DNA of 64,000 nucleotides from Candidatus Thorarchaeota archaeon (GTDB lineage: Archaea; Asgardarchaeota; Thorarchaeia; Thorarchaeales; Thorarchaeaceae). A program made the position numbers and the translations under genes. The stretch spans positions 38,028 to 102,027 of the forward strand of contig DXJO01000001.1 in assembly GCA_019057475.1 (NCBI GenBank), given 5' to 3'. A model generated the notes under the pieces. The model made no database searches, had not been told where the DNA came from, and saw nothing but the letters and a program-made list of their open reading frames with translations. Positions 1 through 64,000 of this stretch are shown piece after piece; within the stretch, counting starts at the first letter, position 1; every line of letters begins with the position of its first letter.

Positions 1-322
1 TGTTGTCGATACCTATGACCACATCAGCGATTGGGTTCGCTGATTCCGCCTCCAGAATGGCAACTAGTGTGTTGGCGTCATCCGCACGTCTATCTATAAC
101 AACATCAACGCCGTACTTTTCCTCGAACGGGCCAAAGAAATCCGTGTCATTATTGTCCCCCCAATCCATGAAACTCCCGTATGTGTAGACAGTCAGGGTC
201 CTCTGTTGAAACGGGTTGAACATGATTGCGGCGGCAGCTGCTATGATGATGACCACAACGACCGCAGCGGCTGTGATTACTTTTTTCGGGTCGCGTCTGG
301 AGGGGTACTCAGTCATTTCCAT
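1..322 (-). CDS. thiB: Thiamine ABC transporter substrate-binding protein (runs off the window start; not in ORF track)
   Basis: Manual translation from ATG 322: MEMTEYPSRRDPKKVITAAAVVVIIIAAAAAIMFNPFQQRTLTVYTYGSF...NPIADVVIGIDN. It has an N-terminal TM anchor and the LTVYTY.SF and P.ADVVIGIDN motifs of TbpA/ThiB, and lies divergent from a ThiR-like regulator. Confidence 0.85.
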   Translation of the reverse strand, partial: MEMTEYPSRRDPKKVITAAAVVVVIIIAAAAAIMFNPFQQRTLTVYTYGSFMDWGDNNDTDFFGPFEEKYGVDVVIDRRADDANTLVAILEAESANPIADVVIGIDN

Positions 323-341
323 CGCCTTTATATTGCTGTTA

Positions 342-356
342 TACAACTGCGTTATA
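342..356. promoter_or_regulatory. Putative ThiR operator (TACAAC-N3-GTTATA imperfect palindrome)
   Basis: One-mismatch palindrome in the 75-bp spacer between divergent thiB and thiR. Confidence 0.5.
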
Positions 357-397
357 GAACGCTACCCAGATAAATAGTTTCTCTTGAGGTTGAAACC

Positions 398-1324
398 GTG
401 AGACCCCCCTGTGAGATGGTGCAGAGAGAGTTCCTTCCGTCTGTGAGGACACAGTTAGCAAGAGAGCTTAGCCAGAGAGGCCTCTCTCAAAGTGAGATTG
501 CACGGAGAATGAGCATCACACAAGCGGCTGTGAGCAAATACCTGAGCCAACCTAAGGCGAAGAGTGCACCCATTGATGAGGTTTCATCATTGGCCTGCAA
601 GTTGGCTGAGATGGCACTGTCAGACGAATTCTCAGCCGCTGATAAGATTAAGGCGATTTGTTCCACGTGTATGTTGCTACGAATTGGTTCTCATATTTGT
701 GAAAGTCACAAAAAGCGATTCAATGAGCTGAAAGAGATCGATTGTCAGATTTGTGCTGAGCTGCTGGGAGGGACTGAACCTAGGTTCTCAGGACGAGCGC
801 GTGTTATTGGCGACATGGCAGCTGCAGTTCTTGTGATAGAACAAGTGACCGGGTTTGATCGAATCATGCCTCAAGTGCGAGCGAACATAGTTGCGTGTGA
901 TGAAACCGCAAAATCGATTGATGATGTTGCAGGCGTGCCAGGAAGGATAACGATGGTGGGAGGACGGGCGCGCGTTCTTTCTGGACCTCGATTTGGAACA
1001 TCTGCTCACACCGCAGAGCTGCTTCTGTGGGCGAAGAGTTCTTGGGCAAGGGTGCGGGCTTGCCTGTGTGTGAGTGGAAATGAAAACGTAGTTCAGGCTG
1101 CCGAGTCTAACGGGTTCAAGGTTCTCAGACTCAAGAGTCCTGCAGTTGATCCAAAGCGTATCTCAAGCGCAGCCACTCGTCTTGTCAAGGCACAGAAGCG
1201 AGTTCCGCGATTGCCAGCGCTCCATGTTCCCGGCGGCGTTGGTGTTGAGCCTATCCTCTATCTATTCGGAAAGGATGCGATTTCTCTTGCTAATCATTGC
1301 GTTGATCTTATTGAGGCTCTCTAG
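398..1324 (+). CDS. thiR: ThiR-type transcriptional regulator (HTH plus ThiN-like thiamine-phosphate-binding domain)
   Basis: N-terminal MRPPCE...LSQSEIARRMSITQAAVSKYL HTH; C-terminal ThiN-like motifs (PQVRANI, DVAGVPGRI, P.FG.S.H.A, GGVGVEPILYLFG). Confidence 0.88.
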   Translation: MRPPCEMVQREFLPSVRTQLARELSQRGLSQSEIARRMSITQAAVSKYLSQPKAKSAPIDEVSSLACKLAEMALSDEFSAADKIKAICSTCMLLRIGSHICESHKKRFNELKEIDCQICAELLGGTEPRFSGRARVIGDMAAAVLVIEQVTGFDRIMPQVRANIVACDETAKSIDDVAGVPGRITMVGGRARVLSGPRFGTSAHTAELLLWAKSSWARVRACLCVSGNENVVQAAESNGFKVLRLKSPAVDPKRISSAATRLVKAQKRVPRLPALHVPGGVGVEPILYLFGKDAISLANHCVDLIEAL

Positions 1325-1418
1325 GGTAGATTGATGATTCACATTCAAACCTGTGTTACACAGCCTTATTTTGCGACTCCAGCACTGGAGCCTTGTACAC
1401 TTCCAAGGGAGTTCATCA

Positions 1419-2267
1419 ATGCTAACTATCCGACAGGGCGGCATGCGCGATTGCAAAGATCTCCTAGACGTATTCATGAGCACACATTGGACTAAGAAAT
1501 ACACCACTGTTGAGCAAGTGAAGTCAGCCCATCGAGGGATTGCCTTCCAAAAATGGGGCTGGCTAGTAGCTGAAGTGAAAGACCGTGTTGTTGGTGAAGT
1601 TCTATTCCGTGTTGAGAAGAATCCCGTGGTTGGACGGATTGGCATCATAACTGACATAGGAGTCGATGTACGGTATCAGAAGAAAGGGATTGGTACGAAG
1701 CTGGTGGCAGCTGCCGAGAGCGCACTCAAAGACAAGAAGGCTAGTCGTTTGGTTGCTACTTCGCCTCCAGATGTTTACAACTTCTGGATGAAGATGAAAT
1801 GGTTCGCAAGGGGTTCTTTGATGGATATTGAGGCTTCGCCCTCGAAGATACCTATCAAGAATACAACAAAAGTTCGCACGATGTGTCTTGAGAATGTCAC
1901 GAAGCTCCCGAAGTCAATGCTGTTTTCCAATGTAGCATATCCCGGTTTGCTTGCAGAAACCGCAAGCGCAGTCGTTGATGGTGGACGACGGGGTGAGCTT
2001 TTCGAGTTCTATTCTGAGGACGCTCTCGTCGGCGTGGGCGTCTGCGCAGACTACGGGGACAGGACAGCCATGTTTGTGGCAGACATCACTGTGAGTGGGG
2101 CGCAGTACTTTGATGTTATCATATCTCGAATTGCTAGAGTAGCCCTTCAGTTGAAGGCGCGAACTGTTACATCGACAATCCCAAGCGACAAGGTCCAATC
2201 CTATGGGGGCCGCACTCATTGGTCTTCTCGCCTTGCTAGAAACATCCCAATCACGAAACTAATCTGA
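1419..2267 (+). CDS. GNAT family N-acetyltransferase (two-domain)
   Basis: Acetyl-CoA motif VDVRYQKKGIGTKLV; likely start is ATG 1419 (MLTIRQGG). Confidence 0.8.
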   Translation: MLTIRQGGMRDCKDLLDVFMSTHWTKKYTTVEQVKSAHRGIAFQKWGWLVAEVKDRVVGEVLFRVEKNPVVGRIGIITDIGVDVRYQKKGIGTKLVAAAESALKDKKASRLVATSPPDVYNFWMKMKWFARGSLMDIEASPSKIPIKNTTKVRTMCLENVTKLPKSMLFSNVAYPGLLAETASAVVDGGRRGELFEFYSEDALVGVGVCADYGDRTAMFVADITVSGAQYFDVIISRIARVALQLKARTVTSTIPSDKVQSYGGRTHWSSRLARNIPITKLI

Positions 2268-3830
2268 TTCGTCTATCACAAATGGAATTGTCCAGTTTGC
2301 AAAGATAAGCGCAATACCAATTGCCCAGATACTGCTCAGATTGAAATGCCACACCATCAATGGATATGTTGTCACACCAAGAGCGAGAAATACCACTGCA
2401 ATCACGATAATGAAGATCAAGTCCACGATTAGGACTGGCTTGATTGGTTGACCATTCTTCTTACGCAGTATAGGTATGAAAGCAGCAATTCCAAGGAGAA
2501 GAAGCAAACTACCAATCTCCTCAATCCGGATTGAAGCAAAACCGAATTTCTTCTCGACCTCTCCTTTCTCTCCTTCATCGGTGGTGATGACAACCTTAAC
2601 ATCGTGCTCGAACTTTGTGTAATTGCCCACATCAATGAGGAAAGTGTTCTGGCCGGCTGTTACTGTGATGCTCACGAGACCAGCAACTTCATCTCCATCA
2701 ACATAAACAGTCATATTGACTGTGTCCCAAGTCGTGGTGATGTTCACCGTGAACTCAGTAAGACCCACAACCATCTGCTCTGAGCCAATGAATTCTACAA
2801 TAGGCACACCGTGATTGTCTACAACAAGAGCCAACAAGGTTTCGTATTTGTGTCCCAACTGATCATAGGCCTTGAACGTGAAGTTGTGCTCTCCCTCTGA
2901 GTAACCAGTTGTATTGAGGTAGAAGGCTGACCTTCCCGCGGGAACCGTGATATTTGCTACATCGGGGGCTATTATGTCATCAACAAGTACTGAAAATGTT
3001 ACATTTTCGAAAGGAGTTTCCACAACAACCTCGACCTCAGCATTTCCTGAAATCGCGTCATAGTGTGCAAGACCTCTCACAAAGAAGAATACATAGTCGA
3101 GGAAGTAATAGCTTCTTGTTATCGAAACCTCAAGCCCTTCTTCGGTGTATATCGCAATCCCAATATCGAAGATGCCGTTTTCGTAGCGACTACAATTGAT
3201 AGTCAGGTTCCTCAGTCCCACGGAAACCAGGGTTTGATTGTATTCCTGTGTTATCTCATCATTGACAGTGACGTTAACAAAGACTTGAGAATAGTCTGAC
3301 GAGACGTTGACTAACAGGTCTGAAAGGCCCGTAAGCGTAGAATCCGCTTCCGGCCCTATCAATTCAAGAGTCGGTGGGCCATGGTTATCGACGGTGAACA
3401 CCAATGTGTAGCTCTCTCTATCTGGTGGCGTAAAGGTTTCATTCTCAAACAGCATGGTGAAGTTTAGTTTCCCCTCAGACAAGATTGTCGTGTTTACCGT
3501 GATGTTGTTTAATCCGGTGCCTATGAGGGTCTGATTGTAGTCAGCATGGATCTCTCCCTCTATGAATAGGGTGAGATTTAATGGACCATTGACAGAGGTG
3601 ATATTGACTGTCATATTGAACGTACCAGACACGGTGCTTTGGTTTGCTATGTTTGAGAGAGTAATGGAGATATTCTTTGATTCAAAGCCCGCCCTAATCA
3701 TTGACTGTGATGAGAATCCAATTCCAGTTAGACCTTCAGTGTCCGACTCTGCCAAAGGCTGCATTCGGATTGATCCAACGATCAATGCTGATATAATTAT
3801 GAGCGCTAGTAGTGTACTTGTCTTTCTCAT
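2259..3830 (-). CDS. Membrane-anchored surface protein with repeated Ig-like domains
   Basis: Signal peptide, about four internal repeats (VDNHG.P motif twice), many N-x-S/T sequons, three C-terminal TM helices. Confidence 0.7.
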   Translation of the reverse strand: MRKTSTLLALIIISALIVGSIRMQPLAESDTEGLTGIGFSSQSMIRAGFESKNISITLSNIANQSTVSGTFNMTVNITSVNGPLNLTLFIEGEIHADYNQTLIGTGLNNITVNTTILSEGKLNFTMLFENETFTPPDRESYTLVFTVDNHGPPTLELIGPEADSTLTGLSDLLVNVSSDYSQVFVNVTVNDEITQEYNQTLVSVGLRNLTINCSRYENGIFDIGIAIYTEEGLEVSITRSYYFLDYVFFFVRGLAHYDAISGNAEVEVVVETPFENVTFSVLVDDIIAPDVANITVPAGRSAFYLNTTGYSEGEHNFTFKAYDQLGHKYETLLALVVDNHGVPIVEFIGSEQMVVGLTEFTVNITTTWDTVNMTVYVDGDEVAGLVSITVTAGQNTFLIDVGNYTKFEHDVKVVITTDEGEKGEVEKKFGFASIRIEEIGSLLLLLGIAAFIPILRKKNGQPIKPVLIVDLIFIIVIAVVFLALGVTTYPLMVWHFNLSSIWAIGIALIFANWTIPFVIDESD

Positions 3831-3916
3831 CGTAGAGCCTTCCTGACAAACAGTGACCTGAAGTCGGGCCGTTGGGCCAGAGTTCTGAGTCCGTTTTTAA
3901 AGATAGCGCCAGTTTC

Positions 3917-3932
3917 ATAGTCGTACAACTAT
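3917..3932. promoter_or_regulatory. Putative operator upstream of the glycyl-radical enzyme operon
   Basis: ATAGTCGTACAACTAT is a 16-bp palindrome with one mismatched pair, 55 bp upstream of ATG 3987. Confidence 0.45.
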
Positions 3933-3986
3933 ATTGTTATAGGGCACTAGTCACGGAATTTATCGAACTCAACCGTGGTGTAGCAG

Positions 3987-6389
3987 ATGACTGTTGGCAA
4001 CGATGAAGCAGCTTCCATAGATGTATGGTCGCATTCCAAGAAGCTCTCTTCAAGAGTGAAGAAGCTGCGGGGACAATTCTACTCCTTTGATGAACGAACT
4101 GAAACGAACGAGCCTTACGCGTTCTCAACAGGGACTCCCTGGGACCACGTGTACTCATTCCATGATTGGGCAAACGAGCCAGCCTTCTACATATTTCGGG
4201 CATCTATTAGGGAATCCCTCAGCGCTATGGCAGTTGACCTCGAACTACCCGATGATTTCTGGGATCACACACTGCCAATGCGCAGAGCTATTGTGTTCCA
4301 TGAAGCAATGACGCACTACATGCCCACTCTCATCCTCGATGGTGAGATGATAGTAGGCTTTCATTTCAATACGGCTCTCTCAAGGGCATTGAATAAGAGA
4401 GAGGCGAAAAAACGGAATAAGGAGATGAATAAGTGGTTCAAGAAGGCCAGCCGTCTCAACGAGTTCGGCGTGGGGACTGCAAGTGCCACTCCTGGACACA
4501 TCATTCCCAACTACGCGAAGGTCCTTCGAGTGGGTTTCCGTGGTTTGGTGGATGAGTACGAGAATATACTGAAACAGCCAATCTCCTCTGAACACAGGGA
4601 GTTCGTTAAGGCACTTATTCTAACATGCAAAACGGCACGTGCTGTCAACCGGAGATATGCCAAGGAATCTCAAAAATTAGCTGGGGTCGAGTCCGATTCG
4701 CTGCGCAAGGAGGAGCTTGAGGAGATCGCACGCATCTGCAACAAAGTACCTTGGGAGCCTGCGGAGACCTTCTGGGAAGCTTTGCAGTCACTATGGACAA
4801 CCCACATGCTCGTGATGGCCGCGGAATCTTATCCTGGTGCAGGACTCTCACATGGCAGATGGGACCAGTACATGTATCCCTACTACCGTGCAACCATCGA
4901 ATCCGGAGAGATGACTCGCGAAGAGGCCAAGGAGCTAATGGAGTGCTACTGGATAAAGCACAACTATGTGTATGACTTCCAAGGAAGCCTCGGAATTAAC
5001 CAAGGAATCAACTCTGGTTTCGGACAGCTAATAACTCTGAGTGGTTGTGGACCGAATGGCGAAGATATGACAAATGACTTGACCTGGCTTGCTCTTGAGG
5101 TAATCGATGAGATGAATCTTCTCGAGCCCAAACCTAACATCCGCTTGCACAAGAATACTCCACAGGAGTTCCTTCTGCGCGTCGCTGAGATGGTCGCAAA
5201 GGCTCAGGGTTCACCGTTCCTCATGAACTTCGATGAACACAGCATTGAAGGAATGGTCTGGCAAGGGGTACCACGAGAAGAGGCTTGGGATTACGGTATT
5301 GTTGGCTGTCTTGAGAACACAATGCAAGGGAACGATCGATCTGGAACTGTGGACGTAAACATCAACCTTGCCAAGGCTGTTGAGCTTGCGCTGAATAATG
5401 GCAAGGATGTTGCTACGGGAAAGCAGGTGGGTCCCAAGACTGGTGATCCATTGAAGTTTACATCTTTTGAAGACTTCATGGCAGCAGTGAAGAAACAGCT
5501 GGCCCACACAGTCAAACTTCTGATTGACTGCGGCAACATGGCTGATACGCTTCGGGCGAAGTATCAGCCAGTTCCATATCTGAGTGCTCTCATGGATGGC
5601 TGTGCCGCGCGCGGGAGGGATGTAAACCAAGGTGGAACGGACTGGAACTTCATAACATTGGAAGGAATGGGCATCGCTACTTTGACAGACTCAGTCGCTG
5701 CAGTCAAGAAGATGGTCTATGAAGATAAACGTCTAACGATGGAGCATCTACTCAAGGCACTTGAGGCTAATTTTGAAGGCTTTGAGGAAACACGGCAACT
5801 CTTGAAGTCGAAGGCTCCTAGATTCGGCAATGATGATGACTACGCAGACTCGATTGCACAAGAGCTTACAACGTTTTGGGCTGAAGAAACCTTCAAGCGC
5901 AGTAATCCCTATACTGGTCGGAGATACCGTGCTGGCTATCTTAGCTGGAACTACTACATCCCTCTTGCTCCTTTGACTGCCGCTACTCCGGATGGGCGTC
6001 GCCGAGGCGAATTTCTCTCTGGTGGCGTTGGCGCCGTTCAGGGGATGGACACGAGGGGTCCCACCGCATCAATACAATCTGTGGGCAAGCTAGGTCTCGA
6101 AGTGGTTCCGAATGGTGCATCTCATACAATTACAATCAGTCCCTCCATGGTCCAAACCCGCGAGCATATTGAAAAGCTGGCTGCGCTCCTAAGAGCGTAC
6201 AACGAAGTAGGTGGCACAGCGCTGCAAATCAACGTTATCGATGCAGAAACTCTTAGGGATGCACAGAAGAACCCTGACCAGTATTCAAATCTGCTAATCC
6301 GCGTGACTGGATACAATGCTTTCTTCACTCAAATAGGACGAGAGCTTCAAGCGGAAATCATTGCGAGAACGGAGCATACTGTGCAATGA
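3987..6389 (+). CDS. Glycyl-radical enzyme (PFL superfamily, not canonical PFL; substrate unknown)
   Basis: Glycyl-radical loop LLIRVTGYNAFF, single-Cys loop GIVGCLE, PAETFWEALQ, GRWDQY, ATPDGR; 800 aa. Confidence 0.95.
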   Translation: MTVGNDEAASIDVWSHSKKLSSRVKKLRGQFYSFDERTETNEPYAFSTGTPWDHVYSFHDWANEPAFYIFRASIRESLSAMAVDLELPDDFWDHTLPMRRAIVFHEAMTHYMPTLILDGEMIVGFHFNTALSRALNKREAKKRNKEMNKWFKKASRLNEFGVGTASATPGHIIPNYAKVLRVGFRGLVDEYENILKQPISSEHREFVKALILTCKTARAVNRRYAKESQKLAGVESDSLRKEELEEIARICNKVPWEPAETFWEALQSLWTTHMLVMAAESYPGAGLSHGRWDQYMYPYYRATIESGEMTREEAKELMECYWIKHNYVYDFQGSLGINQGINSGFGQLITLSGCGPNGEDMTNDLTWLALEVIDEMNLLEPKPNIRLHKNTPQEFLLRVAEMVAKAQGSPFLMNFDEHSIEGMVWQGVPREEAWDYGIVGCLENTMQGNDRSGTVDVNINLAKAVELALNNGKDVATGKQVGPKTGDPLKFTSFEDFMAAVKKQLAHTVKLLIDCGNMADTLRAKYQPVPYLSALMDGCAARGRDVNQGGTDWNFITLEGMGIATLTDSVAAVKKMVYEDKRLTMEHLLKALEANFEGFEETRQLLKSKAPRFGNDDDYADSIAQELTTFWAEETFKRSNPYTGRRYRAGYLSWNYYIPLAPLTAATPDGRRRGEFLSGGVGAVQGMDTRGPTASIQSVGKLGLEVVPNGASHTITISPSMVQTREHIEKLAALLRAYNEVGGTALQINVIDAETLRDAQKNPDQYSNLLIRVTGYNAFFTQIGRELQAEIIARTEHTVQ

Positions 6390-7369
6390 CTACAACAAGT
6401 GGTATCATTACCAATATCCAAAGATGCTCCACGGAGGACGGTCCAGGTATTAGGACAACTGTCTTCATGAAGGGCTGTCCCCTTCGCTGTAGCTGGTGTC
6501 ACAATATCGAAACAATCAATGCTGAACCGCAGATTGTCTGGTATGCTTCGAAGTGCATCGGGGATGAAGCGTGTATCGAAGCTTGCTTGCAGGAGGTTCT
6601 ACAGCTCACACCTGAAGGTATGCAGATTAGCCGCGCGAATTGCATTGCGTGTGGAAGTTGTGTGAGTGCTTGCCCCACGGGCGCGATTAAACTAATGGGC
6701 GAAACTTGGGATGCCACTGCATTAGTTGAGGAGCTCATCCGTGACAAAACGTTCTTTGAAACCTCTGGCGGCGGTGTAACGATATCCGGAGGGGAACCCG
6801 CTTACCAGGCTGACTTCGTCACAGAAATAGCTTCAGGTCTAAGAGAGAAAGGCATCCATGTTGCCTTGGATACCTGCGGATACTGCAGCGAGAATGTGAT
6901 GGAGAAAATGCTTGAACATGTTGACATGGTGCTGTACGATCTGAAGCAAATGGATCCAGCGAAGCATGAGGAGTACACCGGTGTACCATTGGAAAAAGTA
7001 CTGCAAAACGCTCGCCAAGTAGCATCAAGCGGAAAAACCATGTGGGTTCGAACTCCCGTCATTCCTGGTCACACTGAAAGCACAGATAATATCCGTGCCA
7101 TCGCAGATTTCATTGTCAAGGAGTTGCCCAATGCAGAACGATACGATCTTCTCGCGTTCAACAAGATGTGCCTTGACAAGTACGCACTGTTTGGCCTTGA
7201 GTACCCCTTGAAGGATTATGACCTAATGAGCGAGGACGCAATGAGCAAGCTCTGTTCAATCGCTACAGATCGGGGTGTGTCGAACGTACACTGGTCCGGA
7301 ATGACAAAGCATGAGTCCGGTAAGAAATCGATGACTATTCCAAACAAGGAGGTCAATCGCTGTGGTTGA
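6386..7369 (+). CDS. Glycyl-radical enzyme activating enzyme (radical SAM with ferredoxin insert)
   Basis: DGPGIRTTVFMKGCPLRCSWCHN, auxiliary CIGDEACIEAC and CIACGSCVSACP, GGVTISGGEP; overlaps the GRE stop (ATGA). Confidence 0.95.
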   Translation: MTTTSGIITNIQRCSTEDGPGIRTTVFMKGCPLRCSWCHNIETINAEPQIVWYASKCIGDEACIEACLQEVLQLTPEGMQISRANCIACGSCVSACPTGAIKLMGETWDATALVEELIRDKTFFETSGGGVTISGGEPAYQADFVTEIASGLREKGIHVALDTCGYCSENVMEKMLEHVDMVLYDLKQMDPAKHEEYTGVPLEKVLQNARQVASSGKTMWVRTPVIPGHTESTDNIRAIADFIVKELPNAERYDLLAFNKMCLDKYALFGLEYPLKDYDLMSEDAMSKLCSIATDRGVSNVHWSGMTKHESGKKSMTIPNKEVNRCG

Positions 7370-8189
7370 AATACTGTCCGAAGAGCTAGTTGAAACATTG
7401 AAACCTCTTTTGAACCCCAAGTTTATGGCGACCAAAGATAACACTGGCGAGCCCAATATTGCTCTAGTCCTGTCGTGGACTATATACTCCGACGGTAAGA
7501 GGCTCGTTTACGGCGAGTTCATGAATAATAAGACTAGAAAAAATCTTGAGGCCGGCAATAATGAGATTGGACTTCTAGTGATGAATACTGACCTTGATAA
7601 TTGGATGATTCGGGCTGATTTCGAGTCGTATCACAGGAATGACGAAATCTACGAGTTCATGGTAATGACGCCGCTCTTCAAATACAATCAGTATACAAGT
7701 GCACGTTCGGTTGGCGTGGCACACCCTCTATGGTCCAGTCCCAACTATAGATTCTCAAAGCCGTCAGTCTTGTCGTCATACGTCAAGGCGAAGCTAGCCG
7801 CTAGAAAGATTCCGACAGCTAAGACCGATGAAGGCAACATGCCTAGGAATGTCATGGAGCGTTTCAGCCGGATGGTAGCAGTAAAGGCGATTGCATTTGT
7901 GGAGGATGATGGCTATCTCTCGTTGTTCCCTTCATTTGGCATTGTCCCGGTATCTTCGAATCGACTTGTTGTGCATAGAAGCGAGGAGAAACGAAGGGGA
8001 TTTGAACTCAAGGATGATCAACGAGTAGCAGTATCACTCGCTACACTTGAACCGGCAGCATTTCAAGTGAAGGGTACGTTTAGAGTGATTAGTGATAGCG
8101 TTGGCGTTATTGATCTAGACCGAGTTTATGCCTGTTCACTTCCTCGACCGGGCGTGAGGGTGGATCTTCCAATGTTAGAGCGGGTTTAG
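7362..8189 (+). CDS. Tandem pyridoxamine 5'-phosphate oxidase-like (FMN-binding split-barrel) protein
   Basis: Two repeats: KFMATKDNTGEPNI...KTRKNL and KAIAFVEDDGY...AFQVKGTF; overlaps the activase by 8 nt. Confidence 0.7.
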   Translation: MVEILSEELVETLKPLLNPKFMATKDNTGEPNIALVLSWTIYSDGKRLVYGEFMNNKTRKNLEAGNNEIGLLVMNTDLDNWMIRADFESYHRNDEIYEFMVMTPLFKYNQYTSARSVGVAHPLWSSPNYRFSKPSVLSSYVKAKLAARKIPTAKTDEGNMPRNVMERFSRMVAVKAIAFVEDDGYLSLFPSFGIVPVSSNRLVVHRSEEKRRGFELKDDQRVAVSLATLEPAAFQVKGTFRVISDSVGVIDLDRVYACSLPRPGVRVDLPMLERV

Positions 8190-8265
8190 CTACTTGACAT
8201 GAGAGCTTCGTCACACAGCAATCCTTTTTTGTCTGGCCAAATGGCACGCGAGCGGAGGTTCTCTC

Positions 8266-8799
8266 ATGAAGCCAACTCAGTTGGAGTCCAAGGATGGCAG
8301 AATAATAACCACACGCCATGCCAATCCAAAAGACGCAAGAGACCTTCATAGTGGCTTTCGGCAGGTAGTCGAGGAGGGGTTGTGGCTACCTACCCTTGCA
8401 CCCAACGCGTCTGTTGATGATTGGGTGACCTGGATTCAGCGCACTCATCATTGCAGAGAGGTTCTGCTAGTTGCGCATGTGGATGGTTTGTATGCCGGGC
8501 ACCTGACGCTTCAGCCAGAAGAGTGGACCGCATCGCAGCACGTTGCTAAGTTGGGAATCATAGTTCTCAGCGATTTCCGGAGTATAGGTGTGGGTCGGGC
8601 GCTAATGCTCGAAGCGGAAACTGCCGCTGTCAAAAGGGCCTTTGAGAAAATTGTTCTAAGCACCTTCGAGAGTAATTCGATGGCTTTGTCACTCTACGAG
8701 TCACTCGGTTATCGAATTGTGGGGCGAAGAGCGCGTCATTTCAGGATGCCGAAAGGCTTTATCGATGAAGTGCTTATGGAAAAGGCGTTAGACGTCTAA
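8266..8799 (+). CDS. GNAT family N-acetyltransferase
   Basis: LGIIVLSDFRSIGVGRALM, N..A.SLYESLGY, DEVLMEK. Confidence 0.9.
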   Translation: MKPTQLESKDGRIITTRHANPKDARDLHSGFRQVVEEGLWLPTLAPNASVDDWVTWIQRTHHCREVLLVAHVDGLYAGHLTLQPEEWTASQHVAKLGIIVLSDFRSIGVGRALMLEAETAAVKRAFEKIVLSTFESNSMALSLYESLGYRIVGRRARHFRMPKGFIDEVLMEKALDV

Positions 8800-8825
8800 T
8801 TTGACGTTTTGAGGATGCCGTACCT

Positions 8826-9335
8826 ATGTGGCAGCAGATTGTCGAGCGTTTCAATGATATGCCTCTCAGGCTGAAAGTTGCAAGAGCGTTGATTTGTCAC
8901 GGTTTCCACATCGAAGCCCCGGGAGTTATCAAATGCATGGACGTGCGAATACCTCTCAAGGCGATAGGTGACGCGCTAGATGTGGACCGGCGAACCGTTC
9001 GCGCAACAACTGAGGATGTCTGCAATGACGAGGCCATCTTCAAGTTCTTCTCCCTAATTCGTCCAGCAGGAGCATCGCTTGAGAAGGTGGCGAAGCTTCT
9101 GGGATACGGGGTCGTGACAATCTACGTAGAGAGTCCTGAGGACCCCGGTATTCTATCACAGGTTACCTCAACCATATCGGGTCATGGTGTTTCGATACGC
9201 CAAGTGCTAGCTGAGGATGCTGCCATTTGCGAAGAAGCCTGTTTGAAGGTCGTGACTGAAGAGCCAATGAAAGGGGCCGCGATAGAGGCGCTGGCTTCCA
9301 TACCAGGAGTCAACCGCGTGATTATCGAAAGATAG
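8826..9335 (+). CDS. Archaeal ACT-domain regulator of amino acid metabolism (COG2150-like)
   Basis: MW..I...F start, IGDALDVDRRTV HTH-like segment, C-terminal ACT domain (PGILSQVTSTISGHGVSIRQV). Confidence 0.85.
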   Translation: MWQQIVERFNDMPLRLKVARALICHGFHIEAPGVIKCMDVRIPLKAIGDALDVDRRTVRATTEDVCNDEAIFKFFSLIRPAGASLEKVAKLLGYGVVTIYVESPEDPGILSQVTSTISGHGVSIRQVLAEDAAICEEACLKVVTEEPMKGAAIEALASIPGVNRVIIER

Positions 9336-9407
9336 TCGGTCACTCAACATCCGATTTGGGAAAGATGAAAAGGCATATGACGCGCTCCACGGAGAGCGTC
9401 TAGTCCC

Positions 9408-10694
9408 ATGGAATCTGTTAGATCTGAAACCGATGCACAGCAGGAGAAAACGGTTTCCTCCAGCAGCATGAGGCAGGTTTTAGCGCTCGCGCTGTCCTTG
9501 AGCATTCTACAGATTGGTTTTGGCATCATCATGCCCATCTTCCCATTCTACATCATCGAGCTAGGAGTGGGCGCAACCGAGTTGGGAATACTTGCGGCCT
9601 CCTTTGCAATAGCAAGGATTGTGCTGGCTGGCCCGTTAGGACGGCTATCGGATAAGGTTGGCAGGAAACCGGTTTTGACATTTGCGCTCGTGGGTTTTGC
9701 TGCAGCTAATGTCATCTATGCATTTGCTGATACAATTCTTGTGATGATTGCAGCACGAGTGCTTGAGGGTGCAGTTTCCGCAGGCTTCTTTCCGGCGGCC
9801 AATGCCTACGTTTCAGACGTCACGACGGTTGAGAACAGAGGAAAGGCAATGGGCTATCTCAGTATGGGTAGCAATGTTGGTTTTGTCGTGGGCCCGACTG
9901 TTGGAGGTATCATGGCTCAATTCTTGGGCTTCAGGCTTCCTTTCATAGTAGCTGCTGGTGCTACGCTTTTCACTTTGCTCCTTATCCTAGTGCTAATACA
10001 TGAGCCGGATCGTCAGGTTGCGACACGTGAACTGGATACGAGAAAGGCGCCATCACTTCGCGAAGTATTTAGCTTCAATCGAAAGGCATACAGTGTTCTT
10101 GGATTTGCCATGTTTGCAACCATGTTTTCGATTGGTATCCTCGAGGTCGCATTCATGATAGACGCGGTTGTAAGGCTCGGAATCACACCCATCGAGATAG
10201 GCGCATTCTTTGGGATCATGGGTATGGTCATGATTATTGGAAGCGCAGTCTTTGGTTCGATATCAGACAGCGTTGGAAGAACACCCCTGATCGTGGTCGG
10301 CTCGTTTATTGGCACAATTGCGATGTTCATATTTGCACTTGCTTCTTCGTTCTTCGATCTCGCCATCGCTGGCTTGGTCCTGGGAATCGGCTTTTCAATG
10401 AGAGGTCCTTCCATTCAAGCTCTTATTGCCGACCTCACACATCCTCGTTCCTACGGGGCTGTCATGGGTGCATATGGCGCGGTAAGCAACAGCGCCTATG
10501 TTGTTGGCCCCTTGCTTGGAGGTTATCTCTACGACCAGCTAGGTACTTCAGTAGTGAGTCTAATTATTGGCGCATGGGTAGCGACTGCTGGTGGAGTCGC
10601 TGCGTGGGTAGGGCTTCCTATGAGCACAAAGCCTGTTTGTGAGGCAGTTCAAACAGAATCCTCCACAGAGAAGGGTTCACAGATTTCTGACTGA
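9408..10694 (+). CDS. MFS transporter (DHA1/TetA-like)
   Basis: Motif A GRLSDKVGRK repeated as GSISDSVGR; 12 hydrophobic segments. Confidence 0.92.
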   Translation: MESVRSETDAQQEKTVSSSSMRQVLALALSLSILQIGFGIIMPIFPFYIIELGVGATELGILAASFAIARIVLAGPLGRLSDKVGRKPVLTFALVGFAAANVIYAFADTILVMIAARVLEGAVSAGFFPAANAYVSDVTTVENRGKAMGYLSMGSNVGFVVGPTVGGIMAQFLGFRLPFIVAAGATLFTLLLILVLIHEPDRQVATRELDTRKAPSLREVFSFNRKAYSVLGFAMFATMFSIGILEVAFMIDAVVRLGITPIEIGAFFGIMGMVMIIGSAVFGSISDSVGRTPLIVVGSFIGTIAMFIFALASSFFDLAIAGLVLGIGFSMRGPSIQALIADLTHPRSYGAVMGAYGAVSNSAYVVGPLLGGYLYDQLGTSVVSLIIGAWVATAGGVAAWVGLPMSTKPVCEAVQTESSTEKGSQISD

Positions 10695-10700
10695 TGACGT

Positions 10701-11540
10701 CTACACAATCTCGGCGGCAACATAGGCTACTACGCTGCTCTTGTCACCAGTGACGTCCCCCGAGTTTGTGTACTTGATGAGTCTGAACGATGTTGCACCA
10801 ATCTCTTTTGCGAACACCATGGCGGCAGCCACCGGCCCCGCGCCACAAATGCTCAATCTGTGTTTCTTGACAAACCCGAAGAAGCCTTCGGGGTCCATAT
10901 ATTCCAAGTATTCCATGGCTTGGTTGTCCTTCTTCCGCGCGGTGTCCGCTGATTCAAAGTGAGTGAAGTCCGTACTAGCAATCACAAGGATGTCCATCTC
11001 ATCAGCAAGCTTTGCTACTGTCTTACCAATGGACTCACAGACTTGATATGACTGGTCGCTGATGCATATCGGTACGAAGCTCAATCCCTCCCCAAGCGTG
11101 TACTGCAGAAATGGTAGCTGAACCTCGATTGAATGTTCTCTGTTATGCGCAATGCAGTCCACTGAAGCTATGGGGTTCTCGTCCACAATCGCTGGGCCAA
11201 GTTCGGTATCATATTTGACCACACCCAGCGGCGTCTGCCAATCCTCTGCGCAAACAGCAAGCCTATCTCCAATGCCAGTATGATTTGGACCAAAGATCAC
11301 AATGTGGTCTGGTCTTCCATCATCGAAGAGCCTAAGGTATGAATGAGCTGCAGGCATCCCAGAGTACATGTACCCTGCGTGCGGTGCAATCAGCGCCTTT
11401 ATGCTCCTTGATGTGCCAGGCTCGCCCTCAGGCGCTCTGCCTGGGCCAAGTTCTCCTAGAAAGCAGTTCTTGAGCCTCTGAACCAGAACGGCTTCATGTC
11501 CTTCATAGAATGATCCAGCAACAACCGGCAGTCGAACCAT
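10701..11540 (-). CDS. MEMO1 family protein (AmmeMemoRadiSam protein B)
   Basis: R.P.VAGSFY, PHAGYMYSG, GPNHTG, EHSIEVQLPFLQ, STDFTH, ICG.GP, NSGDVTG. Confidence 0.95.
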   Translation of the reverse strand: MVRLPVVAGSFYEGHEAVLVQRLKNCFLGELGPGRAPEGEPGTSRSIKALIAPHAGYMYSGMPAAHSYLRLFDDGRPDHIVIFGPNHTGIGDRLAVCAEDWQTPLGVVKYDTELGPAIVDENPIASVDCIAHNREHSIEVQLPFLQYTLGEGLSFVPICISDQSYQVCESIGKTVAKLADEMDILVIASTDFTHFESADTARKKDNQAMEYLEYMDPEGFFGFVKKHRLSICGAGPVAAAMVFAKEIGATSFRLIKYTNSGDVTGDKSSVVAYVAAEIV

Positions 11541-11632
11541 TGGCTATCCCATCAACCCCTTCTAGCTTGGCTTGAGAAAAGCTTTTGGTATTCCTGCAAA
11601 TTATGAAATATGCCTTCGCCTCAATGGGCATT

Positions 11633-12934
11633 CTATTTTTCTCGAATGATGTTCACTAGATTGTCAGGACTCACTTGCTGAGTTTCCTTAGTACGCATGT
11701 TTCTCAAGCTTACTTCTCCTTTTTCTTGGTCTCGAGCTCCGACAATCACAACGAAACGTGCATTCTTGGCGTCTGCTTGCTCCAGCAGTTTCTTGAGAGG
11801 CCTCTCCATAAGATCCACCTCACACGATATGCCTACCCTAACTAATTCATTTCGGAGTTTCATTGCGTATTTGACCATTGGCTGCTTGATTGGAGCAATG
11901 AAAACATCAAGCTGAAACGCGAGTATCTTGCCCAATCCTCTGAATAGTAGTACATCCACTATCCTGTCGATGCCTAAGGAAATCCCAGTCGCAGCAGTGG
12001 ATTGACCTCCGAATCGTTCGATGAGCGCGTCATATCGACCGCCTCCTGCAATCGAGCCTATGCTGGGTTTGCCAAGATACCTGGCTTCAAAGACCGCCCC
12101 GGTGTAATAATCAAGGCCTCTTGCTAGGGACATATCGAATTCGGTGAGCTTGCCAACGCCACTCTCATCAAAGATTTCCGCCATTTGTATGAGTTCATCA
12201 ACACCTTCAATTCCAATTTCAGAACCCTCTAGCAATTCTCGGAATTCATCAAGCGTGTTGAGTCCGATGCCTCTGAGTTTGATTGCGTCTAACAGGAATT
12301 CACTTTCTTCCTCGCCAATCCCTCTTGCCTTCAACTCGTCGACCACGCCATTTCTTCCAATCTTGTCGAGTTTGTCAATGGCTCGGAAGCATTCATGAGC
12401 CAGACTGTCTTTAACACCTGCTCTCTCTGTGAGTCCCTTGAGGACTTTCCTGTTGTTAATTTTCATCACGTAGTTGTCCTCAATGGTTCGCCTCGCGAAC
12501 TCAAGAGCAACAAGAACTACTTCCGCATCAGCAGCTGGACTAGCTGAGCCAATTACGTCCACATCGGCTTGCATGAACTCTCTGTATCGACTCGCTTGCG
12601 GTCTGTCATACCTCCAAGCCTTGCCCACAGCATATCGCTTGAATGGCTTGGGCAAATGGGGGTTTGATGCGACGATGCGCGCGAGAGGAACAGTGAGGTC
12701 AAATCTGAGGCCTACCTCCCGCTTTCCCTTATCCAGAAACTTGAATGTTTCAGCCTCAATCTCTTCGCCTCCCTTGGCGGAAAGCGTTTCCCATAGCTCC
12801 ATCACTGGAGAATCAAGGGGTTCGTAGCCGTACAGACGGAAGACATCAACTGCTGTTCTGATAAGAAAGTCTCGGACCCTCATGTTGGGCCCCATAATAT
12901 CTCGCATGCCTCGAACTGTTCTTAACTCACTCAC
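11633..12934 (-). CDS. hisS: Histidyl-tRNA synthetase
   Basis: RGMRD, LRFDLTVPLAR, RYREFMQADVD, LARGLDYYTG, GGGRYD. Start placed at GTG 12934 after GGAGG (ORF track starts at 12964). Confidence 0.97.
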   Translation of the reverse strand: MSELRTVRGMRDIMGPNMRVRDFLIRTAVDVFRLYGYEPLDSPVMELWETLSAKGGEEIEAETFKFLDKGKREVGLRFDLTVPLARIVASNPHLPKPFKRYAVGKAWRYDRPQASRYREFMQADVDVIGSASPAADAEVVLVALEFARRTIEDNYVMKINNRKVLKGLTERAGVKDSLAHECFRAIDKLDKIGRNGVVDELKARGIGEEESEFLLDAIKLRGIGLNTLDEFRELLEGSEIGIEGVDELIQMAEIFDESGVGKLTEFDMSLARGLDYYTGAVFEARYLGKPSIGSIAGGGRYDALIERFGGQSTAATGISLGIDRIVDVLLFRGLGKILAFQLDVFIAPIKQPMVKYAMKLRNELVRVGISCEVDLMERPLKKLLEQADAKNARFVVIVGARDQEKGEVSLRNMRTKETQQVSPDNLVNIIREK

Positions 12935-12965
12935 TCTGAAACCTCCCGGATATTCGAACGGCAAC

Positions 12966-13042
12966 GTGACGAGATGGCCGGAAGGACTACGGCGTCCCTA
13001 AAGAAATAGATGAACTTGGCCACCAGCATTCATCATTGTCAC
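12966..13042 (-). other. Putative structured 5' leader of hisS containing a 12-codon uORF (12998-13036)
   Basis: Nested pairings 12966-70/13038-42, 12973-79/13018-24 and 12982-87/12994-99; TTTAAA box at 13068-13073. Confidence 0.4.
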
Positions 13043-13160
13043 CAACACGGGCATTGAGCTAATGCGGTTTAAATCTTGCGCTAGGCAATAGGGATAATGC
13101 CCGACCACAACAGCAGTAGGTACACGGAAGTGCAAAGAAAAAGGGCGGTTGAGGCAGGAT

Positions 13161-13838
13161 TCAATCCAGCCTCGTGCTCTTCAACAGTGTGCGAAGTGGA
13201 ATATCTGCATGCTCACCAGTTGGAAGGGATCTCCTGACAGTCATCGGGAGGTTTCCTGCTTTGAGCTCATGTTCGGCAAGAGCGAATAGGCCGCTTGGCG
13301 CAGTCTTTATGTTGACAAGAATCGGTGCACCCATTGAGATCTGCAGAGCACGTGCACCAATGATTCTGGCCTTCTCAAATCTCGTGAGCCACTTGGGTCC
13401 GAATGGAATTCCCATCTTCACCCTCTCTCGGTCCAGCCCCGTTTCCAATGACATTCTCTTTTCGACACGAACGATTTGCTCAGCAGGCGGAAGTTCGTGT
13501 TTATCTGGATCTGGTTCCGCTGCCTTCTTTCTCTTGGCCTTTTTCGCCTTTCCTGTTATATCTACGGCTCCTGACGCGATGGCTTCTGCCAAAGTCTTCG
13601 ACCCGGTTATGTATGTTTCAGCTTTCTTAACACTAATGCCTGGTACAGCTGAGGCAAGATCTTCAGCCTTCGATTTAGATAGCTTCTCCAATGAATCGAA
13701 ACCCGCCGCCACCATCTTTTCTGCAGTCTTGGGTCCTATACCAGGTATGTTGACCAAAATTACAGCTGGATTAATCGGCTCTTGTGTCTCTGTTTCATCT
13801 GTCTTTTCGGGTTCGGGGCCTTTTGACATGTTCAACAC
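13161..13838 (-). CDS. rpoK: DNA-directed RNA polymerase subunit K (Rpo6) with N-terminal helix-hairpin-helix domain
   Basis: C-terminal [22 protein letters not shown]...[16 protein letters not shown]; N-terminal [12 protein letters not shown]...VPGISVKKA. Confidence 0.93.
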
Positions 13839-13865
13839 CGGTTAGAGTATCTCGCTTAACTGCTT

Positions 13866-15500
13866 CTATTCGTCGTCGAAGTCCTCGCCGCCAGGTCCTC
13901 CTGGGCCGCCCATGCCGCCCATTCCCTTGCTGGCTATGACATCGTCGATTTTCAAAATCATCTGTGCCGCCTCGGAGGCTGACATGACGATCTGTTTGCT
14001 GACAAGCGCTGGTTCGATAATGCGAGTTTGTTTCATGTCCCGCACCTTTCCTTTGGTGATATCCACACCATAGGTTGACTTGCCTTCGGTATGAGCAGAC
14101 CTGAGGCTGACGAGAATGTCGATTGGATCAAGTCCTGCGTTCTCTGCAAGGGTAACTGGAATCACCTCTGCAGCATCAGCGAATGCGTTGACCGCATACT
14201 GCTCTCGTCCTTCAAGTGACGACGCGTATTTGCGCAATCGCGTTGCTATTGCACTCGCAAGCGCACCACCACCATATGTAATCTTGGGATGGATGACTAT
14301 ATCGCGCACGACGTACAATGCATCGTTTAGCGCACGATCAACTTCATCAACTACGTGACTGGTTCCTCCGCGTACCATCAGTGTGGCGACAGAGCTCTTA
14401 GCGGTTCCCTCAATAAAGAGCATCTTATCTTCGCCTACAAACCTCTGTTCCACAACCTTTGCTTTGCCAAGATCGGCCTTTGTGAGGTTCTGGACTTTGG
14501 ATACGATTACTGCTCCAGTAGCCTTGTGAAGGCGCTCGACATCCGACTTCTTGATTCTGCGCACCGCAAGAATGCCATTCTTTGCAAGATAATGCTGTGC
14601 CACATCATCAATGCCCTTCTGGGCAATTACAACGTTCGCTCCTGATTCCACTATCTTATCGACCATGCTCTTAAGCATGCGTTGCTCTTCGTCGAGGAAG
14701 TTCTGCATTGCAGTGGGATCAGTTATCTGAATCTTTGCATCGAATTCTGTTTTGGTGACTTCGAGTGCTGATTCTATGAGCGCTATCTTGGCTTGCTCAA
14801 TCTTCTTCGGCATACCCGGATGAACTATTTCCTTGTCCAGGACTAGACCCTTGACCAGTTCCGTTTCATCAGCTGGCATTCCCTGTTGCTTCTGACGGGG
14901 CAAGTTATCCATGTCGATATCTTCACCCTCAGCTAGATCCTTGCTTACAAGGAGAATCGCATCGACCACAATCTTGGCGAGCCAGTCGCGTGAAGCGGAT
15001 ACAAACTTGCTTGACATGGCAACCTTCGCCGCATCAATGAGCGTTTTCCTATAATCTGAGCTGGATGGATCTACTGTTACAGATTCTTCTTCAATGACAT
15101 CGATTGCCATCTTAGCGGCTTTCCTATAACCACTGATTATGGTTGTCGGATGGATGTTTTGGTCCAAGAGTCCCTCAGCTTTCTTGAGCAATTCACCAGT
15201 TAAAACGGCGGCTGTGGTTGTGCCGTCGCCAACCTCCTGGTCTACGGTCTTGCTGACTTCGATAACCATCTTGGCGGCCGGGTGTGCCACGTCCATCTCC
15301 TTCAGAATGGTCGCTCCGTCATTGGTCACGGTGATGTCCCCGAAGGAATCAACTAGCATCTTATCCATGCCCTTGGGCCCTAGCGCTGATTTGACTGCCT
15401 CACCAATCACAATTGCAGCCATGATGTTGTTTCTCTGAGCATCACGCCCACGTGTTCTCTCAGTATCTTCTCTGAGGACAATTATCGGTTGCTGACTCAT
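13866..15500 (-). CDS. Thermosome (group II chaperonin) subunit
   Basis: LGPKGMDKMLV, TNDGATIL, GDGTTT, QKGIDD, ILKIDDVI, Gly/Met-rich tail. Confidence 0.98.
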   Translation of the reverse strand: MSQQPIIVLREDTERTRGRDAQRNNIMAAIVIGEAVKSALGPKGMDKMLVDSFGDITVTNDGATILKEMDVAHPAAKMVIEVSKTVDQEVGDGTTTAAVLTGELLKKAEGLLDQNIHPTTIISGYRKAAKMAIDVIEEESVTVDPSSSDYRKTLIDAAKVAMSSKFVSASRDWLAKIVVDAILLVSKDLAEGEDIDMDNLPRQKQQGMPADETELVKGLVLDKEIVHPGMPKKIEQAKIALIESALEVTKTEFDAKIQITDPTAMQNFLDEEQRMLKSMVDKIVESGANVVIAQKGIDDVAQHYLAKNGILAVRRIKKSDVERLHKATGAVIVSKVQNLTKADLGKAKVVEQRFVGEDKMLFIEGTAKSSVATLMVRGGTSHVVDEVDRALNDALYVVRDIVIHPKITYGGGALASAIATRLRKYASSLEGREQYAVNAFADAAEVIPVTLAENAGLDPIDILVSLRSAHTEGKSTYGVDITKGKVRDMKQTRIIEPALVSKQIVMSASEAAQMILKIDDVIASKGMGGMGGPGGPGGEDFDDE

Positions 15501-15675
15501 TATCTACATCCTCCACCTAGTCCGCATCCTAATTGGACTAGCCAGATAAAACTGTACATGCACTTCGTCTTCTGAATTGCATTTAAGCGTTGTCTTCCGT
15601 CCATCAGGCGATACGCCGTGCCGCAACTATGGAGGGATAAAAAGGTTGTCAGAAACACAGGTGTAGAGCATTCTT

Positions 15676-16593
15676 TCACTCATCAAGGATGGGTCTTCGA
15701 AGCACGATGTTATCTCCCTTCTTGGCTCCTATTGCTTGAGAAATATGCGGGCACTTGCCTTTGAGAATGTAGTAGGTTTCCACATTGGTTTCTCGCTGAA
15801 TCTCCGGAAATGTTTCAATGTTGGCTTGTCCCTTGGAGAACACCAAATCGCTTGAATCAACCATCTTGAGAAACTCCTTGCTGACCCACCGCCTTGGCAC
15901 TCCGTGTGCCCACGCTCCGGTATTCGTGATGTCAGCCAATTTCTCAATTTCAGTTCCTCTAACATCCTCCTCTGTTGCGTCGTTGATCATCGGTCCGCCT
16001 TTCACCACGTAAGTCACTCTCCACTCGAGCTTCACAAGAAGACGTAGCAATGGAATGTCAAACAGGTTCTCGCCAGCGTTATCAGCAATAAAAAGAAGGT
16101 TTCCCTTTCTGGTGACAAGAGTCTGCCACAGATGACGAGAGTCATCCAAATCGAAACCCTCATCCATTACTTGAGTGAACGTTTCCTCTAGCTCGGAGAG
16201 ATTTGCTTCATGACCCGCAGTATTGAAGTCAATCACGTTTCCTGCGATGGATGCAGCAAGTGCTGCTCTCAGTCTTTCGTAGCCAGAGAATCCAAGCACA
16301 ATTCCCTCTACTGCAGGTAGCGCCTTCTTGGCTGCTTCAATGCTCTGAGCTTTCAACTCGCGGTAAGGATCTTTCACACCACTGATTTCGTAGATCTCTC
16401 GATAGAGCTCGATAGATAGAGTTGCAGGATCTGTCTTCTTCTTGAAGCCAGTTGCCAGCCGGGAATACGCCAATGCGAATAGCTTGAAACGATCATTTTC
16501 ATTGTCTGTCAGTAGTGGAATCAGGGTACTCAGGCTGTGTATTATGCAGGCCGAACACTCTGGAACTAGCGGAACCTCAATCCTGTGTGTCAT
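15676..16593 (-). CDS. ARMT1-like / DUF89 damage-control phosphatase
   Basis: C..C at the N-terminus, DPY...K, GNVIDF, DNAGE, INDAT, SKGQANIE, KC. Confidence 0.92.
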   Translation of the reverse strand: MTHRIEVPLVPECSACIIHSLSTLIPLLTDNENDRFKLFALAYSRLATGFKKKTDPATLSIELYREIYEISGVKDPYRELKAQSIEAAKKALPAVEGIVLGFSGYERLRAALAASIAGNVIDFNTAGHEANLSELEETFTQVMDEGFDLDDSRHLWQTLVTRKGNLLFIADNAGENLFDIPLLRLLVKLEWRVTYVVKGGPMINDATEEDVRGTEIEKLADITNTGAWAHGVPRRWVSKEFLKMVDSSDLVFSKGQANIETFPEIQRETNVETYYILKGKCPHISQAIGAKKGDNIVLRRPILDE

Positions 16594-17116
16594 GAACCGC
16601 TACTTCCTCTGTATTACTGACATGCTTCTTAATCATGAGATAGGCATCTTCTCCATCTCTGTAATATCCTTTCAAGACCCGCTTTATATCATATCCAAGC
16701 TTCTCGTAGATTTTGGTGGCTGCCTCATTGGCCTTTCTAACTTCAAGGAAGAACTCAGTGGCACCATATGATGCCATGCCTTCCATGCCGGCCTCAATCA
16801 GCTTGGTTCCCACACCATGGTGTCTACATTCGTCTGCAACAGCTATTGAAACAATATGTCCTTTCTTGACTGGAAATCGTCCGAAGCTTGAGATGCCTCT
16901 CTCAATTCTGCATATGATGTATCCGACAATACGACCCTCCTCGATAGCAACGAGGAATCCCTTTGGTGCGTGGTAATGAAGGCCTAGAAAGAATTGGTCA
17001 GGGTAATTTTCAGGAAGACTCGCGCGATTGATGGCAATAACTGCCTTCATATCTGAGGGCTCAAACTGCCGAATGTACTGCGGTTGAAATCCTCCCTCGG
17101 TCATGATTACAATCAC
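16577..17116 (-). CDS. rimI: Protein N-terminal acetyltransferase (Ard1/RimI family)
   Basis: INR.SLPENY, KKGHIVSIAV, LEVR..N..A..IYEKLGY, YYRDGEDAYLM. Confidence 0.93.
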   Translation of the reverse strand: MIVIMTEGGFQPQYIRQFEPSDMKAVIAINRASLPENYPDQFFLGLHYHAPKGFLVAIEEGRIVGYIICRIERGISSFGRFPVKKGHIVSIAVADECRHHGVGTKLIEAGMEGMASYGATEFFLEVRKANEAATKIYEKLGYDIKRVLKGYYRDGEDAYLMIKKHVSNTEEVAVHDTQD

Positions 17117-17234
17117 GTTTGCCAGTTATATTATTGGTCACAGACATTCAGTCTTCTTTTATCACTTATGCAGCAGACGATTTCTGACACGAGATACAAA
17201 TGCCTTATTTGGCATCAGCATACAGTTTGATATA

Positions 17235-17804
17235 ATGAGTGTCATTCTCATTGGAGGCTCGCCTGGTACAGGGAAGACAAAGGTTGCCTCCATTCTCGGA
17301 GCAAAGCTTAACGTTGAGGTCATCTCACTGACCACCCTAGCGGATAAGGCAGGATGTGTGTCAATGAAAGATATGGTCCGAGACACTGGCATCATTAACG
17401 AGGATTGCCTTGTTGATGCGATAATCAAGGAAGTGGAAGAGAAGCGGAGGAGGGTGGTCCTCGAGGGCCACTACATCGACCTCGTTCCCAGCGGCTCCGT
17501 TGAGATTATCTTCATCCTTCGCGCACATCCTGCTGTTCTTCGCGAACGCCTAACAAAACGTGGGTACACCGAATCGAAGGTCAATGAGAATGTCGAAGCC
17601 GAGGTAATCGGTGTTTGCCAACTGGATGCTCTGGATTCATTTGGTGAAGAGAAGGTTATCGAGATTGATACTAGTCATAAACACCCCTCAGATTCCGTTG
17701 ATACAATACTCGAACTGATGAAGAATCCTACTCGAGGGAACCGAATAGACTGGATGCAGCAGTTGGAGCAAGAAGGGCGGCTAGATGATTTCCTAAGAGA
17801 CTAA
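17235..17804 (+). CDS. Atypical adenylate kinase AK6/Fap7 family
   Basis: P-loop GSPGTGKT, VLEGH, RL..RGY..SKV.ENVEAE, IDW. Start placed at ATG 17235. Confidence 0.92.
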   Translation: MSVILIGGSPGTGKTKVASILGAKLNVEVISLTTLADKAGCVSMKDMVRDTGIINEDCLVDAIIKEVEEKRRRVVLEGHYIDLVPSGSVEIIFILRAHPAVLRERLTKRGYTESKVNENVEAEVIGVCQLDALDSFGEEKVIEIDTSHKHPSDSVDTILELMKNPTRGNRIDWMQQLEQEGRLDDFLRD

Positions 17805-17814
17805 ACGCCATGAG

Positions 17815-18444
17815 TTACTCCTTCTCACGCATGGCGATGGAGAACAAAGCAACAATGGCGATTATGAACATGGTGACAGGTACGCCTGTTGCCAAAACCT
17901 GACCTTCCAAATTCGGGTCAACTGTTACTGCGAAGCTCACCAAGAAGTACACCATTGCTCCAGACATTACCATCATCATTGCTGGGATAATCGATATGTA
18001 GGGTGCCCGTGGATCATTGTAAGCTATAACTCCTGATATGATCAGCAAGATGCCTGCCAGGACTGGGAACAGAAAGAACAGATTTCCCGTAAGCACAACG
18101 ACTTCAAGGTAAGTGTCAAAGCCTACTTCAGGAGGATGCACCATGACGGGCACAAACTCAGTCCATATCGCGAGCAACCCAGAGATTACGAGGATTGTCG
18201 TGGGCCACTTGTAGTGCAGCACACCTAGCTCCCTTTTCCGAAGCTGCTTTTTCAGCTTTCGGGCTTTCTTAATCCTCTCTTCCTCTTTCTTCTTCTCAAC
18301 CTCTTTTTCTTTTCGGGTTAGTCCATCCTCTACATCCTCTTCTGACTCTTCGAAGACCGCATCTACAATCTCTTCGGCCATGTCTTCGGGGTCATTCGAG
18401 TTTTGACCTGGATGGTTGCTTTCAGTCATAGCGCTTCTTATCAA
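17815..18444 (-). CDS. Hypothetical membrane protein
   Basis: Charged N-terminal region followed by four TM helices. Confidence 0.6.
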   Translation of the reverse strand: MIRSAMTESNHPGQNSNDPEDMAEEIVDAVFEESEEDVEDGLTRKEKEVEKKKEEERIKKARKLKKQLRKRELGVLHYKWPTTILVISGLLAIWTEFVPVMVHPPEVGFDTYLEVVVLTGNLFFLFPVLAGILLIISGVIAYNDPRAPYISIIPAMMMVMSGAMVYFLVSFAVTVDPNLEGQVLATGVPVTMFIIAIVALFSIAMREKE

Positions 18445-18494
18445 CCTGTTTCTGAGCCTTATTTAAGCATCAGCATCTACGAACTCTTGCATTA

Positions 18495-20315
18495 TCATTC
18501 CATTCGTGGAGAAGATTCAATACGTTTGACCAGAGGATCATTCATAATATCATTCGCTTTCTCTCCCAATTTCAAGCTTCCAAGGGCTTGACATAGGTCC
18601 TCTGGTTTGGTACTGGTTTCATACCCTTGTAGAGCATCCCTGACTGCAAGAAACAAGGTCTTAGGTTTCCTAAGGTACAATTCGTAAACCAGCGCGTCAG
18701 CAATCGACTCCAAGCAGGTCACGCTTCTCACTTGATGGTCTGGTATCCTGCCAGTGTGTAGATTTTGAAGGGTGTCGAAGATTAGTGCATAAGGTCCTAG
18801 ATCGTCTGGGAACTTCATTGGCATGTCATCGATGATCCCGGTGTTGAGACATGTAGTGAGTTGTGAGTAATTTGTCAGGTAGCGTGTGCAAACATACCTA
18901 GCAAGTCTTGAGTTCAAGATCATCCCGATGGCTCTGGCGTTAAGACCCACATCAACGAGTCCTATTCTTACTGCCCCTCCTCCGTGCAAGACCCCTTCCG
19001 GTTTCATGACACACCTTGGGTAAGGATAGTTCTTGGTCGCAATGAGGAACTCGTTTTCGAAGGAGTCCATTAATGCAGGGTTATCATCGAACCAGTCATC
19101 AGCGTAGATGATATGGTCGAAGTCCAGACGATAGCGTTTGACGCTACGCCCTTTTGTTGCATATGGCACTCGGAATCTCTGACCCTTCTTCGCGCTCACG
19201 TGTTGTGATGGAATATCACGCCCTCTTGAGGCAGTCAAGATACTTCGTTTGGCTCCATCGAAAATTTTCAGGTAGATGTCGTCGAAATAGAGTGGGAAAA
19301 TTCTGCAGGATGCCAGTATCTCCCAAGGCACATCATAAATTCCCTCCACTCCTTTCCTCTTGGATACAACCTTTACGTCATGTTTGCCTTTATCTCGACC
19401 AGCCTTGCAGAAGATGCTCACCATTTCCAACGTAACGTCAGCGAACGGATTGCCCTCGTCGACAATCTCCCACAGCTGCATATCTTTCAGTATGAAGTCG
19501 CGGATCTTTGAGAACTGTCCCACTCTAAGGATGCTGTTTGGCAAAAGGAAACCAAGCTGTCCCCCTTTCTTCATTAACATCCTTGATCTGACTACGAAGA
19601 GGGCTGCAACATTCCAACTGCCAGACCGTCCCCTGTTCACATCTGTGTCGTAGCTTGATTGAATGATTCTCCTCTCCTCATCTGAGAGGATATTTCCGTA
19701 AGGCGGATTGCCAATAATGAGGTCGAATCCAGCGTTTTTGTCTTGGAAGGTCTCAGGGAACTCCTTGGGCCAATGGAACGGTCGAAGATGAGCGACGGGG
19801 TCGTATTCTTGATGAAGTGTCACTTCTCGAATACAGCCAACAAGACTGTTCCCTCTCTTGACCTGCCCAGTAAGGTCAATCACTGCTTGTTTTCGAGAGT
19901 CATCCTTGGCATCGTTTGCCCATTTGGAAAGAGAGCGTTGGCAGTGTGTAACCGGGTCCTTGAGGAGATCGACGCCAAAGAGATTGTTCATCACAATCTC
20001 TTCACGGAGTTTGACTGGCGAGGCGACGTCGTTTAGCATTTGTCGAGTGTTCTCCAACCAGTTTGCGGCTGCAAGTAGGAATACTCCTTCGCCCACAGCT
20101 GGATCTAATACCTGAATCCGGCCTAGGGTCCCGAGGATGTGCTTCTTTTCTATGCGGTTGAGTTCTGCAGCATTGCTGGATTGGCTTGCATCGAATCCTG
20201 TTCTTTCGCTGAGCCAGCGAATCAATGAATTGCTCGCTATGTACTCTGCCACACGGTGCGGAGTATAGAAAGAACCGGTTCGCTTGTTCGATTCTCTCTG
20301 TTGTCCGGACTGCAC
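18495..20315 (-). CDS. N6-adenine DNA methyltransferase (gamma class, TaqI/Eco57I-like)
   Basis: GSFYTP, LDPAVGEGVFL, GNSL, FDLIIGNPPY and a C-terminal target-recognition region. Confidence 0.92.
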   Translation of the reverse strand: MQSGQQRESNKRTGSFYTPHRVAEYIASNSLIRWLSERTGFDASQSSNAAELNRIEKKHILGTLGRIQVLDPAVGEGVFLLAAANWLENTRQMLNDVASPVKLREEIVMNNLFGVDLLKDPVTHCQRSLSKWANDAKDDSRKQAVIDLTGQVKRGNSLVGCIREVTLHQEYDPVAHLRPFHWPKEFPETFQDKNAGFDLIIGNPPYGNILSDEERRIIQSSYDTDVNRGRSGSWNVAALFVVRSRMLMKKGGQLGFLLPNSILRVGQFSKIRDFILKDMQLWEIVDEGNPFADVTLEMVSIFCKAGRDKGKHDVKVVSKRKGVEGIYDVPWEILASCRIFPLYFDDIYLKIFDGAKRSILTASRGRDIPSQHVSAKKGQRFRVPYATKGRSVKRYRLDFDHIIYADDWFDDNPALMDSFENEFLIATKNYPYPRCVMKPEGVLHGGGAVRIGLVDVGLNARAIGMILNSRLARYVCTRYLTNYSQLTTCLNTGIIDDMPMKFPDDLGPYALIFDTLQNLHTGRIPDHQVRSVTCLESIADALVYELYLRKPKTLFLAVRDALQGYETSTKPEDLCQALGSLKLGEKANDIMNDPLVKRIESSPRME

Positions 20316-20419
20316 TCTATCTGTCAGCTCCCGTCAAATGGAACTGCAAGTAGGGCATTTGAATCTATAGAAAAAAGAATCAGTAGGGGGACTTAGAGGT
20401 CCACCCTATCTTGATAGAT

Positions 20420-21298
20420 CTATCCAACCTTCTGACCGCAGTTGGAGCAGAACTTGGCGCCTTCCAACTTAGTCCCGCAGCCCGAGCAGAACTTAGCTCC
20501 TGCAGGTGTGGATGCACTGCCACCGCCGCCCTGGCCGCCTTGAGCGCCCATCGCTCCCATGAAGCCCATGCCGGCTCCAAATCCAGCACCAGGACTCTTT
20601 CCTAGTGATTCGGCTGCGCTTTTCATGGTTTCTGAGCCCATGACCTGCGCTCCACCAACACCACCGGTCTTCAACCAGAAGAGTCTCTCGCGGTACTTCT
20701 CAGTTGTATCAAGACCTTCAAACTTCAGGTCAACAAGTTCAAGGCCTAGCCTCTCGAAGGCCATCCTCACCTTTGTCTTGACCTTTAGCGAGGTCTCATC
20801 AAGCTGTGTGAACACCGTCTGCAGATCGAAGTGTGCGAATTCATCAATAATTCTCTCGTTCATAAATGAGCGGAGATAGTCATTGATCTTCTTCGTGCTG
20901 TAAGCGTTCTGATTACCCACGACTTCGTTGGTAAAGATCTTGTGTTCCTTTACACGGAACCAGAAGTTCCCGTGGAACATAAGAGGTGCAAGGTCAGATG
21001 TCTGCCCTCTCCCTCCGTATTTTCCTTGGAACTGTGATCGTGAGATGAAGATGCAGGTTGCTTGAAAAACATCACCCTTTATCTTCTTCTGAAGCCATCC
21101 CACAAGACTTGGCATGCTACTTGTCGTAAGCTTGTGGCGGCCTGCAAGGAAAGTGTCTAATGCCTTTCCATCTCTATAGAAAATCGCGGCTTGGTTCTCC
21201 TGGACGATTAGCTGGGAGCCCCATCTTATTCTGTTGTCAGGATAACGCCAAACTAGTTGATCTGGTCCTGCGTTAGTCCACTCTATCGCATCTGCCAT
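20420..21298 (-). CDS. SPFH/band-7 domain protein (YdjI-like) with C-terminal double zinc ribbon
   Basis: LVWRYP...WGSQLIVQENQAAIFYRDGKALD, Gly-rich linker, FCSGCG...KFCSNCG. Confidence 0.9.
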   Translation of the reverse strand: MADAIEWTNAGPDQLVWRYPDNRIRWGSQLIVQENQAAIFYRDGKALDTFLAGRHKLTTSSMPSLVGWLQKKIKGDVFQATCIFISRSQFQGKYGGRGQTSDLAPLMFHGNFWFRVKEHKIFTNEVVGNQNAYSTKKINDYLRSFMNERIIDEFAHFDLQTVFTQLDETSLKVKTKVRMAFERLGLELVDLKFEGLDTTEKYRERLFWLKTGGVGGAQVMGSETMKSAAESLGKSPGAGFGAGMGFMGAMGAQGGQGGGGSASTPAGAKFCSGCGTKLEGAKFCSNCGQKVG

Positions 21299-21464
21299 GC
21301 TAAATACACCCGTAACTAAATCGAGTTCTAGCTGAATAGCGTTTCTAATATGTTTTAAACATTGACATGGTCTCTCTCGCGACTCATCTTGGAAAGGGTA
21401 TCTTCAACCACCCTGCATTTCTTTTTGCCTAGTGAGCTTAGTTCTTAACGATACATGAATAGGA

Positions 21465-21935
21465 TTGCCAAGTGAGTCAATGTTGTCTGATGATGAGTTG
21501 ACAAGTGATGAAGCGGAACCAACTGCGGATTCTGAGAAGAGTCAGAAGCCCATGCGGAGAAACTTCAATCCGATGCCATTTTACTTTAGGACTGCAATAA
21601 TGATTCTCATCAGTTATTTCGTATTCTACGCTTTTGGATACTCGTTGCTGATTATGTTCATGCTGCTCATAGAGGTCAATCTTCTGCGAAGAACTTGGGA
21701 GATTCTCTCGAGCTACAGCTATGGATTCGTAAGGAAAGCAGCATACTTCAATGCAGGCCAGTCCATAGTCTACCTCATTATCTTGGCAATCAATGGCTTT
21801 ACAATAACCCAGAGCGGTGTGCCTTTCATCTTGCCCGAAATCGAGGGACTGACACTCATTTGCCCTCTGTTGATTATGGCAGCTCTATTTGGTACTACAA
21901 ATATCCTGCAAATGTATGTCCCTGACTTGAAGTGA
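21465..21935 (+). CDS. Hypothetical membrane protein
   Basis: Acidic N-terminus and 3-4 hydrophobic helices. Confidence 0.55.
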   Translation: MPSESMLSDDELTSDEAEPTADSEKSQKPMRRNFNPMPFYFRTAIMILISYFVFYAFGYSLLIMFMLLIEVNLLRRTWEILSSYSYGFVRKAAYFNAGQSIVYLIILAINGFTITQSGVPFILPEIEGLTLICPLLIMAALFGTTNILQMYVPDLK

Positions 21936-21941
21936 GTAACA

Positions 21942-22697
21942 TCAAACATCTAGAATCATGAGGTCTTCGCCGATAATTACTTCTGCGTTGGAGCGTCGAC
22001 CAACAGTTGCCAACACGCTCTTTTTGTTCGCGACAACTTCCGGTGTGAGATGTGTGAGTATAACCTTGTGAGGATCAGCTTCCTCGACGATGGCCATCAA
22101 TTCGGATGGACTTGTATGAACTCCTTCGGGATGTTTTCCATCTAACCAGTTCAGTTCATGAATGAGCAAGTCCGTTCCCTTCGCCAACTCAATTACATCT
22201 CTGCAGGGACCTGTGTCGCCGGTGTAGACAACGGATTTCCCCTCGTGTTCAATCCTGTAGGCTCTGGTGTCCATTGAACCATGAGTCGTGATGCTCGTGG
22301 ATATCGCAACAGGCCCGAGGTAAACAGTTTCTCTCTCTTCCAGTTCTATCAACTCGATTCGTATCTTATCTCTGAGATAGGGGAATGCAACTTCGAAAAC
22401 TCCACAAGCCCATTCTCTCATTGCAGGCGGACCAAACAACCTCAATGTCTTTTGATAACCAGACAACCATAGAGTTTGACAGAGGGGGATGAAGTCAGAG
22501 CAGTGGTCAATGTGGAAGTGCGTGATAAACACCGCATCGATGCTGTTGACATCAACCTGAGTTTGCGTCAGTCGATGTAGCGTGCCAGATCCGACATCGA
22601 AGAGAATCGTCTGATTCCCCACTTCCACAAGAATTCCTGATTGCACTCTATCCGGGTCCGGAAGCGAAGTACCCGATCCTAAGAGCGTGACTCTCAT
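21942..22697 (-). CDS. Metallo-beta-lactamase fold hydrolase (RNase Z/arylsulfatase-like)
   Basis: MRVTLLGSG start, THFHIDH, YTGDT, LIHE, HTSP, LTH. Confidence 0.92.
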   Translation of the reverse strand: MRVTLLGSGTSLPDPDRVQSGILVEVGNQTILFDVGSGTLHRLTQTQVDVNSIDAVFITHFHIDHCSDFIPLCQTLWLSGYQKTLRLFGPPAMREWACGVFEVAFPYLRDKIRIELIELEERETVYLGPVAISTSITTHGSMDTRAYRIEHEGKSVVYTGDTGPCRDVIELAKGTDLLIHELNWLDGKHPEGVHTSPSELMAIVEEADPHKVILTHLTPEVVANKKSVLATVGRRSNAEVIIGEDLMILDV

Positions 22698-23043
22698 GCA
22701 AATCAGAATGGTGCAACTTGCATCAAGCCTATCAGTCTTCCCATTGGTTGCCGTTGCCCGAAACTTGTACAATCGGGGACATCAAGGTCCTTGACTGATG
22801 CTCGGTTCCTGATTCATTGAGGTCTGCTCTGCAGATCCTACTGAATCTGCGACAAGTTTCACGTCCTCTCCACAGGCGTTTTCTGTTTCCGTCCAACTGG
22901 CGGCGACCAAATTGCATGCACGCTCTAGCCATCAGCATGGAACATCCACACCACTCAATCCTGAGCAGCATGTTACAAACACCTACGAAATATCTGGGAT
23001 TGTACAAGCTCTTGGCAGCTGTTGCATACCTCTGTTTCGCATT

Positions 23044-23415
23044 CTACATTGCGCGTGGCTTGGACTCCTTGGGTTTCAAGACATACTGCATTGTGTTGAC
23101 GAGAAGGTTCAATTCCCGAATTATTCTAACGCCGTCGAGTCGCTGTGCGCTTAACTTGTTCTTCAGCTCACGGCATCCTACATCCTTCATGAAACGAAGC
23201 ATGGGAACGGAATCGACGTTCATTGATCCACTCTGTACTGCCTGCCAAAGCCTGTCTATCTCGCTGCTAAGTTCGGCCTGATGCTTGAGCATCACAGGAC
23301 GTGCTTCGTTAATTCTCACATCTTCGATTATTCTTGATGCCTTACTCTTCAGAGAGTTCAACGCAGCTTCCTGATGGTGGTCTTTTGTATCATCTAGGCC
23401 GGATCTTCGTAACAC
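23044..23415 (-). CDS. Hypothetical helical protein
   Basis: 123-aa ORF with a TA-rich box upstream; no motif recognised. Confidence 0.5.
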   Translation of the reverse strand: MLRRSGLDDTKDHHQEAALNSLKSKASRIIEDVRINEARPVMLKHQAELSSEIDRLWQAVQSGSMNVDSVPMLRFMKDVGCRELKNKLSAQRLDGVRIIRELNLLVNTMQYVLKPKESKPRAM

Positions 23416-23609
23416 TCTGTTACACCAACGAATCGCTTCTCAGAGAGCTATTTAACTCCCAACAATACGTTGGGGGATTATCGACGGATTTGAACAGAGT
23501 TTGACGAACTACTCCCGTCCCACAGTGTACCAATGCGCATTTTCTTATTCACGTGGTCATGATTTCATCTTAGTATACCCTAGCAAGCGTTTTAACGAAA
23601 TATATCGAG

Positions 23610-25978
23610 GTGGCTTCGAAGTGCACCCATATGCTGCGCATTGGGAGGAAAGCAATTCTAATTACATTTACACTTAGCATGTTACTACTTGTGTTCGTAG
23701 TGACTCCTGCTTCAGCGATTTATGTTTCAGCGACGCAGGAAATCCACTCACAAAGTCTTGACATAACTGATGAGAACAAAGGATACGTTTACAGCAGTTA
23801 TCCACCATTTGGAACGCGTGACGCACTCTGGCTAGATATCAACCAAGATGTTGGCCTGAATGTGTACCAATACCATAGTATTGGTTGGACTGACTCCGTT
23901 GGATTTGTGAATGGTCCTGCTGAAACAGAGTTTTCCTTTTATGGTCAGAATAGCCGCAAACCTGGTTGGTTGGCCAATAGGTCATATCTTCCAGTCTTCA
24001 CAGAGTCTGTTAATACAACGAATGACGACCTAGAATTAACAGTGGACCAGAAGCGTGTTGTGTTTCCGCTAGGGCTTGGTCAGCAGAGTTCAATCATCTT
24101 GGAGCCGTACCTATATCACAGCGGCACACTCATGCTGTCAACCGAGGAGTTCATTCACATCACCATAGCCTCTAGAACGGATTCCGTTTCAATGAATGTG
24201 ATAGTGTACGATCCAGAGGGACACAATTTGGGATCATTGGCCCTCAATGGAGGGAACGTGGGAGTTCTCCCATTCCGACCATCTGGTCCGGGAATGTATA
24301 CAATCAGGCTATACCCCACTACTAGTGTAGAAGGACTCCTAGCGGCTGAAATCCTGCCCGTGGCTGTTACTCCACAGACGATTTAGTATGGCGAAGTCGT
24401 GGAGGTGTACTCTCTGGAAGTGAGTTCATTGTGGAAGGCGGTTCTGGATCCATAGTAATTACAGAGAAGGCTCCCACCACTCGTACATACAAGTTCAGTT
24501 CCAACTCAACCCATGCTGGCAAGATACAGTATTCACTAAACTATCCGGAGTTCTTCTGGCCGGTGCATACGCCCTTCAATCCAGAACTGAGGGTCACTAG
24601 CGATGCTTTTGTAGGGGACTACGCCGTTGCGAGATATCAAACCATGCTGGGGGGCAATATTGGACAGTATTACTACCAGTCGTTCCAAGGCGAGTCTTAC
24701 TATCTAACAGTCATCGGGATGGACGAGGTTGTCTATTTGATATACAATGAGGAGATGAGCTTAGGCCAACTGCCGCTGAACGAAGCCTTCTACCTTGAGA
24801 ACAACCGTCTCAACCCCCAGACAGTGGCGTATCAGCTATCGCTTGACGAAGATGCCATTTTGAAAGTCAACTCGACAGAGAACGTAGGCAACTATGGCTG
24901 GAACCTCTTCACTGTGCTCGATGATATGATGTACCGGTCACTCCAAGTGACTGATGGTCATTCGTTTCATAATGCTCCCAGTTACTGCCTTCCGGCCGGT
25001 GAGTACGTGGTCGTTGGCACTGGGAACTTGCCATCAAACGGCTACTACCAATTCACTCTGGGCCCGGTTTTTGACGACCTCAGTACATTGGAGGTTTCTG
25101 TTGGCCGTGCTGTGGGCGTTCGGTTCGATGTAAGTGCCATTGACTGGTACCGCACCAACATATCGCTGCTGACTCAGGACAATATCACTGTGTCAGCTGA
25201 CTATGACTTCTACAACACCTATGGTCTGCTTGTATCCGGCTATAGCCTGCTTCTTGGCAACAGAGAGGTTGGAGGACATTAGATGGCGTTTGGTGCCAAC
25301 CACACAACGAGGACTTTCTCCAGTCTTGCAGATGGTTTCCTAGTGGTTGTAATCAGCCCCTACGAAGTTAAGAACAACACTCCAGGTCCCGGAAATCTGT
25401 ACCATGACTACACTGTTGAGTACGGAATAGAGTTCGAGGACTACTCGTCAGATATCTTCAACGTAACTTCTTCAATCGCAGTAGATGCGACATCAGCATC
25501 CTATAACTTCACCCTTGGTGACCCTGGTGATGCGTCCGAAGTCTATGGACTCTCCATAGCTTGTGAAGAGGGCGTCTGGTACAATGTTTCGGTAATAGTC
25601 AGTGATGTCAGTTCTTGGTATGCTCTTGCATACCAGAACTATGAGGGTTGGACACAGTATTTGGACTGGCCAAGTCTAAGCGATCGACTCGTTGGCTCAA
25701 CAGGAAGCGAGGCAGCCTTCCAAATGGGGGCAATCAGCAATGAGATTTTCCTATCGTTCACCGCGACAAGGGTACTTGCTGGTGAGGGGAGTTTCTACGT
25801 GGAGATCACCCCACTTGTAAGCAATCAGCTTGAAGAGTTCATCCTCGAATACCAAGGAGTTCCACCTGTGACAATCGATTGGGTTCTACTAGGTGGCGGC
25901 ATCGGCGTTGTCGCTGTGGTCATTGTTGGACGTCTTCTAATCGCCAAGAAGAAGGGCAAAAGCCTCTACTCACCATAG
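23610..25978 (+). pseudogene. Disrupted surface-protein gene, paralog of 37681-40053
   Basis: Three consecutive ORFs align collinearly to the intact paralog. Breaks: TAG 24384-86, a 1-nt deletion near 24404, TAG 25280-82. Confidence 0.8.
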
Positions 25979-25985
25979 TGTATCT

Positions 25986-26018
25986 TGAGGGCCTCCGGGC
26001 CCTCACAAACTCTTTTTT
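25986..26018 (+). terminator. Stem-loop plus U-tract
   Basis: TGAGGGCC-TCCG-GGCCCTCA (8-bp stem, UNCG loop) then CAAACTCTTTTTT, just after the stop at 25978. Confidence 0.7.
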
Positions 26019-26209
26019 CCTTGTCAGGTTTTTCGCTCTTCACCGTGAAATCACGCAATGAACAATGCGACGGTAACATCGAGTATCACAGACTTGAAGA
26101 CACAAATGAGAACAATTCTATTGTAGCTTTCAAGAGGACCGTGTAATTGAACGGGAAGAGATATATCGCTTCTTGCATCCTCCCTCTCTGAGGAGTGTGA
26201 CGAGCTCAA

Positions 26210-26941
26210 ATGCGAGGAAGAGATGTCGTTATTCCTGCGTTGGTGGCGCTAGTTGTCATATTGATTGCAGCAGGGCCTGCCCTTGCCCAAACGAACCTGG
26301 TTCCCAATGAACAGAAAAGCAATGATCAACTGTGGGGTGGTGACTCTAATTCCTATATAGCTGCTCTGGAGATCGGCCACTGGACAGTTGCAGTTGAAAC
26401 AAGCTTTAGTCTCGAAGTCAAAATAACTGTGGCCCTTGATAATACCTATACTGACGTGATTGCAGTGAGTGGCGAGGGCTCAGGAGATTTCCCAACCGTT
26501 GGCTTCACATTAAATGAAAGTGCTACAGTCTACATCCGCGTTGCTGAGAACTCAATCTATGGTGACACAATGGGCTTCTACGACATTGGTGTGTACGATG
26601 ATAGCAACGTTCCAATTTTGCCCTTGTTGGGGCTCGATTTCTTCTCTTTCATGATAATCCTGACCTTCGGCATCCCATTGCTGATTATCATTGTGTGCTT
26701 GGTGTTCGCCCGAAGAAGCGCCAAGGCCCTTGGAACTATCTCCACAGATAGCGCCTATGACATTACAGCACTGCCCCGCAAGACCAGGAAGCTGCTTCGC
26801 GAGCAGCTGCCAACCAATTGTCCCAACTGCGATGGAGGGCTGACCTATGGGACAGTGCGATGGGTTGGACCACGCACTGCGGAGTGTCCCTACTGCGGTA
26901 ATCCCGTTTTGCTTGAAACTGTAGAAATCGCTTTGGACTAA
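26210..26941 (+). CDS. Single-pass membrane protein with cytoplasmic zinc ribbon
   Basis: Signal peptide, beta-rich ectodomain, TM helix, CPNCDG...CPYCG. Confidence 0.75.
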   Translation: MRGRDVVIPALVALVVILIAAGPALAQTNLVPNEQKSNDQLWGGDSNSYIAALEIGHWTVAVETSFSLEVKITVALDNTYTDVIAVSGEGSGDFPTVGFTLNESATVYIRVAENSIYGDTMGFYDIGVYDDSNVPILPLLGLDFFSFMIILTFGIPLLIIIVCLVFARRSAKALGTISTDSAYDITALPRKTRKLLREQLPTNCPNCDGGLTYGTVRWVGPRTAECPYCGNPVLLETVEIALD

Positions 26942-26977
26942 ACGTGAACCGAAAAAAAGGCAGTCAAAAAGCAAGGA

Positions 26978-27000
26978 AGAATGGGGAAGGTCCCCATTCT
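26978..27000 (-). terminator. Stem-loop between convergent genes
   Basis: AGAATGGGGA-AGG-TCCCCATTCT perfect 10-bp stem, followed by U-runs on the minus strand. Confidence 0.65.
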
Positions 27001-27022
27001 ACACATTACGGAAATGGTTGAA

Positions 27023-27583
27023 TTAATCCTGGTAGCCTTTCATGTAGCCCTCGCGCTGGTTCCACTTGTCTTCAAGGCGCTGCATGATTTGCCACATTCG
27101 ATATGTGAAGTTCCACGCCTCGTCGAACTTGCCTTGGTTCATCTGTTCGAGGAACTCCTCAGCGACATCGTTGACGTTTCCTATGTCATCGATGATAGTA
27201 GCATCGAACTCGTACATGTTGTCGAGCTCTTTCTCGTTAATCTTCTCCTTGGAACCCCAAGCAGCATATCCGTAATCGGCGTACCTGATAGCGGACTCTA
27301 TTTTATCGGCTAGAGCCAGCATGCGGTCGAAGGTTTCCCATGTCTTTTTGAGATCATAGTCGACGACCATCATCTGAAGTTTCTCAAGGTCCTGCTTGAC
27401 AAGTCTGAGCTGGTCTGCAATGAACTCTCGGAGAACTTTGTCTGCTGCGCGGCGTTCCTCCTTTTCCTGATAGCCGTGCCATCCAGGAATGTAGTGCGTG
27501 ATTCTACCAAAGAGACCACCTTTGATGTCCTTGGCTGATTTCTTCCTGATTCGTTTGGCTATCGGGTCTGTTACCTTACCCAT
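27023..27583 (-). CDS. Conserved helical hypothetical protein (IPG..GY..KE.RR.ADK..R family)
   Basis: YIPGWHGYQEKEERRAADKVLRE and IRYADYGY...KINEKEL..MYEFD. Recalled as a widespread uncharacterised family often near SPFH genes. Confidence 0.75.
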   Translation of the reverse strand: MGKVTDPIAKRIRKKSAKDIKGGLFGRITHYIPGWHGYQEKEERRAADKVLREFIADQLRLVKQDLEKLQMMVVDYDLKKTWETFDRMLALADKIESAIRYADYGYAAWGSKEKINEKELDNMYEFDATIIDDIGNVNDVAEEFLEQMNQGKFDEAWNFTYRMWQIMQRLEDKWNQREGYMKGYQD

Positions 27584-27962
27584 TTCGTTGATTCTCCTGT
27601 AGTTTGTACTGTCCCTGTAGTCAAGTACACAGGTGTCTTACCTTGGCCTCTCAGCTTTTGCTTAAAAACAATCTCTTCATTTCGTGCAGGATTGCATTCT
27701 CAGTTGTATGGAAACTTTCAAGGAGATGTGAAGAAGATTGGCCCTCCGAGAAGCATCGCAATAATTAGCACGATAATTAGGATGATTATTGCAAGCCTCC
27801 TGTACCGGGCTGTTCTCGTTATTCTGATCACCTGAATCGCCAACGATTAATGTGGGGTCCAAGACACAATACGCTTTGCCTTTTGAAACTCTACGCCGGA
27901 TGAAAGAAACAGGGGACTATTCCATGTCCCCCATTATCCTCTTTAAACTAAGATAGTACGGT

Positions 27963-29168
27963 TTACCACAACTGATACTCTCTCTTTACAAAGCCCTTCC
28001 ATACGATTGGGAGCTTCATGATTACTTCCTCCGCGATGCTGGAGATGGAACTCTGAATTGCTTCTAGATCATAGTCTCCATAGCACTCGATGTTTACAGC
28101 CCTCGGTTCGGTGATTGGTGCGCCGATTTGGCTGACCAAGTAGCAGTATACTTGATCCAGATCGGGGTGTTCCTTTGTGACACGCTCTACAATCTCTCTC
28201 GCGGCTACGTTGTAGGTTTTTCCAACATGAGAAACCGGGTTCTTGCCAGCGGCAGCCTCTAGTGTCATGGGTCTGTAGGGAGTTATCAGACCGTTAGCTC
28301 TATTGCCTCGGCCCACCTGTCCATCGTCACCATGCTCCGCCGACGTTCCAGTAACCGTCAAGTAGTATAGACCTTCATCGGGTGCGTCAGCGCCGTTGAC
28401 GTCCACAGTTACCTCTAAGTCCGTAATCTTGGATGCTAGGTCCAGCAATAGGTCCTTGGTGCCCTGCATCACATTGGCGTACTCGTGTGCGTCTTTTGTT
28501 TCCGAGGATATGATTGCAGACGCAATCTGGAGGTGAATCTTGTCGCCAACTCTGGTTCCCATCACCTTGATGTCTTCACCTATCTGAGGCCATTTTTTCT
28601 TGGTCTTGGAATCGTTGAGAAGATACTCAGATTTGAGGGTGAGTTCTTCAGTGGGAGACAATGGCGCATAGCCGACACCGAAGCTTGTGTCATTTGCTCT
28701 GGGAACCTCGAGTTCATAGTCGAAGTTGCCAACAAGGTCCGTGCTCCCCGCCCTTATCTTGTAGTCAACGATAACATCCGAATTCACATCCAAGTGTGGC
28801 AGATCCTTACTAAGCCACTCACGAGTGTGCTCTATTGCGAACTTACCCACTGGTACTTGATTCTTGAAATCCTTCCCCACGATACCCACAGCTCGACCGC
28901 TCATTAGAATGTAGATCGGCTCAATGACGTCGCCTCCACCAAAACGTGCGTTCGACTGCCCGCCGACAAGAAGCACCTTGTCGACATTGTGATGTTGAAC
29001 TCTCCCGAATACCTCCAAGTAGTACTCGCTCAATCTTACAGACAGTTCCTCTGCGGCTTTGTCACAGAGTGTATCTGGATGACCCTTGCCTTTGCGCTCC
29101 ACGACCTCAACTCTCTGCTGAGGAACTGGAAGGCTCCCTCCACGCGTGACTTCAATATTCATTGTCAA
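27963..29168 (-). CDS. mat: S-adenosylmethionine synthetase, archaeal type
   Basis: VERKGKGHPDTLCD, HHNVDK, ANDTSFGVGYAP, GEDIKVMG, GDDGQVGRGNR, AGKNPVSHVGK. Confidence 0.97.
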   Translation of the reverse strand: MTMNIEVTRGGSLPVPQQRVEVVERKGKGHPDTLCDKAAEELSVRLSEYYLEVFGRVQHHNVDKVLLVGGQSNARFGGGDVIEPIYILMSGRAVGIVGKDFKNQVPVGKFAIEHTREWLSKDLPHLDVNSDVIVDYKIRAGSTDLVGNFDYELEVPRANDTSFGVGYAPLSPTEELTLKSEYLLNDSKTKKKWPQIGEDIKVMGTRVGDKIHLQIASAIISSETKDAHEYANVMQGTKDLLLDLASKITDLEVTVDVNGADAPDEGLYYLTVTGTSAEHGDDGQVGRGNRANGLITPYRPMTLEAAAGKNPVSHVGKTYNVAAREIVERVTKEHPDLDQVYCYLVSQIGAPITEPRAVNIECYGDYDLEAIQSSISSIAEEVIMKLPIVWKGFVKREYQLW

Positions 29169-29224
29169 TCAACTCGTCTTTCCAGCGGGCCTGAAGTGAA
29201 ACTACTTAAGTCTATACATACCTG

Positions 29225-29270
29225 ATTCTCATGGGTAATACTGCAAGTAATATCAATTACCCCTAGGAAT
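29225..29270. promoter_or_regulatory. Array of three ATTAC-N5-GTAAT-like sites in the mat / HTH-CBS divergent promoter
   Basis: ATTCTCATGGGTAAT (29225-39), AATACTGCAAGTAAT (29237-51), ATTACCCCTAGGAAT (29256-70). Confidence 0.5.
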
Positions 29271-29288
29271 ACAAGGTGGGGTTCCAGT

Positions 29289-29822
29289 TTGATAACATCG
29301 GAGAGCATCCATCGGATGAGAAGAGAGGCAGGTCTAACTCAATCTGAACTTGCCATAGAAGTGGGAGTATCTCAGTCCTACATTGCGCGGATAGAGAATG
29401 GCACCCTTGACCCAAAACTATCGATTGCTAACAAAATTATCCAAGTATTCAACATCCGGAGTCCTCAACGGTGTGGAGATATCATGACTGCAAATCCCCT
29501 CACGATTGACGCTCGCAAATCTGTTTCAGTGGCTGTTCAAGCCATGCGCCAACGAAATTTCTCACAACTGCCTGTAGTACGTGGGGAACGAATCGTGGGG
29601 ATTGTCACAGAACGCGATATCGTGCGCAACCTCCAACATGACTTGGATACACTGTCCGTTCAGGCGATCATAAGCTCAGGTGGTGTGCCTACAGTTGATG
29701 AAAGCACACCCGTTGACGCAATCATACCGCTATTGGAGTCCTACCAAGCGGTTGTTATCCAGAATCTGGGGCGAGTCACCGGCATAATCTCTCGATCGGA
29801 TCTCCTGAGGGCTAAGAGGTGA
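29289..29822 (+). CDS. XRE-family HTH regulator with tandem CBS domains
   Basis: RREAGLTQSELAIEVGVSQSYIARIENG..DPKLS; CBS pair FSQLPVV...GIVTERD / GIISRSDLL. Confidence 0.93.
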   Translation: MITSESIHRMRREAGLTQSELAIEVGVSQSYIARIENGTLDPKLSIANKIIQVFNIRSPQRCGDIMTANPLTIDARKSVSVAVQAMRQRNFSQLPVVRGERIVGIVTERDIVRNLQHDLDTLSVQAIISSGGVPTVDESTPVDAIIPLLESYQAVVIQNLGRVTGIISRSDLLRAKR

Positions 29823-29932
29823 TTGGGTGAGCTGTTGTGCTGTACTCAGGAATGAGTTGCATTCATCTTGTCTGCCCCCGCAGAATGAATTATATGTTCT
29901 AACTAAGAGAGGACCTTGGAGTAGAAGAAATC

Positions 29933-30589
29933 GTGGCAAGTGAATTGGAAATCCTTGAGGACCTCCGCGAGGGCATAGACACTTTCGTGGAGCGCTGGTC
30001 GAAGATTCAGCGCAACTCAATGAAGTCCATTCAAGCGGTGACCAACACGCTAGTTCAGATTGAGCATCTTGATGGTCCCTTGGGAAAACTCCAAGGATTC
30101 AAGAACATACGTGAGAACACGAGGGGCAAGCTATTGGTCAATTTATTCGACAAGCTCGTGCCCTCTCTTGAAAGCTCTATCAAGGAATTCAGCAAGCTCA
30201 TGAAGATGTTTGAGAGTCTAAGGAAGAAGGTTTCGGATATCCAAACTTTCAATGAGTCCTTGAGAGGCATTCTTGATGAATCTTCAGACTTGGAAGATTT
30301 CGTAGGGTTCCTAGAGCTAATCATCATCAGTGTTCAGGACATACTGACGATGTTCGAGGCAGAGTTTCTGGTCAAGACGACCATCTTCCGAGACCTTGAG
30401 GAGGGAACTGTTGACCTGGCGGTTGTTAGCAATTACCTTACAGTCTGGATAGCTGAGCCGAACATCGAACCACATGCCTTAGAGAAGCTTCTGAAGGATT
30501 TGGATGAACACTTCGAGTTGCTACGAGATGTCTTTACTGGCAAGACGCATATCAGAATCCCCGACACTCACAGGAAGATGCCCTACTGA
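29933..30589 (+). CDS. CINP/C1orf109-like helical protein (candidate eukaryotic signature protein)
   Basis: C-terminal ILTMFEAEFLVKTTIFRDL...SNYLTVWIAEPNIE resembles the recalled CINP C-terminus; LGKLQGFKNIRENTRGK resembles the C1orf109 family; similar length. Confidence 0.6.
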   Translation: MASELEILEDLREGIDTFVERWSKIQRNSMKSIQAVTNTLVQIEHLDGPLGKLQGFKNIRENTRGKLLVNLFDKLVPSLESSIKEFSKLMKMFESLRKKVSDIQTFNESLRGILDESSDLEDFVGFLELIIISVQDILTMFEAEFLVKTTIFRDLEEGTVDLAVVSNYLTVWIAEPNIEPHALEKLLKDLDEHFELLRDVFTGKTHIRIPDTHRKMPY

Positions 30590-30628
30590 TTCACAGAATG
30601 GAACTAGCGTCAAGTGGATATCGCGAAT

Positions 30629-32263
30629 TCACTTTCCTTCTTCAATCTGCCTTTTCACCATGTGGAGACTGTTGAGGTCATCCTCCAAGGCTGCTTTTTG
30701 GTCTGCGTAGACGCTCTCACGTAGCCTTCCTTTCTCGTACTCCTGCTCATAGTACGAAAGCTTCTGTTGAAGAATCTGTTCTCGAGCGGTAACTTCGAGC
30801 AGTCGGGCTCTTTTCTCGGCCGCCATCTTTCGAAGATTATCTTCAAGCGTGAATATCTCTTCTTCCAGCTCTGCCTTCAGCCGCTTATACAACGATGCTT
30901 CAACTCTGCGCTCAGTATATTCGTCAACAAGGCTCAGCAGAGCGTGGCGTGTTGCATTTCGCTGAGTCGATATCTCTTCAAAGATGTCCTCCTCCTCGAT
31001 CAGGTTGAGCCTCTCGGCAAGGAATGGAGTTGTAAGCCCTTGAAGAAGGAGACTGACCATGAGCACGATGAACACCAATGAACTGATCGTTTGACCAAGA
31101 GTTGCTTGGTCCGGGACTGTGTATGCTGGGTTGGTTATCACAGCAACCGCTATCGCTGCAAGGGCGGCACTAGCGACGCCTTTCACACCCGCCCAACTTA
31201 GGAAAAGTCGCTCTTTCATTGAAATGCTCCGGTCTAGCATAGTAATAGCGAAGACAATTGCTGGCCTAGCCACGAAGATGACTAGTGCTGCTATGCCGAT
31301 TCCCAGAGGAAGAATGTAAGGGGTAGTGAGTATGAATTCGGTATTGACTGTCAACCCCATTAGGAGGAAAATAACTATTTCAAATGCAAATGAAACATTC
31401 TTCGTCGTTGTTCGCATTGAAACTCGGGGCAGGGGGTCTAGACCCAGCCTGCGTGGGTTGGCCATGAATATTCCCGCGAATACCGCAGCCAGTATTCCTG
31501 GATGAATTCCAAGCCCTACTGTTGCTTGTCCAAACCCGGTTATCGCCTCTCCGATTCCATAAGCTAGGATGGGCGTCAAGGCTGTCATAATGGTGACGTT
31601 GGTGTCGTCTTTGGTCATGAGAATAATTTTCCCAATTGCGAATGCCACTCCAAGCCCCACGATCACTCCGAGTCCTATGCTTAGGACAAACCCTGTTAGC
31701 ATGGCTCCCGCTGTCTGTTCAAGCTCTGGGACTACTCCAGCGACAAACACAGTTAGGACCAAAATTACTGCAGTCGCGTCATTGAACACAGCTTCTCCCT
31801 CAAGTATGGATGAGAGCTTCTTTTTCACTCGAACTCCCCCTGATTCGAGAACTGAAAACAGAGCTGCGGGATCTGTTGGTGTCAGAATCGAACCTATCAA
31901 GAGTGCCACGTACAGACCAACTGCTGGAAAAACGGCGAGTATCGTAACACCGGCAACAAGTGCGGTTGCTAGTACTCCCAGTGTGGATAGAAGCAGGATT
32001 AATTTCGCTGAAGCCGCTAGTTCCCTGATGTTCATTGTGAGTCCTGCATAGAAAAGGACTGTGGCTAGAGTAAGCTGAGCGATGAAATCCAGTCCGATTA
32101 GGTCAATAAGACCCTCGGTAGGTATCCATTGACCGAGCAATAGTCCCGCAAGGATTAGCGGAATCGGGTATGGAAACTTATAGTTGCCAGCGATTTTTGC
32201 CAGCGCAGCCCCCGCTATGAGAATGATAGCAGCTAGGAAAAGCAGGGGGGTTTCCAGAGCCAA
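30629..32263 (-). CDS. CPA1/NhaP-type cation:proton antiporter with C-terminal coiled-coil tail
   Basis: ILTPTDPAA, LEGEAVFNDA, WAGVKG; about 13 TM helices and a charged helical tail. Confidence 0.92.
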   Translation of the reverse strand: MALETPLLFLAAIILIAGAALAKIAGNYKFPYPIPLILAGLLLGQWIPTEGLIDLIGLDFIAQLTLATVLFYAGLTMNIRELAASAKLILLLSTLGVLATALVAGVTILAVFPAVGLYVALLIGSILTPTDPAALFSVLESGGVRVKKKLSSILEGEAVFNDATAVILVLTVFVAGVVPELEQTAGAMLTGFVLSIGLGVIVGLGVAFAIGKIILMTKDDTNVTIMTALTPILAYGIGEAITGFGQATVGLGIHPGILAAVFAGIFMANPRRLGLDPLPRVSMRTTTKNVSFAFEIVIFLLMGLTVNTEFILTTPYILPLGIGIAALVIFVARPAIVFAITMLDRSISMKERLFLSWAGVKGVASAALAAIAVAVITNPAYTVPDQATLGQTISSLVFIVLMVSLLLQGLTTPFLAERLNLIEEEDIFEEISTQRNATRHALLSLVDEYTERRVEASLYKRLKAELEEEIFTLEDNLRKMAAEKRARLLEVTAREQILQQKLSYYEQEYEKGRLRESVYADQKAALEDDLNSLHMVKRQIEEGK

Positions 32264-32274
32264 CCAATAGCACC

Positions 32275-32898
32275 TCAGATTTCAGCGACAATAACCGCGC
32301 ATTCCTTCATGTAGTCAGAGATATGTTCCAAGTCTGATACGATCTTCCTCATTACGTAGCAAAGAAAGTCAGAGTTTCCTCCAGTGGCCGTGGAAATCTG
32401 GCGGCAGATAACGATGTTATCTTCGTCAACTTCGCGTTCCAAACGCCGCACTGTTTCGAGAGCAGATACAGCTGATTCTGGGTCTTCCTCGCACAGCTTG
32501 ATCAAGTTGCTCAAGGCCAGAAATTGTTCGTTAACTTTCTGTGCAATGCTCGTCAAGGAATCCATATAGATTTCATTGAAGCTATCGTTCCGCACCATGT
32601 CCATCATCGCTGAAACGTTTGCAAAAGTACACTGGATCCTTAACAAGTAGGACATTGCAGCCTGGGCCGTGATGCCAAGGTCATTTCGCGGCAATCTGGC
32701 TGAAAATTTGTAAGCGTCCACAAGTCCTTTTAGTTGACGCGTTATCTTTTGACGCTGCTCTATCCATTCTTCGAAGGATGTGCTGTCTGGACAACAGAGC
32801 TTGTTGTTTATCAGCTCGCTGATTGTCGCTTGCTTATCGATAATGACGCTCAAATACTCAAGTATCTGAGTTTTATCAATCTCTTCGGACTCTGCCAT
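32275..32898 (-). CDS. PhoU/DUF47-like helical protein
   Basis: VRRLEREVDE and DLEHISDY motifs. Confidence 0.65.
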   Translation of the reverse strand: MAESEEIDKTQILEYLSVIIDKQATISELINNKLCCPDSTSFEEWIEQRQKITRQLKGLVDAYKFSARLPRNDLGITAQAAMSYLLRIQCTFANVSAMMDMVRNDSFNEIYMDSLTSIAQKVNEQFLALSNLIKLCEEDPESAVSALETVRRLEREVDEDNIVICRQISTATGGNSDFLCYVMRKIVSDLEHISDYMKECAVIVAEI

Positions 32899-33153
32899 CT
32901 ACTCCTCCTCCTTTGGCTCCACTAAGGCCCATGATAATGTGATACTGAGACGGACCGATTTTTTTCTCAGGCTCACTTCCAAGCCGGTTTCCACAGGCTC
33001 ACCAAGAGGTAACTCAATTACACCCGTCTTTAGGCTGGGCATTCGTAGTTCCAGCCTTTGCCCCTCCTTGACATCCTCCGACAATTTGGAGAATAGCTCG
33101 GCGAGCGAGGAAAGAGTCATCTCCTCTTCGAACTCGTATTCGTCAATCTGCAT
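32899..33153 (-). CDS. Amphi-Trp domain-like small protein
   Basis: MQIDEYEFEEEMTLSSLAELFSKLSEDV...LSITLSW: amphipathic helix and terminal Trp. Start placed at ATG 33153. Confidence 0.6.
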   Translation of the reverse strand: MQIDEYEFEEEMTLSSLAELFSKLSEDVKEGQRLELRMPSLKTGVIELPLGEPVETGLEVSLRKKSVRLSITLSWALVEPKEEE

Positions 33154-33426
33154 ATTGAAACAGCCCCTTGTTTTAGGCTCACCATTCTGACATAATGATG
33201 CTAATCTCCTTTTTAGCCTAGTCCTTTGGCTCCTTGCTCTCATTTGAAGTGTTGTTCCGTGTGGTTGCAATAGCATACGTCAAGCTTTTGATGCTCCAGA
33301 AACTGGCTTAATCAAGGCGCGGTCCGAGTAAGAATTGGATTGCCATTTTGATGGGAGCAATGCTACCAAGAACCATTAGCCTTAATTGGAATTCTCTTGA
33401 TTGAACGGGCAATCTACTGAGGTCTC

Positions 33427-34578
33427 ATGATGGCCAATAACGACGAAGATATGCTAGTCACCCCGTGGGAGGTCCGAGGCAAGATTGACTATGACCGCCT
33501 CATCAAGCAGTTCGGCACGCAGAGAATAACTCCCGACTTGAAGGCACGAATCAACAAGATTACAAAAGACAGACACATCATGCTAGAGCGGGATTACTTC
33601 TTCTCTCATCGAGACCTTGATTGGATTCTCGATGAATATGAGAAGAAAAATAAATTCGTTCTATACACTGGTCGAGGCCCTAGTGGTCACACACACATTG
33701 GTCATCTTCCAACGTGGATGTTCACCAAATGGATGCAGGACAAGTTTGACACACGTCTGTATTTCCAGATGACCAATGACGAGAAGTACTTCTTTGACAC
33801 GCATCTCAGTCTCGATGATGTCAGGCGATTCACATATGAGAACACTCTAGATTTGCTTGCACTTGGTTTCGAACCCGAAAACACATACATCATAGATGAT
33901 ATCGAGCATATCGATCTCCTCTATGAACTGGCTGTTCAGGTCGCAAGGAAGGTCACATTCTCGACCGTCAAGGCAGTCTTCGGATTCAACAGTAGCACGA
34001 ATATTGGCTCTAATTGGCACCCGGCGATTCAGGCTGTGCCGGCATTCCTTCATTCGTGGATATATGGCAAGAAAACGCCTTGCATCATTCCGTGTGCGAT
34101 TGATCAAGATCCCTTCTGGCGAGTAACTCGTGATGTGGCGGAACGACTTGGCTACTACAAGCCAGCCAGCATTCAAAACAAGTTCGTACCGGGGCTGAAG
34201 GAAGGCGGGAAGATGTCTGCTTCAGATCCAATGTCGACCGTTTTCACAACTGACAGTCCCAAAATGGCCAAGAAGAAAGTCATGGCTGCTTTCACCGGAG
34301 GAAGGGCAACAGTAAAGGAACAACGCGAACTTGGTGCGAACCCCGATATCTGTAGCGTCTTCAAGTACTACAAGTACATCTTCATGCCTGACGACAAGGA
34401 CCTCAAAGACATAGAGCAGAAATGTCGGGGCGGTGAGATCCTCTGCGGCGAGTGCAAGCAGATTCTAGCACCGATGATGATGGAATTCCTTGAGAATCAC
34501 CAAGCGGCTCGTGAGGATGTGAAAGACCGAGTAGAGGAGTTCTCTGCCGCGCGACTCCGCGACGAAGTACGAAGGTAG
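33427..34578 (+). CDS. trpS: Tryptophanyl-tRNA synthetase (archaeal/eukaryotic type)
   Basis: VTPWEV, YTGRGPS..HIGH, AIDQDPFWR, KMSAS, GEILCGECK. Confidence 0.97.
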   Translation: MMANNDEDMLVTPWEVRGKIDYDRLIKQFGTQRITPDLKARINKITKDRHIMLERDYFFSHRDLDWILDEYEKKNKFVLYTGRGPSGHTHIGHLPTWMFTKWMQDKFDTRLYFQMTNDEKYFFDTHLSLDDVRRFTYENTLDLLALGFEPENTYIIDDIEHIDLLYELAVQVARKVTFSTVKAVFGFNSSTNIGSNWHPAIQAVPAFLHSWIYGKKTPCIIPCAIDQDPFWRVTRDVAERLGYYKPASIQNKFVPGLKEGGKMSASDPMSTVFTTDSPKMAKKKVMAAFTGGRATVKEQRELGANPDICSVFKYYKYIFMPDDKDLKDIEQKCRGGEILCGECKQILAPMMMEFLENHQAAREDVKDRVEEFSAARLRDEVRR

Positions 34579-34670
34579 AATGTTACCCTTATCGCTTTGG
34601 CAGCGCCGAGCAGGCCCAAAACTATAATTGGGTTCAGGAGCGAAAATCAAACCGTGGTGGGAGAGCTGCA

Positions 34671-35351
34671 ATGATGGGGAATGGGGAACATGACGACGTT
34701 AGGGCTACTGAAAACTCCGCCGGCACCATAAGGTTGGCGCTGATTCTTGGGATTCCAGGTGTTATCATCATAATCGCCACGCAAGTTGCTGGTGCCTTAG
34801 CGATGATGATGCTTTTCGATGGGTTGGTTAACCTCTCGGAGCTTGGAGCCTTGATGTATCACGTTTACCAAGTGGCCTTCGTAGGGTCAGTCTTGGTTAC
34901 GGTTGGATTTATTGGTCTTGCGAGGAAACACGGCAGTACCTTGAGTTGGGTCTTTTTGGCTACATGGTTTGTGAGGACTGCATTGGTGTACTATGTCACT
35001 CCTTTGATAGCCAGCAGTCCTTACTACGGCGTAGCAAGCTTTGTGTGGTTTCTTGCTATTACATTGGCAAATAGCTATGTCCTTTGGACTATTCATCAAA
35101 GCACAGTTCATCCTCCGCTCACGATTGTGCTAATCGTGAGTTGGCTTGTAGGTCCATCAATTGTTTCCATCTTGGCATCTCTGCTGCTTGAGGTGATATG
35201 GCCCTACGAGTCAGGGATGGCATATCTCATGTATTCCTCGGTCAATATCCCCGTCTATGCTTTTACATCGATCATGACGTTGCTGATCTTTTTTGTGGAG
35301 GCTCGACGCCTGAATCAAACCAAACACCTGGGGTCTGAGCTCCAGAGCTAG
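34671..35351 (+). CDS. Hypothetical multi-pass membrane protein
   Basis: About six hydrophobic helices. Confidence 0.6.
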   Translation: MMGNGEHDDVRATENSAGTIRLALILGIPGVIIIIATQVAGALAMMMLFDGLVNLSELGALMYHVYQVAFVGSVLVTVGFIGLARKHGSTLSWVFLATWFVRTALVYYVTPLIASSPYYGVASFVWFLAITLANSYVLWTIHQSTVHPPLTIVLIVSWLVGPSIVSILASLLLEVIWPYESGMAYLMYSSVNIPVYAFTSIMTLLIFFVEARRLNQTKHLGSELQS

Positions 35352-35446
35352 TCCCTGTAATATCACTACAAGTTATTGTAGACCATTACCACATCACCGC
35401 AAGTAATAATAGAATTCGCGGAGAAAATCAGTTTCAGAACCAGTTA

Positions 35447-36493
35447 ATGGAGAGTTTAACAATGGGATCGGAAGCACAGACGGCAACCACTTTCAAGTGC
35501 CCCGTCTGCAATGGAAATGTGCGGACCGGACCCGACGATGTGGTTATCACATGCACCTACTGCGGTGGCACTACCACAATCGAAGGCAAAGCGATAGGCG
35601 ACCATTTGATGGAAGATGCTGTTGACGCTGAAGAGCGTGAAGAGGGCTTCCGCAAGTTTCTCGACAAGAACAAGGGGATGAACAAGTCACTAGTGACTGC
35701 ATCTCACATTGCCGAGAATAGGTTGATCTACGTCCCGATCTGGACATCAAAAGTAAAAGCTGACTCTTGGTACAAGGGCTATAAAACCATCCAAGTGCCA
35801 GTTCAGAAGACGAGAACTGTTAGAGACTCAGAAGGCAAATCTCGAACTGAAACCTACACCGACTATGAGACGGGATATGTGCCAGTGCAGGACGAAATCC
35901 ATACTGACACAGACGAGCGGCTCCTAGCAAGGAAGGGTGCCAAGTTCTATGGTCTTGAAGAGTATCTCGAGAAAATTAGCCTTAAGAACACTGAGCCTTA
36001 CAATTTCGAGAAAATCAAGGACTTGGAGCCTATCATGCTCAATGCAGAGATTGGCATGGAGGAATCCGAGAAGGCCGTACACAGTCGTGTTGCGGATAGA
36101 CATCGCGCGCAGGCAAAGGGCGGGCTCACAGAACTATTCGATTGTAGGACCACGACCAATGTAAGAGGAACAACCTACCTTCAAGTTCCATTTGCATTGA
36201 TTCGCTACAAGTTCCAAGGTGACCTGTACAAATGTGCCATTGATGGCCATACTGGGAAAGTGGTCTTTGGTGAGATTCCAATAACTCGCGGTCAGCGCAT
36301 TATGTACACTTTGATGGGCCTTATTGGAACTCTGTTCGCAGGCATTGGCGCGGAGATATTCTCGTGGGGCCTCGAAGCAGAAACATTTGAGATGCTACAC
36401 TTTGGCGGCATAGCCGCTGCTATCATCGGCATAGCGATGGCGCTCTTTGGCTTCAAAACGTTGCTGATGACTCAGCGGGAGAAGAAGGGGTGA
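35447..36493 (+). CDS. Zinc-ribbon membrane protein (YdjG-like), copy 1
   Basis: CPVCNG...CTYCG, YVPIW, VP...Y.F.G..Y...IDG.TG, two C-terminal TM helices. Confidence 0.8.
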   Translation: MESLTMGSEAQTATTFKCPVCNGNVRTGPDDVVITCTYCGGTTTIEGKAIGDHLMEDAVDAEEREEGFRKFLDKNKGMNKSLVTASHIAENRLIYVPIWTSKVKADSWYKGYKTIQVPVQKTRTVRDSEGKSRTETYTDYETGYVPVQDEIHTDTDERLLARKGAKFYGLEEYLEKISLKNTEPYNFEKIKDLEPIMLNAEIGMEESEKAVHSRVADRHRAQAKGGLTELFDCRTTTNVRGTTYLQVPFALIRYKFQGDLYKCAIDGHTGKVVFGEIPITRGQRIMYTLMGLIGTLFAGIGAEIFSWGLEAETFEMLHFGGIAAAIIGIAMALFGFKTLLMTQREKKG

Positions 36494-37467
36494 TAATCAT
36501 GGCAAGATGTGCATTTTGTGATGCGGACTTTGAGACCGGACCTGGTGACGTTCTTCTGGTCTGCCCGTACTGCGGGACAGCTCAGACAACTGATGGTACC
36601 AAGTTCAAAAACCACTATATGATTCGCGTACACTTCGATCAGACTGAGGCTCAGACAACATTGCTTGACTGGGTATCCAAACAACTTGGAGCACCGCAAG
36701 ATTTGGCGGCCGCAGCTAGGTTCCTCCAGTACAAACAGATTTGGTACCCGTTCTGGATCAGCAGAGTAGATGCTCAATCGGAGTATAGCGGCATTGGCCG
36801 TGATGCAGAGTTCCACAACGAGTGGCCACAACGCAGAGGCGCCTACAAACGAATCCGGTTCATCGAAAAGCCTGAATCCGGTCAATTCACAAGGCGACAT
36901 GAGATCAAGATACCTGGTGCTTCCGGAATTGACGAGGATGTACAAGCGCACCCAATCCCCACAAGGGCTAAAGAGTTCTTCAGTCATGCTCATGCGGAGG
37001 AGTTTGACAGCAAGGTCCTTCACAGTCAGATGAATGAGGAACAGGCCAGGACGAAAGCCAAGAAGATTGCCCACGACAAGCAGACTGCGCTCATAATGGA
37101 TGAGGTTACCAAGGTTACACATAGAACTGACAACCTTGACGTCGGTGAAACCTACCTCGTTCATGTGCCAGTCTGGGAGCTCGAGTACCGCTACGGAAAG
37201 GGGAAGTACAAGGCCTCTGTCGCGGCCGCCACAGGCTACGTCATCGAGAGCAAGTATCCCCGATCCATGACGTTCCGTGCAATGGGCATCGGAATCGGTC
37301 TGCTCGCTCTGCTGGTTGGCGCTGGCCTATTGGCAATGGGCTTTGGCTATCTGGGCTTCTCGATATTTCCAATGTTCGGAATAATATCAGGCGGCATCTT
37401 CGCATTGCTTGGACTTGTTCTGTTGTACAAGGGAATATCTCGCAAAGAAGCAAAAGAGACGCTATAG
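36490..37467 (+). CDS. Zinc-ribbon membrane protein (YdjG-like), copy 2
   Basis: CAFCD...CPYCG, WYPFW, VPVW..EY.Y...Y...V.A.TG, two C-terminal TM helices; overlaps copy 1. Confidence 0.8.
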   Translation: MIIMARCAFCDADFETGPGDVLLVCPYCGTAQTTDGTKFKNHYMIRVHFDQTEAQTTLLDWVSKQLGAPQDLAAAARFLQYKQIWYPFWISRVDAQSEYSGIGRDAEFHNEWPQRRGAYKRIRFIEKPESGQFTRRHEIKIPGASGIDEDVQAHPIPTRAKEFFSHAHAEEFDSKVLHSQMNEEQARTKAKKIAHDKQTALIMDEVTKVTHRTDNLDVGETYLVHVPVWELEYRYGKGKYKASVAAATGYVIESKYPRSMTFRAMGIGIGLLALLVGAGLLAMGFGYLGFSIFPMFGIISGGIFALLGLVLLYKGISRKEAKETL

Positions 37468-37480
37468 AATAGAAGCATCC

Positions 37481-37504
37481 GAGGAGGGGGGCAACTCCCT
37501 TCTC
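37481..37504 (+). terminator. Stem-loop with GNRA loop
   Basis: GAGGAGGGGG-GCAA-CTCCCTTCTC, 13 nt after the stop at 37467. Confidence 0.55.
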
Positions 37505-37680
37505 TCTCTGAACATTGCAGTTTTCCAAAGAGCGTTATCATTCGCTCTTGGAAAGGAAGCCATCTTAGACGACGCGTGGGATAGCCAATCTCCCTCTGAA
37601 TTCTTGTACTATTTCAAAGGTGAAGTTGCTCACAAACGTTTTATGGCTAACTGTGTGTGTAAGCGGCTAGGTGTGTTAGC

Positions 37681-40053
37681 ATGCCGAAAGTTGGGAGAGT
37701 AGTATTATCTATCTTATTCACTAGTGTGTTACTTGCTGGTCAAGCAATGCCGATTGTTAATGCGGCCTATGCCACATTATACGAGGTCACATATTCGCAA
37801 GACTTGCAGGCTGATGATAACGGTCATACATACCTCTATGTCCCTGAGAATGATCCTTTGTTTTACTCCGCGTCAGGGTTGGTTCATGACTCAGATATGA
37901 ATTACGCTGAATATCTGTACTACCAAGACTATTGGGTCAGAGCCCCTCATTCCATGTCGGGAATAGGTGAAAAGAAGGATTTCATTCAAGCCAGCGCAAT
38001 TACCATAGCGGATTGGCTTCTCGATGCATCGATAATGCCGAAGTTCTATGACTTTGCAAACTCAACGAATTCGTATGATCTGGACATCGATAACAAGCAA
38101 GTCTATTTTGGTGTTCCAGTAGGTGGTGAGGTTTCCGTAATCCTTGACCCTATGGTAGCATATTTTGGAGTGTTCAATGTCACTACGGAAGAGTTCTTTC
38201 ACCTTACTGTCACGTCCCGCCAGGATTTGACAGATATAATAATCATCATTCAAGACCAAATGGGACGCTTAATGAACTATGACTACCTACAGAATGGAAA
38301 CATCCATGTAATTCCATTTGCTCCTGATGGTCCGGGGATGTATGTTATCGGAATTTACGCCACCGCTGATAATGCAGGTCTTCCGATTGTAGACCTCTTA
38401 CTGAAGGCGATTACTCCTGATGAATTGCTACTAGGTGGGATTGTTGAAGGGGTACTGTCAGGAAGTGAGCTTGTTGTAAAGAACGGCGCTGGAGATACAG
38501 TGCACCAAGAAAAAGCACCATCAGCTCACACATTCAAATTCAGTTCCAACTACACCCATCCTGGAAAACTAAGATACTCCATGAACTTTCCAGAGCTAGA
38601 TGACGATGTTTATGACCCCTTTGAGACCGAGCTCCAGATCACTACCGATACCACCTATACAATGACTGGTGGGTATGCCAAGTATCTTTCAATGCCTGAC
38701 CCTAATGGCGATACTATCTATTATCAGTCCTTCCAGAATGAAACATATTACTTCACGATAATGGGAATGGAAGAAACCACGTACACACTTCTAAATGAGA
38801 TACCCGATGTCCCACTACTCCCATTGAGTACACCGTTCTATCTTGAGAGCTGGAATATCGGTGCACAGAGGTTTGCATATAGACTTCCTCTCGCCACTGA
38901 CTCACTTCTCAAAATTAATACTACTAACCCTTCAGGCTTCTCATGGAGGATCTACAGAACTTTCGGGGACAATATCTATCGGGTCGCGTATCCTACGGAT
39001 GCATCATCCTTCCATACTGCTAAACCACTTTATCTTCCAGCTGGCAGCTACCTTGTTGTTGGAACTGCAGGAGGAATGGACTACAACGCCGTCACTCAAT
39101 TTACACTTGGGCCAGTGTTGGATGGTGTAGGCGGAGTGGCTGTTGACAACGGTGGAATCATTGGTGTTCGAGTGCCAACTGATGCAATGACCTTCTACAG
39201 GGTGAATGTTACTCTCGAGACTCATGACAACGTTTCTGTAAGAGCTGATGTAGATATTCTGAACCGATATGGTATCATCCTTCGCGGAACTCAACCTCAA
39301 CTTGGCAATATTCAATCAGGAACCGGCTGGGTTGAATACGGTTCAAACCGTAGTACGGTGGTGATGGGGCTCCCGCCCTTTTATGATATGTTCTGCGATG
39401 GCTTTGGAATCATCGCCATAAGTCCATACGAAGTCCGGAATAACACAGGCTTTTCTCTTACCAACGAATTTGGCACCTACACGGCAGACTATTCAGTCAC
39501 CGTAGAAGACTACTTGTCTGGTTTTATGAATGGGACAAATACTGCTACAGTAACTAGCAGTCCTCAGTGGTCTAACTTTACTCTAGGTGAACCAGGAGAT
39601 CCCTTTGAATGGTATATGATTGACATGTCCTGCGAAGCTGGCACATGGTTCAATGTTACATACTTGGCCCAGGATATTTCCTCCATGAACCAGATTTTCA
39701 TCTATCAAAGACACAAAGGCTGTGTCCAGATGTTGGACCTCGACAATAGTCTTGTGAACACATTTGCTGGAGACACAAGCAGAGCCCAATTCCAGTTTGG
39801 TAGCATCTCAGATGGTCTGTATATCATCTTCTCAATTGCTCGTGATACAGGATTGGAAGGTTCACTTGACGTCTTGATATCACCCTACTTGACAAATCAA
39901 TACGAGTATCCACCTGCGCCTGTGTACGTTGCATCGCCCTCGGCGGGCGGTATCATACCACTCGCCATAGATCCTCTCATCCTATTTGGTGGAGTTGGAA
40001 TCGCAGTAGTGATAGTTGCTGTTGTCCTCGTTAAGAAGAGAGGTGCTGCATAA
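37681..40053 (+). CDS. Secreted beta-rich surface protein with C-terminal TM anchor
   Basis: Signal peptide, aromatic/beta-rich body, TM helix plus KKRG tail; intact paralog of 23610-25978. Confidence 0.8.
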   Translation: MPKVGRVVLSILFTSVLLAGQAMPIVNAAYATLYEVTYSQDLQADDNGHTYLYVPENDPLFYSASGLVHDSDMNYAEYLYYQDYWVRAPHSMSGIGEKKDFIQASAITIADWLLDASIMPKFYDFANSTNSYDLDIDNKQVYFGVPVGGEVSVILDPMVAYFGVFNVTTEEFFHLTVTSRQDLTDIIIIIQDQMGRLMNYDYLQNGNIHVIPFAPDGPGMYVIGIYATADNAGLPIVDLLLKAITPDELLLGGIVEGVLSGSELVVKNGAGDTVHQEKAPSAHTFKFSSNYTHPGKLRYSMNFPELDDDVYDPFETELQITTDTTYTMTGGYAKYLSMPDPNGDTIYYQSFQNETYYFTIMGMEETTYTLLNEIPDVPLLPLSTPFYLESWNIGAQRFAYRLPLATDSLLKINTTNPSGFSWRIYRTFGDNIYRVAYPTDASSFHTAKPLYLPAGSYLVVGTAGGMDYNAVTQFTLGPVLDGVGGVAVDNGGIIGVRVPTDAMTFYRVNVTLETHDNVSVRADVDILNRYGIILRGTQPQLGNIQSGTGWVEYGSNRSTVVMGLPPFYDMFCDGFGIIAISPYEVRNNTGFSLTNEFGTYTADYSVTVEDYLSGFMNGTNTATVTSSPQWSNFTLGEPGDPFEWYMIDMSCEAGTWFNVTYLAQDISSMNQIFIYQRHKGCVQMLDLDNSLVNTFAGDTSRAQFQFGSISDGLYIIFSIARDTGLEGSLDVLISPYLTNQYEYPPAPVYVASPSAGGIIPLAIDPLILFGGVGIAVVIVAVVLVKKRGAA

Positions 40054-40091
40054 CTGATTCATTGAGTCACGCCAATGGAGGAGAAAAGACG

Positions 40092-43000
40092 ATGCGAAAG
40101 ATGTTATGCACAATCCTACTAGCAATTCTCGTACTACAGTCCACAGTACTTGCGTCAAACCTCGCAAAGTCCCCTAGTGCAGTAGATAGAGCACCTACAG
40201 GTCCATCATTTGTTGCACAAGAACCTGGCTCAAGGCTTGAACCTGATGAATACACAAACCATGTTCCAATCTTGATTGACGAGTCGTCTGACTTCAGTAG
40301 TCAAGGATGGCCAGGTTCCGGTACAGAAGCAAATCCGTATGTGTTTGAAGGTCTGAACATTCACTATGATGTTGATTTACCTTTGATACACATTATCAAC
40401 GTGGACGACTACTTTGTTGTACGGGACTGCCTTCTGATGCAGAACTCAACTGATGGTGCTGTAGTATTCGTCAACATTACTCATGGTGTTATCGAATACT
40501 GCGATGTTTATTCTGTTGGCGATGGAATCTACCTTGAAAACGCAGCCAATACGGTCATTGACCATGTGGAGGTTGAGGCGTACGATAGTAGTTTCCATGC
40601 CGTGGCTTGCTATGATTCAGGCTCAGTTGAAGTAGCAGAATCTCTTGTCCGAAATCTCGGCTATATTGGAATGTACGTCAACAACAGTCATTCCTTTGAT
40701 TCTAGAGGCACAACATACTCTGGTGCATCTGGCCGGGTTTGCCTTCGGATCTGGAATTCAAATGGAGCTACGAGCATTAACGACACAGTCGGACCATTTG
40801 GCCTTGGACTAGACCTGACATACTGTAATGACATGTTTTTCTCGGGCCTTATGGCCCCAGTGATCACTAATGGATTTGCGATGTCAATGTGTAATGGCCT
40901 AGTTCTCAAGCATGCCGAAATTATGGCAAGCACGAATGCTGTGACAGTGAATGATTGCGTTGGAGTGAATATCATAGATTCGACTATGACAGGTTCTGGT
41001 GACGATATCATCTTCTTGATGAACGCAAACAACTCCTTGGTTTCAGGCAACGCATTGTATGACTCTGGTGATTGTGGGATCTACCTCGACAGTTGCTTTG
41101 AGATGAGCATTGTTGATAACGAAATATCGGACATTAATTTCAGGGGCATCTGGGCAGAATTTTCAGATTCTCTGATAATTGAAGGCAATTATATCGCTGA
41201 CACAGGCGACGATGGTATTAGGTTAATCACTTGCGATGGTATCATTATCCACTCCAACCGCATTGACTCACCTGGTGAATACCCAATCTGGCTTGTGTCC
41301 GCTCACAATGGTGAAATAACTTTCAACGATATAGGCAATAATTCAGGCAATGTTGGAATTGCCATGCTACCCGGTGAGAATTGGACAATTGCAGATAATC
41401 ATTTCGAGGATCTATGGGGTGCTCTATTTGCCAATTTGGGTTGCAGGAACATCGATCTTTATAGAAATGATGTTGTGGATGTAGATTCGTACTGGTTTGC
41501 ACTCCTAGATTGTGTTGACACGAACATCGTTAGCAATTCGCTTCGTGACTCAAGTTATTGGGGGCTCGCTATTGATGGTGCTGCACATCGCACATTGGTT
41601 CAGGGCAATACTCTAGATACTGCCGAGCGTTCAATCGATGCTTTTGCAGATAATATTACAATCGAAGACAATCAGATCTTGAACTCGGGATACTATGCAA
41701 TCAATACGAACTCCGGCACTGAGAATCTTCAGGTCATTGGTAACCACATCCTCAACTCTGGTAGTCACGCATTCTACCTCACTGGAGCCACAGACCCGGT
41801 TTTCAGAGATAACGTCATCGATGGTGCTGAGAGAGGAGTATATGTTTCAGGATTAGCGCATGCCATATTTGAGAATAACAGCTTCACAGACTGTGGCATT
41901 CACTTCGACAAGGATTTGGGCTTCTCTGATTACAATCACTCCTTCATTGGCAATCATGTCAATGGCAAACCGTTCTACTATGCAATTAATGCAGATGGAC
42001 TCAACCTTGATGGGAACGAGTATGGAGAAATCATGCTGGTGAACTGTACGAACAGTAACATCTCTGGTGGAGAGTTCATTAATTCAACCTCATCGATATT
42101 GCTATTCCGTTGTGACGAGATTGATATCTCAAACACTGTTTCGCAGTTCAACTGGTACCCATTCCTGTTTGATGATTGTAACAATGTTACTCTGTTTGAT
42201 TCCGTTCTGAGCGATAATACCGGCCAGTTTGGAATGACTGTTGCAGACAACGGGGACTTCATGTTGGATAATGTGACTATGCGAGATACGATTGGACAAG
42301 CAGCCATTTTCCTTAGCAGTACTCTTGGTTTCACAGTCCAAGATTGCAGCTTTAGCAACATAGGTGGAATAGCTATCTATGCTGCCGCTTCATTCTATGG
42401 GTGGATTGAAGGTTGTGATATCGTTGACGCATCGACAGGAATCTCGATGTTAGCTACACAAGACTCTGTGATTACCAATAACAACATCAAATGGAGTCAT
42501 TTTGCTATATATGCAGGCTCGGCGTCCCATAACTTCAATGTTACACTCAACAATCTACACGACAATGATTATGGAGTCTACATAGAGGATACAGACGCTT
42601 GGAATATTGTGGAGAATTCAATCCTCTGGAATTCCATTGCAGGCATTTACATGGACGATTGTTCGCCAACAGATGTAAGTTTGAATACTCTACACAATAT
42701 TGGCCAGAATGGTATTGATGATGGTTTCATCAGCAATTTCTGGGATAACGGAACGAACACAGGCAACTATTGGAGTTACTTCACTGGTGTTGTACCCCAT
42801 CCCGTTCCCGGCTCTGCTGGCTCAGTTGACCGGTATCCACTTCTCTTTGAAGTTACTGAACCGATTATCAATGAGCCTGAGGACATCTCATATGCTGAGT
42901 TTTCAGAAGGTAACGAGCTGGTCTGGTACCTATTCGATGACAACCTGCGAAACTGGGAGGTCCGTATCGACTCACAGTTCTGGCAAGGTGATGCTTGGAA

Positions 43001-43790
43001 TTTCGCCAACGTAGCTGTGAACATTGACGGTCTGGCTTACGGAACTCATACTGTTGACATCATTGTATGGGATCTGAGTGACAACAACGTTACAGACACT
43101 ATTGTCGTTACAGTTTTTGACAACATCGATCCAACAATCTCCTCTCCCCCTAACGCCATAATCTTCTACGGTGTTACAGGCAATGAGATCGTCTGGTATG
43201 TGGATGATCAAAACCCAGACACTTACGAGCTGTTTCGCGACGGTGAGGTATTCGTGACTGGAGACTGGCCTTCTGGTATGTATAATGTCAGTTTGGATGG
43301 GCTCTCTGAAGGCGAACATGAGTTCACTCTAATAATCTATGATGTTGATGGCAATGTGGCATCGGACACGGTGATTGTCCATGTCATTATGGATACTGCA
43401 GATCCAGAGCTCAACAGTCCCGATGATGTGAACTGTACTGTGGGAACAACAGGCAACTACATTATCTGGACTGCTAGCGACCAATTCCCATCACACTGGG
43501 TAGTGACAGAGAACAACACTGTCTTTGCCGAGGGTGATTGGGGTGGCACGGGTGTAGTCCTAGGTATCGATGACCTCAATGTGGGACACTACACCTTTGT
43601 AATCACTATCTATGATACAAGTGGCAACTCTGCAACGGATGCTGTCGATGTGACAGTGATACCGTTGGGCGGATTGCAGCCAGTAGCCCCACCAGACTTC
43701 ACATCGCTCATTGTGCCAGCAGTAGTCGTAGGAGCTGTTGTAGCTATTGCGGGAGTCGTTTACCTAAGGAAACGAAGACCTGCGAGTTAA
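40092..43790 (+). CDS. Right-handed parallel beta-helix (NosD/CASH) surface protein with Ig-like stalk
   Basis: QGWPGSGTE.NPY cap, many GI.L...N..I..N repeats, GNYWS...DRYPL, three Ig-like repeats, TM plus RKRR. Confidence 0.9.
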   Translation: MRKMLCTILLAILVLQSTVLASNLAKSPSAVDRAPTGPSFVAQEPGSRLEPDEYTNHVPILIDESSDFSSQGWPGSGTEANPYVFEGLNIHYDVDLPLIHIINVDDYFVVRDCLLMQNSTDGAVVFVNITHGVIEYCDVYSVGDGIYLENAANTVIDHVEVEAYDSSFHAVACYDSGSVEVAESLVRNLGYIGMYVNNSHSFDSRGTTYSGASGRVCLRIWNSNGATSINDTVGPFGLGLDLTYCNDMFFSGLMAPVITNGFAMSMCNGLVLKHAEIMASTNAVTVNDCVGVNIIDSTMTGSGDDIIFLMNANNSLVSGNALYDSGDCGIYLDSCFEMSIVDNEISDINFRGIWAEFSDSLIIEGNYIADTGDDGIRLITCDGIIIHSNRIDSPGEYPIWLVSAHNGEITFNDIGNNSGNVGIAMLPGENWTIADNHFEDLWGALFANLGCRNIDLYRNDVVDVDSYWFALLDCVDTNIVSNSLRDSSYWGLAIDGAAHRTLVQGNTLDTAERSIDAFADNITIEDNQILNSGYYAINTNSGTENLQVIGNHILNSGSHAFYLTGATDPVFRDNVIDGAERGVYVSGLAHAIFENNSFTDCGIHFDKDLGFSDYNHSFIGNHVNGKPFYYAINADGLNLDGNEYGEIMLVNCTNSNISGGEFINSTSSILLFRCDEIDISNTVSQFNWYPFLFDDCNNVTLFDSVLSDNTGQFGMTVADNGDFMLDNVTMRDTIGQAAIFLSSTLGFTVQDCSFSNIGGIAIYAAASFYGWIEGCDIVDASTGISMLATQDSVITNNNIKWSHFAIYAGSASHNFNVTLNNLHDNDYGVYIEDTDAWNIVENSILWNSIAGIYMDDCSPTDVSLNTLHNIGQNGIDDGFISNFWDNGTNTGNYWSYFTGVVPHPVPGSAGSVDRYPLLFEVTEPIINEPEDISYAEFSEGNELVWYLFDDNLRNWEVRIDSQFWQGDAWNFANVAVNIDGLAYGTHTVDIIVWDLSDNNVTDTIVVTVFDNIDPTISSPPNAIIFYGVTGNEIVWYVDDQNPDTYELFRDGEVFVTGDWPSGMYNVSLDGLSEGEHEFTLIIYDVDGNVASDTVIVHVIMDTADPELNSPDDVNCTVGTTGNYIIWTASDQFPSHWVVTENNTVFAEGDWGGTGVVLGIDDLNVGHYTFVITIYDTSGNSATDAVDVTVIPLGGLQPVAPPDFTSLIVPAVVVGAVVAIAGVVYLRKRRPAS

Positions 43791-43805
43791 GGAGGGAACA
43801 CTGAG

Positions 43806-46800
43806 ATGAAGAAACTAATCGTCGTAATCGTTGCGATAATACTTGCACTACAGCCTTTCGTAATCCTGGCCGCCACACCAGTGAACCCGTTCTGGTTACC
43901 AACCAGTACATCAAATGTAATGAGTCCTGCACAAGGTTCACGTCTAGAGGATAGTGAATACACCAATCACGTTCCGTTCGCAATCGAACAAACAAGTGAC
44001 TTCACAACTCAAGGGTGGCCGGGTGCGGGCACTGATAATGATCCGTATGTTATCTTAGCCTTAAAGATAGTCGCAGATTTCGATTTAATTTGTATCTCGA
44101 TAATGAACACAGCTGCACACTTTGTGATACGCGACTGCTACCTTGAACAGGGCTCAGCAATGGCGACTGTCCAGCTTCTCAACACAACTCATGGTTCTAT
44201 GGAGTACATAACGGTCAATGGCACGGAGAGTGGTATTCACATAATCAACGCCAACAATACGCTTGTCTCTCACACCGCTGCCTATAGTGGTTCAGGCAAT
44301 AGCATGTGGGTCCAACACTCTCATCATTGCGCAGTTGAGTGGAGCCTCTTTGATAGTGCAAACTTCAGAGCATTGCGTGTGGAAAACGCTAATTATTTCG
44401 CCGCTGACTATTGCGAATTCCATAACTACAACCCAAGTTGGTGCTGCACATATTTCTCAAATGCAAACCACACGGTGATTGATAATTGTGAGATGAATTC
44501 AGATGGCGGTGCAGCTGGAATCGCGTTTAATTCAAACTATTTCTCATCAATAAATGATACGAAAATATGGGCGCCTAGTGCAACCTTTGGAATTGCCATA
44601 GGCTTTTGTCCGGATATCACACTAACAGGATTGACCATCGGGCCCGCTGATACTGGAGCGGATATTTCCTACTGTTCCGGATTTCTCTTCGCTGATTCTT
44701 CGATTTCAGAAACGACATCTCACGGTGCAGTGATAGACAATTCACCGAGTTCGACGTTGTTGAGTCTTGATTTCTTCGACATAGGTTCGATAGGTGCCCA
44801 GATAATCCAGAGTAATGCGTGTGATATCATTGACTGTGTTGTTGACACAGCTTTGGCAAATGGTTTCTCTGTCCAGACTTCTGACGACCTCTATATTGAC
44901 AACCTCACAATGATGAATACAGGTGATCATGGTGTATACGTCTGGAACTCAGATAGAGCTAAGATTTCGAATTCCGTGATTGCAGACAGCCCCAATGCTA
45001 ATGGGTTCTATGCTGTAGCATCACACAATGGAACTTTCAGCAACAATCAAGTCAATGATATTGGTGATGTTGGATGTTACATTAATGACGGTGACAATTG
45101 GACAATCGCAGAAAACACAGTCCAAATAACGGCTGATATCGGCATTTTCGTTATTGGATCCAATGCCCAGGTTTACGACAATGAGGTATCCGATACCGAA
45201 GCTGAAGGGATTTACGTTGTCCCTGGTCATGATTCATGGATTGCTCGCAACAATGTGACAAACGCCGAATCGACTGCAATTGTGACAGACGGCAATCGTG
45301 CAGTAGTTGAGGGAAACATTATCACAGATTGTGAGCAGGGAATCACCATTAATAACGGAGATAACGTCACCATCGCAAACAACACTGTTTCCAGTTACGG
45401 TTTCTTGGGAGGTATCGGTATCTATGGTAGCATAACACCAATCGTGCAGTACAACCAAATATCCGGAACCCTGTGGGGAATCTCAGTTCAGTTGGTGGAA
45501 AATGGAACATTCACAGACAACACAATGACTGACTGTGGATTCTACTTCCAGGGTGGATGGCCACTTGGCTACTACAATCACGATGTGACTGGTAGTACTG
45601 TTAATGACCTGCCAATTTACTATGGCCTTCATCAGGAGTCTGGATTTGTGAGTGGTGATAACTATGGTCAGGTCATCCTTGCAAACTGTTCAGATTTCGA
45701 AGTTGACGGAGGGACCTTTGACAGTGTCACTTGCGCCCTTGAATTGTTCCACTGCGAAGAGATAGATGCACACCACATAATCTCTCGAAACAACTACTAT
45801 GGGTTTGTAATTACTGATTCTGACAATGTAACGCTCACTGGGTTGGATGTCAGCGGCAGAACGAATTCATACGGAATCTACGCTTCTAAGGCAGATGCGT
45901 TTGCTCTGGTCAATTCTTCAGTCAGTGGTTTTTCAGGATCAACCAGATACGGTCTTCGCGTTATTGACTCCATTGTGGTCACTGTGGATGATTGTTATTT
46001 CGACAGCAATTATCGAGGAATCTACACAACTGGCACGCTCAACATTACTGTGGTGGATTCCGAGTTTATTGACATAGACTATGAGGGCATCTCAGTATGG
46101 AGTAGTACTAGCATGTACCATCTGATAGAGAACAATGTCTTCTTGAATGTCAGTCGCGCATTGTATTGTGACAGAGCTTCACAATGGATGATTAGAGGTA
46201 ATTTGGTTAGACATTGTGACATTACAGGGTTCTACATCGGTGGCTCTACTGCTGATTATGTGAATATCACACAGAACACAATAGAGAGCAGCCGAGATGG
46301 TATCTACACTAACGGCGGTGATTTTGTCTATATCTACAACAACACCATCCGATGGAACACTCGTTATGGAGTATACATGGCCGGTTCATCACCTCACGGT
46401 GTCTTCTATAACGTCATAGCTTTCAGTGGTACTGCAAATGGCTACTCCTCGACGGTAACATATTGGGATGATGGTGTTTCATTGGGCAACTGGTGGGATG
46501 ATTATTCCCCACCTGGTTCCTACACTAAACTCGGAAATGGCGAGGATAGATACCCGATGCAGTATCTACCGGTCTTACCAATCATAGACCAGCCTCAAGA
46601 TGTCACCATTGAAGAGATCTCAACAGGGAACACGATCACATGGCAACCCTATGACGATTCGCTTCGTGATTGGGAGGTTTACATAGATGGTGTCTTCTGG
46701 GCAGCTGAAGCCTGGAACTTCAACGATGTGACTGTTGACATCGATGAACTAGCCTATGGCACTCACACAGTTCTAGTTACAGTCTATGATGTTGACCAAA

Positions 46801-47507
46801 ACAGTGTTTCAGATACTGTGTTGGTGCATGTAGTTGACGGAACTGATCCTGTAATTGATGCTCCTGCGAACACAATAGCTTTCCTTGATGCTACCGGACA
46901 GACCCTCACTTGGGAGGCGTACGACTTTAATCCTGGGACATATGGCGTTGAGATTGATGGTGAAGTAGCAGAGAGCGGTAATTGGACATCTGGAACTGTA
47001 GAGTACAGTATTGACGACCTAGAGCTAGGACTGCATCATGTTGTTCTGGTGATCTACGACCTTGATATGAACTCTGCTGGAGCAGGTGTCTGGGTTGAAG
47101 TGGTTGATGATGCCACAGACCCAAGCATCGACAGTCCTGCTGATCTTGAGATGATTGAGGGTTCAACAGGAAACAACATCATTTGGACTCCAGAGGACAA
47201 GTATCCCGATCGATACGAGGTTCATTACATTGGTAGCGTGATCGTGTCGGATGATTGGGGCGGTTCAAGAATAGTAGTTGTCGTTGATGATCTGCTTGCG
47301 GGCACACATGTCATGACTCTGACAGTATACGATGGCGCAGGCAATTCCGCTTCAGATGAGGTCACAGTAACTGTGATTCAAGTGGCCCCAGTGACCCCAC
47401 CACCAAGTGATGACATAGGGTTGCTAATGATGATTGGAGCAGCCGTGGGTGCGGCTGTTGTTGTCATCGCCATAGTCTACTTCCTGAGGAAACGAAAAGC
47501 CAGTTAG
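43806..47507 (+). CDS. Right-handed parallel beta-helix (NosD/CASH) surface protein, tandem paralog
   Basis: Same architecture: QGWPGAGT..DPY, GNWWDDY...DRYP, three Ig-like repeats, TM plus RKRK. Confidence 0.9.
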   Translation: MKKLIVVIVAIILALQPFVILAATPVNPFWLPTSTSNVMSPAQGSRLEDSEYTNHVPFAIEQTSDFTTQGWPGAGTDNDPYVILALKIVADFDLICISIMNTAAHFVIRDCYLEQGSAMATVQLLNTTHGSMEYITVNGTESGIHIINANNTLVSHTAAYSGSGNSMWVQHSHHCAVEWSLFDSANFRALRVENANYFAADYCEFHNYNPSWCCTYFSNANHTVIDNCEMNSDGGAAGIAFNSNYFSSINDTKIWAPSATFGIAIGFCPDITLTGLTIGPADTGADISYCSGFLFADSSISETTSHGAVIDNSPSSTLLSLDFFDIGSIGAQIIQSNACDIIDCVVDTALANGFSVQTSDDLYIDNLTMMNTGDHGVYVWNSDRAKISNSVIADSPNANGFYAVASHNGTFSNNQVNDIGDVGCYINDGDNWTIAENTVQITADIGIFVIGSNAQVYDNEVSDTEAEGIYVVPGHDSWIARNNVTNAESTAIVTDGNRAVVEGNIITDCEQGITINNGDNVTIANNTVSSYGFLGGIGIYGSITPIVQYNQISGTLWGISVQLVENGTFTDNTMTDCGFYFQGGWPLGYYNHDVTGSTVNDLPIYYGLHQESGFVSGDNYGQVILANCSDFEVDGGTFDSVTCALELFHCEEIDAHHIISRNNYYGFVITDSDNVTLTGLDVSGRTNSYGIYASKADAFALVNSSVSGFSGSTRYGLRVIDSIVVTVDDCYFDSNYRGIYTTGTLNITVVDSEFIDIDYEGISVWSSTSMYHLIENNVFLNVSRALYCDRASQWMIRGNLVRHCDITGFYIGGSTADYVNITQNTIESSRDGIYTNGGDFVYIYNNTIRWNTRYGVYMAGSSPHGVFYNVIAFSGTANGYSSTVTYWDDGVSLGNWWDDYSPPGSYTKLGNGEDRYPMQYLPVLPIIDQPQDVTIEEISTGNTITWQPYDDSLRDWEVYIDGVFWAAEAWNFNDVTVDIDELAYGTHTVLVTVYDVDQNSVSDTVLVHVVDGTDPVIDAPANTIAFLDATGQTLTWEAYDFNPGTYGVEIDGEVAESGNWTSGTVEYSIDDLELGLHHVVLVIYDLDMNSAGAGVWVEVVDDATDPSIDSPADLEMIEGSTGNNIIWTPEDKYPDRYEVHYIGSVIVSDDWGGSRIVVVVDDLLAGTHVMTLTVYDGAGNSASDEVTVTVIQVAPVTPPPSDDIGLLMMIGAAVGAAVVVIAIVYFLRKRKAS

Positions 47508-47540
47508 TCGAACGGAATCCGCCTTTGGAATAGGATAGAT

Positions 47541-47563
47541 GAGGCCCAGTCCTTTTGGGCCTC
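47541..47563. terminator. Stem-loop between convergent genes
   Basis: GAGGCCCA-N7-TGGGCCTC. Confidence 0.6.
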
Positions 47564-47587
47564 TCCCTTTCTAGACCTGTTCTCATC

Positions 47588-48790
47588 TTATGTCAAGGCA
47601 GCGAGGGGCCCGTTTGGCAGGCTTTCTCCAGTCAGTCCGAGCCTCTTCAGGAGCGGCGTGTTATGTGTCCAGACGTTAAGATCAGGACGAAGAACTGACT
47701 CCAGAATCGCCCGAACATTTATTTCAGCATCAAGAGAAACTGGAGAGGTCTCCAGAGCTTTCTTCACACCAGCCCTCGCAATCCAGGGCCCTAGGATGGT
47801 GTTGCGTTGATCTTGAAGTAAGTGGAAGACTGTGACATGATAGCTCGTCTTCTTCCTGACGAGGTTGGAATACACTGAGAATCTTGCATGATCTGCAAAC
47901 ACTGATGTCTTTGGGTCTGTGTCTGGGTACCTGAGGTCTTCGAAGCTTGTACCCCTAGATGTCTTCCCCCCTAGTTGCTCGACTCTAATGTAATCCACTC
48001 TTGGCTCTCCAGGCTGCATGATAATCGTAAACGTGTCCCCGAATGAATTCGCCAGATGCATTTTGGTAGTATCAGCAAATGGTTCCTCAACGAGCTCCAT
48101 CACTGCTCTGCTGATGAAAGAATCTATGACCGCTTTGTATGCGCTCTTCATGGGTACGAGTCTTCGGTTGGCTAATCTGCCAAGAAGCCCAACGGACATC
48201 AAACGTACTACTCGGTCCAGGGAGTAGTCGTAGTCAAGAAGACTCCAGATTGATTCGCTAGCAGGCACATCCTTCTCAGTTATTCTTTTGGCGACATTGC
48301 TTATCTCAGGGTCGGACAAGACCTCTATTGACTTCACCTGCACCGTTGGACTGCAAGGGAGAAGACCTCCTCTCTTGTGAAGGTGGCGTGGAGGTACGGA
48401 GGTAACCTCCACACCGAGCGCTACCGGGGTTACGGAAAGCGCAATTGTCTGCAGGGATTCGACTGTTTCTCTAGGTTGCATGTTACGTGCATCAATATTG
48501 ATCGCGAATTGGTAGAGGTGCCGACGCATGGAGAGAATAGCCTCTCTATTGAGCCCCTCCCAAGCTTCTGGGTGGTCGTATATTGAGAGCCATTCCAAGG
48601 GCTCTTTTGAGGCCAGAACACCTCCAGAGAGAATGGGGTACTTGCTAGTCTGCATGAAGATACCAGGCGGACTGAAGACGGTGAGCGGTCTATGGCCTGA
48701 TACTTGCTCAAGCTGGATTTGCGTAGTCAGAGCTTGACTGGATAGCGTAGTAATACCCCCTGTGGAGGATGGATCCACGTTATCTAGCAC
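47588..48790 (-). CDS. Divergent Nre family DNA-repair protein
   Basis: SPPGIF....YP, D.PE.W, SVGLLG...RRLVP, LGPWIAR.GVKKA match Nre blocks. Confidence 0.7.
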   Translation of the reverse strand: MLDNVDPSSTGGITTLSSQALTTQIQLEQVSGHRPLTVFSPPGIFMQTSKYPILSGGVLASKEPLEWLSIYDHPEAWEGLNREAILSMRRHLYQFAINIDARNMQPRETVESLQTIALSVTPVALGVEVTSVPPRHLHKRGGLLPCSPTVQVKSIEVLSDPEISNVAKRITEKDVPASESIWSLLDYDYSLDRVVRLMSVGLLGRLANRRLVPMKSAYKAVIDSFISRAVMELVEEPFADTTKMHLANSFGDTFTIIMQPGEPRVDYIRVEQLGGKTSRGTSFEDLRYPDTDPKTSVFADHARFSVYSNLVRKKTSYHVTVFHLLQDQRNTILGPWIARAGVKKALETSPVSLDAEINVRAILESVLRPDLNVWTHNTPLLKRLGLTGESLPNGPLAALT

Positions 48791-48902
48791 ACCAGAATGC
48801 TAAGACGATTACCACAGATTCACCTTCTGTGAAGGGAATTATCACATCGTGGAGAGAGGTTATCGAAAGTATCCTTCCTGCTCTAAGCGCTTTCTCATGG
48901 TT

Positions 48903-50111
48903 CTACCCGTGTAGCAGCTGCGCCCTAAGATACTCAACCAGGTCGTCGTAGACTCCTTCTGGGTTATCCACATCAGAGAAACCTCCGGTATAGACCTGCT
49001 TACTGCCTCCTCCTCTGCCGCCGAGCTTGGTAACTGCATCGTTGATGTAGATGTTTGCCTCATGTGGCAAATCATTTGCCCAGAATACAAGATTGCATTT
49101 TTCACCTGGTGCGAAGTAGAGTATAGCGGAGGGTCCATCCGGCGTGATGTTCTTGAGAACACGCTTGAGGCTGCTCACTTCAAAGCCGGGAAGAAATTCG
49201 TGCCTGAATGAAATTCCGCCGATGTTCTCAATTGTCGGACCACTGTTAAGAAGGTGCTCCATCTTCTCCAATACCTTTGCGTATTCAGATGATACCTGTT
49301 TTCCTCTATCAAGCACCGCGCCAAGCTGGTCTAGCTCAAATGGATGGCTGCGTCTGCGCTCCAGTGCAGCATTGAACAGATCGTAGAGAATGGTCACTGC
49401 GCGTTTCCCTGTCAGGAACTCAACGTGCACGGATTCTTCTTCTCTCTTGTAGTCGACTATCTTGAAGATTCCAATATCGCCTGTGCGAAGGACGTGGGTG
49501 CCAGAGCAAGCTGCGGCATCAGAATCTCCGATTCGCACTACCCGCACCATATCGTGCTTTGCTTCGACACTCTCACGTGCACGAATCGACTTGTCGAGCT
49601 CTGAGGCTTTCACCATTTCAGTTGAAACAGGGACATCACGATGTATGATGTCCTGGACGGACTTCTCAGCATAGAATAATTCTTGAAGACCGACTCTAGC
49701 TCCCACCATTTCTACGGTTCCGTGGTCGCCATCAATCCACATCGCACCTGGCTCGAGAGCTGGATATCTCTCTTTCAGCGCGGCTGCAAAGAGATGTTCA
49801 GCCGTGTGATTCCGCATTATCGTTAGTCTCCAGTCCATGTCGATGATTAACGTGGCCTTCACACCTCTAGCGAAACCTTTCTCTGTCAGCATCACAACAA
49901 CGCTGTTTCTCTGCATTGTGTCTCGCACAACGATTTCTTCTTGGTCAATCCTTAGAATGCCGCGGTCCCCGGCTTGGCCGCCTCCAGCTGCTTTCACAAC
50001 ATTTTCTTCTATGGTGATTTCGAAGTGCTCTTCTGTGGGCCTGCTGTCTACTATTGTTACAGTGAATTGGTCTTTCAGTGGGTCTACCCAATATGGTGGG
50101 AGCGATGTCAT
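48903..50111 (-). CDS. alaX: Free-standing alanyl-tRNA editing protein AlaX (long form with DHHA1/C-Ala domain)
   Basis: GGGQAGDRG, MRNHTAEH (HxxxH), ACSGTHV (CxxxH), LGGRGGGS. Confidence 0.9.
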   Translation of the reverse strand: MTSLPPYWVDPLKDQFTVTIVDSRPTEEHFEITIEENVVKAAGGGQAGDRGILRIDQEEIVVRDTMQRNSVVVMLTEKGFARGVKATLIIDMDWRLTIMRNHTAEHLFAAALKERYPALEPGAMWIDGDHGTVEMVGARVGLQELFYAEKSVQDIIHRDVPVSTEMVKASELDKSIRARESVEAKHDMVRVVRIGDSDAAACSGTHVLRTGDIGIFKIVDYKREEESVHVEFLTGKRAVTILYDLFNAALERRRSHPFELDQLGAVLDRGKQVSSEYAKVLEKMEHLLNSGPTIENIGGISFRHEFLPGFEVSSLKRVLKNITPDGPSAILYFAPGEKCNLVFWANDLPHEANIYINDAVTKLGGRGGGSKQVYTGGFSDVDNPEGVYDDLVEYLRAQLLHG

Positions 50112-50193
50112 CGTCTTTCACCTCAGCCGAAATCAATAAAGGATAGAGACAATGCTCTATTCTAGTTTAACGGAAGTACTGAGGACCTCATTA

Positions 50194-51444
50194 ATGTTTA
50201 AGTTCCTATCTAGAGACCCAGTCAAGAAGGCAAAGAAACACGTCGAGAAGGCTTTGGGAGAGCTAGAGGATGGTTATCCTGACTACGCCAGCATCGAGTT
50301 TGAGAAAGCTGCCAAGCTCTTCTTGGAAGGCGAAGGCCCTGATTTCGCAGTCAAGTATTTCCGTGAGGCCGCCTCCTGCGCTTTGGAGAACAATGACCAT
50401 GCAAGGGCGGCGTTGATGAAGAGCGAGGCTGCAGAAACGCTCTTAATCGAGAGCACTTTCGGTGAGGCTGGTGATCTATATTCGGAAGCTTCAGATCACT
50501 TTTTCCGGACTAAGAAAGTCCGGGCATCTGGGCGAGCAATCGCGCTGGCCGTTCTCTGTCATCTATCTGTTAGACGATTCGATACGAGCATGAACGTGCT
50601 AAGGAAAGCTGAGAACCGATTCTCAAGCTCTGAGCTGAAGAGGATGGCTGAACTCAATCTTGCGAGCTTGTTTGTAAGAATACTGTTTGAGGGTCATTCT
50701 ATCAGTGGTAAGGATCTTGAGAAAGCGCTTGGCAAGGTTAAGCCACAGCCTGCTGAGGTGCATCTCTTTGAGTTTCTATTCAGGTCCATTCGTCTGGCCA
50801 TTCAGACTGAGATTCGCGTCGAGTGGGCAGGACAGGAGCTTGATGAGGTGAACGCTAAGACTCCCATCGAGTTTGAGTTCCGCTACAAGTGCCCGGTTCC
50901 TGTCAAAGCTTGTGATTTTAAGTACACCCTATCAAACAGCTTGGTCTTCTCAAAGGAGCCAAAGATTGGCCCGGATATGAATATGGAGGAATCATGGTTA
51001 TTCGAGGTGATGCCCGTTCTTAGCGGAGGTGGCATCGTTGGGCCATTCAGACTAACGCTCGAAGGTGATGAGGTTCATGTGCACAAGGTCAGTAACACGA
51101 TTGATTTCCTAATCACGAAGCCGCCATCAAACCTTGAGATAGAAATGACGCCACAGCGTATTTCCTGTGGGCTGGGTGAGGATGCATTCCTTGATGTCAC
51201 ACTCAGCAATACAGGAGATGGCCCGGCTGAGAATATAGCCATTGAAATCGTGCTATCTGAAGGTATTGAGATCTCGTTGGGAAGCGACGAGAAGGTAATC
51301 CAATTCTTGGGTCCAAATGAGAAAATGCGACTCCAAGTCTATGTGCGAGGGATTTCCTATGGAGAAGAGCTTGTTACTGTCAAGGCCACAGATGGGCGCA
51401 GTGGAAAAGAAATCATCACGACATCGCAGATAAACGTAGGATAG
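50194..51444 (+). CDS. Alpha-SNAP/TPR-like solenoid fused to two Ig-like beta-sandwich domains
   Basis: FEKAAKLF, YFREAASC, LYSEASDHF repeats; C-terminal VTLSNTGDGPAENI (CARDB-like). Start placed at ATG 50194. Confidence 0.65.
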   Translation: MFKFLSRDPVKKAKKHVEKALGELEDGYPDYASIEFEKAAKLFLEGEGPDFAVKYFREAASCALENNDHARAALMKSEAAETLLIESTFGEAGDLYSEASDHFFRTKKVRASGRAIALAVLCHLSVRRFDTSMNVLRKAENRFSSSELKRMAELNLASLFVRILFEGHSISGKDLEKALGKVKPQPAEVHLFEFLFRSIRLAIQTEIRVEWAGQELDEVNAKTPIEFEFRYKCPVPVKACDFKYTLSNSLVFSKEPKIGPDMNMEESWLFEVMPVLSGGGIVGPFRLTLEGDEVHVHKVSNTIDFLITKPPSNLEIEMTPQRISCGLGEDAFLDVTLSNTGDGPAENIAIEIVLSEGIEISLGSDEKVIQFLGPNEKMRLQVYVRGISYGEELVTVKATDGRSGKEIITTSQINVG

Positions 51445-51449
51445 TATCC

Positions 51450-52187
51450 CTACTTCTTCTGCTTCTCCTCCAAAATATCAAGGCAGGCACTCATGACCTC
51501 TTTGATGGTGTCTTCTTCCTTGAACTTTCTCAATAGATCGCCTGCTTCATTCAGCTTGTTGTTGGTGAGAGCTTCACTGAATGATAGCAGTGTACCAAGC
51601 CAATCCCATCTCGTCTTGTCAATAATCCTCTTCGCAGTCTTGATGAGTTCCTGTGCGTCCTTGATTCTATCAATTGTAGCGAACCCCATTGCCGCTAGAG
51701 AGAAATCAATCACGGCTCGTTCAGCCTTGCCCGCATCTAGTGCCTTTTTGGCCGCCTGCTCGTAAAGGTCTCCCACATTCTTCGCGCATGTCAAGAAGTA
51801 TTCCGCGTTACCCAGCTTATGGCAGGCATAGGCCGCCCATAAGTATGATTGCGCGGCCGTTTCGGTCATCTGCTCTAGGAGAGCTTCCCTAGCTGCATTC
51901 TCATAGAGAGTTAGTGCGGTGGAAAGATCACCTGTCTGCCTGTACTGGGTGGCGGCTTCAAAGTATGAAGTTGAAGCGGCCCGGTGGTTATCTTTCTCAA
52001 GGCTCGACTCAGCATGCATATGGTAATACTCAGCAGACTTTCTCGCCATGTCAAGAACCCTTTCGAGGTAGCAATCTGCTGCCTGTTTGTACTGGTTCGC
52101 GGCCTGATAGAACTGTCCTGCTTCTATGAACTCTCCAGCTAGCCGCTCCCACTGACTACATTCGTCTTCCATGGAAAACACACTCAT
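51450..52187 (-). CDS. Alpha-SNAP/TPR-like solenoid protein
   Basis: AANQYKQAADCY, ASTSYFEAATQY, ALTLYENAA, AAQSYLWAA, GDLYEQAA repeats. Confidence 0.65.
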   Translation of the reverse strand: MSVFSMEDECSQWERLAGEFIEAGQFYQAANQYKQAADCYLERVLDMARKSAEYYHMHAESSLEKDNHRAASTSYFEAATQYRQTGDLSTALTLYENAAREALLEQMTETAAQSYLWAAYACHKLGNAEYFLTCAKNVGDLYEQAAKKALDAGKAERAVIDFSLAAMGFATIDRIKDAQELIKTAKRIIDKTRWDWLGTLLSFSEALTNNKLNEAGDLLRKFKEEDTIKEVMSACLDILEEKQKK

Positions 52188-52297
52188 GCCTGCTCGGTTC
52201 TATGCCAAGAGGTAGCGTTATGTGTCCGTGTAGCATAGAAATATGTTGCCCTGACGTAAGGGCTTCGAAAAATGATAACTTGCAATGTACTCAGGGA

Positions 52298-53002
52298 ATG
52301 GTGCTCATATTGAGTTTCGGCCTCATCGATAAGATCGTTGGAACCTGGGTTGTTTTTGAAGGGATACCCTTCTGGCTGGAGGTCCCAGTGCTTATTCTGC
52401 TGTGCATCTTCCTTTACGTGTTTGTTATTATGAAGGTAGTGAGAAGATTCTGGCAGTTCCCAGCTCCGGCCTTCATAGGGCGCGGCCTTAACTCTACTCA
52501 CCGGAAGCGAATCCAGCCGCCTTCCATGATTGTGAAGGGCCTAAGGCTAGAAACAGGAATGAGCGTTGTTGAGATTGGCTGTGGGCCTGGAACATTCACG
52601 ATTGATGTAGCGAGGGCAATCGCTCCGAAGGGGACCGTATATGCTGTTGACATCCAGGAGGGAATGCTTGAGCAGCTTCGAAAAAACATTCAAAGGAATG
52701 GCATAGAAAACATCGTGCCAATCCTAGCTGACGCAGGGAGCCAAATACCATTGGATGATGGATTTGCAGATGCTGCTTTCAGCGTCACTGTTCTTCCCGA
52801 GATACCAGATAGGGTGGGGGCTCTAAAGGAGATACACCGAGTTCTGAAGCGAGGTGGACTTTATGCGGATGCAGAGCTTGTCATAGATCCCGATTGGCCG
52901 CTGCGAAGAACAGTCAAGAAGTGGGCGTCAGCAGCAGATTTTCAGTACAGTCATGAACTCGGTCATGCATTCAGATACGTACTTGTTTTCCAGAAAACCT
53001 GA
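52298..53002 (+). CDS. Class I SAM-dependent methyltransferase with N-terminal TM segment
   Basis: VVEIGCGPG, YAVDIQEGML, ALKEIHRVLKRGG; start uncertain. Confidence 0.88.
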   Translation: MVLILSFGLIDKIVGTWVVFEGIPFWLEVPVLILLCIFLYVFVIMKVVRRFWQFPAPAFIGRGLNSTHRKRIQPPSMIVKGLRLETGMSVVEIGCGPGTFTIDVARAIAPKGTVYAVDIQEGMLEQLRKNIQRNGIENIVPILADAGSQIPLDDGFADAAFSVTVLPEIPDRVGALKEIHRVLKRGGLYADAELVIDPDWPLRRTVKKWASAADFQYSHELGHAFRYVLVFQKT

Positions 53003-53015
53003 GAGATCAGTTTCA

Positions 53016-54281
53016 CTACTTCTTTCTAAGCTCTTCAAGAATCTCTTTTGCACGTTCGACCTTGACGTTCTTCTCTTTCACGAGCCGCTCTGCAACTACA
53101 TCTACGAGTTTCCCCTTGGCGCCAGCAGTGGCCGCCACGTTTCTTGCATGTAGTGACATATGCCCCTTCTGTATTCCCTCTGAGGAGAGTGCCCTAAGCG
53201 CTGCGAAATTCTGGGCCAGACCCACACTTGCTATGACATGGGCCAGCTCGAGTGCGGTCTCGACTCCAAGAATCTTGACACAGGCTCTAGCTACAGGGTG
53301 GATTTTCGTGGCTCCTCCAACAAGCCCGACAGCCATGGGAATCTCGATGCTGCCCACGAGATTTCCACTGGGATCCTTCTCGTACTTTGTAAGAGAGTGA
53401 TAGCCTCCGACAGCCGCATAACTATGTGCTCCTGCCTCAATGGCTCGGAAGTCATTCCCGGTAGCGATGACAACAGCGTCGATACCATTCATGATTCCCT
53501 TATTGTGAGTGGCGCATCTGTATGGGTCTGCTTCAGCGAAAGCCCAGGCGGCGATTATAGCATCCACAACCTCCTCGCCCCCAAGGAGTTTCTTGTCAAA
53601 GGTCGCTTTGCACAGCACAACACGCAGCTCTGCCAGATTGGACAGTATCCTGAGTAGCACCTTGCCTCCAGTGATTTTCTCAATGACCGGAGCAAGAGCT
53701 TCTGCCATTGTGTTTACTGCATTAGCACCCATTGCATCACGCGTATCCACTATGAGTTCTGTGATTAGCATTGGTCCCGCTTTCGTGTCAATAACTCTGA
53801 CTCTAAGGTTTCGGGCTCCTCCTCCAAAGCGAATCAGAATCGGGTCTTGATCGTTAGCCAGTTGAAGAAGCTCTTCCTTTGCTTTGAGTACTTCCACTTT
53901 GGCGGAGTATGGTGTTGGCACATTGATGGCTTGAATCTGGGCAATCATGAGTGGCCCTGTATCAGTGGCAGTGAATCCACCATGCGTTCGTGCCATCCTA
54001 GCGGCATTGCTCGCCGCCGCTACCACGGACGGCTCCTCAATGGCCATCGGTACTAGGTAGTCCTTCCCATCTATCAAGAAGTTCGTGGCAATGCCAAGCG
54101 GAAGTGGCATGGTTCCCACAACGTTCTCAATCATGTGGTCCAGAACCTCGAGGTCCACTTTGCTAGGATCAACAAGGGGTCCTAGATCGTCCTCACCTAA
54201 GCCGGTGAGCTCTGCTAGCTTCTTTACTCGCTCTTCTCTGGTGAGCTTGTAGAATCCGGAGATGCGGGAATCCTTTACCAA
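53016..54281 (-). CDS. mvaA: HMG-CoA reductase, class II
   Basis: MIENVVG, EEPSVVAAAS, DAMGANAVN, THNKGIMNG, GIQKGHMSLHA. Confidence 0.96.
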   Translation of the reverse strand: MVKDSRISGFYKLTREERVKKLAELTGLGEDDLGPLVDPSKVDLEVLDHMIENVVGTMPLPLGIATNFLIDGKDYLVPMAIEEPSVVAAASNAARMARTHGGFTATDTGPLMIAQIQAINVPTPYSAKVEVLKAKEELLQLANDQDPILIRFGGGARNLRVRVIDTKAGPMLITELIVDTRDAMGANAVNTMAEALAPVIEKITGGKVLLRILSNLAELRVVLCKATFDKKLLGGEEVVDAIIAAWAFAEADPYRCATHNKGIMNGIDAVVIATGNDFRAIEAGAHSYAAVGGYHSLTKYEKDPSGNLVGSIEIPMAVGLVGGATKIHPVARACVKILGVETALELAHVIASVGLAQNFAALRALSSEGIQKGHMSLHARNVAATAGAKGKLVDVVAERLVKEKNVKVERAKEILEELRKK

Positions 54282-54422
54282 TGCTTCATCCTCCCTAGCG
54301 TCCCGGTTGCATTCCTAATAAGAATACTGTCGTATGGACGCAGTAGTGCAAGGACACAGATGATTTGCAAAGACCATAGTTTTAAGTTTGACATATCTGT
54401 GGGTGCTCGGAGGCTCAGACGA

Positions 54423-55934
54423 ATGAAACCGACGAGTGATTTCAGAGAAACCATTGTTGCACTGGCCAAGAAAAGAGGCTTCTTCTGGGGTCCATCCCCA
54501 GAGATATACGGTGGCAGTTCTGGATTCTTCGACTTTGGGCCTCTTGGAAAGCTTCTGAAGAATCGGCTCGAAGACAACATTCGTTCATCTTTTGTAAGAG
54601 CTAACTTCTGGGAAGTTGAATGTCCGACAGTTTCGCCAGCAATTGTTTGGAAAGCATCTGGTCACCTTGAGGGCTTTGTCGACCCGATTACCCAGTGCAC
54701 GAAATGCGGACAGCTGTACCGTGCTGATAATCTGATTCTGGAGCAAGCACCCGATGCTAAACTAGCAGGACTTTCCTTGGATGATATCACCAAAAAGATT
54801 GAGGAACTCAAGGTTCATTGTGCTGCGTGCAAAGGAGTCCTCGGTCCAGTCAAAGAGTATAATCTGATGTTGAAAACAACGCTGGGTCTGGACCAAGAGG
54901 CATACATGCGGCCTGAGACCGCTACATCAACGTACTTGCTTTTCAGGCGGTTCCTCACCTTCTTTAGAGACAAGCTTCCTGCTTCGGTATTTCAGATTGG
55001 CAAGGCCTATCGCAACGAGATATCACCCCGTCAGGGAATGCTGCGTCTTAGAGAGTTCACCCAGGTGGAAGGTCAAATATTCATCCTTGAAAAAGATGAA
55101 CACGATTGGCCTGGGTTTGAGAACATCCGCGATGATAAGTTGCCTCTCCTTCCACATCAGGTCCAAGAATCTGGAAGCGATGAAGTCACGTCCACCAAGG
55201 TTTCAGCCGCTCTCAAGAAAGGGTACTTCCAGAAACAGGCGTATGCTTGGTGTGTACATCTCGCGTACTCAATCTTCAGGACCATGGGTTTCTCTGAGGA
55301 TTATATGAGAATCAGGCAGCATCTCCCAAATGAACGCGCACACTATGCTGCCGATGCTTGGGACATAGAGGTTTTCACAAACAGTCACGGATGGGTGGAG
55401 TGCTGCGGTATTCATGACAGAGGCAACTACGACCTCAGCAGACACCAGAAGCACTCCAAGGAGAAACTCAGCGTGAAGGTAGACAAGAAACCTGTTGTGC
55501 CCGATGTTCTTGAAATCGCGTTCGGAGTGGAGCGACCTCTGTTTTGCGCAATAGATAATGCGTACGTTGAGGATGAAGAACGTGCATGGCTGAAGTTCCC
55601 GCCAGAGATTGCACCCATCCAGGTGGCAGTGTTTCCATTGATGGGCAAACCCGAGCTCCTTAAACCTGCTCGGCAAATCTTTGAGGAGATTATGGACACG
55701 GGTCTCATAACCTACTTTGACCAAGGCGGCTCCATTGGGCGGCGTTATCGGCGACAGGACGAGATAGGCACCCCGTTCTGCATAACCATTGATTACCAAA
55801 CACTTGAGGATAAGACTGTCACTGTGCGAGATCGCGATTCCATGGAACAGGTTCGGGTTCAACAGGACGCTCTTGCGGACCTACTGGAAGACTTGGTGCA
55901 TGGAAAAGTTGCTTTCGAGTCGTTAAGCAAGTGA
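54423..55934 (+). CDS. glyS: Glycyl-tRNA synthetase (alpha2 type)
   Basis: EIYGG, WKASGH, RPETA, YRNEISPRQG..RLREFTQ, SIGRRYRRQDEIGTPFCITID. Confidence 0.97.
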   Translation: MKPTSDFRETIVALAKKRGFFWGPSPEIYGGSSGFFDFGPLGKLLKNRLEDNIRSSFVRANFWEVECPTVSPAIVWKASGHLEGFVDPITQCTKCGQLYRADNLILEQAPDAKLAGLSLDDITKKIEELKVHCAACKGVLGPVKEYNLMLKTTLGLDQEAYMRPETATSTYLLFRRFLTFFRDKLPASVFQIGKAYRNEISPRQGMLRLREFTQVEGQIFILEKDEHDWPGFENIRDDKLPLLPHQVQESGSDEVTSTKVSAALKKGYFQKQAYAWCVHLAYSIFRTMGFSEDYMRIRQHLPNERAHYAADAWDIEVFTNSHGWVECCGIHDRGNYDLSRHQKHSKEKLSVKVDKKPVVPDVLEIAFGVERPLFCAIDNAYVEDEERAWLKFPPEIAPIQVAVFPLMGKPELLKPARQIFEEIMDTGLITYFDQGGSIGRRYRRQDEIGTPFCITIDYQTLEDKTVTVRDRDSMEQVRVQQDALADLLEDLVHGKVAFESLSK

Positions 55935-56000
55935 GGGGCAGGGTTTTCTACCGACACGTGCTACTCGGAAAAAGAGATAAGGCCGGCAGGCTACTCTGAA

Positions 56001-56465
56001 TTGAGAGGGTGCTTGATGCGCGAGGAATCCGAAGCAATAGAACTCAAGACAATTCTTATCGCTGTGGATGGGTCCGAACATTCGACCAAAGCCGTTCGCT
56101 ATGCGTGTGCTATTGGAAACGCAATGGGTGCAGAGATTCTGCTCCTTCACGTGGTGCCAATGCTGGTATCTGCTACGCCCTATCACGATACTGTTTCAGA
56201 CCAGCCATTCCTTGCTCTGCAGAAAGTCGGTGAAGACATACTCGCGAGAGCCACCAATGTTGTTTCATCACTGAACTGCAAGGTAACCGAATTGATATCG
56301 CATGGGGATCCAGCCAGCCAGATTATTTCGATTGCAGAGGAACGTGGAGCAAACCTAATTATAATTGGTTCCCGTGGATTGAGCGGCTGGAAGCGGATGT
56401 TCGTGGGTTCTATCAGCGATAAGGTGGCAAGCCATGCCTCCTGTCCCGTGATGATTGTCAGGTGA
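56001..56465 (+). CDS. Universal stress protein (UspA family)
   Basis: ILIAVDGS, GDPA, IIIGSRG, GSISDKV...CPVMIV; start may be 56016. Confidence 0.93.
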   Translation: MRGCLMREESEAIELKTILIAVDGSEHSTKAVRYACAIGNAMGAEILLLHVVPMLVSATPYHDTVSDQPFLALQKVGEDILARATNVVSSLNCKVTELISHGDPASQIISIAEERGANLIIIGSRGLSGWKRMFVGSISDKVASHASCPVMIVR

Positions 56466-56509
56466 TGTGGTCTTATTCGCACTGTCGCACCCACAGCACG
56501 TAACCTGGA

Positions 56510-57796
56510 GTGAGTGATACAAAGATGACGCGCTCCAAGAATTTCGGTGTCACTGCAGATGTTGGCACGTCACAACTCACCATCCACTTATTGGACCTAG
56601 AGAACCAGAATTTGCTGGCTCAATGTGTGCTTCGCAACCCTCAGAGTCCGTTCGGCCTCGACGTTGTGTCCAGAGTGAAGCATGCAGTCGCTTCAGAGAA
56701 TAATGCACGTAATCTTTCAGAGCTTGTGCGTGGTGGAGTACTCCGGGGGGTTCAGAGCGCTGGGCAAGATGCGGGGGTGGCCCTCGGTGACATCCAATCT
56801 ATGGTTGTGGTCGGGAACACTGTAATGCATCACCTGTTCTATGACTTGCCAGTTGATGACCTACTCAAACCTCCGTATGAGATTAAGACCGCGAATGCGC
56901 TGGACAAGCATACTGGGGATCTAGGCATTTCCCTAAGCGACCGGGCAATGTGCTACTCCCCACCACTCATTGGCTCCTTTGTAGGATGTGATGCTATTGC
57001 TGTGGTGCTGGCTTCAGGGTTGATGTCCTCCACCGAAACAACAGTTGTTGCGGATGTCGGGACAAATACGGAGATAATGATTGGTCACAAGGGCAATCTC
57101 CTCATAACATCTGCTGCCTCCGGCCCTGCATTCGAAGGCATGTCTCTTGATTGTGGCATGCCTGCAGACGAAGGAGCGATAAGTGCAGTTCAGATAGACA
57201 CTACAAGCTACAGGCCAAGAGTGGATATCATTGGCCGCGGGAGACCAATGGGAATCTGCGGAACCGGTGCTGTAGCCGCTCTTAGCGCTCTTCTTGATTC
57301 GAGTCTGCTTAATTCTGAGGGGTCCCTCGCGCGACACATCGAGTCCACGTGGCTGTCTGGACGCGGAGACGTGGTTCATTACATATTGGTTCAGGCTACG
57401 GATTCTGGCACAGGACGTCCGATATTCATCTCCCAGATTGACGTCAGAATGATGCAGCAATCCAAAGGTGCAATCTTTGCCGCCATCGAGCTTCTTGTAG
57501 ATAACGCGAGCATATCTGCCAGCGCCGTTGAGCGCTTCCTATTAACGGGCGCCTTTGGTTCTGATTTGAACATAAGCGATGCAATCAAGATTGGACTTTT
57601 CCCACAGTTCCAGAATGCAAGGGTAGATCAGATTCTGGGCGGGGCTAGCTCTGGAGCTGACATGATTCTATTGAATCCTGAATTGCGCGATGCTGCCAGT
57701 GACATTGCTAGGAACACAGTCTATGTTGATCTGATGGATAACTCTGAGTTTGAGTTTCGATTCTCCAAGGCTCAGCTATTCCCCGGTTCTCAGTAG
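56510..57796 (+). CDS. ASKHA ATPase, RACo/DUF4445 (reductive activator of corrinoid proteins) lacking an Fe-S domain
   Basis: DVGTS, NPQ..FG.DVVSR, GNTVMHHL, DVGTNTE, GPAFEG, GICGTG, GAFG. Confidence 0.88.
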   Translation: MSDTKMTRSKNFGVTADVGTSQLTIHLLDLENQNLLAQCVLRNPQSPFGLDVVSRVKHAVASENNARNLSELVRGGVLRGVQSAGQDAGVALGDIQSMVVVGNTVMHHLFYDLPVDDLLKPPYEIKTANALDKHTGDLGISLSDRAMCYSPPLIGSFVGCDAIAVVLASGLMSSTETTVVADVGTNTEIMIGHKGNLLITSAASGPAFEGMSLDCGMPADEGAISAVQIDTTSYRPRVDIIGRGRPMGICGTGAVAALSALLDSSLLNSEGSLARHIESTWLSGRGDVVHYILVQATDSGTGRPIFISQIDVRMMQQSKGAIFAAIELLVDNASISASAVERFLLTGAFGSDLNISDAIKIGLFPQFQNARVDQILGGASSGADMILLNPELRDAASDIARNTVYVDLMDNSEFEFRFSKAQLFPGSQ

Positions 57797-58278
57797 ACGA
57801 GTTCTTTGTCGGTGAACGATTCTCCGTCCCTAATCCTTGAGGATGAAAGTGGTCGCCCGTCCTTGGTTCTCACTCGTGGCACTACGACAATGTGGAACCT
57901 GGGTATTCCGTTCTCCGCACGCATAGCATTGATATTGAACGCCATCTGGACAACGCCAATTTCGTCAGAAACAACCAGTGCCTCCAGGTCTTCCATCTTG
58001 TCAGCGCCGCCTTCCTTTGTTTCTATGGGGAAGATAGTGCACCTATGCAGGCCACATTCGGGAATGATGAATTCCGCAAGAGATTGTCGACGTTCCTCGT
58101 ATGATTGTATCCAAGACCCTCTCTTCTTCCGCGTGAGCATGTGATCACTAGTGAGCCCAATGGAAACCTTCTCGCCTATTTTAAAGGCGGTTCTTAAGAG
58201 GTGCTTGTGCCCTTCGTGTAGATGGTCAAATGTGCCGGCAAATACGACCTTCTTGTATAACCATGGACTCTCCTTCAG
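57790..58278 (-). CDS. coaD: Phosphopantetheine adenylyltransferase (archaeal type)
   Basis: The frame extends upstream of the ORF-track start to YKKVVFAGTFDHLHEGHKHLL...IGLTSD; also ALVVSDE and LSSSRIR. Start tentatively CTG 58278. Confidence 0.88.
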   Translation of the reverse strand: MKESPWLYKKVVFAGTFDHLHEGHKHLLRTAFKIGEKVSIGLTSDHMLTRKKRGSWIQSYEERRQSLAEFIIPECGLHRCTIFPIETKEGGADKMEDLEALVVSDEIGVVQMAFNINAMRAENGIPRFHIVVVPRVRTKDGRPLSSSRIRDGESFTDKELVY

Positions 58279-58281
58279 GTC

Positions 58282-60273
58282 CTACACATCCCTCACTTCT
58301 AGCACGCCCATCTCCTTCAAGTCATCAACGAGGCTGACGAGAATCTGAGAATCGAAATGACCGAACTGGAAACAGAGCTTATCCCAGATTTCGTTAAGGT
58401 TTGCCCAATCTGTGGAGAGGTTCAGCATCTCGTCAATGCGCACGTAAAGATGCTGGTCCTTCTCTTTCAGTTTCATGTACTTGTCCATCTTGTCTTTCAG
58501 CTTTTCTGCCATCGTGGATGGGCTCAACGGATATTTGAAATTGCGTTTGACTTCAACATCGAGTCCCACTGTATCAAGGTCAATCTCGTGCTCTTCCTTT
58601 GCTTCAAGACCAACCTCAGCACAAGCTCCTTCGTATGCTTTCCTGGCGACCATCATCTCTGAGGTGTATGCCATGTCAAGGCTTGTCTTCAAAGCTTCTC
58701 TCAATCTGTCTTGTTCTGAGATGAGGGCCCATTCAGTGGTCGCCTTGTTTAGCGTTGCCTTTCCTAAGTCCAGCGCCATGCCCAGCCACCTGAGAACTCT
58801 CGGGTAGACCTTGTCGGGATCTCCCTTGCACGTCGCTAGCTCCGTAATACCTTGTGTGCCAACTGCTTGCATGATATCGATGGCTTCATTCCGAACTTCA
58901 GCAAGGATTGCCTCTTCAACCGTATGCCCCGAATACAGATAGGTCAATGCTGTGAGGACTGCAACCCGTGTTGCATAGGCCATCTGCGCTGAATCGATCT
59001 TGTCAGCTGTGTCTGTGGATGTATGATAGAACTTGTCAGGGCTCTGGTTCAGCATTACCGATGGAATGCCAACTGTGGCATCTACGAACATGTAATGGTC
59101 ACTCCCTGCCGAGAATTTGCTATAGCTCCATGGCAGGGGTGTCAATGTGCCCCCGGATGCTCTCCTTCTCTTCCTGCTGCTCTCTTCACATAACCAGTGT
59201 CGAACTACATTGTTGAATGTGCTCGGGAGCGAGAATGGAGTCCTGTAGATGTGGAGAATTGAACCCGACTTGCTCGGATCTGCGCCAACCATGTCCATGT
59301 TGAGCATGGCTTGACACCGCTTCAGTAGATTCTTCTCGTGGTGGATGAACTTGATGGTACCTGACCACTCAGGTCCCCACAGGAAACGGATTGAGATGTC
59401 TGGCTTTTCAATCACGCCCTTGCGAATAAGCGAGGTCAATGATCGCAAAGCCTCAAGGAGAGCTGCACTTCCCGACGCATTATCATTGGCTCCTGGATGA
59501 GGATGACACACATGTGCAAAAAGCCAGAATTCTCTGGAAGTATCCTTTCCTTCAATGAGTGCTGAGATAACTTCTAGCGTACCATCTTTCAGCTCTGCAC
59601 GAACCTTCGCCTTTACCCTGACTTTCTTGCCTTCTGCGAGCCATTTCTTGATCTGTACGCCGTCTGCTTGGGTTAAGGAGAATCCGAATTTCACCTTCTC
59701 GCCCTCATCAGGACTGGGCCAGATTGCATCGTATCTTCTTAGGGACGCTATCTCATCAATGCCGGATGGTGCAACAAAAGTGAGAATACCCGCCGCCTTC
59801 TGGTCAATGCACGCCACACGATGAACCATGCGGGCTAAGCCTTCAGTCAAGACAATCTTGCCCTTAACATCCTTTTCCTTATAATCCTCAGGACTCAGAC
59901 CATTGCCGACGAAGACCACTTCCGCTTCCATGTTAGTAGAGCGTGAATGAGCAACGAGCGAGATCGGCTCAGCATCGAAATCAGCGAGCGTGCGTTGCTC
60001 GGGCTCCAGAAGTTCCAAGGTTCCGGATTTCGGGAACCATCCGTAAGGGGTGTTCCATGTTTCGATAGGGGATGCGCCATCTGCAGAATATGAGAAGATC
60101 TTTACTTTTGCATTTGAAACCTTCTTGATCTCCTGCTTGAGGTAGACAATGGCATCATGTATTCCCGGACTTGCCTGTATCCGGTGAAACTCTGAGAGGG
60201 CATTGACATAGTCCCGGGCTCGTATTCCGGAAACCGTATCAGTGACAGATTTAATGAGGTCATCAGGTAGCAT
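58282..60273 (-). CDS. M28 family metallopeptidase with PA domain (DUF4910-like)
   Basis: HRIQASPG, PA domain (DVKGKIVL), AHVCHP..GANDNASG, LNMDMVG, GSDH, YHTSTD. Confidence 0.9.
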   Translation of the reverse strand: MLPDDLIKSVTDTVSGIRARDYVNALSEFHRIQASPGIHDAIVYLKQEIKKVSNAKVKIFSYSADGASPIETWNTPYGWFPKSGTLELLEPEQRTLADFDAEPISLVAHSRSTNMEAEVVFVGNGLSPEDYKEKDVKGKIVLTEGLARMVHRVACIDQKAAGILTFVAPSGIDEIASLRRYDAIWPSPDEGEKVKFGFSLTQADGVQIKKWLAEGKKVRVKAKVRAELKDGTLEVISALIEGKDTSREFWLFAHVCHPHPGANDNASGSAALLEALRSLTSLIRKGVIEKPDISIRFLWGPEWSGTIKFIHHEKNLLKRCQAMLNMDMVGADPSKSGSILHIYRTPFSLPSTFNNVVRHWLCEESSRKRRRASGGTLTPLPWSYSKFSAGSDHYMFVDATVGIPSVMLNQSPDKFYHTSTDTADKIDSAQMAYATRVAVLTALTYLYSGHTVEEAILAEVRNEAIDIMQAVGTQGITELATCKGDPDKVYPRVLRWLGMALDLGKATLNKATTEWALISEQDRLREALKTSLDMAYTSEMMVARKAYEGACAEVGLEAKEEHEIDLDTVGLDVEVKRNFKYPLSPSTMAEKLKDKMDKYMKLKEKDQHLYVRIDEMLNLSTDWANLNEIWDKLCFQFGHFDSQILVSLVDDLKEMGVLEVRDV

Positions 60274-60431
60274 ATGTGGTCAGCACCGGCCCCTGCTACA
60301 GAGTATGTGACATAAGTACTCTGTTGTTTGTTGAATGCAAGAGAACTGTGCGAGCACAGTATTGAATGAATAAGAATCGCGGCCCGGATAGTGCATACCA
60401 AGGCCACGAAATAGACGGTTGAGAGGAACGA

Positions 60432-60926
60432 TTAGGTGCCTCTTCGCCGAAGTCTGCCGTCAAGCATGAATAGGGCATTGGTGGAGTCACCAATAATCTT
60501 AAGCAGATCTCGGACTTTCATGGTCTGCTCTTCCTCCTCGATTTGTTCATCATAAAACCATTGTAGCATTGAACCTGCTGCTCTATCGCCCTCTTTGTCA
60601 GCAATCTCGCCAATATTGAATATCAACTTTGAAACGGTCAATTCATGGTTGTAGGCATCATTCCATGCCTCATGCGCTGACTCCCATTCCGTCTTTGGTG
60701 CCTTGATTGCTTTGAGCGTGACTTTGCCGCCACGGTCTGTGATATGTTTCCAGAATCTCATCGCATGCTCGTACTCTTCCTTGGCTTGGATCTTCATCCA
60801 GTGAGCCATGCCATCAAGATTCTGCTCCTCAAACCAGGTTGCCATCGACAGATAGACATAACCACTATACATCTCGAAATTGATTTGTTCATTTATCGCG
60901 TCTGTTAATTCCTTACTAATCTCCAT
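60432..60926 (-). CDS. ftnA: Ferritin (non-heme)
   Basis: NEQINFEMYSGYVYLSM, EEYEHAMRF, HE, LQWFYDEQIEEE. Confidence 0.96.
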   Translation of the reverse strand: MEISKELTDAINEQINFEMYSGYVYLSMATWFEEQNLDGMAHWMKIQAKEEYEHAMRFWKHITDRGGKVTLKAIKAPKTEWESAHEAWNDAYNHELTVSKLIFNIGEIADKEGDRAAGSMLQWFYDEQIEEEEQTMKVRDLLKIIGDSTNALFMLDGRLRRRGT

Positions 60927-60965
60927 AATGATTCACCACATTGTACGTGATAGAGCCACCTACAA

Positions 60966-60979
60966 TTCACTATAGTGAA
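60966..60979. promoter_or_regulatory. Perfect palindrome in the ferritin promoter
   Basis: TTCACTATAGTGAA lies between a TATA-like CTTATAAG (60988-95) and the ferritin start. Confidence 0.5.
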
Positions 60980-61115
60980 GTATCTTTCTTATAAGCGGTG
61001 TGGTATGGTAGACACTGGGCCGTTCTCTAGGAACTGAATGAGCAGTCTGTCCAACGAACCTTTTTTACGAGCAAGCGATAGCTAGGCATTCCAACGGCTG
61101 ACGGAGTCTTGAAAG

Positions 61116-63845
61116 ATGGTCGCGCTCAATCTTCTCACAGTTGTTTTTGAATTATTGCCCCCCCTCATTGTTACGGTCATTTATTTGCTGTTTCTGGGAA
61201 ACCGGAAGAACAAGTTCATTGAGGCCTTCATAGTCCTCATGTACCTTAAGACATTCACGTTCTTTCTGTACAACATACTGATCTCTACCTCAACTATCCC
61301 TGGATTTGACTCAGGCATTCCAATGGCACTTCTCTCTTGGATAGCATTTACCGACCTTCTCTTCCATGTTGCGTACACACTTCAGGAATACCTGACTTGG
61401 GTGATGGTTTCATTCATCGCAGCGCTCTTTGGGATGCTCGTATTAGGCATCAAGCTAGCACTACAGGAACCCTTACAGACGAGATTCAAGAACCTAGTTG
61501 GTCGGATAACTGGGAGCGAGCCGAAGAGTGACGGCTATTTGGGACTAAGAGACCGGCTGGATAATATCAGGTTTGAGGGTGTTGAACCACAGCCTCTTGA
61601 TCCACAAGTGCAGGCCAAAGCTTGGAGGGCGGGATGGAAGGACTATCTGATTATCGGTCTCGCTACGTTGCTGCCATCGATCAGTGCATATCAAGGCTCT
61701 TTCGAGAATTATTTGCGTCTTAGGTTGTCTCTCCCTGGATATGTTGCTCCAGACCCCTATGTATTGGGCGTACTAATATTCCTGACTTGGATCTATCGTT
61801 TTGGTTATCCTGCTTCAAATAGAATCGCCAAGGGGGCAGGTCTTATGCTAGGTGACCGCGATATTGGCAGCGAGATGATGAGGGGTGTGCTCGGCTGGTT
61901 TTTCAGATTAAACATTCTGTGGACTGTTGCAACCATTGCACTCGATGTTTGGAACGTCATCAGCCTTGCTGGTATTGGCGGATTGAATTTAATGATGGAC
62001 TACTACACAGTCGGGCTAGTTTCTGCAGCCCCTCCGATTCTTTTCGCCATCCTCTTGCTTCCGCTTACTGAAGACTTCGCAGTGATCCTCTACAAGAAGC
62101 TGTTCGATTTGATCTACCGCAGAAGCAGCACACCTGTCCCTGATAAGTCCAGTGGGACAATAAGGACTGCAGTGTCAGCGCTGGTGACCGGCTTTCTGGT
62201 CACAGGTGCATTCGTTGGGAGTGTTATGGCAGTGACATTGCGCTACTCGGCTGATCGATTCTTTCATGGGGCAATGTCTCAATTCTATCTCTATCCTGGG
62301 GATGTTGCTTTCGATGTCTACAATCTCATGAATAATCCGGAAAACAATTTCTTGATGATAACCCCAACCTTGTGGACACTGCTGATGTTAGCAATCCCAT
62401 TCGCATCCATGCTGCTTATCGGAATATTGGGTCACTTTGCCAAAAGCCGCGGGGGCAGTAACGAGCTCTTCGCCCTTATCGCTGGACTAACAGTTTCTGT
62501 CGCGACTTGGTATTTGCTACCCGGAATGGATTATATGATCAACATAGCTGCGACACCAGCAAACTTGGGTGGAAGCGTGTTCTATAGATTACGTCCAATC
62601 ATAATTGCTCCTGGCAACGAGCAATATTTGGCGCGTCTTGCGGCACAATTCATCGTGAACCTGCCGATTTACGTCTGCACAGCACTCTTCATCCTGTATT
62701 TCTTTGAGTATAGAGGGAGATGGAAGGAACAGACTGGTGAGGTCTCAGGACCATTGCTCAACGTTCAGCGACAGGACGTTATTGATGCAGTCAAGTTGTT
62801 TGCTCTTGGGCTTGTCTGTTCGGTTGTTGGTGTTTGGCTGTTGACTATTTTCTTCAATCCCGCTCTAGTAGGCCTAACTATTGACTCTGTCTTCTCGGAG
62901 ATTGCAGCGCCAAACGGCTTAGAAGCGGTCTTGGAGCATTATGTATTGACGCAGACTGACAGTAGATTCCTGATAATAGCCGAACACAATCTCATCAGGA
63001 CTCTTCTAATGCTCATCATTGGACCGATATTCTGGGCGTCGATTTTGTGGCTTGTTGCAGCCAAGCGCAAGGATTCCGGTGACAATCGTATGGGATGGTT
63101 CAGTAGCATGACCTTGCTGGTAGCTGCTGTGGGCACTGGTTTCTGGACACTTCTTGATATGGAACGTGGTTACTTTGACCCCGATGCTTGGCCATGGGGT
63201 CTGGCAGCCAACATGGCGCTTCGAGCTCTGCTAGTGTTTGGTATCTTCTTGGTGCTCTACCTCGCAGTGATTGGTATCCGCAAAGTATCTGGTCGTGATT
63301 TGGGCATCTGGTGGCTACCGCTCTTTGTCACCCTATTCTGCCTGGAATACTTCGTGTACGATGATCAGTTCACGGTAATCGCGCTGGTTGTTCTGCCTTT
63401 GATTCTAACTCTGTTGTATAGGGTAGCATTGAGAGAAAGACCCCAAGTTAAAGCAGAGGATCCTTTGGTCACTTATATCAAGATGAGTCTGATGTCTCTA
63501 GCCATTGCTGAAGTCCTTTCAACTGCATTGATCCTCGGTGGCCTCAGTATTATCAACTTCGTGTATGGCGGCAACGTCCTTTTCTTCCTAGCACACATCC
63601 TACCGCACGCGGTGGTGGAGATTCCTGCATTCCTATTTGCAGCTGCCATTTCATTTCGGATTGCCCGAGATATGTGGCCTAGCCTCGAGGCAGAGGACTG
63701 GGATTCTATCCCGTCAAAGACTCGCAATCTCCTCTCAGACGAACGTATCTGGAGAACTTATGCTCTGATTGTGTTCTTCTTGCTAATTGCGGCGCTAATC
63801 GAATCCTTCGTCACTCCACTTGTTATAATGATGGTCGGTGGATAG
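61116..63845 (+). CDS. Large polytopic membrane protein with C-terminal SpoIIM-like domain
   Basis: About 20 hydrophobic segments; C-terminal ILPHAVVEIPAF...AALIESFVTP. Confidence 0.8.
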   Translation: MVALNLLTVVFELLPPLIVTVIYLLFLGNRKNKFIEAFIVLMYLKTFTFFLYNILISTSTIPGFDSGIPMALLSWIAFTDLLFHVAYTLQEYLTWVMVSFIAALFGMLVLGIKLALQEPLQTRFKNLVGRITGSEPKSDGYLGLRDRLDNIRFEGVEPQPLDPQVQAKAWRAGWKDYLIIGLATLLPSISAYQGSFENYLRLRLSLPGYVAPDPYVLGVLIFLTWIYRFGYPASNRIAKGAGLMLGDRDIGSEMMRGVLGWFFRLNILWTVATIALDVWNVISLAGIGGLNLMMDYYTVGLVSAAPPILFAILLLPLTEDFAVILYKKLFDLIYRRSSTPVPDKSSGTIRTAVSALVTGFLVTGAFVGSVMAVTLRYSADRFFHGAMSQFYLYPGDVAFDVYNLMNNPENNFLMITPTLWTLLMLAIPFASMLLIGILGHFAKSRGGSNELFALIAGLTVSVATWYLLPGMDYMINIAATPANLGGSVFYRLRPIIIAPGNEQYLARLAAQFIVNLPIYVCTALFILYFFEYRGRWKEQTGEVSGPLLNVQRQDVIDAVKLFALGLVCSVVGVWLLTIFFNPALVGLTIDSVFSEIAAPNGLEAVLEHYVLTQTDSRFLIIAEHNLIRTLLMLIIGPIFWASILWLVAAKRKDSGDNRMGWFSSMTLLVAAVGTGFWTLLDMERGYFDPDAWPWGLAANMALRALLVFGIFLVLYLAVIGIRKVSGRDLGIWWLPLFVTLFCLEYFVYDDQFTVIALVVLPLILTLLYRVALRERPQVKAEDPLVTYIKMSLMSLAIAEVLSTALILGGLSIINFVYGGNVLFFLAHILPHAVVEIPAFLFAAAISFRIARDMWPSLEAEDWDSIPSKTRNLLSDERIWRTYALIVFFLLIAALIESFVTPLVIMMVGG

Positions 63846-63860
63846 AGGAGGAGTGCGGGT

Positions 63861-64000
63861 TTGGTTAAGGCCACAGAATCTGTCTTCAACCTATATGATG
63901 CTGGTTGGCAAAGGTCTGACCATGATTGTGATACTGATCATGGTGTTCCAGAGAAAGCGGCGCATGTAGATGACGAAAGCGGGCCATGTGCCCGCTCTCC
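63861..64000 (+). CDS. Start of a hypothetical protein (runs off the window end)
   Basis: GAGGAGGAG ribosome-binding site then TTG; frame open to the window end (MVKATESVFNLYDAGW...). Confidence 0.4.
   Translation, partial: MVKATESVFNLYDAGWQRSDHDCDTDHGVPEKAAHVDDESGPCARS

Follow-up and report, generated by a model that had tools for sequence, protein, structure and literature searches.

A glycyl radical enzyme clade of Asgard archaea with its own activase and a putative split-barrel accessory protein

Introduction

Which reaction might be catalysed by a glycyl radical enzyme (GRE) that falls into no recognised class, and does the split-barrel protein encoded beside it work with the GRE or with its activase? 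The question is raised by a three-gene locus in a 64,000-nucleotide stretch of Candidatus Thorarchaeota DNA (contig DXJO01000001.1, positions 38,028 to 102,027; hereafter the window). According to a 2026 review, none of the archaeal PFL-like GREs has been assigned a function, and the GRE small subunits are all HiPIP- or rubredoxin-like and occur in three GREs only. I consider it probable that the locus encodes an uncharacterised GRE clade with eliminase or isomerase chemistry, its own activase and a clade-specific accessory barrel. No studied enzyme of the GRE superfamily has a split-barrel partner, and this trio has been passed on as a unit in lineages from Asgard archaea to anaerobic bacteria.

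Results and discussion

Layout of the operon

A sequence-only reading of the window had proposed three overlapping genes, which the open reading frame coordinates confirm:

3831-3986, plus strand: intergenic operon leader and promoter region, read from the sequence
3987-6389, plus strand: GRE, 800 amino acids
6386-7369, plus strand: GRE activase, 327 amino acids
7346-7353, plus strand: AAGGAGGT, resembling a Shine-Dalgarno sequence and 8 nt upstream of the barrel GTG, read from the sequence
7362-8189, plus strand: split-barrel protein, 275 amino acids, GTG start
8225-8230, plus strand: T6 run, 36 nt past the barrel stop, read from the sequence

The ATGA at 6386-6389 holds both the GRE stop and the activase start, and the activase gene, whose stop is at 7367-7369, overlaps by 8 nt with the barrel gene, which starts at the GTG at 7362. 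AAGGAGGT may act as the ribosome-binding signal of the barrel gene. The leader contains two A/T boxes (TTTTTAAAG at 3894-3902 and TATATT at 3930-3935) and a GTGGTG run immediately 5' of the GRE ATG, which might conceivably be TATA/BRE or ribosome-binding signals, and the T6 run is a possible archaeal terminator. Relatives do not keep the divergent gene upstream (2259-3830, minus strand). As had been noted before, genes for microcompartment shells, aldehyde/alcohol dehydrogenases or Fe-S small subunits were not found within 10 kb of the operon.

Class of the glycyl radical enzyme

The GRE has the make-up of its superfamily, namely a PFL-like barrel (PF02901, 1e-153, 513.8 bits), a glycine-radical domain (PF01228, 4e-28, 98.6 bits) and a mid-barrel Cys; its N-terminal 165 residues are too divergent for a Pfam profile match. 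The key residues are His171, Cys441-Leu-Glu443 on the CxE loop and Gly775 in RVTGYNA (at 772). Every motif singled out from the sequence was located (ATPGHII at 167, ESYPGAGLS at 280, GINSGFGQ at 340, DRSGTVD at 450 and GYLSWNYYI at 650), and the single-Cys loop said to replace the Cys-Cys of PFL is indeed present, with GCLE at 440 and no CC anywhere in the protein. Pyruvate formate-lyase was also rejected by profile (TIGR01255, 129.8 bits against a cut-off of 994) and by structure (Z 26, against 35 for eliminases). C441-L-E443 is invariant in 26 clade members, and a review reports that Cys-x-Glu on the Cys loop is retained by all GRE members that are 1,2-eliminases or isomerases.

The GRE scored below every NCBIfam equivalog cut-off: 493 bits for HypD, 481 for HpsG, 431 for HpfG, 427 for CutC, 400 for the E. 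coli PflD type, 340 for indoleacetate decarboxylase and 294 for hydroxyphenylacetate decarboxylase, where the cut-offs are 1000-1150 bits, and 1000-1109 for the eliminases and isomerases. The PFL2/glycerol dehydratase subfamily profile TIGR01774 gave 525.4 bits against a cut-off of 678.2, in a match that begins only at profile position 151; with this profile, the two paralogous GREs of the genome reach 770 and 821 bits. An AF2 model (pLDDT 85) aligned with solved GREs at Z 35-36 across residues 17-798, and the solved eliminases and isomerases, with which the GRE has about 28-35% identity, were all tied at Z 33-36. The sub-cut-off scores (427-493 bits), the low identity and the tied structural scores bear out the sequence-only reading, which had placed the GRE in no recognised class. 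On these sequence features it is best assigned to a PFL2-type GRE clade that is so far uncharacterised, and is predicted to be a CxE-type eliminase or isomerase.

A published label exists for such proteins. Zhang et al. (2021) labelled Hermodarchaeota and Thorarchaeota GREs as alkyl- or benzylsuccinate synthases, that is, as fumarate-adding enzymes, on the basis of a single-Cys loop and 29-33% identity to AssA/BssA. That claim speaks for giving the present GRE the same name, but the protein shares its CxE glutamate and beta-1 histidine with eliminases, scores 441 bits against glycerol dehydratase versus 240-243 against TutD/MasD, and aligns at Z 33-36 with eliminases versus 29.6-31 with X-succinate synthases (XSS). 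Furthermore, all characterised XSS have Fe-S small subunits, whereas no beta, gamma or delta subunit genes, as HiPIP-like or rubredoxin-like reading frames, occur inside the operon or up to 10 kb away (BSS, ASS and MASS types considered), and the sole partner has one Cys. The published label does not fit this GRE, and I regard it as very improbable here.

The substrate pocket

Among the closest known systems are the B12-independent glycerol dehydratase DhaB1/DhaB2 of Clostridium butyricum (1r8w/1r9d), with 1r8w as the best PDB sequence match (441 bits), and 1,2-propanediol dehydratase (5i2a, 9rco-9rcr). They have in common with the GRE the ten-stranded barrel (residues 17-798, Z 35-36, 32-35% identity), the Gly loop, the Cys-x-Glu loop, the beta-1 His and an activase type with a ferredoxin-like insert. 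The loops nevertheless differ in detail, with CLENT here and CVEPQ in glycerol dehydratase on the Cys loop, and RVTGYNA here and RVAGYSA there on the Gly loop. The present system also has a split-barrel partner and lacks microcompartment and 1,3-propanediol genes.

Mapping by sequence alignment to 1r8w, rather than by coordinates, shows that the diol-binding set (H164, H281/S282, Y339, D447, Y640) is not that of a glycerol or propanediol dehydratase: H164, which is H171 of the GRE, is the sole position kept, and the others are replaced (H281/S282 by A285/G286, Y339 by G346, D447 by V455 and Y640 by L652). Since four polar glycerol-binding positions are replaced, the substrate should differ from glycerol and, apart from its reactive hydroxyl, is probably bulkier or more hydrophobic. 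In 26 bacterial and Asgard archaeal members, which have 43-59% identity, the clade keeps H171, Y282-P-G, G286, S288, G346-Q347, C441, E443-N-T, D450, S452-G-T-V455, R648, L652-S-W-N-Y656 and G775. The pocket thus appears to be invariant within the clade and unlike all known pockets.

Could the GRE still be a divergent form of a known dehydratase (glycerol, 1,2-propanediol or HypD), and the barrel an incidental neighbour? That glycerol dehydratase is the best PDB match, with its catalytic His, Cys and Glu present here too, would suit such a view. Against it, the replacements at the glycerol-binding positions are invariant in the clade, the scores are under half of the equivalog cut-offs, and the barrel gene is kept as a neighbour in hundreds of loci that come from two domains of life. 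I give this explanation hardly any credence.

If the conserved GRE apparatus works here as elsewhere, the radical-SAM cluster and two auxiliary clusters of the activase would put a radical on Gly775, from which it would move to Cys441. Cys441 would then take a hydrogen from a carbon that bears, or adjoins, a hydroxyl, Glu443 of the CxE loop would deprotonate that hydroxyl and His171 would protonate the leaving group. A neighbouring C-O (or C-N/C-S) bond would be cleaved, and the product radical would regain the hydrogen. By analogy, the chemistry may resemble that of glycerol dehydratase, HypD, CutC or PflD/YbiW. The PflD/YbiW isomerases (8id0, 8id7; structural Z 33-35 to the GRE) cleave the C-O bond of 1,5-anhydro-hexitol-6-phosphate, and together with HypD, CutC and IslA/HpsG they carry out CxE-dependent C-O, C-N or C-S cleavage adjoining a hydroxyl-bearing carbon. 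Unlike the GRE of the trio, however, all of these have the activase alone as protein partner.

The activase and the conservation of the trio

The second protein has Radical_SAM and Fer4 domains (Pfam) and scores 326.8 bits against TIGR02494 (cut-off 174), which identifies it as a GRE activating enzyme. Its radical-SAM motif is C31-x3-C35-x2-C38, and the ferredoxin-like insert carries two further Cys clusters (C57/C63/C67 and C86/C89/C92/C96). In the source genome, which is 96% complete, three GREs but one GRE activase, the operon's own, were found; as the only activase, it could also serve the other two GREs.

The order GRE, activase, barrel is kept in all 29 other Thorarchaeaceae loci and in 16 of 20 distant Asgard loci, two more of which have the GRE and barrel without the activase; barrel identity across these distant loci is just 24-37%. 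The trio also occurs in five loci from Bacillota/Christensenellales MAGs and in 39 of the 41 metagenome loci whose upstream flank reaches at least 3.6 kb. No other neighbour gene is conserved across the distant Asgard, bacterial and metagenome loci. The earlier expectation that the split-barrel gene is a conserved neighbour across taxa is upheld, and because conservation extends over Asgard families and bacteria, the objection that it might be an unconserved neighbour fails.

Tracing the three genes through 400 Asgard genomes, I found the barrel in 174, the N-terminal region of this GRE in 188, both in 165 and an activase in 289; the barrel or this GRE occurs alone in 32. Genera such as g13 show this: 13 of its 17 genomes have an activase and one has the barrel and this GRE. 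The barrel therefore tracks this GRE clade, not activases in general.

This distribution bears on the proposal, also made from the sequence, that the barrel supplies electrons to the activase as a dedicated donor, a flavodoxin substitute that would reduce its [4Fe-4S] cluster. The E. coli PFL activase uses flavodoxin (according to a review), the barrel start overlaps the activase stop, the genome's only activase sits in the operon, and the barrel resembles a small Desulfovibrio FMN-binding redox protein. However, about 115 Asgard genomes have an activase without the barrel (289 versus 174), the presence of the barrel goes with the GRE clade, and the GRE adjoins the barrel even where no activase lies between them (loci L037, L038, L100 and L117). 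Divergence of the barrel likewise follows the GRE (r 0.94, partial 0.87) and not the activase (partial r given the GRE, -0.08), values in which shared ancestry and saturation are confounders. The cofactor site of the barrel is also poorly conserved. An electron-donor role is thus disfavoured, and I think it quite improbable. The pattern argues instead that the barrel belongs functionally to the GRE, although, with three GREs and one activase in the genome, it might have a part in the activation step. A search for natural GRE-barrel or activase-barrel fusions, a weak one, found none.

The split-barrel protein

The third protein gives a weak Pfam match to PNPOx_N (PF01243, 31.6 bits against a cut-off of 28.1). 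Its AF2 model (pLDDT 88) comprises an N-barrel (~7362-7766), a linker helix and a C-barrel (~7839-8186). The N-half (residues 1-131) aligns with HupZ (Z 16.6), 3in6 (16.4), YviC (14.9) and the D. vulgaris FMN-binding protein (14.7), as expected for the PNPOx-like/FMN-binding superfamily, and profile-profile comparison of the halves (hhalign) gave a probability of 97.6% (E 3.9e-12). The double PNPOx-like barrel proposed at the outset is thereby substantiated. HupZ is the nearest relative by sequence (E 2e-10 for the family profile; top match of the C-half profile, E 0.016), and it is a haem-binding, not a flavin, protein.

Each half has the fold of HupZ (Streptococcus pyogenes, 5esc/7kpz), COG3576 (2htd, 3in6) and the D. 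vulgaris FMN-binding protein (1axj). These are homodimers of ~120-150 amino acids, whereas here two diverged copies are fused through a helical linker, the N-half has an extra helix with an invariant Tyr108, and His111 of HupZ is not conserved in the family. Over 37 family members, the columns conserved at 90% or more are T24, P31, G51, F53, Y108, P190, G238, G248, P261, G264 and one more Gly; conserved residues number about ten, mostly Gly, Pro and Phe, with few polar ones, and no conserved basic residues for a flavin phosphate were seen. This pattern looks unlike that of a dedicated flavoenzyme. A Ser/Thr-Lys-x-Asn stretch in the N-barrel does resemble small FMN-binding proteins, so that the barrel may have a flavin redox role.

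The barrel might, as was also proposed from the sequence, be a flavoenzyme that processes what the GRE makes, perhaps through reduction or isomerisation of a reactive carbonyl or enamine. Its fold family has many FMN-, FAD- and F420-dependent reductases, translation of its gene is coupled to the operon, and in Christensenellaceae loci the module has aldehyde dehydrogenases on its flanks, an indication that product-processing genes can sit nearby. The scarcity of highly conserved residues, the lack of basic flavin-phosphate residues, the haem binding of HupZ, an evolutionary rate 2.2 times that of the GRE and the lack of further conserved pathway genes all tell against it, and I consider it unlikely, though deserving of some weight.

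Most likely, the tandem HupZ/COG3576-like barrel is a putative new non-Fe-S accessory subunit or a ligand-handling partner of the GRE. In this it recalls BSS beta/gamma, HPAD gamma and MASS beta/gamma/delta, small proteins that sit beside, and are inherited with, a specific GRE clade, and that are believed to govern stability, substrate access or how the glycyl-radical domain moves. Those subunits are HiPIP- or rubredoxin-like with Cys4 sites and accompany decarboxylase or fumarate-adding GREs, whereas the barrel is a 275-residue tandem split barrel beside an eliminase-type GRE. It has one Cys and three His and therefore no Fe-S site, whether Cys4 or Cys3His. An expressed PNPOx-family protein of unknown role, LssP, lies beside the catalytic subunit of the GRE limonenylsuccinate synthase (PMC12583861). 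Its operon, unlike the trio, encodes a fumarate-adding enzyme with Fe-S small subunits, and LssP is likened to the barrel by description only.

Genes downstream of the trio

Three further genes, which the sequence-only reading had not brought out as part of this locus, follow the trio:

8266-8799, plus strand: GNAT N-acetyltransferase (PF00583)
8826-9335, plus strand: TrpY-family-like regulator with HTH and ACT domains (NF053754, 163 bits against a cut-off of 180)
9408-10694, plus strand: MFS transporter, DHA-type (PF07690, 1e-67)

They are conserved 3' of the trio within Thorarchaeaceae. By tblastn, 27 of the 29 other Thorarchaeaceae loci have the GNAT gene after the barrel (53-97% identity), and this gene is kept there in that family only, being absent from other Asgard and bacterial loci. 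The regulator is present in 23 of the 29, a count limited by locus length, and the 5' end of the transporter gene lies at the locus edge in at least 17.

A three-gene operon

The glycyl radical enzyme (GRE) gene and its two companions are a real, tightly coupled operon, which belongs to an uncharacterised GRE clade and includes a new type of conserved partner:

3987-6389, + strand, PFL2-type GRE, 800 amino acids
6386-7369, + strand, GRE activase, 327 amino acids
7362-8189, + strand, tandem split-barrel protein (the barrel), 275 amino acids, GTG start

The GRE and activase open reading frames have the ATGA at 6386-6389 in common, the barrel begins 8 nt within the activase frame, preceded by AAGGAGGT, and a run of six T lies 3' of the barrel stop codon. 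Pfam and NCBIfam recognise in the trio a PFL-like GRE, a GRE activase (above the curated cut-off) and, weakly, PNPOx_N.

Around the trio, the window encodes ThiN, a TrpY-like regulator, a Memo/AmmeMemoRadiSam protein and a surface protein rich in N-glycosylation sequons. Together with the closest homologues, these genes assign the window to Thorarchaeota, within the Asgard archaea. A divergently transcribed protein of 523 amino acids (2259-3830, -) combines a signal or anchor segment and repeated Ig-like segments with transmembrane helices at the C-terminus, and contains dozens of N-x-S/T sequons; it matches nothing in Pfam or NCBIfam and has no counterpart beside the module in relatives. The gene for AmmeMemoRadiSam system protein B (Memo-like; 10701-11540, -) lies about 2.5 kb downstream of the operon, and no tie between it and the GRE module was seen.

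Class and active site of the GRE

The catalytic set of the GRE is that of eliminase and isomerase GREs: Gly775 in RVTGYNA, Cys441-Leu-Glu443, and His171, which aligns to His164 of glycerol dehydratase. All the motifs listed for this protein in the sequence-only reading are present at the places stated, and there is indeed no Cys-Cys pair in the protein. Its placement of the enzyme in no recognised class also stands, since, as judged by HMM cut-offs, PDB alignments and structural scores, no curated family threshold is reached. Against NCBIfam the GRE scores 493 bits for HypD (cut-off 1100), 481 for HpsG (1000), 431 for HpfG (1000), 427 for CutC (1050), 400 for the PflD type (1109) and 130 for PFL (994), and even the broad PFL2 subfamily model TIGR01774 is missed (525 against 678), the match beginning at profile position 151. 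An AF2 model (pLDDT 85) superposes equally well on every solved eliminase and isomerase (Z 33-36; identity 28-35%; residues 17-798) and fits the fumarate-adding enzymes (Z 29.6-31) and PFL (Z 26) more poorly. The N-terminal region escapes the Pfam profile, which raised the idea of a new domain, yet known GREs can be aligned with the model from residue 17 onwards; because it superposes over residues 17-798, the N-terminus is divergent in sequence rather than a new domain.

The label alkyl/benzylsuccinate synthase was given to GREs of Hermod- and Thorarchaeota by Zhang et al. (2021), on the basis of 29-33% identity and a single-Cys loop. On the tests applied here I reject this label for the window's GRE, which has no accessory Fe-S subunit genes, is closer to the eliminases in both sequence and structure, and carries the eliminase CxE. 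According to a 2026 review from the Drennan group, CxE is found in all of the six C-O, one C-N and three C-S eliminases and the three isomerases. The same review places all PFL-like GREs of known function in bacteria, has no archaeal one assigned, and treats the archaeal clades as an open gap.

Compared with glycerol dehydratase of Clostridium butyricum (1r8w), the GRE keeps the catalytic His, Cys and Glu, whereas the distal polar pocket residues have become Gly, Gly, Val and Leu: in a sequence alignment the glycerol-binding H281/S282, Y339, D447 and Y640 correspond to A285/G286, G346, V455 and L652. These replacements, like the other pocket segments, do not vary among 26 clade members, drawn from Asgard archaea and bacteria, whose overall identity is only 43-59%, and such an invariant pocket across divergent members implies one conserved substrate unlike all known ones. 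To judge from the aligned residues, the pocket may be roomier or more hydrophobic beyond the reactive centre.

Distribution of the trio

Whether the split-barrel gene co-occurs with the GRE across taxa had been proposed as a check, and it proves to be a conserved neighbour very widely. The order GRE-activase-barrel was found in all 29 other Thorarchaeaceae loci. Outside that family, 16 of 20 Asgard loci also have the full trio, at barrel identities of only 24-37%; of the other four, two have the GRE followed directly by the barrel, one is interrupted by an assembly gap and one lacks the GRE.

The barrel family is of modest size (141 clusters at E<1e-30 and 711 at E<1e-3 in a profile search of 1.84 billion representatives), and it includes sequences annotated as Bacillota or Pseudomonadota MAGs. 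Searches seeded with single bacterial barrels led to five Bacillota/Christensenellales loci and 80 metagenome loci. Where at least 3.6 kb was available upstream of the barrel, GRE and activase lie on the same strand in 39 of 41 loci, and the GREs of those 39 are 43-46% identical to that of the window from about residue 31. The GRE clade occurs in roughly half of the sampled Asgard genomes and in several anaerobic bacterial phyla.

Some bacterial and metagenome loci have the order GRE1-activase-barrel-GRE2, with a second, different PFL2-type GRE directly after the barrel (L070:8845-11232, L082:8932-11310, L130:8863-11232 and L091:1527-3365). This second enzyme has about 790 amino acids and, where scanned, scores 611-634 bits on TIGR01774.

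The split-barrel partner

The AF2 model of the barrel (pLDDT 88) consists of two beta-barrels linked by a helix, and residues 1-131 match HupZ (the haem-binding split-barrel protein of Streptococcus pyogenes), 3in6, YviC and the Desulfovibrio FMN-binding protein with Z 14.7-16.6. The family profile finds HupZ with E 2e-10, and the profile of the C-terminal half alone ranks it first. BLASTP of one half against the other gives no match; profile-profile comparison establishes the homology of the halves (hhalign 97.6%, E 3.9e-12) and bears out the tandem architecture read from the sequence. Longer fused forms were searched for and none was found, which is weak evidence.

With its one Cys, the barrel cannot be a HiPIP- or rubredoxin-type GRE subunit, and small subunits of these types are the only ones in the Drennan-group review, which lists them in HPAD, BSS and MASS. 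Among 37 family members, conservation reaches 90% or more at only about 10 positions, for the most part Gly, Pro and Phe with Thr24 and Tyr108, and the barrel evolves 2.2 times faster than the GRE; given so few conserved positions and such fast evolution, flavin binding is only a possibility. No description of a GRE module with a split-barrel or PNPOx partner was found in the full-text literature, the sole related item being the PNPOx-like LssP, whose role is unexplained, in a limonenylsuccinate synthase operon (PMC12583861).

In two Asgard families only the N-terminal half is matched (G117:C1:305486-305812, and genomes G002-G004 and G118), within open frames of 136-162 amino acids. These may be single-barrel versions of the partner; the one in G117 still adjoins an activase and a GRE.

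Which of the two enzymes the barrel goes with

The barrel goes with this GRE clade and does not assist activases at large. Among 400 Asgard genomes, many of them incomplete MAGs, the barrel was detected in 174, the GRE N-terminal region specific to this clade in 188 and an activase for GREs in 289; from lists compared by hand, 165 genomes have both barrel and GRE, 23 the GRE only, 9 the barrel only and 203 neither. Where a lineage has many activases and seldom this GRE, the barrel is just as rare, as in genus g13 (activase in 13 of 17 genomes, barrel and GRE in 1 of 17) and families f13 (11/12 against 2/12) and f14 (9/19 against 0-1/19). At four loci (L037, L038, L100 and L117) the GRE adjoins the barrel with no activase between. 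In pairwise comparisons of 37 trios, barrel divergence correlates with GRE divergence (r 0.94, partial r 0.87), not with activase divergence (partial r -0.08). The co-occurrence, adjacency and divergence comparisons are not phylogenetically independent; all point in the same direction. The proposal that the barrel supplies electrons to the activase is disfavoured, as both its presence and its divergence follow the GRE clade.

Gene neighbourhoods

Downstream of the trio in the other Thorarchaeaceae are genes for a GNAT acetyltransferase (27 of 29 loci), a TrpY-like HTH-ACT regulator (23 of 29) and an MFS transporter (at least 17 of 29). In the window these occupy 8266-10694 (+), and they are syntenic with the trio across Thorarchaeaceae genera at 53-97% identity; they are absent beside the module in other Asgard families and in bacteria. 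This synteny could point to a substrate of amine or amino-acid type, or to a role in detoxification.

Beyond the trio itself no gene is widely conserved, whether neighbours were clustered in 21 and then 62 loci or the 147 nearest were compared with Pfam. A FadR/FCD-type GntR regulator is often found upstream in bacterial loci (in 9 of 62, and as 6 of the 147 nearest neighbours), and the presence of regulators that sense ligands speaks for an inducible role in catabolism. Here and there the module also has as neighbours aldehyde dehydrogenases, a GFO/IDH/MocA oxidoreductase, GDPD, an MFS transporter, an FAD oxidoreductase, SCP2, a carboxylesterase, an acyltransferase and an acyl-CoA synthetase, a loose lipid/aldehyde theme that is a lead only.

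In one Asgard family, f22 (L042-L051), six loci have DUF447, an MptD-like archaeal dihydroneopterin aldolase, a GHMP kinase and a gene related to AIR synthase beside the module. As genes of tetrahydromethanopterin-type biosynthesis they were considered as a conserved pathway context and set aside; they probably reflect lineage synteny.

A possible reaction and its significance

The reactions of GREs are among the most difficult in anaerobic biology, and every substrate class added (choline, hydroxyproline, isethionate, anhydro-sugars) has opened a part of anaerobic metabolism. A specific, if improbable, proposal is that this clade is a new GRE class that would break a C-O bond, perhaps that of an ether, in an amphiphilic substrate derived from lipid and headed by glycerol or another hydroxylated group, with the tandem split barrel as a new non-metal subunit binding or presenting the hydrophobic part of substrate or product. 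A lipid substrate would fit the retention of the glycerol dehydratase catalytic residues with loss of the distal polar pocket, a poorly conserved barrel without a charged site, and the scattered FadR-type regulators, aldehyde dehydrogenases, carboxylesterase, acyltransferase, acyl-CoA synthetase, GDPD and SCP2. If so, anaerobic sediments, and Asgard archaea in particular, would have a means of attacking ether lipids or other recalcitrant ones without oxygen.

Whatever its substrate, the clade is accompanied by a protein whose fold has no reported precedent in a GRE partner, and the trio is well suited to direct biochemical testing. Working out the reaction could define a new type of GRE accessory subunit, and would extend Asgard metabolic models, which now label the GRE gene 'pyruvate formate-lyase' or 'alkylsuccinate synthase'.

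The activase and the other GREs of the genome

Besides its CX3CX2C motif the activase has two more Cys clusters, which lie in a ferredoxin-like insert. It is the only GRE activase detected in this genome (G000; 96% complete), which encodes three GREs. The two others, also of the PFL2 type, are on contigs C39 (10761-12683; L140:5983-8364) and C40 (70291-72231; L141:5986-8358); both pass TIGR01774 and no equivalog model, and neither has an adjoining activase. The C39 enzyme is flanked by an aminotransferase gene on one side and by a KDG-kinase-like gene and a KDPG/KHG-aldolase gene on the other, which suggests a sugar-acid-linked radical dehydratase or isomerase. As the genome has a single activase, it may serve all three GREs.

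Follow-up and report, generated by a model that had tools for sequence, protein, structure and literature searches.

Does the Thorarchaeal gene described here descend from the ancestor of the two adaptor subunits of the eukaryotic 55LCC complex, and what would its product act on in an archaeal cell? Human C1orf109 and CINP pair as a T-shaped heterodimer, with the C1orf109 helix1-helix2 loop packed against CINP, and two such dimers form a funnel together with the N-domains of SPATA5/SPATA5L1 (PMC12019325, PMC11055677). The same adaptor scheme is found in plants (PMC12332008); each of the two eukaryotic paralogues serves AAA+ N-domains as an adaptor in plants as well as in humans (PMC11055677, PMC12019325, PMC12332008). 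We examined a 64,000-nucleotide stretch of a Candidatus Thorarchaeota archaeon (hereafter the window) containing an open reading frame that an earlier, sequence-only reading had described as an all-helical protein of 218 residues resembling both adaptors (Table 1).

The open reading frame is a real gene, the Thorarchaeote member of its family. More than 120 Thorarchaeal proteins conserve it at 66 to 82% identity, those with a name coming mostly from Thorarchaeota. Its reality, and the probable presence of a promoter of its own, also follow from a conserved upstream motif and a GGAG. The promoter-like motif is represented by 26 distinct upstream sites among the Thorarchaeal loci, and with a matrix made from these orthologous sites the gene's own site reaches 33.8, compared with 17.7 for the runner-up in the genome; GGAG recurs upstream in most Thorarchaeal relatives. 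The motif is absent from both Cdc48 genes of the genome, and a scan for sigma-70 promoters and terminators, which is ill-suited to archaea, found nothing. An AlphaFold2 model of the protein (mean pLDDT 85.4, pTM 0.82) agrees with the all-helical description: it consists of five long helices (residues 2-46, 54-111, 118-157, 162-174, and 180-201) and no strands, and the motifs quoted earlier are present in the translation.

Table 1. Features of the CINP/C1orf109-like locus (window positions)
Feature	Position	Strand	Description
SAM synthetase and HTH-CBS genes	27963-29822	- and +	divergent pair; Pfam
Promoter-like element GCAGAA-N4-TTATA	29870..29896	+	conserved across Thorarchaeal loci (motif at 29880-29894); putatively BRE/TATA-like
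GGAG	29918..29921	+	Shine-Dalgarno-like; 11 nt 5' of the GTG start
CINP/C1orf109-like gene	29933..30589	+	GTG start, 218 aa, five-helix bundle
Residues 19-102	29987..30238	+	helix 1 (invariant W22), helix1-helix2 loop, helix 2; PF15011 match
Residues 135-182	30335..30478	+	CINP-type C-terminal signature: M140, E144, K148, Y168, W172, P176

The likeness of the C-terminus to human CINP, first proposed in the sequence-only reading, is reproduced by HMMER and becomes significant once profiles are used. With the single sequence, the best PDB match is human CINP, over the C-terminal signature segment, at an E value of 0.057, which is not significant alone. A profile of Thorarchaeal proteins only reaches human CINP at 1e-3, and a diverse Asgard profile to which distant members from whole genomes were added (A2) reaches it at 5e-9 over positions 8-184, with the next unrelated match at 0.013 and human C1orf109 at 0.56. 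A profile built without Thorarchaeal members (A3) gives 7e-8 for human CINP and 4.4e-3 for human C1orf109. The proposed resemblance of the N-terminus to the C1orf109 family is likewise borne out, as the top Pfam match is the CA109-like family (PF15011; C1orf109/AIRIM, plant OPENER), over residues 19-102 at an E value of 6.5e-6. The score of 26.5 bits lies 0.5 bit short of the 27-bit cut-off, a threshold that the 218-aa protein itself thus misses; the same model matches 52 of 52 relatives and 18 of the 20 diverse members of profile A3 (best E value, 1.6e-14), and the Hodarchaeal-clade relative P0145 exceeds the cut-off with 35.3 bits. The nearest clusters in the ESM Atlas are eukaryotic and C1orf109-like (0.94-0.95, the tool's recognition being below its mark), whereas the human C1orf109 sequence is a weak match throughout (E values from 0.56 to 0.004). 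Identity to human CINP is 14-18%.

Comparisons of fold lead to the same two proteins. The top five Foldseek rows for the 218-aa protein are CINP or C1orf109 chains, the first three of them CINP, with E values from 1.4e-3 to 2.2e-2, none reaching 0.001. VIA-align also ranks a CINP chain first (Z 14.7, rmsd 3.1, 167 residues aligned) and aligns C1orf109 at Z 13.2 (rmsd 4.0, 183 residues), the five-helix fold being common to both. Designed bundles score between CINP and C1orf109, one of them within 1 Z unit of CINP, and the next natural protein reaches 11.4; because de novo helical bundles attain Z 13-14, the fold alone is weak evidence. For P0145 (model pLDDT 92), the first 11 Foldseek rows are all CINP or C1orf109 chains (best E value, 9e-5), with TM-scores of 0.67 to CINP and 0.71 to C1orf109 and VIA Z values of 17.0 and 15.8, respectively. 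A fold search of the ESM Atlas returned nothing above a TM-score of 0.50. The scores of the designed bundles, together with the weak single-sequence CINP match and a PF15011 score under the cut-off, are what one would cite in favor of a chance likeness of a generic helical bundle. Yet independent methods all put CINP and C1orf109 first, CINP shares the conserved W, M-Y/F-x-x-E, Y-L-x-x-W, and P columns, and the near-full-length profile match at 5e-9 in practice refutes this explanation, which we consider extremely improbable. The likeness thus extends beyond a generic coiled coil, the point on which the sequence-only reading had asked to be checked, and fold matches and sequence profiles together make homology to CINP and C1orf109 convincing, to the point of near certainty.

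At the level of single residues, the columns conserved across Asgard members are W22, Q26, S29, L53, F56, L67, L79, F86, I137, M140, E142, E144, Y168, L169, W172, E175, and P176. The Thorarchaeal protein is like human CINP (PDB 8CIH, 8RHN, 9LGO, 9GWJ) in its length of about 200 aa, its five helices, and its C-terminal signature. In the HMMER alignment to CINP, V147, N167, and T170 (the last nearly invariant) align with CINP L162, S181, and S184 (numbering mapped with a 2-residue offset on chain 8cih_A), the L162 and S184 positions being kept as V147 and T170; these three CINP residues are required for complex formation (PMC11055677). Unlike human CINP, the protein has no second paralogue as a partner and lacks the N-terminal PRKP/RKIK motifs (PMC11055677), and the GTPBP4 segment on which CINP docks is without a counterpart in archaea. 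The helix1-helix2 loop carries the conserved hydrophobic residues L53 and F56, which would sit in the loop by which C1orf109 grips CINP, a correspondence by element and not residue by residue with C1orf109 L63, L69, and L73.

The suspicion that CINP-like Asgard proteins might already have been noted proved right: Köstlbacher et al. (bioRxiv 10.1101/2024.07.03.601958; Nat Microbiol 2026, PMC12962969, Fig. 4h) described Asgard CINP homologues ("CINPL"). According to their text, these are confined, among prokaryotes, to five major Asgard clades, and the eukaryotic sequences are monophyletic and placed next to Hodarchaeales with 99% UFBoot support (PMC12962969). The family found here is likewise Asgard-restricted, matches CINP over nearly its full length, and is spread patchily over several Asgard clades including Hodarchaeales; the 218-aa protein is a member of this published Asgard CINP-like family. 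In the article text of PMC12962969, C1orf109 appears only in the title of a reference, Cdc48 and p97 are not mentioned, and Thorarchaeota are not named. Two observations go beyond that text, namely, that one archaeal gene matches both the CINP and the C1orf109 families and that the RLP24-tail and GTPBP4-tail docking partners are missing in the carriers tested.

To describe the distribution of the gene, we scanned 400 Asgard genomes, in which carriers nearly always have one full-length copy. The gene is present in 80 of 85 Thorarchaeal genomes (family f1), 21 of 22 Hodarchaeotal genomes (f22, assigned through a matching record), 17 of 19 genomes of family f12, all five Sif/Borrarchaeal genomes (f16), and both genomes of f29, and in one genome each of f2, f6 (Ca. 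Asgardarchaeum abyssi), and f10. No copy turned up in the 135 genomes of the largest family, f9, which judging by its size is probably Lokiarchaeia, and the remaining Asgard families yielded no convincing copy. Six other Asgard families gave weak matches (E values of 1e-3 to 1e-2), which were set aside as partial coiled-coil similarities, several of them in long frames; one that was set aside (L112) sits on a very long branch. A phmmer search over 1.8 billion representatives gave 27 matches, of which the named ones are all Asgard, plus a repeat-protein artefact (P0132), and a search with a Hodarchaeal-clade profile gave five matches, all archaeal. The Thorarchaeal profile finds Hodarchaeal members at E values of about 1e-10, phmmer finds proteins labelled Hodarchaeota, and in an Asgard-only tree that also holds the Thorarchaeal members the Hodarchaeal ones form one clade with a support of 100; by sequence, then, the 218-aa protein belongs to one family with the Hodarchaeal proteins. 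In Sif/Borrarchaeal members (L037-L041, L043), about 35 additional residues separate helices 2 and 3, and an insertion of similar size occupies that place in two Thorarchaeal genomes (G069, G170). At one locus (L005:462-701, G200:C33), the intact gene is followed, some 0.8 kb downstream, by a partial copy of its C-terminal 60 residues, either a local duplication or an assembly artefact.

How does this family relate to the two eukaryotic adaptors? A six-frame search of the genome under study, which is 96% complete, found no second paralogue; its second HMM match, on contig C40, has neither the W nor the C-terminal motif and was dismissed as a generic coiled coil. That the gene occurs once per genome and matches both of the eukaryotic families, with like TM-scores to each, fits an origin of CINP and C1orf109 from one archaeal gene by duplication in early eukaryotes, which we regard as quite likely. 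Alternatively, the archaeal protein could be a CINP orthologue proper, the split between CINP and C1orf109 predating the sampled Asgard genes or C1orf109 having arisen separately. Human CINP does outscore human C1orf109 by far with each of the two diverse Asgard profiles given above, as with every Asgard profile, and a profile of the N-terminal part only matched neither human CINP nor human C1orf109. This alternative is nonetheless improbable in our judgment, given that the family-wide C1orf109 model matches Asgard members at E values down to that of the best A3 member, that the TM-scores do not separate the two proteins, that each genome has one copy, and that the published trees show the eukaryotic sequences as monophyletic, the inclusion of C1orf109 in them not being stated in the text (PMC12962969). 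Both halves of the T-shaped contact, a helix1-helix2 loop of the C1orf109 type and a C-terminal surface of the CINP type, appear to be united in this one chain, which makes self-association plausible; the human subunits CINP and C1orf109, when purified, are both monomeric on their own (PMC11055677).

Binding to AAA+ N-domains is common to both eukaryotic descendants, which makes a Cdc48/VAT cofactor the most economical reading of the ancestral role. The protein would dock on the N-domains of a general Cdc48/VAT unfoldase and hand over substrates, which would be other than the eukaryotic pre-60S pair RLP24/GTPBP4. We hold this adaptor mechanism as a tentative reading, somewhat short of an even chance. 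More doubtful is its fullest form, in which a self-assembled T-shaped dimer would cap a homohexameric Cdc48/VAT as a funnel, as the two-gene ancestor of the four-gene 55LCC and a dedicated adaptor for substrates that are not RLP24. Two full Cdc48 genes, N-domains included, are present in the genome, one on contig C21 (G000 C21:173143), adjoining an EF-1beta-like gene, and one on contig C47 (G000:C47:25621-27807, L117), about 42 kb before the CINP-like gene. In several Thorarchaeal and Hodarchaeal genomes (also G102:C2, G139:C6, and G211:C52), a Cdc48 gene and the CINP-like gene share a contig at a distance of 42-75 kb; the Thorarchaeal and Hodarchaeal Cdc48s belong to different subclades, and this placement is probably ordinary synteny. 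Both Thorarchaeal Cdc48s score highest against VAT and p97 (bit scores against VAT, p97, and AFG2A of 860, 675, and 633 for paralogue A and 820, 710, and 588 for paralogue B), and these scores, which are not a phylogeny, hint that paralogue A may be relatively closer to AFG2A than B is. A complex prediction with two copies of the protein (residues 1-203, 77-row alignment) and the N-domain of paralogue A scored 0.01 against a mark of 0.32, which is evidence neither way.

A true homologue could also have had a role independent of Cdc48 in archaea, for instance as a helical scaffold for a replication, translation, or RNA-processing factor, with recruitment to AFG2 occurring only in eukaryotes. 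In favor of such a role, neither linkage nor co-occurrence with Cdc48 is seen: Cdc48 N-domain genes are present in all 44 Asgard genomes tested, many of them without a CINP-like gene; no Cdc48 was found in the annotated flanks (up to 5-8 kb) of the relatives' CINP-like genes; and a FastTree phylogeny of 82 sequences, with two long branches from mis-picked frames, showed no broad Cdc48 clade confined to carriers. By the bit scores of the two Thorarchaeal Cdc48s, no AFG2-specific ATPase was found either. Information-processing genes are moreover frequent neighbors (TrpRS, MetRS, CysRS, RNA cyclase, an archaeosine-synthase-like gene, PolB, RNase HII, and an HflX-like GTPase), but these are ordinary housekeeping genes that are not common between lineages, and both eukaryotic paralogues act on AAA+ N-domains. 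We therefore treat a Cdc48-independent role as a serious possibility, though not a probable one.

The neighborhoods themselves are lineage-specific. Thorarchaeal copies lie beside the HTH-CBS and SAM synthetase genes, with TrpRS or a Na+/H+ exchanger; Sif/Borrarchaeal copies beside RNA cyclase and HypF; that of Asgardarchaeum beside MetRS; those of f12 beside phosphomutases; and Hodarchaeal copies beside the archaeosine-synthase-like gene. Most Thorarchaeal loci have the SAM synthetase/HTH-CBS pair ahead of the gene (clusters c1 and c2, 39 and 36 loci), an arrangement not seen in other Asgard lineages; in eight Thorarchaeal loci (L056:3435-5906 and seven others), an 824-aa DEAD-box-type helicase gene stands between HTH-CBS and the CINP-like gene. 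In Sif/Borrarchaea, an RNA 3'-phosphate cyclase gene directly precedes the CINP-like gene, and a 778-aa gene downstream, a Cdc48 candidate by size, is HypF. In the genome under study, Nog1 overlaps an RNA 3'-phosphate cyclase-like gene (L122:796-2910, judged by eye). Elsewhere in the window, three open reading frames at 23610-25978 (258, 283, and 231 aa) match one open reading frame of 782-814 aa in the close relatives L052 and L054 (cluster c32) and are a split or frameshifted gene, probably for a surface protein, which a 790-aa open reading frame at 37681-40053 resembles by eye.

A third possibility is that the full eukaryotic function is ancestral and that the protein helps Cdc48 to remodel eL24 or Nog1 on the nascent large subunit. 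This is the role of the homologues in human and plant cells (PMC12019325, PMC12332008), and the raw material is widespread, with eL24 present in 44 of 44 and Nog1 in 41 of 44 Asgard genomes tested; one carrier family, f12, even has a long lysine-rich C-terminal extension of eL24, with 101 and 53 residues after the last Cys (L251 in G060:C9; L261 in G022:C16; G011:C15). However, eL24 is single-copy in all 44 genomes, which leaves no placeholder paralogue, and the sizes do not fit: RLP24 binds both adaptors through residues 85-163 and CINP binds GTPBP4 452-474 as well as ES27A (PMC12019325), whereas in the genome under study the single eL24 has 66 aa and Nog1 has 356 aa, and Nog1 has at most 462 aa in any genome tested. 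Most carriers, like most Asgard in general, have 23-35 eL24 residues after the last Cys. The non-carrier family f13 has 44-50. Because eL24 and Nog1 are without the tails bound by eukaryotic CINP and C1orf109, an eL24-linked, pre-60S-type role here appears unlikely from the sequences, and we rate the ancestral remodeling of eL24 or Nog1 as very unlikely.

Taken as a system, the Thorarchaeal set resembles 55LCC, with its SPATA5-SPATA5L1 (AFG2A/B) pair, and the plant OPENER complex in having a lid-subunit homologue and two type II AAA+ Cdc48s with N-domains. It differs in having one lid gene instead of two, ATPases that by score are VAT/p97-like, no RLP24 placeholder, and a short Nog1, and with one lid gene, no RLP24, and a short Nog1 it is not a member of the 55LCC system as defined. 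The protein may still act on a general Cdc48 in the way that one lid subunit does. Since the carriers tested lack the RLP24 and GTPBP4 tails, the lid protein seems to predate the substrate known for it. The subunits of 55LCC are mutated in neurodevelopmental disease. Should binding to Cdc48 prove true, the Thorarchaeal protein and its unfoldase would provide a minimal two-protein model of 55LCC and would illustrate how ribosome maturation became a new target for an unfoldase.
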